Shown here one piece after another: positions 1 to 34,522 of a stretch of 34,522 nucleotides of DNA (its first letter is position 1; each line of letters begins with the position of its first letter). The position numbers were made by a program, and so were the translations under genes. The DNA is taken from positions 1 through 34,522 of IMG/VR virus record IMGVR_UViG_3300037589_000184; one strand, 5' to 3'. This stretch comes from a virus (taxonomy: Duplodnaviria; Heunggongvirae; Uroviricota; Caudoviricetes). The notes under the pieces are model-generated. The model did no database searches and had not been told where the DNA came from. It saw only the letters and a list, made by a program, of their open reading frames with translations.

Positions 1-1
1 T

Positions 2-811
2 GTCCAAGAAGGTGCTTGCTGCACCACTGTTGGAGGTTTCAATGGAGTCCCCACCTGAAAAGTCGGTGATTCCGGGGATGGAGACATCGGACATTCCAAG
101 ATCGTTACTTGCATTATCCGATTCCATTATATCGAAGTCCTTGAACTTTGGGTCCCTTTTCTTAAAGAGATTGGAGAATATCCCGTCACCAAAAGCTGAC
201 TCCCCCTCTTTTCCAAAGAACATGTCCACCATCTGTTGTACGGCAAGATCCGACTCTTCCTCGTTCCCCATATTGGCCACTGTCCTCTCGTAGGACTTTT
301 TAAGGGCGGGATCCGTAGGATTCTTTTCCATGAGCTTTTCCATTTTGGAGAGCTTTCTGTTCCTTGCCTTTTTTCTGTCGGCCATGGTCTTCCCGTCCAC
401 CATTATCCTATCGGAGAACACTGTGGTGCCCTCTGGCATGTCCACATCGATGCCCCCCTGTTCGTGTGCAGGTCCCATGAACTCAAAGAGGTCCCCATAA
501 GGGGTCTCGGCAACCTCGTTGCCCTCTACCTCTGTTGTACCCTTTCCAGTTGTTGTCCCACCATTTGCCATAAACTCTTCACTGTTGCCAAAAATGCCTG
601 CCTCACCCCCTGCCATTGCAATGTTCTTTCCGTTTGACATTATAAATCCCCCCAATAGTCCAAGGGCGTTTGCAAAGTCATTCGATGCCCCTGCCTCCAA
701 TGCCTTTCCGACATTTATGGAGTTCTCCGAAAGTACTTCCGAAGGGGTCTTCATATAATCGTTGACAACTCCCGAACTGCCTGTCCCTAAGGAATACTTT
801 TTCTTTTTCAT
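2..811 (-). CDS. crAss-like cargo (ejected) protein, N-terminal 270 aa; runs off the window edge and is not in the ORF track
   Basis: Hand translation from ATG at 811 is open to base 2 (MKKKKYSLGTG...EVEGNEVAETPYGDLFEFMGPAHEQGGIDV...). The EVEGxE...GPxHExGG motif and the position directly after the muzzle match crAss-like cargo proteins. Confidence 0.75.
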   Translation of the reverse strand, partial: MKKKKYSLGTGSSGVVNDYMKTPSEVLSENSINVGKALEAGASNDFANALGLLGGFIMSNGKNIAMAGGEAGIFGNSEEFMANGGTTTGKGTTEVEGNEVAETPYGDLFEFMGPAHEQGGIDVDMPEGTTVFSDRIMVDGKTMADRKKARNRKLSKMEKLMEKNPTDPALKKSYERTVANMGNEEESDLAVQQMVDMFFGKEGESAFGDGIFSNLFKKRDPKFKDFDIMESDNASNDLGMSDVSIPGITDFSGGDSIETSNSGAASTFLD

Positions 812-841
812 TTTTTTCTTAACGATTCTTAAATTATTTCT

Positions 842-3800
842 TTAATGCTCTGAGATACTTTCATTTTCCATTGAAAAATTTGTAATTAATCGTATGTTAT
901 CAAAAGTATCGAATATTAACCTAACTACCAAGAATTTATCCCGAAAGCTTTCCATTTGTGTCCAATGCTTTGCAGTGTCCAGACATGCCGGGTTCACTGT
1001 CTTGTCAATGAAATACTCTGTGGAAATCGAGGAAGGGTCCCTATTGAACATGGGGACGGAAGTGTCCACCCTTATGTCCCTGAGTTCATTTATGTTCCAG
1101 TCCCTTTCCGTTCTGTCAATGGTTATCTGACCTACGGTGTTCTGTATCTGCTGTCTTATATAAGAAGTCTCGTTTGGTCTGGTGTTCTTTACCACCATAT
1201 CCAATATTCCACTGATCTGATGTGAGTTGTATACCAAGAGTTTATTGAAGGTCACGCCCCTCTGGTCCAAAAACTCCATGGATACGGGGCTATAGCTCCT
1301 TGCCTCTGTCTGCAATGTGATAAAATCCCAAATCTTTGTCCTTATAGGTGCGTCCACTGACACGTATTCCACTATGTGGGGCCAGTATTGTCCATAAAAG
1401 GTCTGATAGTTTCCGATCTTATTGTGTTTCCACAAATAGTTGTCACCGTTTTTCCAAGAATAGAACCTCTCCGGTACATACATATAAAAATCGGGGATAT
1501 AGGAATGGAAGCTTGTCCAAGAACTGTTCTTCAAGGAATAACTGATTGTCCAAGACCTGTTATACTCGATAAAATCTGTCAATACCTCTCCATCCACATA
1601 TTGTACATCGGTGGAGGGAACCTGTACGATCACCTGTGTCTCGGTCTGTTCCAGTTCATAGAAACCCTGTAATAGCCCCTCTATGTCCTGCCCGAACTGT
1701 GTAGGTTCTATTACGGTCCCTGAATCATTGTACCTATCTTCCTTGATCAACCACCCATATTGATCAAGCCCGGTATCTGGGTAAGGGTTTGTTCCCTGTA
1801 GTGCCGTGGTCAGTGTTGTCCATTCCCCTGCTGTCATTCCGGGATTAGGGGCAAGGGCATCTGTCTCGGCACCTGAATATGAGACCCCTTTCAGTGCTGC
1901 CAATGAATGCAACAGAAAGTTTTTTGACGGCCCTGACCAAGACCCATCAGGGAACACTACAGGGTAATGTATCCCCACAAATGAATTGTAAGCAGGATAT
2001 ATGGTATTTACAAAATCCGAATAATCCTGATCAAAACTAACAGTAGTGGTAGGTATCGTGGCATCAAGGTCCCCATCATGGTATGGAGTAGACTCGTTAC
2101 AAAAGGATATGATTATGACATCCTTGTCATTTGTGACCCCACCATAGGTCTCGGTAGCTATCCTGTCGGCATAGGCCAACCACCTCTCACTTGAATCGTT
2201 ATACTTGTACAGGGTACCTGTCCAATCAGGGTTGTTTGTCTGGAACCCTGCTATCCAAGTGTCAACTGCTGCATCTATCTGGGCAAGTGCACCGGAATCA
2301 AATGAACCCGAGGTATCAAAGAATATATGTATATCGGCAGTATTGGGAATGATGGTCTCCTCATATTCATATCTTGTCTGTGTCTGGGAAACATATTCCG
2401 TCTTAGTGAATTTCATCCTACAACCTTCCACTCCACTGAACTCATATCCATTTCCGGCATAATCACTGATAATCTGTTGGTATCCCCTGAATATGGTAAT
2501 GGAGCTGCCATTTGTACAAAGTTCATAATCACTTTCCCCTACAATATCAGGGGCAAGTTGTATATCTTTTTTGGTAATGATGAGCCTCTCCTTCCTTGTA
2601 TCATAAGTGGAGAGGAACCCTACACCATAGGGATTGGAAGGATTGTTGAGAAAAGGGTAGTCCCTTTTGTTGTTCTTGTAGTAGTCCCGATTACTGATAA
2701 GTGGGATATTGTCCCTGAACCAGTTTGACATTCCATGTTCACTTATCGGGGTCAACTTCTTTCCATCGAACATATATATCTTACCTTCTGCCTCGGAAGG
2801 GAACACTATTCCGTGCTTTGTCTTTGTCACCCCCCATTTGAACCTTGTACCGGCAGAAGATTCCTCCCCATCCAACATTTTTTTTGGGGGGACCTCAAAA
2901 TATGATCCTGTACCTATAAAAGAAACAATCTCATCCGTTACCCTTTCCTGATAGTTCTTTGGTTGGAGCCAAAGGGCCTCTTCGGTGTGGATATAAAGGT
3001 TATCATAAAATCGATAAAGATTGGTGATATCCCCACTACTTCCTTCTATGTCCCTGTAATTGTTGGGCAGGAACACTCTATAGTTGTCCGTAAGCTCTTC
3101 ATCGAATGACTGCTCCGAATAGTGGTACCTGTGGGTAAAGGTCTCTATACAATCGGAACAACAATCATATTCTATTCCCAAATGGGAAAAAAGCTTTTCC
3201 CTGTTCCTTCTCAGGTAATCTGGATTTATTTCATAGAGTTCGGCATTTGCAAAACCTTGGTACAACCTGCCATCTCCGTTGTCGGGATCGAGGTTGGTAA
3301 TCTTGTCCAGTATATAAGAGTCCACTTCATTTTGTGGAGTATCCACCCTGCCCGTATTGCTTATGGTGCTCTTATTGGCAGGGGCATTGAGAAAATCGGG
3401 TATCCCGACTGTGGCCCCCTGTCTAAGTGCGGCATTTGCAGTACTTTCAAACCAAAGGTTGGTAATGGTATCGGAAAACCACTGTATCTCATCATCGGGA
3501 ACATTGTACTCAAGTTTTGTAAGAGTATCATCATCCTGTACAGTGTCCCTAAGACCTGCTTCATAGAGTTCTCCCCATACCTTTCCTATCTGTTCTTTCT
3601 TTATGCCAGTGGCCACCTGTGCTATTCCAAGTCCTATTGCACTTATCCCAACCGCCACCAGACCAGTAGAGGCCCCGGCAGTGAAAACGGAAGCCACTAC
3701 GCCCACTACTATGGCAATCGCACCCAAGATAAAGTTGAAGAGTCCGGATTTTGTCTTTCTGTTCCTTATTCTTATATCATAATATGAAGATGTGGTGTAT

Positions 3801-6373
3801 CTTATAGGGGTCACAACTGCATCTCCATTGAACACATTTATCTGATCCCCGAAAGTAACATTTCCACTGCCATCAAAAAGGTATGTTTGTGGGTCGTTTG
3901 TTTCCTTATAGTAAGGACTTACCCTAAAATTCTGATAAGGGTTGGTAAGTGTCCTTCCCAATATCACATAGGGCAGTTTTCCATTGACTTCCGACACATC
4001 AAGCTCCTTATCAAGTTTTACTATCCCCACCTTGTTATCGGCAGAGACATTGAACACTTCTTTCTTCACATCGGAAACATCTGTTATCACCCTGCTGTTC
4101 AGTGCACTTAAATAGAAGGTCTCCTCTATCTCGTTTCCACTGGCAAGTGTAACCGGGGCAACTTTTGAATATGTCACTTCATTGTCCCTTGCCATTATAT
4201 GCAGATCAAACCCATCACTGTCACTTTCCCTTCTCTTGTGTACATCAGGATCAAAAGAACTTCCTGCCATGGTATCCTGTATCAAAAGATCCGATATGGA
4301 AGCAGAGCCACTCTTCGTGAATTGGCCTTCCTTGATTATGGAATCTATGTTTCTATATTCATTGGAAAAGAAACTGAATTCTGGATGTATCAGGGCAAAG
4401 GTGTCGGTCTTTATCCTAGAGGTGTCGGAGAGATTTGGGAATATGTGGGCATGGCCTACAAAGAATTCCTCATCCAATAAGGGAGCAAGCACTGCACTGT
4501 CCAAAACTGTCCTGTTGTCTTGGTCCCTCTCATTCCTGACTATGTAATATCCCACTATCCTTTCCCCGTTTGTATCCTCCAAAGAAGGTATGTCGATTCC
4601 CGAGAACCTTATGCCAAAGGACTCGGAGGTGAACACCTTGTCCCCCACTGTAAGGTTTCCGGAATCTATCGAAGTGGTATAGGACAGTCCGGAAGGGGCA
4701 GGATTGGAAGTGACTGCCCCATTTTCATATATGTTGTCCACCGTGATGGCCTTTGTACTGTTGGTGATGGACACCTGTACCCCGACAGAACTGTCATAGG
4801 AGGCAACGGTAATGCTTTTTGTGGAGATGAAAGTGTTTCCATCTATGGTATATTCCACTGAATATTCAATGATGGGATCAGTATATCCTCCATCGATTGT
4901 GCCCTGTATATCAAGGTTCAACTGGTTCACTGCCGTATTGCCCTGATTACTGGTGTCCTCTGAAAAAAGTGGAAGATTGGCCTCTGCCCTAGTGGGGAAC
5001 CTATGGTGCCTTACCCTTTGGTTGAGCAAGGGGGCACCCTCTGAATCGTTTCCCCAATAGTCCTGTACCCCACAATCATTGGTATCGGTATAATAGGTAT
5101 CCGTAAGCTCGTTGTCGGTGGACATGGGCAACCCTGTCTGGGTAAAGGATATGTTATCCGTTGTCGGGTTCTTTCCGGGAATATGGTAGACAGGGGACAA
5201 TGTCCCATCCTCGAACACCCACACAAGCCCAAAGGAATATATCTCCCCGGGCATATACCCTGCCCCATCGAAATAGACAGTACCGGTCTTTGGGTTTCCA
5301 TCCGATATGGCATTCAATACCACTGTCTTGGTCACCATATCGGCCTTTATTCTGCTTGCATATTTTTGCAGCTTACAAAAGTTCAACTGTTTCCCCCTTA
5401 CATTTGCAGGGATCAACCTGTTCTCCAACTGCTCAATATGCTCTGCAAACTCTATCACGGTATTAAATGCCTGTATCTCTTCCACTGTTGTGGTACCTGC
5501 TCCTGAACCGGTATAGGTATATGTGGTTATGTCCGAAGGGATTTCCTGTGACAGTACCACATTGCTCACTTTTCCAGTACCTGTAGTAGCCTCTACCACA
5601 GCTATTCTATAAAAGGGATAGGAACTGTCAAGATTCCCAAACTTTATTCTTATTGCCTTGTTGGTGGCACCGAACTCCTGATATGAATTGACAAGGTTCG
5701 TACTCCCCCTTATGTCCTCATAGGCCTTGTTGACACTGTCATTGTATATCATCAAGGTCTGTGAGGTGGTGACCCATTCCGTGGGATTCAGATCGGAATC
5801 AAGATACTGTATGGAAATATTGTATGAACCGGGAAGAAGGTTTCCTCCCTCCACTATATCGACCTCCTCGAATATGGGAATATCGGAATATGTCTTGAAC
5901 AACCTGAACTTCGAGGGATCCCAGTCCCCATTCGAGTCCTTGAACTCCTCAAGTTTGTCAAGGTTCAATGTCCTCAATCTTGGATCTACCCAATATACAC
6001 TTCTTTCACAGCCCCTTCTCAGCCTGAACACTGCATCTATCTGTTGACTTATCCTGAACCCAAGGTTATGGTTTACCACAGTGGTATAGTTGCAGTCCCT
6101 GTCGGCAATGCCTATCTCGGAGAGGGTCTCATCATCCTTTACGGAAAAGACCAGTATATTGCCATCACCTATATAGACATCCCCCAAAGGGATGTAACCA
6201 AATGGTAATTGATAACACTGTTCGTTGCTCTCCTCATTTGCAATGAATCCCCTATCCCCTTGGTTGGTCTCATTGATACCGTTCAATACAAATCTTGTGG
6301 TACCCTTTGGTTGATCCACATGGGAATTGTCCGTCTGCATGCCCTTTGAGGGCCTATTAGGGCTATTGTCCAT
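842..6373 (-). CDS. Tail muzzle / tail stabilization protein (crAss-like), 1843 aa
   Basis: Very large ORF between ring and cargo genes. N-terminal beta-rich region (YWVD...LRTLNLD, LLPGSYNISIQYLDSDLNPTEW) and C-terminal YSLKNSSWTSFHSYIPDFY resemble crAss muzzle proteins. Confidence 0.85.
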   Translation of the reverse strand: MDNSPNRPSKGMQTDNSHVDQPKGTTRFVLNGINETNQGDRGFIANEESNEQCYQLPFGYIPLGDVYIGDGNILVFSVKDDETLSEIGIADRDCNYTTVVNHNLGFRISQQIDAVFRLRRGCERSVYWVDPRLRTLNLDKLEEFKDSNGDWDPSKFRLFKTYSDIPIFEEVDIVEGGNLLPGSYNISIQYLDSDLNPTEWVTTSQTLMIYNDSVNKAYEDIRGSTNLVNSYQEFGATNKAIRIKFGNLDSSYPFYRIAVVEATTGTGKVSNVVLSQEIPSDITTYTYTGSGAGTTTVEEIQAFNTVIEFAEHIEQLENRLIPANVRGKQLNFCKLQKYASRIKADMVTKTVVLNAISDGNPKTGTVYFDGAGYMPGEIYSFGLVWVFEDGTLSPVYHIPGKNPTTDNISFTQTGLPMSTDNELTDTYYTDTNDCGVQDYWGNDSEGAPLLNQRVRHHRFPTRAEANLPLFSEDTSNQGNTAVNQLNLDIQGTIDGGYTDPIIEYSVEYTIDGNTFISTKSITVASYDSSVGVQVSITNSTKAITVDNIYENGAVTSNPAPSGLSYTTSIDSGNLTVGDKVFTSESFGIRFSGIDIPSLEDTNGERIVGYYIVRNERDQDNRTVLDSAVLAPLLDEEFFVGHAHIFPNLSDTSRIKTDTFALIHPEFSFFSNEYRNIDSIIKEGQFTKSGSASISDLLIQDTMAGSSFDPDVHKRRESDSDGFDLHIMARDNEVTYSKVAPVTLASGNEIEETFYLSALNSRVITDVSDVKKEVFNVSADNKVGIVKLDKELDVSEVNGKLPYVILGRTLTNPYQNFRVSPYYKETNDPQTYLFDGSGNVTFGDQINVFNGDAVVTPIRYTTSSYYDIRIRNRKTKSGLFNFILGAIAIVVGVVASVFTAGASTGLVAVGISAIGLGIAQVATGIKKEQIGKVWGELYEAGLRDTVQDDDTLTKLEYNVPDDEIQWFSDTITNLWFESTANAALRQGATVGIPDFLNAPANKSTISNTGRVDTPQNEVDSYILDKITNLDPDNGDGRLYQGFANAELYEINPDYLRRNREKLFSHLGIEYDCCSDCIETFTHRYHYSEQSFDEELTDNYRVFLPNNYRDIEGSSGDITNLYRFYDNLYIHTEEALWLQPKNYQERVTDEIVSFIGTGSYFEVPPKKMLDGEESSAGTRFKWGVTKTKHGIVFPSEAEGKIYMFDGKKLTPISEHGMSNWFRDNIPLISNRDYYKNNKRDYPFLNNPSNPYGVGFLSTYDTRKERLIITKKDIQLAPDIVGESDYELCTNGSSITIFRGYQQIISDYAGNGYEFSGVEGCRMKFTKTEYVSQTQTRYEYEETIIPNTADIHIFFDTSGSFDSGALAQIDAAVDTWIAGFQTNNPDWTGTLYKYNDSSERWLAYADRIATETYGGVTNDKDVIIISFCNESTPYHDGDLDATIPTTTVSFDQDYSDFVNTIYPAYNSFVGIHYPVVFPDGSWSGPSKNFLLHSLAALKGVSYSGAETDALAPNPGMTAGEWTTLTTALQGTNPYPDTGLDQYGWLIKEDRYNDSGTVIEPTQFGQDIEGLLQGFYELEQTETQVIVQVPSTDVQYVDGEVLTDFIEYNRSWTISYSLKNSSWTSFHSYIPDFYMYVPERFYSWKNGDNYLWKHNKIGNYQTFYGQYWPHIVEYVSVDAPIRTKIWDFITLQTEARSYSPVSMEFLDQRGVTFNKLLVYNSHQISGILDMVVKNTRPNETSYIRQQIQNTVGQITIDRTERDWNINELRDIRVDTSVPMFNRDPSSISTEYFIDKTVNPACLDTAKHWTQMESFRDKFLVVRLIFDTFDNIRLITNFSMENESISEH

Positions 6374-7376
6374 TATTGTCCCAACTTCCGTTGCTATTGG
6401 TATTTGTGTTCACACCTGTATCGGCATCTATCCTTTGGCCATAAGAACCTCCATAGAACTGTCTTGGTTGATTGAATGGCCTGTTTTCCTTTGTCCCCAG
6501 TTTTCCAAAGAATCCATAGTAACGTTTCAATCTTGGCAACATGTACCTTGATTGTTCCATCAGATTCTGGTGTTGGTCCACACCCTTTGGCATCTTTGCA
6601 TGGTTCTTGAACTTCTTGATATAGTCCTCCCACTTTTTCTCTGCCTTTTCCGCTAGTTGACAGGAACCCTCACGATGTGACCAACATTCTCTTTCCTTCA
6701 TTTTCCAGATCACATAATAATTGATCGCAGACCTTGCATAGATATTGTCCGGTACCATTGGAAACCCAGTGGTACTGTCGATCTTCTGTCTTACATAGGG
6801 AATGGCCACGAAACCGTCCTTGAAGGAAAACCTCAACCTGTCCCCGACAATGGTATATTCATCCTCACCTGTCATCCTTGTATGGCTCTGGTCAATATCA
6901 CTGCACACAATGGTATTGAACAATGTATGGTTGGCCAACCTTACAGGTGCAAACCTTTGATTGAAGAAACCATTGTTGTACCAGAGTCCGTAATTGTACT
7001 TTATATCGAAGTAGGGTGTCCGTGAGGATAGGCTGTAACCTTCCACAATGTTTCCCTCACAGTCCCTCACAATGGGTATCTCCTCTTCTATGTCCGAGTT
7101 CAACAGTAGTTCGGCAGGAGTGACACAATTGTCACTGGACCATTCAAGGTCCCTTCCTATCTGTATGATATAATGAAGATTGTTAGGAATATCAGTGTGA
7201 TAGTCCCTTACCCTAGCAAGTGCAAGGGCCTCTTCCGAAGCAGAGGGGAGCTTCATAAAATCAAGGGCCTCTCCTGCCCATTCAATAAGGTCTGTCTCGT
7301 TGAGGTTGTTTCCCCTTGCATCCCTATAGAATTTGGAAAGGACGGAATCTATCGATATGAACCTATAATTTTCCAT
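6363..7376 (-). CDS. Tail ring (tubular) protein, crAss-like
   Basis: 337 aa, immediately upstream of the muzzle. Motifs LIEWAGEALDF, YTIVGDRLRFSFKDG and FPMVPDN are typical of crAss ring proteins. Confidence 0.75.
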   Translation of the reverse strand: MENYRFISIDSVLSKFYRDARGNNLNETDLIEWAGEALDFMKLPSASEEALALARVRDYHTDIPNNLHYIIQIGRDLEWSSDNCVTPAELLLNSDIEEEIPIVRDCEGNIVEGYSLSSRTPYFDIKYNYGLWYNNGFFNQRFAPVRLANHTLFNTIVCSDIDQSHTRMTGEDEYTIVGDRLRFSFKDGFVAIPYVRQKIDSTTGFPMVPDNIYARSAINYYVIWKMKERECWSHREGSCQLAEKAEKKWEDYIKKFKNHAKMPKGVDQHQNLMEQSRYMLPRLKRYYGFFGKLGTKENRPFNQPRQFYGGSYGQRIDADTGVNTNTNSNGSWDNNGQ

Positions 7377-7648
7377 TAAAATTCGTCTGCCAGATATTTT
7401 TGTTCTGCCTCGTCATCTATGTCGATCTTCAAGGGATTTGTCTCACTGTACCATTTTTTGTGATAATACCCATAATCCTTGTTATCCCCCACCTGATATT
7501 GGATATCATAGGACTTGATGACTATAAAGCCATTCTCTATTTCCTCTACCCTAATGTTGTAGTCCTTTTTCAACACCTTTGCCCCTTCGGGCAATGTGAA
7601 GGTCTCCTTACTGTTATAAGAAGCATTTTTTATCTTGTCCTCCATCAT
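7376..7648 (-). CDS. Hypothetical protein, 90 aa
   Basis: Translationally coupled to both neighbours by stop/start overlaps; contains RVEEIENGFIV. Confidence 0.7.
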   Translation of the reverse strand: MMEDKIKNASYNSKETFTLPEGAKVLKKDYNIRVEEIENGFIVIKSYDIQYQVGDNKDYGYYHKKWYSETNPLKIDIDDEAEQKYLADEF

Positions 7649-8118
7649 AATTTTACTGCGTATTGCATCCCCTCTTTTTTTACGAGCCTACTCACCTCCC
7701 TTTTATTGTCCCTAGTCATTATAAGGCTATAGAACTCCTTATTGTTTACAAATATACTTTTCTTTGACCAAAAGAAACTATAGGTCACTTCATCGGTGTG
7801 TTCATTGGTATGGTATACCTTTTGTTTTTTCTGCTCACATTCCGGACATTCCTTCCAAAGTTTCTTTGTGGCTGCATAGTCCACTGGAAGGATGGGAGTC
7901 CCATCTTCCCGGAACCTCAGCTTTATCTTTTTTCCCCTTATGGACAGTGTGCCCATCCTCAATGGTAAGGTGACCTCGTGTCCACTGAACACCTTTGACA
8001 TAAGGAACTTTAAATATTTCAGGTTGAGACCTATATAGGTCTTGATATCACAAGGATTCTCGGAATTTGCCCTGTAATGTCTAAAACTTTCCCTTATGTT
8101 CCCTTCCGTTCTTCTCAT
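7645..8118 (-). CDS. IHF/HU-like DNA-binding protein (crAss-like)
   Basis: Basic 157-aa protein with the HU/IHF beta-arm signature EVTLPLRMGTLSIRGKK, in the usual crAss position among ring genes. Confidence 0.7.
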   Translation of the reverse strand: MRRTEGNIRESFRHYRANSENPCDIKTYIGLNLKYLKFLMSKVFSGHEVTLPLRMGTLSIRGKKIKLRFREDGTPILPVDYAATKKLWKECPECEQKKQKVYHTNEHTDEVTYSFFWSKKSIFVNNKEFYSLIMTRDNKREVSRLVKKEGMQYAVKL

Positions 8119-8822
8119 TTCGATGTCTGTGTATCACTATCGGCAGTGTTGGAGGTCCTGTCCTCCCTCATCTGTACAAACGGAGATATAAGCTCCTGTT
8201 GCAATAATCTTATCATGGTATCCACATTGTTCTCATCCAATGGAAACTCCCTTTCCAGATATGATAGGCAATCATCACAGTCCGTACATCCCTCATTACA
8301 GGAGTCCATAAAATCCCATGCCTCCACTGGATCGTTGAACAGTCCCGTAACAGGTATGACCTTGTTGAACATCTTGTCAGCAGTTATGTACAGGTATGAA
8401 TTCCTTATAAAATAATCCGGCATGTGTGAGGTATACCTATTTCCTGCCTTGTACTTTTTCTCTTCCCAACTGGTTTCCGAATATATAGTGGTGCCATCCA
8501 AAGAGGTCACGGACTGTATCAAGTGGTTGTTTATTCCCGTCACCGGTTCTGGCAGGGGGTACTTACTCCTATAGATCCCACATCCCACGGGAGGGACACA
8601 TGGACATTCATAGGGCTGTGCCTTTATCATTTCCACACAGGGCAATGTCTGATAGCTCCATTGGGATATCTTCTGTCTCTTGTTCGCCTGTTGTACCAAC
8701 AGCCTTCCCCTTGTGGGCACCATTCTATTGAATATCTGTCTCTGTGACAATCTGCTGTCATCAGAGGCAATGCCCTTGTCATAGATGGAGGAGATTGCCT
8801 GTATGATCTTTTCCGTTACCAT
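8115..8822 (-). CDS. Tail ring (tubular) protein, crAss-like
   Basis: 235 aa. Motifs YQTLPCVEMIKA...C.C, RSKYPLPEP, YFIRNSYLY and REFPLD match crAss ring proteins; synteny agrees. Confidence 0.75.
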   Translation of the reverse strand: MVTEKIIQAISSIYDKGIASDDSRLSQRQIFNRMVPTRGRLLVQQANKRQKISQWSYQTLPCVEMIKAQPYECPCVPPVGCGIYRSKYPLPEPVTGINNHLIQSVTSLDGTTIYSETSWEEKKYKAGNRYTSHMPDYFIRNSYLYITADKMFNKVIPVTGLFNDPVEAWDFMDSCNEGCTDCDDCLSYLEREFPLDENNVDTMIRLLQQELISPFVQMREDRTSNTADSDTQTSK

Positions 8823-8828
8823 ATTGTC

Positions 8829-9044
8829 TTATATGCTTGAGCCTGTGGAATCCACCCATTCAGTACCATCCCACCATATAGGTCTCCCTAAAGTGGTGTC
8901 AAAATACTGTTGTCCGATTATCACGGTTGTTGGTCTCTCTGCCGTGGTGCCGTTGTTAAGAGTCCTGTTCCCAAGAGTTCTTATTGCATTCCAAAGATCC
9001 TTCAATTCTTTTGGCATCGTGTTCTTTCTTATAGGTCCTCCCAT
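8829..9044 (-). CDS. Small fibre-like structural protein, 71 aa
   Basis: GTTAERP...GQQYFDTTLGRPIWWDGTEWVDSTG is a module commonly seen at the ends of phage fibre proteins. Confidence 0.65.
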   Translation of the reverse strand: MGGPIRKNTMPKELKDLWNAIRTLGNRTLNNGTTAERPTTVIIGQQYFDTTLGRPIWWDGTEWVDSTGSSI

Positions 9045-9048
9045 GGTA

Positions 9049-9756
9049 TCAATTTCTTTTTAACAGCTCTGCTGTGAGTACATTTGTATAATCGTTGAGG
9101 TCATATATGCCGTAGCCCCCATCCATGTCCAGATAGATGAGCTTCCTATGACTTACCTTGAAACCTGTCTGCTCGAACAATATTTGGTAATACGAGAGCT
9201 GTAGGGCATATTTTGAATAGGGTGTGGCCAACATATTGTTAAAGGGGAACAACAACCTCTGTTTATTGAAGTTCTTAAAGAGATCTTTGTTCGTCTTATA
9301 ATCGGCAAGTATGAACATCCCGGTGTTCCTGTCGAACAGCACAAGGTCAGTTGTGCCGGCATACCTGAACAATTTGTGGTACATCTTGAGTTCCACGAAC
9401 ATCGGGACTATGTGGGCAGGCATTTGGTCCCAGAACTTTTTTGCCGCTTTTTCCTGTGGGCAAGTAGGTTTGAGTTCCCTGTCAAATGCATATTCCTCTG
9501 CAAAATTGTGTACCCTTTTCCCCCTATCACAGGCCTCATCCCTGATTTCTTTCCACTCGGTCAGCACCTCTGCCCTTGGCCTGTTGTCACGCAGGGAGAC
9601 CTTTTTACTGATCTCTTGTTCATCAAATGGGGGAGTGACCTGTTTTATCAAAAATGAGACAGACGGCAATATTTCCCCCTTGACCCTATAGGTGTGGCTG
9701 TGTTCTTCAAATTCAAGGTCGTTGAAGAAAACCTCTATCTGTTCGGACAAGTGCAT
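9049..9756 (-). CDS. PD-(D/E)XK superfamily nuclease, about 235 aa
   Basis: Motifs RGKRVHNFAE, YAGTTDLV, ILADYKT and YALQLSYY. Start moved from TTG 9762 to ATG 9756 because the TTG lies inside a promoter -7 box. Confidence 0.85.
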   Translation of the reverse strand: MHLSEQIEVFFNDLEFEEHSHTYRVKGEILPSVSFLIKQVTPPFDEQEISKKVSLRDNRPRAEVLTEWKEIRDEACDRGKRVHNFAEEYAFDRELKPTCPQEKAAKKFWDQMPAHIVPMFVELKMYHKLFRYAGTTDLVLFDRNTGMFILADYKTNKDLFKNFNKQRLLFPFNNMLATPYSKYALQLSYYQILFEQTGFKVSHRKLIYLDMDGGYGIYDLNDYTNVLTAELLKRN

Positions 9757-9759
9757 ACA

Positions 9760-9794
9760 CAAAGTTACACTTTTTATTGAATTATTTTTCCAAA
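9760..9794 (-). promoter_or_regulatory. Bacteroidota-type promoter TTTG-N23-TAACTTTG for the nuclease gene
   Basis: Exact TAnnTTTG at 9767-9760 and TTTG at 9794-9791; ATG lies 3 nt downstream of the box. Confidence 0.6.
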
Positions 9795-10432
9795 ACTTCT
9801 TTAAGTGTCTTTTTAATAGTGCTATTATATATCAGGGAGGCCTTTCTTCTCCCAAGTTTTGTAAAACCCTTTTCATCATGTGTGGCCAATGAACTATACA
9901 CCAACACATCGTTCCTCTCATCCGCACTTATTCTCAATAAATGTCTGATATCACTGAACTCTATATGTTCTATCTCATAAATGTCCCTCAGAAGACTGGC
10001 AGGCATTTTCTTGGTCTGTAGACTCACCATTCCCAATGCCTCGGCCTCTTTCAACATTCCCCTGTACATTTCATCTATTCCCAAACTTCTGTACCTTGCA
10101 ATGGCATTTACTTGATAATCAGAGGTCTTGTGCTGTTCAAATATAACGGATACTACATTAAAGTCCACCTTTCCATTTATGGCTATCAATATAAGGAATC
10201 TTTCTCCCCTTGTTGTTCTGAAAAGTTCATCAACAGCCTCCTTTATAAGATTGAATGCCGAGAAATCAAGTATCCTATCAAGTACATCGGCCTTTATCCT
10301 GTGGTCTTCTTTCTCATCCTTGTGTACCTGTATTTCCCGATTTTTCTTTTTTATCTCCCTATAATGCAGCATCAATGCGGGAATCAGGACGGTCATTCCC
10401 GATATAAGTGCTGTCAATATGGTTTCGCTCAT
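9782..10432 (-). CDS. Single-TM membrane protein with large soluble C-terminal domain; holin candidate (T4 T-like topology)
   Basis: 216 aa: N-terminal hydrophobic helix (ILTALISGMTVLIPALML), a basic stretch, then an alpha/beta domain. The function is inferred. Confidence 0.5.
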   Translation of the reverse strand: MSETILTALISGMTVLIPALMLHYREIKKKNREIQVHKDEKEDHRIKADVLDRILDFSAFNLIKEAVDELFRTTRGERFLILIAINGKVDFNVVSVIFEQHKTSDYQVNAIARYRSLGIDEMYRGMLKEAEALGMVSLQTKKMPASLLRDIYEIEHIEFSDIRHLLRISADERNDVLVYSSLATHDEKGFTKLGRRKASLIYNSTIKKTLKEVLEK

Positions 10433-10435
10433 TTT

Positions 10436-10858
10436 TCAATCCCCCTGTTTTTTATGTTCACAATAGTTTTCATGTGCACGTGGTGCCATCTTTTTTACCA
10501 GTTTGCTCTGTACAACTTTCTCCTGTACAGGTTTGCTTATGTATTTTCTGGCAAGCTTGTAACCAATGGTTGACACTAATATAGGGATAATTATGAATAT
10601 AAAACCCTTGTTTTTGATTTCTGGAATTCTCAATCTCTCGTCCACCCCTCCCAACCAAGGATTTATAAATGTTATTGTATCCTCTTCAAAGAAAAAGAAG
10701 ATAGCTGTTATGGACAGGTGTATGACATAGTCCATCCAACTGTCCATAGTGAAGAAAGTAGGTTTAAAGGGCTTTCTGTCCACATCAAACCTATAAAGGA
10801 TAAGCTTTATTAGTGTAATGAATAAAAATGTGATCAAAAGTCCTGTCCAAATGTCCAT
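10436..10858 (-). CDS. Multi-TM membrane protein; holin candidate
   Basis: 140 aa with about three hydrophobic segments and a strongly basic C-terminal tail, a class I holin-like layout. Confidence 0.5.
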   Translation of the reverse strand: MDIWTGLLITFLFITLIKLILYRFDVDRKPFKPTFFTMDSWMDYVIHLSITAIFFFFEEDTITFINPWLGGVDERLRIPEIKNKGFIFIIIPILVSTIGYKLARKYISKPVQEKVVQSKLVKKMAPRAHENYCEHKKQGD

Positions 10859-10862
10859 AACA

Positions 10863-12668
10863 TTATATAGAAAATAAAATATTTTTGTTTATACCAAGTG
10901 TAGTTCCCTCTATGACAACACTATCGACCACATTGATTGTCCTTGTCACCTGTGTTGCAGGATTTCCATTTGTGTCCGTCACATTGTAAGTGACCATGTA
11001 TACCCCTATGGTATTCGTATCCACTGTATCACCACCAATAACTATGTCTCCGGTAAGATCCCCATCTTCTGTATCAGTAGCAGTGGCACCTTGTTCCACA
11101 TATGCTCCACTCCCCACTTCCAAAGTGATAAAAGAACTTCCTATCAAGGAAATCACAGGAGCCGAACCTGAGACAACGTTCACTGTCCTTGTGACCTGAA
11201 CGGCAGCGTTCCCATTAGTATCCGTGTGGTCATAGGTAATGATATAGGTACCTATCGTGTTGGTATCAACAGTGTCCCCTCCTACTGTGGCGGCACCTGT
11301 TCCATCTTCCACATCTGTCCATGTGGCCCCCTGTTCGGTGTATGTCCCTCCAATGGTAATATTAATGGTGGCAGCTCCTGTCAAGGTTATTACAGGGGCA
11401 TTGACCACAGGGGTTCCCAACAATTCCTCTGCCCATACCTCTACCCAAGAATATCCACTTGGGGCAAGGTCTGTTGAAGTGTCCCCTCCCGGGACATTTG
11501 CAGCGAACCAAGTGTCATCTATACCATCATTGTTACTATCTGTATATGGTGTACCGGCAGCCAATACCGGATATCCTCCTACCTGTGCCGGAGTGTCTAT
11601 TATCATGTCTCCCCCTGAGGAATAATTGGTTATTGCCCTAGCATCCACTGAATCCCTGAAAGGGTAGCTTGCCCCTATGTGTGGACTAATGGTGGAAAAA
11701 ACATTGGCAGCAGGTATAGGAACAATGTTCCCAGACCACACTGCTTCTTCTTTTGTTGCCACTAGGTAGCTTTCCCACCTTGAATCAAGATGTGCGGCAC
11801 CATAATCATTGATGTTGTCTTCAATATATACATTACCTGTATGTCCTGCGACAGAATCATTTGTATATGCAGTGACCCTATTAGGGTCATATAAGGTGGC
11901 ATTTCCTTCTTTCCATTCGTTTCCTATGTTGGTCCATGATTGCCCCGATGAGTATCCACTGGATCCTACAAAGGCAAAAAATACAGTGTTTACAATTTCA
12001 TAAGTGGAACTTGCAGTTCTTAAATTCCTGTCCCTGTTTGCATGATAATAACTATTATATACAGTAATATTATTACTAGCAAGAGAAGCCGAACCTCCAA
12101 TCAATCCTCCCATGGAATGACAAGACTCAGAGTGGACCGAACAATGAAGAGCTTCCGATACAATATTATTGGATAAAGTAACTGTTTCACAATTGGAAGC
12201 CGATAAATTTTCATCGATGCTCCACCTGACGGAACAGTGGTCCACTATGATATTATTACAATTTGTGAGGGAAAGTCCATCAAAGTCCACCCCACTTGGT
12301 TTTGTACCTACAATGTTCCCGCTTGCATCCCTATATCCGTTGTCCCCGGGGGCGAATCTTAGATACCTTATTATCCAGTTGTCCCCGTTTATCCTTACGG
12401 CCCCTTTTATGGTTATCCCCCCACTGTCCGCAGGGGCAGTATGTCCAAGAATGGTCATGTTGTCCCTAGTGGAGATTATCTGGTCCGTATAGTTCAATTC
12501 TATGGTCCCCCCTATCTCAAAGACCACTATTCTGTTCGATGCCCCTGTAATGGCATCCCTAAAAGATCCCGGACCACTATCATTAAGATTGGTGACCTTA
12601 TATATGGATCCTCCACGTCCCCCTGTAACGTTGGCTGCGAACCCCTTTGCTCCCGGAAATGCTGGCAT
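10863..12668 (-). CDS. PL1-type pectate-lyase-like beta-helix protein with two C-terminal DUF5011-like Ig domains; candidate virion depolymerase
   Basis: PAFPGAKGF...TGGRGG..YKVTNLNDSGPGSFRDA, IIVDHCSVRWSIDENLS and DSNNDGIDDTW are hallmarks of Bacteroidota PL1 proteins. Two repeats of APVI.L.G...EQGAT.TD.EDG follow. Confidence 0.85.
   Translation of the reverse strand: MPAFPGAKGFAANVTGGRGGSIYKVTNLNDSGPGSFRDAITGASNRIVVFEIGGTIELNYTDQIISTRDNMTILGHTAPADSGGITIKGAVRINGDNWIIRYLRFAPGDNGYRDASGNIVGTKPSGVDFDGLSLTNCNNIIVDHCSVRWSIDENLSASNCETVTLSNNIVSEALHCSVHSESCHSMGGLIGGSASLASNNITVYNSYYHANRDRNLRTASSTYEIVNTVFFAFVGSSGYSSGQSWTNIGNEWKEGNATLYDPNRVTAYTNDSVAGHTGNVYIEDNINDYGAAHLDSRWESYLVATKEEAVWSGNIVPIPAANVFSTISPHIGASYPFRDSVDARAITNYSSGGDMIIDTPAQVGGYPVLAAGTPYTDSNNDGIDDTWFAANVPGGDTSTDLAPSGYSWVEVWAEELLGTPVVNAPVITLTGAATINITIGGTYTEQGATWTDVEDGTGAATVGGDTVDTNTIGTYIITYDHTDTNGNAAVQVTRTVNVVSGSAPVISLIGSSFITLEVGSGAYVEQGATATDTEDGDLTGDIVIGGDTVDTNTIGVYMVTYNVTDTNGNPATQVTRTINVVDSVVIEGTTLGINKNILFSI
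10927..11400 (-). repeat. Two tandem Ig-like (DUF5011-type) repeats of about 80 aa
   Basis: APVITLTG...GGDTVDTNTIGTY...QVTRTVNVV and APVISLIG...GGDTVDTNTIGVY...QVTRTINVV. Confidence 0.85.
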
Positions 12669-12689
12669 AGCTTCTTATTTTTTAAATTG

Positions 12690-13673
12690 TTATTGTGGTG
12701 TAAGTGAAATCAAATCTATCTCAAACCAATCCCCACTTGTCTCCCCATTGAAATCAAACCAAAGATTGTATGTTCCCGTGACAGTAGGACTCAATGTCAG
12801 GTTATAAGTGGCAAACGATGTTGTCATATAAGGTTGTGAATTTATGGCGGCATATTCCGCACCATCTGTTCTTTGTGGATCGATTATGCGGATCTTGGAT
12901 GCTGCACTTGCCCTTCCCCTTATTACATAATCATATACCACACCTGCTTCAAGACTGACCACATATTGTGCCCTTGCGGCATTCGCACTCGAAATGATCC
13001 CCCTTACCACATATCCATCTGTATCATTTGCAACAGAGGAAAAAGATATGTCCGAACCTGATTGATCCGTCCACCCTGCATCCACTGTGTTTGTCTCGTT
13101 GACAGGATCAGCGGCATCCCCGGCCTGATAAAGGTTATTGTTTATCACATAGGCCACAAAGGAACCTGAACTCCCTATATATGCCCAATTGTCCGTGCTC
13201 AGTTTAATGACCGAAAAAGGTACGTTTTGGTCCACTGACTCGTTTGTATCAGCAGTTACACCGGATTCTTTGTCGATCTTTATCTTTCCTGTACCGAATT
13301 GGATAAATGTAAAGGCAACATTCGGACCATAGGCCACATTCGTGTTGTTCGGGATGGTGAAGGTATAGTCTGTGGAAGAAGTGTTGTAAAAGACCTTTCC
13401 TGCATCGGCCAAGACTGCGGTATAATCTGCTGTAAGTTCCTGTAGTTGTGCCTCCCCCCCTACATTAAGGTTACCGGACCCCAATATGGACTGTCCGTTT
13501 ATACTTTTGATGTTGGTCCCACTGCTCAGGTTGGGCTGTTTCGTGTCCAGAGCTGTCTGTGCCGCAGTGGATATAGGTTTGTTTGCATCAGAGGTGTTGT
13601 CCACTTGATCCAACCCTACATCGGATTTTGAAAGGCTCTCTATCTGTTCTATTCTAAAAATAGGTTTTCCCAT
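12690..13673 (-). CDS. Tail fibre / spike protein, 327 aa
   Basis: Fibre shaft motifs KSDVGLDQVDNTSDANKPISTAAQTALD and SGTNIKSINGQSILGSGNL; C-terminal beta-sandwich-like region. Confidence 0.75.
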   Translation of the reverse strand: MGKPIFRIEQIESLSKSDVGLDQVDNTSDANKPISTAAQTALDTKQPNLSSGTNIKSINGQSILGSGNLNVGGEAQLQELTADYTAVLADAGKVFYNTSSTDYTFTIPNNTNVAYGPNVAFTFIQFGTGKIKIDKESGVTADTNESVDQNVPFSVIKLSTDNWAYIGSSGSFVAYVINNNLYQAGDAADPVNETNTVDAGWTDQSGSDISFSSVANDTDGYVVRGIISSANAARAQYVVSLEAGVVYDYVIRGRASAASKIRIIDPQRTDGAEYAAINSQPYMTTSFATYNLTLSPTVTGTYNLWFDFNGETSGDWFEIDLISLTPQ

Positions 13674-13699
13674 GATATAAGTTTTTGTAGCTTTTTATA

Positions 13700-16600
13700 T
13701 TATTCCATAAAATAATGCCCAGAAAGCACAATATCAGAACTCCCCGAGGCCGTAAAGGCTGTTAAGGAGCTGTTGGCATCATTTGAAGCGGAACCTTTTG
13801 TATAAAAAAGAATGGCACCAAATGAACTTGATATGGTAAGTTCTGCATGTAATGAATCATAAGTCCCTGTTCCCCAATCGGTATATCTTGATATTGTAAC
13901 AGCATATCTTTTCTCCCCTGCACTGGCGGAAGGGTACATTGCACCGGGGAAAACAACTCTTATCGAACCTGTTGCACTTCCACTCAACGAGTCTATCCTA
14001 CATGTAAAATAGGCCACTTGCCCCTCTCTTCTTATGTCCATTTGGGAAAAAGTGGTATTAAGGGAATATGTGCCGGAGGCAGTACCGCTCACAGAAGGTT
14101 CCCCTGTATAGGAGTCACTTGTGGCCCCCGGTATGTCCTGTCTGGTTATGGCTCCGGAAGAATTGGCCACCAACATCTGTGTACCCGATCCTGAAAGTCC
14201 CGTTATGACAACTGAACCGCTGCCCAGTCTCATCTCATTGTTTGTAAGACTGTTCCTTACATACATTACATTGCCAGTGTTGAAACCCAAAACGCCCACA
14301 ACAGAATTATTTGAATCTTCCAACCATATTCTTGGCGTTGCAGAAGAGCCGGAATTACTGGTATCCCTTATCTGTAAAAAGGGATTTACCGATTTTGCGA
14401 CTATAACAGAACTTTGAAAAGTATTTCCAGAAGTAAAGGTATTTGAGCTTGTAAGATCCGCCTTTTGTTCCAAGGCATCGAACACTCCATTCGATTCCAC
14501 ACCATTGGTAGATCCGTTTGTGGGAGTATTGTCAAGAATAGTGGCAGTGGCCCCATCCTCTATATTAAGGATTGCCCTTACCTGTGCAGCAGTCAGGTCA
14601 GTTGGGTCCCCTGTTGAGGTCTGCCTACCTTTAATGGTATTCGCTGCCATATTGGCGAGCTTGGCATTTGTGACAACATCATTTGCAATGGTAAGTGCAG
14701 TTGCCCCGGTTACATCTCCCGTATGGGTGGCATTGCCCACTTTTGCCGTATTGGCAGTAACGGCAGGTGTGCCTGCAACTGCTGTGTCAAAGTCCGAGAT
14801 AGTGGAAGCCAACTGTGTGCCTGTGTGGTTTGTCCTATTGTTCGAGGCCCCGTCCTCCACATTTATGATGGCCCTTACCTGAGTGGCCGTAAGATCTTGT
14901 GGATCCCCTGTCGTACTGCTCCTTCCCTTTATGGTGTTTGCAGCCATGTTGGCCAATTTTACATTGGTCACCACATCATTTGCTATTGTGAGTGCAACGG
15001 ATCCCGTGACCTCCCCTGTATGTGTCTGGTTGGTCACCTTGGCAGTATTTGCAGTGACCGAAGGTGCTGCTGCTACAGCAGTGTCGAAATCAGAGATGGT
15101 AGAGGCTGTCTGTGTACCAAAATGATCTGCCCTGTCATTTGATCCCCCTCCCGATGAGGAAGCTTCTTCCCTTGTGATCATTGCACGGAAAATGTCCCCT
15201 GATACAACAGGGGCCGATTTTACAAAATATGTTGTGGCAGCATAGGAATAGTCCCCTGCCGTAGTGGAAGAGGTAACGGACTTTATATCCATTGTCTTGG
15301 AAATATCCGTCGAACCAATGGCCCTTATCCTTAATCCCTCTATGTTTATATTGTACTGTAATGAACCACTTGCATCATAAAAAATAAGATAGTCATTTGA
15401 ATCACTTATGTTCCGAAGAAAAGTGAGGGTACTGGATGTTCCCAGAGATGTGAGGTCCGACATATCGACAATGGAAGCCTCGACATATCTTGCATCATAT
15501 TGTACACCATATAAAGAGGAACTTCCGGAAGAGGCACTTGTCTTGTAATAAACAAATATTCCATCCCCTGCCTCTGGCTCGTCCCCAACTTCAAAATCAA
15601 ACACCCCGTTCATTGGATCCGTCAACTCTATACCATTGTCCTCCCAATATAGTTGTCCATTTACGAATACAAGGATGTCCTGTAGATATTCCCCCTCGGA
15701 TACGGTGAAAGTGGTATTGGAGCCATCCTGTGTACCTGTAAGCCCGTTCCCGGTAGAGTCCACGTATGTTATGCCCCCCTGTAGGATAGAGTTCAACTTT
15801 GCATCTATACTTATCAAATGCTCCTCCACATTCTGTACAGCGGGAGTGTAATTGGTGGGGGTAAAGGAGACCGGCACTTCATCTGCATCTTGGTCCCCGG
15901 TGTTCACACCTATCTGATTGGACAATAATATTTTTTCCGCATCGGTGAACACATTTGTATTTGCGTTACTTTCATATTTTGTCTTGATAGTGGCCGGTGT
16001 CTCCGTGCTCGTCCCTCCTGTCTGTTCAACATATTGGTTGTCATTTGAGTCCCATATATAATGGGATACAGGATCCAAGGGGCCGGAATCCACATAGGCA
16101 TACGAACCAACTGTAGGAGATGGGTGTGCAGCCTGTAGGGCCGAAAGACTGACATAGGTCCCAAGAAACTTTGAGCTTTCAAGACCTGCAAGTTTTGCCC
16201 TCTCGGCATTCGTGATTATTGCCCCACTTCCGGCAGAGGTCACATCACTATGGGTCGTCACAGATCCCGTTGCACTCACTTTTGCCGTGTTGGCCACAAC
16301 GGCAGGGGCATTTGCCACCCTTGTGTTCGTGAAGTAAAGGTTGGTGGAACCTTCCGCAATATCATCGGTATCAAGATTGTCTATCTTGTCGTTGAGCACC
16401 TGATAACTGTCCTTCATCACCAATATCAGGTCGTTTACCGTAAATATCGGATTTGATTGCCCATAGGTACCGGCAGGAAGTGCCGAGACATATTTATAGG
16501 TTATGCCATCACTTCCCAGATATGTGAATATCACAAGTTTGTTGGGCTGTATGGTAAAGGTTGCGGACTCATTGACCAACTGTGCAATGGTCTTGTTCAA

Positions 16601-16771
16601 CGTGTTGGTCCCAAGATCTATCTCTTCAAAGGAGATTGCAGCGGAACACTGGTTTATGGAGTATACGAGATCCACCAATAATTGCATGTCATCGGATTCC
16701 AAGGCAGAACATGCTTGGAACTTCTGTAGCAGGTAATCCCTTGTCTGTATGATTTCACTACAATCTATCAT
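13700..16771 (-). CDS. Long mosaic tail fibre protein, 1023 aa
   Basis: Ser/Thr/Ala/Gly-rich, with DTDDIAEGSTNLYFT and ANDVVTNAKLANMAANTIKGR fibre motifs and internal repeats; lies in the tail cluster. Confidence 0.8.
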   Translation of the reverse strand: MIDCSEIIQTRDYLLQKFQACSALESDDMQLLVDLVYSINQCSAAISFEEIDLGTNTLNKTIAQLVNESATFTIQPNKLVIFTYLGSDGITYKYVSALPAGTYGQSNPIFTVNDLILVMKDSYQVLNDKIDNLDTDDIAEGSTNLYFTNTRVANAPAVVANTAKVSATGSVTTHSDVTSAGSGAIITNAERAKLAGLESSKFLGTYVSLSALQAAHPSPTVGSYAYVDSGPLDPVSHYIWDSNDNQYVEQTGGTSTETPATIKTKYESNANTNVFTDAEKILLSNQIGVNTGDQDADEVPVSFTPTNYTPAVQNVEEHLISIDAKLNSILQGGITYVDSTGNGLTGTQDGSNTTFTVSEGEYLQDILVFVNGQLYWEDNGIELTDPMNGVFDFEVGDEPEAGDGIFVYYKTSASSGSSSLYGVQYDARYVEASIVDMSDLTSLGTSSTLTFLRNISDSNDYLIFYDASGSLQYNINIEGLRIRAIGSTDISKTMDIKSVTSSTTAGDYSYAATTYFVKSAPVVSGDIFRAMITREEASSSGGGSNDRADHFGTQTASTISDFDTAVAAAPSVTANTAKVTNQTHTGEVTGSVALTIANDVVTNVKLANMAANTIKGRSSTTGDPQDLTATQVRAIINVEDGASNNRTNHTGTQLASTISDFDTAVAGTPAVTANTAKVGNATHTGDVTGATALTIANDVVTNAKLANMAANTIKGRQTSTGDPTDLTAAQVRAILNIEDGATATILDNTPTNGSTNGVESNGVFDALEQKADLTSSNTFTSGNTFQSSVIVAKSVNPFLQIRDTSNSGSSATPRIWLEDSNNSVVGVLGFNTGNVMYVRNSLTNNEMRLGSGSVVITGLSGSGTQMLVANSSGAITRQDIPGATSDSYTGEPSVSGTASGTYSLNTTFSQMDIRREGQVAYFTCRIDSLSGSATGSIRVVFPGAMYPSASAGEKRYAVTISRYTDWGTGTYDSLHAELTISSSFGAILFYTKGSASNDANSSLTAFTASGSSDIVLSGHYFME
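14545..15138 (-). repeat. Two tandem 99-aa (297-bp) repeats in the tail fibre
   Basis: NDRADHFGTQTASTISDFDTAV...QVRAIINVEDGAS followed by NNRTNHTGTQLASTISDFDTAV...QVRAILNIEDGAT. Confidence 0.9.
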
Positions 16772-16802
16772 GGTCGTTAAAAAATGTCTTTTTTACGTTG
16801 TT

Positions 16803-16837
16803 CAAATATATGTATAATAATCGTTTATTTGACCAAA
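16803..16837 (-). promoter_or_regulatory. Bacteroidota-type promoter TTTG-N23-TATATTTG upstream of the tail fibre genes
   Basis: -7 box at 16810-16803, TTTG at 16837-16834; 31 nt to the ATG at 16771. Confidence 0.6.
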
Positions 16838-17118
16838 CGGTTCAAATAATCGTCCTTTCTTATGTTGCTGTTCACCTTTCCAACAGGATGTAGGTTACAG
16901 ACCCCTTGGTAGTACCTCCTTATATGATAGAGCCTTGCCCTCAATGTTTCCACTTTTTCCTTATACCCTTCATTGCCCTTTTTGTACATGCACTGTGCAT
17001 AAACAAGGTTCTTCAACACCAGATTATAAAGCTTTATACCATCGGTATCCAACTTTCCTGAAATGGCTGCCCTATCATAGGAGGTCAATGTACTGGATAT
17101 GAGTGTTCTTTCTTCCAT
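16825..17118 (-). CDS. Hypothetical (probably virion-associated) protein, 97 aa
   Basis: Coupled to the upstream gene; lies between the ring and fibre genes. Confidence 0.65.
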   Translation of the reverse strand: MEERTLISSTLTSYDRAAISGKLDTDGIKLYNLVLKNLVYAQCMYKKGNEGYKEKVETLRARLYHIRRYYQGVCNLHPVGKVNSNIRKDDYLNRLVK

Positions 17119-17702
17119 TATATCAAGGTCATGGTACCGTTGAGTACCCCAAAGCCAAGGTTTTTCTTTTGTTCGGGGACCACAAGTTCCCTACAGGTCA
17201 CACAATCGGTACCACAGTATTCCTCAAGCAGGGCAAGGATACTGATCGCTTCTTCGTACCATCCAAACCTTAGGGAAGTATATACATTGTCCAACAAGAG
17301 CTGTGCCTCCAATACTTCGTCATTGTCCCCTCCCAATACCACTTTCATGGTCTGGTTCAGTATACAGTCATGATATTCCGTAAGGTCCACGGTCACTCCC
17401 ATGGCAACAGCTTCGTCACAATCCGAACAATCATCATCGTTCACGGTATCAGTGGATGTGAACTCCAAGAAATATATTCCCTTGAACTCTTCTTCGGACA
17501 CTGCGGAAATAGGGATACTCAAGACTTCCCTGTTGTTCAGCCCTGAAATATAGCTGCTCAGGTCAATGGCCTTGGTGACATCCTTATAGGTGTCCTCTTT
17601 CCAAAGAAGTATCTTTTCGATGGTATTGCCAGTGGACGTGCTGACATCCAGATATATGAACTGTCTGTCATCGGAGATTCTAAGTGTCTGTATATATACC
17701 AT
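17118..17702 (-). CDS. crAss-like structural protein (tail/collar region), 194 aa
   Basis: N-terminal beta region LRISDDRQFIYLDV and helical C-terminus with CxxC motifs; position after the ring gene. Confidence 0.6.
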   Translation of the reverse strand: MVYIQTLRISDDRQFIYLDVSTSTGNTIEKILLWKEDTYKDVTKAIDLSSYISGLNNREVLSIPISAVSEEEFKGIYFLEFTSTDTVNDDDCSDCDEAVAMGVTVDLTEYHDCILNQTMKVVLGGDNDEVLEAQLLLDNVYTSLRFGWYEEAISILALLEEYCGTDCVTCRELVVPEQKKNLGFGVLNGTMTLI

Positions 17703-17704
17703 TG

Positions 17705-18421
17705 TTATTTAAGGTTGAGGTCCACCTTTTCCCTTTTTAGTTGGTAATTGGACATTCCAAGCTCGCCTGTTATGAAGAGCACGGCAAGGTCCACAATTTC
17801 TTCATGTACATGTTCCGGGAGTTCACAGTCCTGTGTGCCGGTAAGGGAGGTACCGGAAGGAAGGTCATAGCTCCCTGATCTGAAATCCTCCGCATTATGC
17901 ATGTACTTTATCTTACGGATATAGGTAAGGTGTAGCTTGTTCACAGTAAAGGTACCATCCGTATATACCCTTATCCCGCTACCATCAAAGGTAGCATTCA
18001 CACTTCTCCATTCAAAGGAAGATCTGTCGGAAGGACTTTCCTCGAACATATCATCATGTTGTCTGATATGTACGGTCCCTATCTTACCTGTACAGGAACC
18101 TTTGTCCATTCTTACCCTAGCCCTCACATAGTACCAATAGTCCGATGGAATTGTGGCCACATTGTTTGTCAGATCCAATTGGTTTGCAGGATCTTCCCCA
18201 CTCTTTACAATGGTCCTTATGTCCTCTATGGTCCTTTGGTTCGATTCAAAACCGAGGACGTCCCTTTCAGGTGTCCTCGGCATTGCTATCATCTTGACAA
18301 ACAGGTTGCATGCCTCGTTCAAGGCCCAGTCTATTTCAGGCACCAGAAAATTCCGGTTCTGTTGGCTGTCCACCTTGTTGAGCTTCTTCTTGAAGCTGTA
18401 GTGCATGTCCTTTATAGTCAT
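17705..18421 (-). CDS. Tail ring / head-tail connector (tubular) protein, crAss-like
   Basis: MHYSFKKKLNKVDS...EIDWALNEA, GFESNQRTIEDIRT and CELPEHVHEEIVDLAV are characteristic of crAss ring proteins. Confidence 0.8.
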   Translation of the reverse strand: MTIKDMHYSFKKKLNKVDSQQNRNFLVPEIDWALNEACNLFVKMIAMPRTPERDVLGFESNQRTIEDIRTIVKSGEDPANQLDLTNNVATIPSDYWYYVRARVRMDKGSCTGKIGTVHIRQHDDMFEESPSDRSSFEWRSVNATFDGSGIRVYTDGTFTVNKLHLTYIRKIKYMHNAEDFRSGSYDLPSGTSLTGTQDCELPEHVHEEIVDLAVLFITGELGMSNYQLKREKVDLNLK

Positions 18422-18436
18422 GGCGGATCAGAGGGA

Positions 18437-19648
18437 TTATGCAGTGAAAATATCCTCTATATCAGCCGATTCCTGTGAACCTGCAACGGCTCCCAACAAG
18501 ACCCCGAACAATCTCTTGTCCCCATTGTTGGTCTCCACCTTGTCGGTGTAGAACTCGAATGTAAGGGTATCATAGTTGACACCGTTCTCGAACTGGTACA
18601 CCAAATTCTTGGCTTGGATACCATCACTCAACTGTGGGTAGTAGTTGAGGTTGGTGTAATAGTTCATGGAATCCCATTCCTCTGCACGTAGGTCATAACC
18701 CGATCCAATTTCATAGACCAAGGCCTGATCTTCCACAAATGCAATTGCCTTTGCCCCTTCATTCACCCAAATGGAAGGTGACAACCTTACCCCTCTTGGA
18801 TAAACATAGTTTACCTCAAGGTCATTGTAGTTGGGTGCAGTCTGTACCTTGCCACTGATTACAAGATCAATGTAGATATCGTTTGCCGTACTCCCATCCG
18901 TATTGTAAGTGTTCAAAGCGGTGACAAGGGTATCAAGGTCAGTGATGGCCCCCACATTGGTGCCCACTACTGCCCAAGCTGAACCATCGTATACCTGTAA
19001 CTGGGTCCCTGCCGTTACAATGACAAGGTCACCTGCTGCGGGAGTGGTCTCACCTGCATCCCTAGCAGTGTTGTCGGCATAGGTCGTAAGGCCTGCCAAT
19101 GAGGCCGCACTCAACTTGGAGCTTGCGGTATAATATGGGGAATTGATGGCAACAATCTTGTCAACTGCCATTTTGGTCACCACATTGTTGTCCCTAGCAC
19201 TGAGGACACCATTTGCACACTGGCAATCGATCTCCTCTGCCGTGACACCCACGATGAAGTCACGGTGTGTCCAAGTAAGGCCATCCCGTCTGATAAGGGA
19301 ATCCTCATCAATTCCAAGATTGATCTGAAACCCGTCCACACACTCACAGTAAGTGATGGTAGTGCTCCACACGTTGGCCACCTCGGCAACATAGTCCTTC
19401 TGTTTGATGTTCTTGATCTTTGACTTTTCAATGGTGTCAAAGCTATAATAAACCTTTCCACCCACCTTTGATACAATGTTGAACCTGTCCGGCAATTCGG
19501 CAAAGGTGTCAACGGTATTGGCAATACTGGTGGTGCTGCCCTCGGCAAAGATGGCGAAATCCCCTTCTGCCAAGTCCTCTATACTTGTGCTGTATGCAAT
19601 GTTCTTTACATTGAACATCTGTTTGTTGTCAGCTAATGTACTTTTCAT
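18437..19648 (-). CDS. Auxiliary capsid / structural protein (crAss-like), 403 aa
   Basis: Second gene after the MCP, C-ending codons like the MCP, ends with NY(D)TLTFEF-type motif; synteny. Confidence 0.7.
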   Translation of the reverse strand: MKSTLADNKQMFNVKNIAYSTSIEDLAEGDFAIFAEGSTTSIANTVDTFAELPDRFNIVSKVGGKVYYSFDTIEKSKIKNIKQKDYVAEVANVWSTTITYCECVDGFQINLGIDEDSLIRRDGLTWTHRDFIVGVTAEEIDCQCANGVLSARDNNVVTKMAVDKIVAINSPYYTASSKLSAASLAGLTTYADNTARDAGETTPAAGDLVIVTAGTQLQVYDGSAWAVVGTNVGAITDLDTLVTALNTYNTDGSTANDIYIDLVISGKVQTAPNYNDLEVNYVYPRGVRLSPSIWVNEGAKAIAFVEDQALVYEIGSGYDLRAEEWDSMNYYTNLNYYPQLSDGIQAKNLVYQFENGVNYDTLTFEFYTDKVETNNGDKRLFGVLLGAVAGSQESADIEDIFTA

Positions 19649-19650
19649 GA

Positions 19651-20475
19651 TTATTCTTGCATTTTAGTTTTAATGTTCAAAAATAGTTCCTGATTTTCAG
19701 GTTTGTTCAAAAACTCTTTTACTTCGCTCTCGGCATAGCCAAGATTTGTGTCGAAGTAAAAAATGCCCTTACTGGTCTTCTTGAGAACACCATTATAAAG
19801 TGCCGTCTTCACGAATGCCGACATGGCCACATCCTCTTTGTCCGTGGCCAACAAGAGATCAAGCTGTTCGGATTTCTCCTTGTTCGAGGTAATCTCCTCG
19901 AACTTGATGGTAAGATAGTTGTCATCCTTTCCGTCCACATCCTCGTTCTCGATCAACATGACAAGGTCACGTTTTCTCTTGAGCGAAAGGTTGGACAGTT
20001 TTTGGATCCTTTCGTTCCTATCCTGCAATTTCTTTGCCCTTGCCTCTTCCTCCAAGCTTTCATTATAGATATAATGGGTTGCCTCGGGCTTTGAGCCACT
20101 CTCTATCTCCTGTTCGGAAACGTACATGAAGCTGCTCTTCAAGAGGAATTTGTACTTACAAAAGTCTATCAGGTTCCTGCCGGGATACAGAAAACTCGGA
20201 GAGTTCCCCAGTTCCACCTTCATCATCTGGCTCTCCCAGAAAGGATGTGGAACACCCCTTGTCCAGTTGTCGGTGATATCGTATGGAAAGTTTTTCTCCT
20301 TCAAATACTCCCTGTCCTTCTCGTCCAACCCTGTGGCATATTTCAATGTCACAGGGTCTACGAGACAGGGTATGGTATTTGACTGCGAAAAATATTCCAG
20401 ATTCTCCGAAAACTTCTTAATGTCCCCCCTGTTCGGGATGGGCCTGATCTCAATCTTTAGATTCTCGCTGTACAT
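19651..20475 (-). CDS. Conserved crAss-like protein directly downstream of the MCP, 274 aa
   Basis: YATGLD, PHPFWES, NLIDFCKYKFL and LGY.ESEVKEFLNKPENQEL-type segments; synteny. Confidence 0.7.
   Translation of the reverse strand: MYSENLKIEIRPIPNRGDIKKFSENLEYFSQSNTIPCLVDPVTLKYATGLDEKDREYLKEKNFPYDITDNWTRGVPHPFWESQMMKVELGNSPSFLYPGRNLIDFCKYKFLLKSSFMYVSEQEIESGSKPEATHYIYNESLEEEARAKKLQDRNERIQKLSNLSLKRKRDLVMLIENEDVDGKDDNYLTIKFEEITSNKEKSEQLDLLLATDKEDVAMSAFVKTALYNGVLKKTSKGIFYFDTNLGYAESEVKEFLNKPENQELFLNIKTKMQE
19678..19711 (-). promoter_or_regulatory. Bacteroidota-type promoter TTTG-N22-TATTTTTG upstream of the auxiliary capsid gene
   Basis: -7 box at 19685-19678, TTTG at 19711-19708; about 30 nt to the ATG at 19648. 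Confidence 0.5.
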
Positions 20476-20481
20476 ACTATA

Positions 20482-21969
20482 TTAATTTACTGATTTGATA
20501 AGCTCACCAGTGACGGTTGGATCCTTGATCTCGATCCCGACACTGTCAGAGATGTCCACTCGGTAGTAGTCCCCAGAATGTTTTGGGTTCTTGGAGATTT
20601 CCCCACCGGGTCCCACACGTCCCTCGACGATTGTGGTACCATATACCTTGTTCTTACGGACAAGGCAGATGTTGTCCTTCTTGTTGATGGACTGTCCATT
20701 TCCACCTGTAACATCCAAAATGGTGATCCTCTGTGACTGCAAAGGATATCCTGTCAATGGATCAATGTCCCTGTGGATGGACTTGTCATCGTTCAAAGGG
20801 TTGTGGATCAATTTGAAACTACCACCATTTGGTAGATCGTACATTGTGTACTGGTACCCTGCACGCAAAGAGTTGTTGTGTACACCTGATGGATCCTTTC
20901 TATCATAGGTCTGGCTCTCACGTACAATTGCCTTGCCATTCGACCATTTGTCAAGGGCCTTGGCAAACTCCTTCATACCATAGTGTCCTGAAAGGCCCAC
21001 TACCTCACCTAGATCACCGGGGCTGATACGGGAGTATACAATCTTGTCGAAGAAGGCCTCGATAAGCTCCGCACTCATGGTGGTGAACCTTTCGGTGTTG
21101 CCCCCGAACTCGATCTGTTGCTCCATACCTGCACCCGGATTGATTGGGTAGCCGGAATCTGGATCGATCAAAGGCTCATCCCCAAGTCGGGAGTACATGG
21201 CATGCATTGCAAGTTCCTTGTTCATGGCCATGTGGTATTCCGCTTCCTGCATATCCATCCAAGAATTGTACACTTTGCCATTACTGTCCATGAAGGCAAT
21301 GTCCAACACTGCCTGTGCGGCAAAATCCGTCACCTTGTACTCTTTTCTCAACTTCACCAAGGAGTTTTTGTACTCCACATTGGTGAAACCTTCCACGTGG
21401 CCACCACTCTCAGCGGCCTCTCCCCTCATGGTGTACATTCTTGTCCACTTGGTGCCGGGAGCAAGATACTTGGTCTTGATGAAGTGGTCCTGCCCTTCGG
21501 TGTAGGTCTTCAAGGTATACTCAAAGCCACGGGCACCGTCCTTTTTCTTGGACACCACTGTCACCACCTGTGATTTGTCAGAGGAACCGGGACCCCAAGA
21601 CTCACCTATCTGGGCAAGATCGACATCCACCAACACTACGATTGGCCTACGGTATTTACCGGGTGTGGAAGTCAGTTCAGTGGTACGGTTCTCCAAAATG
21701 GTAATGGGACGGAACCCCTTTACCCTCATCTTCCATGACCAGTTCAGGTCATCGATATATTTTGTCTTGCCAAGTCCGAAGATACCTTCCAAAAGGTTAC
21801 CACCGGATAGGTTCAGACTGTTGGTCTTGGACGCGAACAAAGCTCTTTGTGGAGCCTCGAACACTGTAGGTTTCAGAGCAAGGTTCTTGCTCCAATGGTT
21901 CAGGTCCGTCATTCTCTTTGAATCAAAACGGGCCTGTCTTACTTGCAACTTGTTAATTGTTAGTGCCAT
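20482..21969 (-). CDS. Major capsid protein (crAss-like, HK97 fold), 495 aa
   Basis: Size and position after portal and scaffold. Motifs EYKNSLVKLRKEYKVT, NPGAGMEQQI, GYQYTMYDLPNG...LIHNPLND and GIEIKDPT. Confidence 0.9.
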   Translation of the reverse strand: MALTINKLQVRQARFDSKRMTDLNHWSKNLALKPTVFEAPQRALFASKTNSLNLSGGNLLEGIFGLGKTKYIDDLNWSWKMRVKGFRPITILENRTTELTSTPGKYRRPIVVLVDVDLAQIGESWGPGSSDKSQVVTVVSKKKDGARGFEYTLKTYTEGQDHFIKTKYLAPGTKWTRMYTMRGEAAESGGHVEGFTNVEYKNSLVKLRKEYKVTDFAAQAVLDIAFMDSNGKVYNSWMDMQEAEYHMAMNKELAMHAMYSRLGDEPLIDPDSGYPINPGAGMEQQIEFGGNTERFTTMSAELIEAFFDKIVYSRISPGDLGEVVGLSGHYGMKEFAKALDKWSNGKAIVRESQTYDRKDPSGVHNNSLRAGYQYTMYDLPNGGSFKLIHNPLNDDKSIHRDIDPLTGYPLQSQRITILDVTGGNGQSINKKDNICLVRKNKVYGTTIVEGRVGPGGEISKNPKHSGDYYRVDISDSVGIEIKDPTVTGELIKSVN

Positions 21970-22004
21970 TTTTCAAAATTTCTGTTTTTAATGTCACTGG
22001 CTAA

Positions 22005-23174
22005 TCAAAAGTAGTCGGCCAGAGCTTTTTGTTCAACTTTCTTTGTTCTTTGGGGAGTTACCTTGCCTTGCAGCCCGTCTTTTATCTCCCCGACTTTCTT
22101 GGTCTTCTCGGCCCTGCCGAACTGATCAAGTTTAAAATCGTCCTTTAACAGTTTTGCCAACAGTACGACTTTCTTTTTATCCTTCATGGCCAAGAAGATG
22201 TCCCTGTGCAATGGGGAGATCTTTCTTCCGTCCTCAAGCTGTACGCTTGTCTCGGCTATGTAGGCGGGAAGCTCCCTTTGTTCCTGTCTGGTGAGCTTTA
22301 CCCCTTCAAAATCTTTTTCTTTTCCTATAAAGGTAGAGAGTTCCGATCTGTACTCCCTTTCCCTTTCCTTCTGTTCCCTGACTGCCTGTGCCCTTTTGTC
22401 GGCCTCTTTCTTGGCAATCTCCTTGTCGGCCTTTACAAAGGTGCCGTGCAGCTTTTCGGAAACGGACTTCAATTTTCCAGAGTCCTTCAAATATTCAACA
22501 TAGGTGTTGATCTCCTCCTTTGATTCCCCTTTTTCCATCCTGTCCCTAGTGACGAGCAGGATCTGGTTCTCCTCGGATTCAAGGTCCATGTCCTCTGTTA
22601 CGGATATTCCCCCCTGTGGGACAAGCTTGGTCAACAGCTCCCTTATGTTCCCACCTTTAAGGTTGTATTTTACTATTTCCTTCACGGAAGGGTCAAGTCC
22701 GGAAAACTTTTCCTCGACCATGGTCTCGAACCTTTGCTCAAGGCTGTCCTCTAATATCTCATCGGCAAGCTCATCGGTGAGTTCCTCACCTTCCTCAAGC
22801 TCATATTCCACAAGTCCCCTTTCCTTCAAGGTGAGCAAAAGTGAAGAACTGGCAATATCGGATTTCTTCGGTTCCTGTTTTCCTGCCTTGTCACCTTCTT
22901 CTCCCTCTTCTTCTTCCGTGGCCGGGGCCTCTTCCGACAATTTGGAGAAAAGGTCATCTTCCTTCTTTGCAGGTTGGGTCTCCTTGCCCTCTTCCTTTTC
23001 TTCTTCCTTGGCAGCAGGCTGTTCACCGACCTCGATGTCATCCTTCAATACCGTGGACATCACATCCTCTTCCCCTGTACCCCCTGAAAGGCCATTGAAA
23101 AGATCCACTCCCGAGGCATCGTCCCATCCCTCAAAACCTTCTATACTGTTGCCGTTTTTGTTTTCCTCGCTCAT
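22005..23174 (-). CDS. Putative capsid scaffolding protein, about 389 aa
   Basis: Very acidic N-terminal half and coiled-coil C-terminus, between portal and MCP. Start moved to ATG 23174 because TTG 23183 lies inside the -7 box. Confidence 0.7.
   Translation of the reverse strand: MSEENKNGNSIEGFEGWDDASGVDLFNGLSGGTGEEDVMSTVLKDDIEVGEQPAAKEEEKEEGKETQPAKKEDDLFSKLSEEAPATEEEEGEEGDKAGKQEPKKSDIASSSLLLTLKERGLVEYELEEGEELTDELADEILEDSLEQRFETMVEEKFSGLDPSVKEIVKYNLKGGNIRELLTKLVPQGGISVTEDMDLESEENQILLVTRDRMEKGESKEEINTYVEYLKDSGKLKSVSEKLHGTFVKADKEIAKKEADKRAQAVREQKEREREYRSELSTFIGKEKDFEGVKLTRQEQRELPAYIAETSVQLEDGRKISPLHRDIFLAMKDKKKVVLLAKLLKDDFKLDQFGRAEKTKKVGEIKDGLQGKVTPQRTKKVEQKALADYF
22006..22036 (-). promoter_or_regulatory. 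Bacteroidota-type promoter TTG-N20-TACTTTTG upstream of the MCP
   Basis: -7 box at 22013-22006, TTG at 22036-22034; 36 nt to the ATG at 21969. Confidence 0.55.
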
Positions 23175-23180
23175 TTTGAA

Positions 23181-23212
23181 CAAATTTAAGGTTAAATATT
23201 AATAAAATTCAA
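23181..23212 (-). promoter_or_regulatory. Bacteroidota-type promoter TTG-N21-TAAATTTG upstream of the scaffold gene
   Basis: -7 box at 23188-23181, TTG at 23212-23210 in an AT-rich gap; 6 nt to the ATG. Confidence 0.6.
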
Positions 23213-23251
23213 GTGTTTTACTTAAAAGATCAAAAAATATCATTATAGCGA

Positions 23252-25651
23252 TTATTTTGAACTTTTCTCTTTTTTCTTTTGTTGAAGCTCTTTTTTGTCC
23301 ATTGTCTTTTGGTGCTCGAACTTCCTTTCCTCAAGGTTCTGCTTTCTGGCCTCTATCTGTGCATTACTGGAATCCCTTGCCAGTTCGACTATGTCAAGTA
23401 TACCATCGTTGTCGAGGTCCTTGTCCTCATTGAACCCTGCTGACAATATGAGCTGCTTCTTGATCTCACGTTCCGTTTTAAGCTTTTCGGTTAATTTTAT
23501 CTTATTAAGGTCATGTGCCCACTGTTCCTTCTGGTGGTCACGTTGCTTCTGGGCCTCCTCTGCATCTGCCTTACGTTTTCTTTCCGCCTCACCGAACTCA
23601 TCCTGTCTTCTCTTCTCCTCTGCTGCCCTAAGGATTTCCTCGGCCTCCTGTGAACCTTCCTGTCTTGCTATGGAAAGTACATCGGAAAGCTCTGCCTTTT
23701 GGTTCTGTAATGCGGCATGTGCGAAGGTCTTGAGTGTCTCCTTGATCTCGGAGGCATCGGATGAGTCCTCTACGAACAGACCTATACCGGAAGCTTCCAA
23801 CATACCTTGGTCTACTTCGAAGGTCCTTATGGACATGTCGTCCCAGATATAGCTCAGTGCCCCCGGGGGGTTTTCCCTATAGGCTACTTTTGCGGCCTCT
23901 ATCAGGGCCTGCAATACATTTTTCTTTGTGTGGTTGTGCATGTCAAAGTAAGGCTCCAAGATATAGGAGGTCTGTACTATCTGCTGTTTGGTGTTGCCCA
24001 CCTCCGCACTTGGGGCTATCTGCCCAAGCACCGCATCATTGAGCCCCACTGATTTTCCACATGCCTCATCAAGTGATAGGATGAGGTCTATATATTTTCC
24101 TATATCGGATACCAAGGAAAGGTCAAGCTCCTTTGCAAGTGTGTTGACGTCCGAATATCCCACTCCCTCCTCATTTGGGTTGTACCACATAAAGGGGGTG
24201 CTCTCAAAGAAATATTGCCACTTCTCTATGTCCATACCGGAGCTTTCCGGAATGGCATTGATGTTCATCAATATCTTCTTTCCCTTGTCCGATGCCAAGA
24301 GCATCTCCAACCTATAGGAGAAAATGTTCACCCAATATTGATAGGGCACCATCCTGTCAACGGGGCATGTTACCTCCGAGTTCATATTGTCCATCCTGTG
24401 CCCATAGTAGGGAAGGTTGCACTCATATAGGTTGTCAAGGTCATAGTACCTTCCGGGAACTGCCTGCATGTTCTTATAGATATCACTGGATATCTTATAG
24501 GTCTCATAGGTCTCGGGTATCCATTCCCATTCCAAGTTTACATCCCCATTATCGGGATCGAACACATAACTTTCGTCCACTATGTCCATCTGTAGGGTCT
24601 CGGTCTCATCATAATAGGTGAGGAACCCCATCTTTCTGAGATCCTTCCAGACAGTGTGCAATACCCTTACAAGTCCCGGATTCTTTATATTGATGTCGTT
24701 ATTGTCAATGTACCTGAACAGATCCTCGTTTGATTGGTCCGAGGCAAATCTTCCATATCTGCTGTAAATCTTGTCTATCTCATCATCATCCAGATCGAAT
24801 GACCTTATCACTTCGGAAGGGTACATCCAATTCTCGTATGTGGCCCATTCCCCTTGTTGTACAAAATCATGATCGGGTGCAGGATCACTCCTGAAATACA
24901 TGGGATTGATGTTCTTTACCCTTGGTTTCCCCTTCAATATCCCTACCCAATATAGGTCATATCCAGAACCCATACTGTATTTCCAACCCTTGTTGAACTT
25001 TCTCTTGAGATCTTCCTTTTTTATAAGATATTGGGAAAGTTGGTGGTGCATCACCTCGGCAGGATCTTGATGCTTCCTTTCCATATACCTCCTGACCCTG
25101 TCGGGTGTGGCAGCTTGGACCTCCTGTTCTATGGCATCGTTGATTTCCTGTTGTTCCCTTTCCGAGAGTTGCCTCCCCCTTGTCTGCTCGGCATACTTGA
25201 GTTCCTTTTCCTTTCTGATGGGACCCACTATCTCACTGATGACGTATTCCCTTATCCTGTTGGTCTCCTCCTCTTCCTTCCTTGTGGTGGCATCCCGATT
25301 GGTGGCAAGTACCTTGAAATTGAAGGGCCTTTTCATTTCCATCCCCTCCATGGCCTTTGTCCTACTGGATATGATGTCCCTGTTCATCATGGTGGCAGGG
25401 AGTTCCCCCACTTCGGACCCAAAGGGCCTGCACACATATTCAAGGTCCTCGATGTTGAGCTTGTTGTTCATCAGGTCAAAGTTGACCTGCATCCTCTTTC
25501 TGTCACTGGGCTTTCCGTTTTCGGCATGTACCGTCTGTGGACCAATATCGAACTGTTCCACCTTTTCTTTGTACCAAGCAAAATTGTTGGCCTCTTTCTG
25601 GGTTCTGGTCAGCCTCTTTTTCTCGGAGACATTTGATTTTTTGTTGTCCAT
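23252..25651 (-). CDS. Portal protein (crAss-like), 799 aa
   Basis: Directly after TerL. Motifs PATMMNRDII...KAMEGMEMKRPF, KFNKGWKY, LLASDKGK and GLNDAVLGQI; long helical C-terminus. Confidence 0.92.
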   Translation of the reverse strand: MDNKKSNVSEKKRLTRTQKEANNFAWYKEKVEQFDIGPQTVHAENGKPSDRKRMQVNFDLMNNKLNIEDLEYVCRPFGSEVGELPATMMNRDIISSRTKAMEGMEMKRPFNFKVLATNRDATTRKEEEETNRIREYVISEIVGPIRKEKELKYAEQTRGRQLSEREQQEINDAIEQEVQAATPDRVRRYMERKHQDPAEVMHHQLSQYLIKKEDLKRKFNKGWKYSMGSGYDLYWVGILKGKPRVKNINPMYFRSDPAPDHDFVQQGEWATYENWMYPSEVIRSFDLDDDEIDKIYSRYGRFASDQSNEDLFRYIDNNDINIKNPGLVRVLHTVWKDLRKMGFLTYYDETETLQMDIVDESYVFDPDNGDVNLEWEWIPETYETYKISSDIYKNMQAVPGRYYDLDNLYECNLPYYGHRMDNMNSEVTCPVDRMVPYQYWVNIFSYRLEMLLASDKGKKILMNINAIPESSGMDIEKWQYFFESTPFMWYNPNEEGVGYSDVNTLAKELDLSLVSDIGKYIDLILSLDEACGKSVGLNDAVLGQIAPSAEVGNTKQQIVQTSYILEPYFDMHNHTKKNVLQALIEAAKVAYRENPPGALSYIWDDMSIRTFEVDQGMLEASGIGLFVEDSSDASEIKETLKTFAHAALQNQKAELSDVLSIARQEGSQEAEEILRAAEEKRRQDEFGEAERKRKADAEEAQKQRDHQKEQWAHDLNKIKLTEKLKTEREIKKQLILSAGFNEDKDLDNDGILDIVELARDSSNAQIEARKQNLEERKFEHQKTMDKKELQQKKKEKSSK

Positions 25652-25679
25652 AGGTCAATTACCGGTATATACCATTTAC

Positions 25680-25714
25680 CAAAAGTATAAATTTATGCCG
25701 GACTTTTCATCAAA
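25680..25714 (-). promoter_or_regulatory. Bacteroidota-type promoter TTTG-N23-TACTTTTG upstream of the portal gene
   Basis: -7 box at 25687-25680, TTTG at 25714-25711; 28 nt to the ATG at 25651. Confidence 0.55.
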
Positions 25715-27849
25715 GTCCCCTTCTTTTTGTACATTTTATCTATCATTGCAACCATCTTTTCCACTTTTTTGTTGCCCCTCCCACTCTCGTACTCTTTTCC
25801 AAGCTCCTCTTCCTGTACTTGGAAAAGGCACATGAACAGGGCCGATACAAGGTCAAAGTTGCCCTTTCTGAAATAGGCTATAAGCTCTTCCAACAACCTG
25901 ATGGAATATATCTTGTCCAATACCCTTATGGGATCCCCGTTCTCATCATAGTCAAGTATCTGTAATAGCCACTCCTTTGCATACCTCTCCCCTGCATCCT
26001 TCAACTGCGGGGTCATGTGGCACCCCAACACCCTTGCCACTGTTGAGTTCTTTATATTCTTGCTTATGACGGTATCGGGCTGTGCCGCCAAAAGGCCCAA
26101 TCTTTTTATCCTCCTGAAATAGTTCTTCACCCCCGTGACCTCGTTCTCGTGCATGATGGTGGTGTTGTACCAATCCGCCAACATCTCGGCAATCTTGTCC
26201 ATGTCCTCGGGGACCTCCATCCTACCAATGTATTCTGCCACTGGGATATTATAGTGCCGTGTCCCCACATGTACCCCTTTGTAGACTATTATCCCTGCAA
26301 GGGAGGTACCCTCGTCCTGTCTCACAGGGTCATATCCTATCTTGTACAGTCCCTTTGGGGCATTGGGAACAGGTTCCTCATATACCATGACACAGCCCCT
26401 CTTGTCAACTGGAAGGTTCTTATAACTGGTGATCGGGGAAACGGAACCATCAAGTATCCTTTTTGCCCTTACCTCTCCCCCCTCATAATAGAGCTTCACA
26501 GGGGTCCCCTTTGACCATTGCCATTTCTTTGCCTTGACCTTGTCAAGCTGTGCCTTGAGTTCCACAACCGGAAAATTGTTCATGGAGATAAGTCCAAATG
26601 CCTCGGCAGAGTTCTTCGGATACTCCTGCATCCTCCTCTGTATCTCATCGGAAGTGGCCCCACTGTCGATGAGGTCCTGTCTTATCTTGTCCTCTGCCTG
26701 TTTGGCAGATTCAAGATTGGAGTTCCCGTTCTCGTCATAGTGCCCCTCCATATTCCACTGTACGGGATGGAAGAACCCTTCCACCTTTTCCTCAAACTCC
26801 CCCCACACATCATAAAAGGGAAGGAATCCAAAGGCAAGGGGCCTTTCGTGCATGTCGGCAAAATCCACGGTACCTGCCTCCATATCCCCGGAAGTACCAA
26901 AATATGTCTGCATACCTGTCTTTATGCTACCTGCCCTAGTAGAAGGTTCCATTGCAGTGTGACTGGCCTTGAGTCCCCCGGGTGTGCCCCAAGCCCCGAC
27001 CTCTTCACCTATGATGTCGATGGCATCCTTTCCCCTACCCGCATTGGGATTGTCCTTGAAGGTGATGGCCTGTATCTCGGACATGAACCCCTTCTCCATC
27101 TTTATCCCGTTCTGGTACTCTATATAGGAGGCCCGTATATGGTCCTGTTTGTTGATGACATCACTGGGCATCGACCATGCAGTGTGCTCGTTGGCAAAAT
27201 TGATGTTGGCAAGGGCCATATTGAAGATTCCCTTTGGGTACAGGTACTTCTTCTCATAGGCCATGAACATGGTATAGCTATCGGGCCTGTGGAGAAAATT
27301 ACAGGATGCTATACTGGCATTCTTATAGGAATACCCCTTCCTCCGTGACTTCCCGACTATGAGGTCATACCCCCCCAATAAATGATTGGGCAACACCTTG
27401 ACCTCAAGGTGCAGGCTATCAAGATATTCCTTCAATTTGTTGACCTGCTCGATCTCCGGGAGGTTCAGGGTAAAGGTCTCCTCATCATCCGAGACCATCA
27501 GGGCACCCAGTATCCCTTTTCGGGCAATCTCCCGTACCCAAAAGTAATTGTAGTCCCCGTCCCAGAAATCAGGAAAGCCCTTTATCTTTTTGGACACCTT
27601 TGCATTGGCATCCTCCACCCTCTGGATGGGACAGTAGTTGAGGTAGTAATAGTGGTTCCCCGTTATCTTGGCCCCACCGGAAGAGTATCCATGGAGGCAC
27701 CTTCTTCTTTCAGTTGTCCAATAGTCGAACCAATCCGGACTGCCCACGGGATCCGAACAGTAGTGGCCATATTTCATGAAATGCCTTGCGGCATCCCTGA
27801 AACTGTTGGTGTTTATCCAAATCCCCTCACTGTTCCTTACCGAATCCAT
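25693..27849 (-). CDS. terL: Terminase large subunit, 718 aa
   Basis: Walker A-like VGKSRRKGYSY, Walker B IIGEEVG, nuclease IGYDPV, TIMHENEV and GNFDLVSAL; crAss-type N-terminus ITGNHYYYLNYCPI. Confidence 0.95.
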   Translation of the reverse strand: MDSVRNSEGIWINTNSFRDAARHFMKYGHYCSDPVGSPDWFDYWTTERRRCLHGYSSGGAKITGNHYYYLNYCPIQRVEDANAKVSKKIKGFPDFWDGDYNYFWVREIARKGILGALMVSDDEETFTLNLPEIEQVNKLKEYLDSLHLEVKVLPNHLLGGYDLIVGKSRRKGYSYKNASIASCNFLHRPDSYTMFMAYEKKYLYPKGIFNMALANINFANEHTAWSMPSDVINKQDHIRASYIEYQNGIKMEKGFMSEIQAITFKDNPNAGRGKDAIDIIGEEVGAWGTPGGLKASHTAMEPSTRAGSIKTGMQTYFGTSGDMEAGTVDFADMHERPLAFGFLPFYDVWGEFEEKVEGFFHPVQWNMEGHYDENGNSNLESAKQAEDKIRQDLIDSGATSDEIQRRMQEYPKNSAEAFGLISMNNFPVVELKAQLDKVKAKKWQWSKGTPVKLYYEGGEVRAKRILDGSVSPITSYKNLPVDKRGCVMVYEEPVPNAPKGLYKIGYDPVRQDEGTSLAGIIVYKGVHVGTRHYNIPVAEYIGRMEVPEDMDKIAEMLADWYNTTIMHENEVTGVKNYFRRIKRLGLLAAQPDTVISKNIKNSTVARVLGCHMTPQLKDAGERYAKEWLLQILDYDENGDPIRVLDKIYSIRLLEELIAYFRKGNFDLVSALFMCLFQVQEEELGKEYESGRGNKKVEKMVAMIDKMYKKKGTLMKSPA

Positions 27850-27850
27850 A

Positions 27851-28426
27851 TCAACTCTCTATGCTTGCCCTCTGTGCAAAATGTCCGACTTCCTTGTCCC
27901 CTTTTCTCCTTGTGCTCTCAAAGAGTTCCTGTTCTACCTTTTCCTTGAGTTCGTTGAGGTTCTGCAATACCTTTGATGTATCGTTGAGTGCCGATGTGAT
28001 GTCCCTTGGTTTGTATATTGGGGCCAAGGTCTTCAAGTTCACTGTATTCATATCGAATTCCTCAAAGAAGTCCATCATTTTTTCGGCACCTGTCTTTGCG
28101 GACATATAGTACCTATAGGTCACAGAGGCCTCCTCTTGGAACTCCCTTATCTTTTCAATTCCCTCCAATACAAGCTCATCGGCCTCCCAGTTCTCTATTC
28201 TGATAATGTCCTCCCTCACCTTATCGGGCTTTTGCTCCTCCGGATACCCCCGATAGGGGTTGGTCTTTTTCATGGAGGTCACAAATTCCATATAGGTGAA
28301 CTCCTGTTTTGCCACCTCTTTGTTGGGATGCCCGTCCCTCTCCCATATCTGTTTGAAGGGTGGGATCATAAGGGTCTCCACATGTGGCACCACAGCTTTT
28401 CCCTCTACCGTGAACAGCATGCTCAT
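27851..28426 (-). CDS. Conserved crAss-like protein upstream of TerL; possible small terminase subunit
   Basis: 191 aa, helical, abuts terL. The function is inferred from position only. Confidence 0.55.
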   Translation of the reverse strand: MSMLFTVEGKAVVPHVETLMIPPFKQIWERDGHPNKEVAKQEFTYMEFVTSMKKTNPYRGYPEEQKPDKVREDIIRIENWEADELVLEGIEKIREFQEEASVTYRYYMSAKTGAEKMMDFFEEFDMNTVNLKTLAPIYKPRDITSALNDTSKVLQNLNELKEKVEQELFESTRRKGDKEVGHFAQRASIES

Positions 28427-28971
28427 AATATCGTCTGTGAAAATTTGATGGTCTCGACAATTACCTGTGCATATCCATCCATATTGTTCTTTATCCTCTC
28501 GACATCCTCTTGGTTCGTACCAAAGAAGGGTTCCAATATAATGGTAGTGGGCCTTCTGTAGTACACTGCACCATATCCCCTTTGGTCCGGTCTGTACAAT
28601 GCCTTTGCACCACGGTTCTTCCCACCTATACAGTCAACATACAGTTCGCAGAACCTTTCTGCAATCTTTGCCCCCCTTTGGTTCTTGAAATAGTAAAGTG
28701 CCTCGCACCCGTTTGCAGACGGGGAGGCGGCATTATAGTGGAGTTCGAGCACCAACTTATAATCCAGTGGGTCCGTTTCCTTTGCACTGGTCCTCACCAT
28801 CTGGGTATAACCATAGTTATAACTGCTGTAATGGTGTACTCCCACATCCACCAGTGCCCTTACATGCTCGGCCACCATATTGTTGAAGTCCCATTCACAG
28901 GGAAGGCCATGTGGTGAACATGCCCCTTTTCTAAGTTCCGTGTGTCCCACGATCAAAGCTGTCTTTATCAT
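28423..28971 (-). CDS. N-acetylmuramoyl-L-alanine amidase (Amidase_3-type endolysin)
   Basis: Zn-ligand and catalytic pattern IVGH...C.EWDFN, LELHYNA, ANGCEALY and ILEPFFGTN; no signal peptide. Confidence 0.9.
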   Translation of the reverse strand: MIKTALIVGHTELRKGACSPHGLPCEWDFNNMVAEHVRALVDVGVHHYSSYNYGYTQMVRTSAKETDPLDYKLVLELHYNAASPSANGCEALYYFKNQRGAKIAERFCELYVDCIGGKNRGAKALYRPDQRGYGAVYYRRPTTIILEPFFGTNQEDVERIKNNMDGYAQVIVETIKFSQTIL

Positions 28972-29270
28972 GATCTTGTCTTTTTTCCAGTGAATATCAA
29001 CACTTCATAGGTACCATCCGAGTACTCTATCTTGAAGTTCTTTGAGATTGTCTGTTCGGCCCCCTGTAGATGGTAGGGCAACCTTCCTACGTTGAAAGTG
29101 ATGTGCAACCTCCCCGTATCCTTGTCATACCTGTAGTTGCTACATCCACATCCCGGGATTATACGGGTAATGGCAGGAATGGAATCCAGTGCCTGAAAGT
29201 AGAATTTTTTCTCTGTACGTTGTGGCACCCTTCCAATGTTGATCTCCACATTTTCCCAATGACTCTTCAT
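28968..29270 (-). CDS. DUF1573-like Ig-fold protein, 100 aa
   Basis: ITRIIPGCGCS motif followed by LHITFN is typical of DUF1573. Confidence 0.6.
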   Translation of the reverse strand: MKSHWENVEINIGRVPQRTEKKFYFQALDSIPAITRIIPGCGCSNYRYDKDTGRLHITFNVGRLPYHLQGAEQTISKNFKIEYSDGTYEVLIFTGKKTRS

Positions 29271-29273
29271 TTT

Positions 29274-29612
29274 CTAAAAATTTAATTGATAATGTTCCTT
29301 ATAGTCCTGCCATTGCCGTTTTTCCATCATCTTTGGATAGCATGGCTTGGGGCAGGCCTTGTTGGCCATCTGTAGGGCAGTGGTCTCACAACCACATATC
29401 TTGCAGGCCCCATCGGCAAGACATTTTGGGTCCATGACGGAGATCCTCCACATTATCTGTTCGACAATGTGCTTCCTCAGCAACCACTTGAAGTTCTTGG
29501 AATAGTATGCCCGATACCTGTACCTGCCCTGCAAAAATGCCCACCAGTTGGCAGGCCGGCATTTGGGGTTGTTCCTACAAGGGAACCTATATTTATCAAG
29601 AATCACCTGCAT
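29274..29612 (-). CDS. Cys-rich (putative Zn-binding) protein, 112 aa
   Basis: CLADGACKICGC...KAC...CYP pattern. Confidence 0.55.
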   Translation of the reverse strand: MQVILDKYRFPCRNNPKCRPANWWAFLQGRYRYRAYYSKNFKWLLRKHIVEQIMWRISVMDPKCLADGACKICGCETTALQMANKACPKPCYPKMMEKRQWQDYKEHYQLNF

Positions 29613-29913
29613 TGTCCAAAAACTCTTTTATCATACTTTCCTTTTTCAAAAACCTTTCGGGGGCATCCTTCTGCTGCTTGTACCTGTCCCGTAACTTCTT
29701 CAACAACATGATGGCCCTCTTGGGGTATACCACAAATGTACCAAAATATTTGAACCTTATGGTAGGAAGATGTCCATTTTCCATTTGCTGCTTGAGATAT
29801 GCCCACGGCCCGGAACAGACCTCCCTGCACCTTTCCCTACCAATATCACCATCCGTGCCCTCGACCTGTTGGGCATAGAATTCGTCCATCAACTGTTGGT
29901 TGGTATACTTCAT
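29596..29913 (-). CDS. HU/IHF-like DNA-binding protein, about 105 aa
   Basis: TIRFKYFGTFVV signature. Start placed at ATG 29913, which overlaps the upstream TGA (ATGA). Confidence 0.65.
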   Translation of the reverse strand: MKYTNQQLMDEFYAQQVEGTDGDIGRERCREVCSGPWAYLKQQMENGHLPTIRFKYFGTFVVYPKRAIMLLKKLRDRYKQQKDAPERFLKKESMIKEFLDNAGDS

Positions 29914-30167
29914 TTCAACTTTTTTCTGTACCCGTTCAACTTCTTCATGTTCTCCTGTAGGGACAGGTCCGTGCACACAACTTCAAAGTCCATTGCATCC
30001 ATTATGATTGGTTTTTGTGTTCTTATCCCTTCCGGAGTCTCCCCAACATAGAGCAATACTCCTTCCTTTCTGAAAAATTTCACAATATCTTCAAATGTCA
30101 GTCCGATTTCCGGATCCGGCAGGCTGTTGATATCGTATATTATCACCGGTTGTTGCTTCATCTCCAT
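29910..30167 (-). CDS. Hypothetical protein, about 85 aa (MEMKQQPVIIYD...)
   Basis: ATG 30167 is preceded by TTTAAAA; the stop is coupled to the HU-like gene. Confidence 0.55.
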   Translation of the reverse strand: MEMKQQPVIIYDINSLPDPEIGLTFEDIVKFFRKEGVLLYVGETPEGIRTQKPIIMDAMDFEVVCTDLSLQENMKKLNGYRKKLK

Positions 30168-30384
30168 CTGTTTTAAATTGTTCAAGATATATCTTTGGTC
30201 CGATGAACCTGTACCTAAGCTTGTTGCAAATGTAGACCTTTGATCCATCGGGGACCATCTCCACATCATGTGCATCCAACCAGTCCAAGACATCCTGTGA
30301 TATCTCTATTTTATGTCGAAAATCTGTTCTTTGGTTCTCGAGGTCATAGTATTCCGACCCCTCTACGGCCAATATGTAAGTCAT
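30091..30384 (-). CDS. Hypothetical protein, 97 aa
   Basis: ATGA coupling to the wHTH gene; the C-terminus overlaps the next gene by 77 nt. Confidence 0.55.
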   Translation of the reverse strand: MTYILAVEGSEYYDLENQRTDFRHKIEISQDVLDWLDAHDVEMVPDGSKVYICNKLRYRFIGPKIYLEQFKTDGDEATTGDNIRYQQPAGSGNRTDI

Positions 30385-30734
30385 TCCATCTCTATTAAGA
30401 ATTGATATCCCTGCCTCTGTGGGTCAGGTACTATGAAAGGGTTTACCTCGAACTGCTTTCCCTTTTTCGAGATATACCCCTTTTCCTCCAAGGCCCTCAA
30501 GTAGTTGCCCAGTCCCCCGGGCTTGAGTCCAAGCTTTGCCATCACCATTTTCCGGCACTGTGTCCCGAACCTGTCCTGATCGGCAATGTCCCCCTTCAAC
30601 GACATGAAGAGTGCGAGCACCTCTATCTCCTTGTTGGTCAACTGTGCAGGCAGGAACTGGTGCACAATATGCAGGTGCTTCTCATAATATCTTTCCGGTG
30701 CAAGTCCCCTCAACACCTTTACAATAGGTCTCAT
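30381..30734 (-). CDS. Winged helix-turn-helix DNA-binding protein (RepL/MarR-like), 117 aa
   Basis: LTNKEIEVLA...RKMVMAKLGLKPGGLGNYLRALEEKGYI is a wHTH pattern. Confidence 0.75.
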   Translation of the reverse strand: MRPIVKVLRGLAPERYYEKHLHIVHQFLPAQLTNKEIEVLALFMSLKGDIADQDRFGTQCRKMVMAKLGLKPGGLGNYLRALEEKGYISKKGKQFEVNPFIVPDPQRQGYQFLIEME

Positions 30735-31057
30735 ATCTCCCTGTGGTTAAAAACTTTTTTCCCTGTTGCAAGCTCGAACAATTTCTTGAAATCCTGATAG
30801 GACATCAACAGGTTCTGTGACCAGTAGTATCCTTCATCGATTGCCGACTTCACATAGACACAGTCCCTCGGCTCCCCGTTGAACCATACCTTGCCGCCCT
30901 TGAAGTCGATCACATTCGACATCTCTATGGTTATATTGGTGATATAATCATTTTCATGGGCAAACGGCACGTGGGCAATTCCCTGTAGCTCTTCCGTGAC
31001 ACCCCTTTGGTAGCTCTCCTCAAGATCTGAATGCACGGTCTCGAACTCCACTATCAT
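30731..31057 (-). CDS. Hypothetical protein, 108 aa
   Basis: ATGA overlaps on both sides. Confidence 0.7.
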   Translation of the reverse strand: MIVEFETVHSDLEESYQRGVTEELQGIAHVPFAHENDYITNITIEMSNVIDFKGGKVWFNGEPRDCVYVKSAIDEGYYWSQNLLMSYQDFKKLFELATGKKVFNHREI

Positions 31058-31287
31058 TTGACCTTCAATTTTATCTGTTTAAAGGTTCCTAACGGATGTC
31101 GGGCCATTATCGACATCACCTTTGCCATGGCCGTTTCCATATTCCCCTGTACATGGAACGTAAAGGTACCGAACACCTTTTCCAATACCAGTTTCCTCTC
31201 TGGTTCGAACCAAACGTAAAATCCCCCTGTTGCTTCATTCCTGTTGGCAGTATCATAGAAGACCATTTCAACATCTATTACATCCAT
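31054..31287 (-). CDS. Hypothetical protein, 77 aa; first gene of the coupled leftward operon
   Basis: Coupled to the next gene and preceded by a -7 box. Confidence 0.65.
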   Translation of the reverse strand: MDVIDVEMVFYDTANRNEATGGFYVWFEPERKLVLEKVFGTFTFHVQGNMETAMAKVMSIMARHPLGTFKQIKLKVK

Positions 31288-31309
31288 CTTATTACATTTT
31301 GAATTGAAA

Positions 31310-31317
31310 CAAAGTTA
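31310..31317 (-). promoter_or_regulatory. -7 element TAACTTTG ahead of the leftward operon
   Basis: Exact TAnnTTTG 22 nt upstream of ATG 31287; no TTG found at the expected -33 distance. Confidence 0.45.
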
Positions 31318-31373
31318 AAAATAAAATGAACACGGAAAAGAAAAAAGAGCTTAAAATTATTTAAGTCCCAATA

Positions 31374-31418
31374 TTAAAAGAAGAAAGGGACACCTTGTCG
31401 CCAGAGAGGATGTCCCTT
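31374..31418 (-). terminator. Intrinsic terminator (leftward)
   Basis: On the minus strand AAGGGACAUC...GGUGUCCCUU hairpin followed by UCUUCUUUU. Confidence 0.7.
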
Positions 31419-31440
31419 ATTGTGTAGTAATAACCATTAA

Positions 31441-31481
31441 TTGAAGAGCTTCAAATATAGACAAAAAACCTATACCAACAA
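31441..31481 (-). promoter_or_regulatory. Promoter TTG-N19-TATATTTG overlapping the palindrome TTGAAG-AG-CTTCAA
   Basis: -7 box at 31459-31452, TTG at 31481-31479; inverted repeat at 31441-31454. Confidence 0.55.
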
Positions 31482-31493
31482 CAGAAAAAGATT

Positions 31494-31772
31494 TTAATCA
31501 CAATTTTTCTCAAGTTTCTCCAATCTCTTGTTCTGTTCCAACCTGTCCCTTTCCCAGTCAGCTCTCAGACCAAGTATCTCCTGCTCGGAAAATTCCCTCA
31601 CTGCCTGTTCCACATGATGTATCTGTTCCTTGTTCTGTTGGCTCACCAACTGTTGGTACCTTGTCTCATCATAAAACTTAGTGGCCCCGAATGTCAGGGT
31701 CACTATGGCCACCACGAATGTAATGGCAGTCCTGTTGGTCAGGATTATCTTCCTATTGTCAGTTGTCTCCAT
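31494..31772 (-). CDS. Small membrane-anchored coiled-coil protein, 92 aa; possible lysis accessory
   Basis: METTDNRK...AITFVVAIVTLTFGA hydrophobic helix followed by a coiled coil. The ORF-track extension to 31916 crosses low-complexity A/T and C tracts and is rejected. Confidence 0.6.
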   Translation of the reverse strand: METTDNRKIILTNRTAITFVVAIVTLTFGATKFYDETRYQQLVSQQNKEQIHHVEQAVREFSEQEILGLRADWERDRLEQNKRLEKLEKNCD

Positions 31773-31861
31773 TGTGCAACAGAAAAAAATTTTTTTAAAA
31801 TTTTCTGGACACCAAGGTAAAAAATTTTTTGGAATTTTTGAGAGTGTGAACCTCCTTGAGA

Positions 31862-31876
31862 CAAACCCCCCACTAA
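31862..31876 (+). promoter_or_regulatory. Copy 1 of a 15-nt motif (CAAACCCCCCACTAA); candidate phage-RNAP promoter
   Basis: 13/15 identical to copy 3; 58 nt upstream of ATG 31935. Confidence 0.4.
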
Positions 31877-31934
31877 TTCCAAGGAAAGGGGATACCCCCC
31901 GTACCTTCAAATCCATAACCTAAAATCCTGCGGC

Positions 31935-32126
31935 ATGAAAACATTAGCTATCATCCTCATCTCCATCTTGGCCTTCTTCTCAGTGACCTACACTGTGTTC
32001 AGGGACACGTTCAGCCTTGCCTTCCTACTGTACTTTGCAGTGTTCAACATCATACTGTTCATCCACTCAGTGGTAGTGCCAGAGGTGAAGAGAATATTGG
32101 GGAAGGCAAACAATACCGGGCAGTAA
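31935..32126 (+). CDS. Small two-TM membrane protein, 63 aa
   Basis: Two hydrophobic helices and a basic tail; preceded by ATAACCTAAAA. Confidence 0.7.
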   Translation: MKTLAIILISILAFFSVTYTVFRDTFSLAFLLYFAVFNIILFIHSVVVPEVKRILGKANNTGQ

Positions 32127-32155
32127 TGTCCGGTAAACTGCTTGGAATACCGCAG

Positions 32156-32172
32156 CTCAAAACCCACACTTA
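32156..32172 (+). promoter_or_regulatory. Copy 2 of the motif (CT-CAAAACCCACACTTA)
   Basis: 31 nt upstream of ATG 32204. Confidence 0.45.
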
Positions 32173-32203
32173 TTACGAGTATTAACCTTAAAATTGTACA
32201 ATT

Positions 32204-32503
32204 ATGAGACTTTCGAACATCAAGGAACAACTTGGGATCCCCGTGTTCAACCTGAACTACTCGACAGACGAGACAGGTGCACGTGCCATTGACAGCACCA
32301 CCAACCAACCCACCAAGTGGATGCGGCACTGGGACAATGACAACCGTGTTGCCGTGAGCATCCACGAGGACACTGTCAAGGCCATCAAGGAAAACCCCGA
32401 GACACCCGACCTTGGATTGCAGACCGAGAAAAGGGAGGGCAGCAAAGGGGAGTACACATCCCACAGGATAGTGAAGTACACACCTGCGGAGATGACACTC
32501 TAA
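32204..32503 (+). CDS. Hypothetical protein, 99 aa, probably highly expressed
   Basis: C-ending codon bias, its own upstream motif and its own terminator; contains WMRHWDNDNRVAVSIH. Confidence 0.8.
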   Translation: MRLSNIKEQLGIPVFNLNYSTDETGARAIDSTTNQPTKWMRHWDNDNRVAVSIHEDTVKAIKENPETPDLGLQTEKREGSKGEYTSHRIVKYTPAEMTL

Positions 32504-32508
32504 CAGAC

Positions 32509-32538
32509 GGGAGGGCAGCAATGCCCTCTCCTTTTGTT
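32509..32538 (+). terminator. Intrinsic terminator with GNRA loop
   Basis: GGGAGGGCA-GCAA-UGCCCUCUC followed by CUUUUGUU, 5 nt after the stop. Confidence 0.85.
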
Positions 32539-32550
32539 CTCTGGCCTCCA

Positions 32551-32567
32551 CTCAAAACCCGCACTAA
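32551..32567 (+). promoter_or_regulatory. Copy 3 of the motif (CT-CAAAACCCGCACTAA)
   Basis: Directly after the terminator; 35 nt upstream of ATG 32603. Confidence 0.45.
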
Positions 32568-32602
32568 GTTCCAGTAGTAATAACCCTAAAACCACCACAG
32601 TG

Positions 32603-32683
32603 ATGAAAAACACGTTCTACATCCTCAGAAACGGTCTCGTGGTCTCCAATCTACAGGATTGGCAGGACTATGACAGAGACTAA
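32603..32683 (+). CDS. Micro-ORF, 26 aa (MKNTFYILRNGLVVSNLQDWQDYDRD)
   Basis: Preceded by motif copy 3 and TAACCCTAAAA; followed by a hairpin. Confidence 0.45.
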   Translation: MKNTFYILRNGLVVSNLQDWQDYDRD

Positions 32684-32687
32684 GACC

Positions 32688-32720
32688 GATGCCTGCTCCC
32701 CACGGCAGGTATCTTCTTTC
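32688..32720 (+). terminator. Hairpin / possible weak terminator
   Basis: GAUGCCUGC-UCCCCACG-GCAGGUAUC followed by UUCUUUC. Confidence 0.45.
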
Positions 32721-32753
32721 AACCATGTAGAGGTTGGGCAAACCTGTAGGGGA

Positions 32754-32909
32754 ATGGACATTGGTTCGGTGATTGCAAGACTTGAGGATGAGATTGCAAG
32801 GAAGACGGTGTACCTGTCACAGCTAAAAGAGCTGAGGGGAAATCAGGTTGGTGAACCGAACAGCAAAGATGACTCGGAATACGGCATTTTAAGGGAAATA
32901 GTGGAATGA
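32754..32909 (+). CDS. Small coiled-coil hypothetical protein, about 51 aa
   Basis: MDIGSVIARLEDEIARKTVYLSQLKELRG; the start is uncertain (ORF track gives 32670). Confidence 0.5.
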   Translation: MDIGSVIARLEDEIARKTVYLSQLKELRGNQVGEPNSKDDSEYGILREIVE

Positions 32910-33011
32910 TGGAGAGTGTCGGTCAGAACCCACACCACCCAAAACACCACTTTTTCTTTTTGCTCTTGACCACATACTATGCATATTAATAGCCGAAACT
33001 TAAAATTGCCC

Positions 33012-33092
33012 ATGTTGGACATATCCAAGATATGGACCATTATCGTAGCCGATAGTGAAACTCTAGTAGATGCAGTACTGTGGGCAATTTAA
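33012..33092 (+). CDS. Micro-ORF, 26 aa (MLDISKIWTIIVADSETLVDAVLWAI)
   Basis: Preceded by AACTTAAAATT; its stop overlaps the upstream motif of the next gene. Confidence 0.4.
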   Translation: MLDISKIWTIIVADSETLVDAVLWAI

Positions 33093-33109
33093 CTTTAAAA
33101 TCACTTGTA

Positions 33110-33718
33110 ATGGACATTATAAGAAAGAAATGTAAAGTAGTTGCCATACCAAAAGAGGATGGCATCTTTATAAATACCAACATTGATCCAAACGGAAAAG
33201 GGCATCTCTATGTTATTTCCGAGGACAGGATAGAAAAAGGGGATTGGTGTCTGTACCTTAACTATGATCCAAAAGTGGATAAGAACCAAATATGGCAGGT
33301 CAAGGGAAGTCTGGCAAATGAACATTTGTTCAGAAAGATAGTGGCCACTACCGACACTTCATTGAAGATTGAGGTAAAGATGGAGCTATATGATAACCAA
33401 GGAATATCATGGGGGGAAGAAAAGAAACTTGTTGGCCTTCCAAGAATCTCTGAGGATTTACTTAACCTGTACAGGAAGGGAAAATATGATGAAATAAGTG
33501 TGAAGTATGTCACCTATTCAAATTCCCAAACCTTTTACACTGTTCCAAAGGTCAATGTGGACAATACACTGGACATGTCGTTGATAAAAAAGAGTTGGGA
33601 CAGAAATGAAGTAAAGGGGCTACTCAATGATTTTGCAGCATCATTGGTAGGTATGGATGCTAGAAGTTCATCTTATCTATTGGGACTGTCAAGTAAATTT
33701 ATTGAAGAGCACCTATAA
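33110..33718 (+). CDS. Hypothetical protein, about 202 aa, of a type seen in Flavobacteriaceae phages
   Basis: HLYVISEDRIEKGDWCL...RKIVATTD.SL motif; ATG 33110 follows TTAACTTTAAAA. Confidence 0.75.
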   Translation: MDIIRKKCKVVAIPKEDGIFINTNIDPNGKGHLYVISEDRIEKGDWCLYLNYDPKVDKNQIWQVKGSLANEHLFRKIVATTDTSLKIEVKMELYDNQGISWGEEKKLVGLPRISEDLLNLYRKGKYDEISVKYVTYSNSQTFYTVPKVNVDNTLDMSLIKKSWDRNEVKGLLNDFAASLVGMDARSSSYLLGLSSKFIEEHL

Positions 33719-33734
33719 ATAAAAACTCCAAAAT

Positions 33735-33944
33735 ATGAAAAGATATTTGGCATTTGCAGGGAACATCTATTACCCAATAGGGGGAATAAGGGATTTTCTT
33801 GGTAGTTCTGATACCATAGAAGAAGCAAAGCAATTGATTGAAGATCGTTTTCAACAAGAGGGGTATGCAAAATCAGAGAGAAAAGAATATTTCTGGTCAC
33901 ATGTATATGACTCTGTTGAAGGTGAAATAATCGAATCAGAATAA
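33735..33944 (+). CDS. Small phage hypothetical protein, 69 aa
   Basis: YLAFAG.IYYP.GG..DF...DTIEEA pattern seen in small phage proteins. Confidence 0.7.
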   Translation: MKRYLAFAGNIYYPIGGIRDFLGSSDTIEEAKQLIEDRFQQEGYAKSERKEYFWSHVYDSVEGEIIESE

Positions 33945-33945
33945 A

Positions 33946-34040
33946 AACTCCCGGGGACACTTAAAGCTGTGGAACGTGAGATGTGAAAATGGACTGAAAA
34001 AGCCTACCCTTATGGGGACTGTCCACACACCTCGGGAGTT
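33946..34040 (+). ncRNA. Candidate structured intergenic RNA of unknown family
   Basis: 11-bp closing stem AACUCCCGGGG/CCUCGGGAGUU with one G-U pair, inner stem UGUGGA/UCCACA, and small hairpins including CCC-UUAU-GGG. Confidence 0.55.
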
Positions 34041-34066
34041 TAATTTTAACCTTTAAATACTAGATT

Positions 34067-34444
34067 ATGGGACATACATTCAAAAAAGCACCAAAGATAA
34101 AAAGACTTAAAAATGGCCAATATCCCATGACAATGGAACAGAGGATAAGAAATGCCATACCACTTATCGGTGGTAGTTTTATGATTGCCACTGTTGCACA
34201 TCATAACATTGGTGATGTCAGTAGGGAATTTATTGATGGTGACATAGACAATCTATGTTATATAACAAAGAAAGATCCAAAGGGAGAGTTCTATGTCGGT
34301 AATTGGATTACGGGCCATGGGCTTATCAATGTAAGGTTTCCAGTGGACACCACGAGGGAACTTACAAATGATGAGGTCAATAAATTTCATGGCAAGAGGT
34401 TGTCAATGGGAGGAATGGCACTTGCACCACTTAAAATAAAATAA
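34067..34444 (+). CDS. Hypothetical protein, 125 aa
   Basis: Preceded by TTAACCTTTAAAT; normal composition. Confidence 0.75.
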   Translation: MGHTFKKAPKIKRLKNGQYPMTMEQRIRNAIPLIGGSFMIATVAHHNIGDVSREFIDGDIDNLCYITKKDPKGEFYVGNWITGHGLINVRFPVDTTRELTNDEVNKFHGKRLSMGGMALAPLKIK

Positions 34445-34446
34445 CC

Positions 34447-34521
34447 ATGGATGTATCAAAAGTAAATAAGTTATTATCCAAATCAGGTGCCTATTATATG
34501 GCAGCAGTTACTTGGAAGGAT
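34447..34521 (+). CDS. 5' fragment of a gene running off the window (MDVSKVNKLLSKSGAYY...)
   Basis: ATG 2 nt after the previous stop; open to the window end. Confidence 0.55.
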   Translation, partial: MDVSKVNKLLSKSGAYYMAAVTWKD

Positions 34522-34522
34522 G

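Follow-up and report, generated by a model that had tools for sequence, protein, structure and literature searches.

A predicted intrinsic terminator and a conserved promoter-like motif at the head of the structural operon of a crAss-like phage of Flavobacteriia

In the phage genome analysed here, a minus-strand hairpin just ahead of the structural operon has the properties of an intrinsic terminator. It appears to close a variable upstream unit, represented in this phage by a 92-aa gene, and is followed by what we take to be the structural operon's own conserved promoter. We consider this the probable explanation of the locus as a whole. An initial annotation had read the same stretch as a regulatory leader, in which a promoter, a palindrome, a six-codon open reading frame (ORF) and a terminator would together form a switch ahead of the late genes. 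All the features on which that reading was built are present on the minus strand of the window, the window being the whole stretch of DNA that was analysed (34,522 nt). The features of the locus, in the direction of transcription, are:

31494..31772, minus strand: 92-aa gene between the divergent junction and the late promoter; the protein has one TM helix and a coiled-coil-like tail
31460..31493, minus strand: 34-nt spacer from the 92-aa stop codon to the -7-like box; it holds the -33 TTG of the initial annotation
31459..31452, minus strand: -7-like box TATATTTG, with a TTG (31481-31479) at N19; candidate sigma-A-type promoter
31454..31441, minus strand: palindrome TTGAAGCTCTTCAA, overlapping the end of the TATATTTG box
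31437..31417, minus strand: six-codon ORF ATGGTTATTACTACACAATAA (MVITTQ*), whose TAA overlaps the 5' arm of the hairpin
31435..31424, minus strand: 12-mer GGTTATTACTAC, complementary to plus-strand positions 32574-32585
31418..31374, minus strand: predicted intrinsic terminator, composed of a hairpin (31418-31385) and a T-rich tail TCTTCTTTT (31384-31376)
31318..31305, minus strand: predicted late promoter core TTAACTTTGTTTCA, with a -7 box TAACTTTG (31317-31310) and a predicted +1 A at 31305
31292..31297, minus strand: ATG-TAA start-stop, 7 nt past the late promoter core
31054..31287, minus strand: first structural-operon gene, 77 aa; the operon continues to the amidase, terminase, portal and capsid genes

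The genome, 98.5 kb long and complete according to CheckV, is that of a phage of Flavobacteriia and has a crAss-like layout; the window covers its first 34.5 kb. A long minus-strand module extends from ~31916 down to 1 and wraps around to 98516-78276, with the structural genes downstream of the leader region. It includes endolysin amidase, terminase, portal and major capsid protein genes together with a 4176-aa ORF, presumably the giant virion RNA polymerase. The plus-strand module spans ~31935 to 78252. Among cultured phages, FpV4 and Fpv20 of Flavobacterium psychrophilum are the nearest (terminase identity 55%), and Cellulophaga phage phi14:2 falls in the same broad group.

Relatives were recovered through the terminase gene (4 loci initially, 80 with a profile). 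Intermediate relatives, reached via the 92-aa protein, are limited to those that carry its homologues, L098/L099 (73% identity) and L100 (69%, 91 aa); a search via a 99-aa early protein returned relatives of ~50-63% identity, none of them nearer than L098. There was no match in a blastn search of positions 30000-33000 against phage records, IMG/VR searches with the 77-aa, 92-aa and 117-aa proteins found nothing, and Rfam gave no family for the whole window at gathering thresholds. The 77-aa protein is known from this phage alone, the eight other contigs that carry it being 100% identical over 897 nt and hence uninformative. The 92-aa protein has no match in Pfam or among the PHROGs. A 140-aa ORF starting at 31916 was rejected as the gene in its stead because the extension overlaps the GGGGG..CCCC / GTGGGGGTTTTG junction element, which is conserved as DNA in relatives that have no ORF there.

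Judged by its structure and conservation, the hairpin is a genuine intrinsic terminator. Its arms (AAGGGACATCC...GGTGTCCCTT, 31418-31385) fold with a dG of -14.9 kcal/mol (z -3.4; 1 of 200 shuffles was equally good), and the stem runs into a T-tract, CCCTT-TCTTCTTTT, with 9 T in the 11 nt (TTTCTTCTTTT) that follow CCC. The L098 stem, of 10 bp, differs in sequence (GCAGGGG/CCCCTGC vs GGGACATC/GGTGTCCC in the window) with its pairing kept and a fold energy of -17.0 kcal/mol; at least 4 pairs are changed on both sides, a count drawn from two lineages only. The two phages share the loop core CTCTGGC and the tail TTTCTTCTTTTA without any change. Compensatory changes in a paired stem, together with an unchanged T-tail, uphold the terminator of the initial annotation. 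A near-identical stem (AAGGGACATCC..GGTGTTCCTTTC) occurs at 45902-45931 on the plus strand, directly after ORF 45262-45888. The element thus resembles known intrinsic terminators in its GC-rich stem-loop and U-rich tract, its place downstream of a co-directional gene, its compensatory substitutions and the reuse of its stem sequence after another gene of the genome. It differs from them in a U-tract broken by two C and in its distance from the gene: 77 nt lie between the 92-aa stop codon and the start of the hairpin, against 22-24 nt in the relatives Fpv20 and L001. It is the sole intergenic minus-strand terminator-like site in the late module; many of the plus-strand units are closed by clean canonical terminators. 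A sigma-70/terminator consensus scan, which is unsuited to Bacteroidota promoters, missed the hairpin because its loop is longer than 8 nt. Its termination efficiency is something that we infer.

Comparison among relatives indicates that the hairpin closes the variable upstream unit, here the 92-aa unit, just before the structural operon's own promoter. Between the divergent junction and the late promoter, Fpv20 carries a homing endonuclease and gp02, L001 carries a 132-aa gene, and L003 and L101 carry nothing. Where a co-directional upstream gene is unambiguous (Fpv20, L001 and the window), it is followed by a strong hairpin with a T-run and then by the promoter. The order is gp02, hairpin (z -4.7), 53 nt, TTAACTTTGCTTCA and gp03 in Fpv20, and 132-aa gene, hairpin (z -5.3) and TTAACTTTGYTTCA motif in L001; in the window, 66 nt separate the hairpin from the late promoter motif. 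Both cultured phages, Fpv20 and FpV4, have the same promoter and terminator layout. In L050 and L057 the upstream ORF ends 37-39 nt before the motif with no hairpin, so that insulation is common, not universal. In L100 a TAATTTTG box and then an ATG come within a few nt after the homologue of the upstream gene; leader and hairpin are both missing.

From its conservation we conclude that the 14-mer TTAACTTTGYTTCA (31318-31305), which has a single occurrence in this genome, is the probable promoter of the structural operon, with a predicted start at 31305, downstream of the hairpin. More than 25 relatives, with terminase identities as low as 55%, have the motif at the structural-operon head. It lies 14-35 nt before the first structural-operon ATG in L001, L003, L004, L007, L008 and Fpv20, and at the same position also in L098 and L101. 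Among the IMG/VR relatives with at least 4.8 kb upstream of the terminase gene, 20 of 38 carry it, with at most one mismatch, 1.9-4.3 kb upstream of that gene. Since the first downstream protein is not conserved, the motif is not hitch-hiking on coding sequence. Its flanks are much less conserved than the 14-mer itself, with the exception of a TTG at N19 and a spacer ATTAAT, both in most relatives, and of an AAAATG 4-10 nt downstream; an ATG at the offset of the start-stop at 31292..31297 recurs in ~15 of 23 relatives.

The sigma-A promoters of F. psychrophilum have a -33 TTG and a -7 box, TAnnTTTG, that occupies -12 to -5 (PMC9723704). The late promoter motif fits a sigma-A -7 box of the Flavobacterium type plus a CA start site: the box TAACTTTG (31317-31310, minus strand), 22 nt ahead of the ATG at 31287, is set at -12..-5, with an invariant C at -1 and an invariant A at +1. 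In this phage and in L098 the promoter has neither the -33 TTG nor the ATTAAT. Of the two halves of the Flavobacterium sigma-A consensus, the -33 element is the less conserved, so its absence weakens the assignment to sigma-A, which is still tenable. Lacking both elements, the promoter could be weaker or activator-dependent. The initial annotation had noted a second -7 box without a -33; the description is correct, and this box is the important element, part of the conserved 14-mer.

The closest experimental counterpart is phi14:2, whose early genes are read by an injected virion RNA polymerase and whose middle and late genes are rifampicin-sensitive and read by the host RNA polymerase (Drobysheva et al., preprint 10.1101/2020.03.07.982082). 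Primer extension placed phi14:2 promoters upstream of g070, g075, g108 and g110, and similar motifs precede the gp092 and portal (gp093) homologues of other crAss-like phages (10.1101/2020.03.07.982082). Read in the sequence record, the four mapped promoters have the form TTG-N20-TAnnTTTG(TA), and those of g110 and g108 stand at the head of an operon homologous to the structural operon here, the place taken by the late promoter of this phage. Both the TATATTTG and the TAACTTTG boxes match TAnnTTTG, as do the phi14:2 promoters and Flavobacterium sigma-A, and such boxes also stand before the portal gene and before the gene preceding that of the major capsid protein, the positions singled out in the phi14:2 work. 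There are also differences from phi14:2: the TTG of the upstream site lies at N19 vs N20, and the late promoter, which lacks the -33 TTG in this phage, is an extended 14-mer, almost invariant and with a single copy per genome, whose start is predicted. Genome-wide, TAnnTTTG occurs 80 times vs ~72 expected; enrichment at that scale was rejected as evidence, and the enrichment in late-module spacers alone is meaningful. Six sense boxes, including the portal and capsid sites just mentioned, fall in short late-module spacers (31459, 31317, 25687, 23188, 16810 and 9767) vs ~0.3-0.5 expected from our own base-composition estimate.

In the explanation that we favour, the 92-aa gene (31494-31772) would be transcribed from the divergent junction, where a promoter is presumed, and its RNA would end at the hairpin (31418-31385) and U-tract, with a 3'UTR of ~115 nt. 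The terminator would insulate the structural operon from upstream transcription, and the operon would start at its own promoter TTAACTTTGTTTCA (31318-31305), read by the host RNA polymerase as in phi14:2. The TTG-N19-TATATTTG site, if it fires, would yield a short terminated RNA, not a leader of the late operon. Here we infer both the acting polymerase and the transcription start sites.

The initial annotation had proposed instead that a leader transcribed from the 31459 promoter stops at the hairpin until a Q-like factor or a stalled ribosome relieves the block, with read-through then driving the late operon. The geometry suits such a switch, with the TAA of the mini-ORF overlapping the hairpin's 5' arm. 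In its favour too, the late promoter downstream has no -33 element in this phage, and in phi14:2 later genes are likewise preceded by a promoter, the tiny gene g108 and a hairpin. Against gating by read-through stands the strongly conserved late promoter, which this phage has downstream of its terminator and which more than 25 relatives have as well: with a promoter of its own there, the late operon would not need read-through of the hairpin. Relatives without an upstream gene or leader retain the late promoter, and L100 lacks the leader and terminator altogether. The components specific to the switch are not conserved in L098, where the terminator structure and the late motif are kept. L098 and L099 have no ATG for the mini-ORF (TTA-GGTTATTACT vs TTAATGGTTATTACT in the window), and the L098 counterpart of the palindrome, TTGGCGGACTTCAT, is non-palindromic. 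As RNA the palindrome is weak (-1.6 kcal/mol, z -1.2), and a 6+2+6 palindrome is not unusual within 200 nt; a six-codon ORF ending near a hairpin has, by our rough estimate, a chance probability of ~0.07. The mini-ORF MVITTQ is probably incidental, and in the explanation that we favour so is the palindrome.

Two known systems had made the switch attractive. The lambda pR'-qut-tR'/Q region likewise has a promoter, a short terminated transcript and the late genes in the same order on one strand, but in this phage the palindrome is not conserved, the late promoter past the terminator makes read-through unneeded, and no Q-family protein was found: PF06530 and PF03589 had no match in the 100%-complete genome, with their controls detected, and PF06323 had none either, but its control also went undetected. 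An antiterminator of an unrelated kind could still act. The trp/his leader-peptide attenuators share with this locus a short ORF that ends at the 5' arm of a terminator hairpin; the locus differs from them in the start codon missing from the nearest relative, in having no regulatory codons and in having no antiterminator hairpin. No fold competing with the terminator is predicted, the only upstream structure being a 4-bp auxiliary hairpin, and no relevant report was found in the literature on antitermination in crAss-like phages. The mini-ORF and palindrome are thus probably not what controls the late genes, and we regard the model as highly improbable. The initial annotation had also named the opposite outcome, in which no transcript starts near 31447, the mini-ORF is not conserved and the hairpin serves only to terminate the 31494-31772 gene. 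Half of this is seen here: the mini-ORF is not conserved and the hairpin is placed like the terminator of that gene.

The other half turns on the TTG-N19-TATATTTG site, whose role as a candidate promoter is plausible but unproven. It is present as the initial annotation described it, fits the host-polymerase promoter class of phi14:2 and has a predicted start near 31447, where the +1 in the window is T. TTG-N19-TAnnTTTG occurs 3 times in the 98.5-kb genome, and 31481-31452 is the only intergenic case; with the spacing widened to N17-21 there are 14 occurrences, 3 of them intergenic, which is near chance overall. In L098/L099 the box is kept as TATTTTTG, with a -33 TTG that comes from a different sequence than in the window; in L098 this TTG is at N20, inside the last codons of the gene, and the predicted +1 is A, a purine. 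As the -7 box survives in L098, an RNA of ~70 nt may be made. The whole promoter element is absent from L100 and all more distant relatives. Counting against the explanation that we favour, the 77-nt gap between stop codon and hairpin holds a full-consensus host-type promoter. The retention of its -7 box in L098, with a TTG at N19 or N20 in both lineages, counts against it as well.

The locus could also be what is left of an emptied or decayed moron-like cassette, its promoter and terminator remaining after gene loss and any RNA being functionless. The high variability of the region, from a homing endonuclease and gp02 in Fpv20 to a 132-aa gene in L001 and nothing in L003 and L101, would suit such a history, as would the absence of the whole module from L100. 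Some 32 of the 34 nt of the spacer are lineage-specific (L098/L099 have 2 nt there), and the spacer includes an 11-mer, TTTTTCTGTTG (31488), that is a second copy of one at 31786, 13 nt before the 92-aa ATG; together these point to local rearrangement. A second arrangement of stop codon, TATATTTG, 80 nt and terminator is found at 70850-70976. Against decay, the 5' part of the leader matches L098 better than the adjoining spacer does, as one would not expect of junk, and no remnant of a lost gene is recognisable. On balance we think this origin very doubtful. The 11-mer TTTTTCTGTTG has 4 copies in all; it was not adopted as a promoter element, 2 of the 4 being antisense inside genes.

The conservation of the leader deserves separate consideration. 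In the comparison with L098, conservation is higher between the predicted +1 and the hairpin (CTTCA.TTA..GGTTATTACT) than in the spacer that separates the terminator from the late promoter, which hints at a function beyond that of a passive 3'UTR. The longest leader block conserved with L098, GGTTATTACT, corresponds to the first 10 nt of GGTTATTACTAC, the 12-mer whose complement lies in a tiny early unit on the other strand:

32553..32711, plus strand: tiny early unit, comprising the motif CAAAACCCGCACTAA, a 5'UTR, a 26-aa ORF and a hairpin
32553-32567, plus strand: early-promoter-like motif CAAAACCCGCACTAA at the head of the unit
32574-32585, plus strand: GTAGTAATAACC in the 5'UTR, complement of the leader 12-mer
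32603-32683 and 32690-32711, plus strand: the 26-aa ORF and the hairpin of the unit

The gap is 6 nt from the motif CAAAACCCGCACTAA to the complementary site and 17 nt from that site to the start codon of the 26-aa micro-ORF, which is conserved in L098 and L101. The motif CAAAACCCNCACTAA is also found in this genome; it serves as context only.

These observations bear on a further reading, in which a stand-alone sRNA of ~65-70 nt (31447 to ~31378), made by the host RNA polymerase, would pair through its 5' part, GGUUAUUACU, with the 5'UTR of the 32553-32711 unit and down-regulate it once middle or late transcription starts. A full-consensus promoter and a genuine terminator are both present for such an RNA, L098 retains the box and has a purine where the +1 is predicted, and the conserved block GGTTATTACT coincides with the 12-nt perfect complement to 32574-32585. 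L098 keeps a complementarity of 13 nt between leader and 5'UTR, in a shifted register, both partners having indels. L101 is without a leader; its 5'UTR differs in sequence at the equivalent of 32574-32585, and it keeps the peptide. When the leader was shuffled, a match of at least 12 nt to other intergenic DNA arose with P = 0.03. Against these points, the match was found post hoc, L100 is without the element, and the +1 in the window would be T; moreover, the two lineages share ancestry, so that conservation between them is not independent evidence. The duplex energy at 32574-32585 is neither an outlier nor among the genome's best, and a ranking by duplex energy was therefore dropped as support for a target there. 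Finally, at the DNA level the two 12-mers are direct repeats, so that a protein-binding site common to both, or chance, would account for them equally well. With P only ~0.03, an unremarkable duplex energy, direct repeats and shared ancestry, the complementarity is a lead, not a finding, and we consider the sRNA unlikely.

Such a putative RNA would resemble the trans-acting sRNAs of bacteria and phages in its length of ~70 nt, its single-stranded conserved 5' segment, its 3' intrinsic terminator and its 12-13 nt of complementarity to an mRNA 5'UTR; it differs from them in a complementarity that is marginally significant and is found in two related lineages only. In its most specific form the proposal would be an RNA-based early-to-late shut-off: a hairpin-ended RNA of ~70 nt, transcribed from TTG-N19-TATATTTG and acting in trans, would pair through GGUUAUUACU with the 5'UTR of an early unit that is driven by the virion polymerase and encodes the 26-aa peptide. 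This we hold to be decidedly unlikely.

The architecture at this locus, a terminator closing a variable upstream unit followed by the structural operon's own promoter, is that of an ordinary phage operon of known kinds, and a clade-wide late promoter motif emerges as a by-product. What is known of transcription control in crAss-like phages comes essentially from phi14:2 alone. According to the comparison presented here, the structural operon of a large clade infecting Flavobacteriia probably starts at a nearly invariant, host sigma-A-like 14-mer, with the variable cargo genes just upstream closed off by their own terminators. The comparison also removes as unsupported a tempting analogy with lambda antitermination. 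The coordinates are concrete enough for promoter and terminator mapping, and Fpv20 and FpV4, which have the same layout, are in culture. Real upside lies only in the short RNA that the phage may make, with its complementarity to an early 5'UTR.

The late promoter, a conserved 14-mer at the head of the structural operon, is followed by an ATG 7 nt downstream in about 15 of 23 relatives. An ATG stands at the equal offset in the related phage loci L017, L033, L036, L037, L039, L041, L045, L050, L007, L067, L079 and L098. The open reading frames begun by this codon are just 1–5 codons long and either terminate ahead of the genuine start codon or overlap with it; the ATG-TAA form is found in the window, L036, L062 and L098. 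The post-promoter ATG could represent a conserved 5′-proximal start-stop or mini-ORF in the late mRNA leader, in hosts without Shine-Dalgarno sequences.

Elements around the late promoter and the divergent junction (window coordinates)
31292-31297, minus strand: ATG-TAA after the late promoter
31478-31495, minus strand: AAAAT..TTTTTCTGTTG, directly after the stop codon of the 92-aa gene
31776-31797, minus strand: AAAAT..TTTTTCTGTTG, 13 nt before the ATG of that gene
31819-31905, minus strand: divergent junction

The two copies of the AAAAT..TTTTTCTGTTG repeat flank the variable 92-aa gene, and the one after the stop codon lies within a spacer segment missing from L098. The boundary between the minus- and plus-strand modules is kept at the DNA level in relatives (L001:4250-4340, L003:3780-3880, L017:355-470, L101:1580-1710), whether or not a downstream gene is present, and is ordered GGGGGnTAnCCCC, TTAGTGGGGGTTTTGnCTCAAGG, CACACT and an A6T6-type palindrome.

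In most relatives a conserved element is situated 100–150 nt ahead of the late promoter; it consists, in this order, of an A-rich tract (AAAGAAAAAGAACCAAAAAGAAAACT), a small stem-loop whose loop reads GAAAAC, and CAAAGKTACA (L001:4890-5010, L003:4060-4175, L004:270-390, L007:1180-1290 and others). This element is not found at that distance in the window phage, whose A-rich copy is located in the early module outside the window (genome 39446-39475, plus strand). Possibilities for its nature include a non-coding RNA or an origin-like element.

On the plus strand, the motif CAAAACCCNCACTAA is present in six intergenic copies, most of them 30–70 nt upstream of plus-strand ATGs, and recurs in L001, L003, L098, L101 and the cultured Flavobacterium psychrophilum phage Fpv20. 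It is a candidate early promoter for the virion RNA polymerase.

Plus-strand early elements
Window 31862, 32158 and 32553; genome 40326, 42054 and 45006: copies of CAAAACCCNCACTAA
Window 32553-32711: tiny early unit, in which a 26-aa ORF (MKNTFYILRNGLVVSNLQDWQDYDRD) is preceded by the motif CAAAACCCGCACTAA and followed by a hairpin with a T-run

The 26-aa peptide, which is below the length for gene calling, is conserved in L098 and L101.

Related layouts occur elsewhere.

Genome 70850-70976 (outside the window), plus strand: gene stop (TAAAATCT..), directly followed by TATATTTG and, after about 80 nt, a strong terminator hairpin
L097 41912-41964, minus strand: hairpin AAAGGA..TCCTTTTT of phi14:2

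In this second instance within the genome, the roughly 80 nt hold a 20-codon ORF ending inside the hairpin, which is probably bidirectional. In the Cellulophaga phage phi14:2 a promoter has been mapped for the tiny gene g108, and the hairpin comes after this gene, just ahead of g107. The succession from promoter through tiny gene and hairpin to the remainder of the operon therefore occurs also in an experimentally studied phage.
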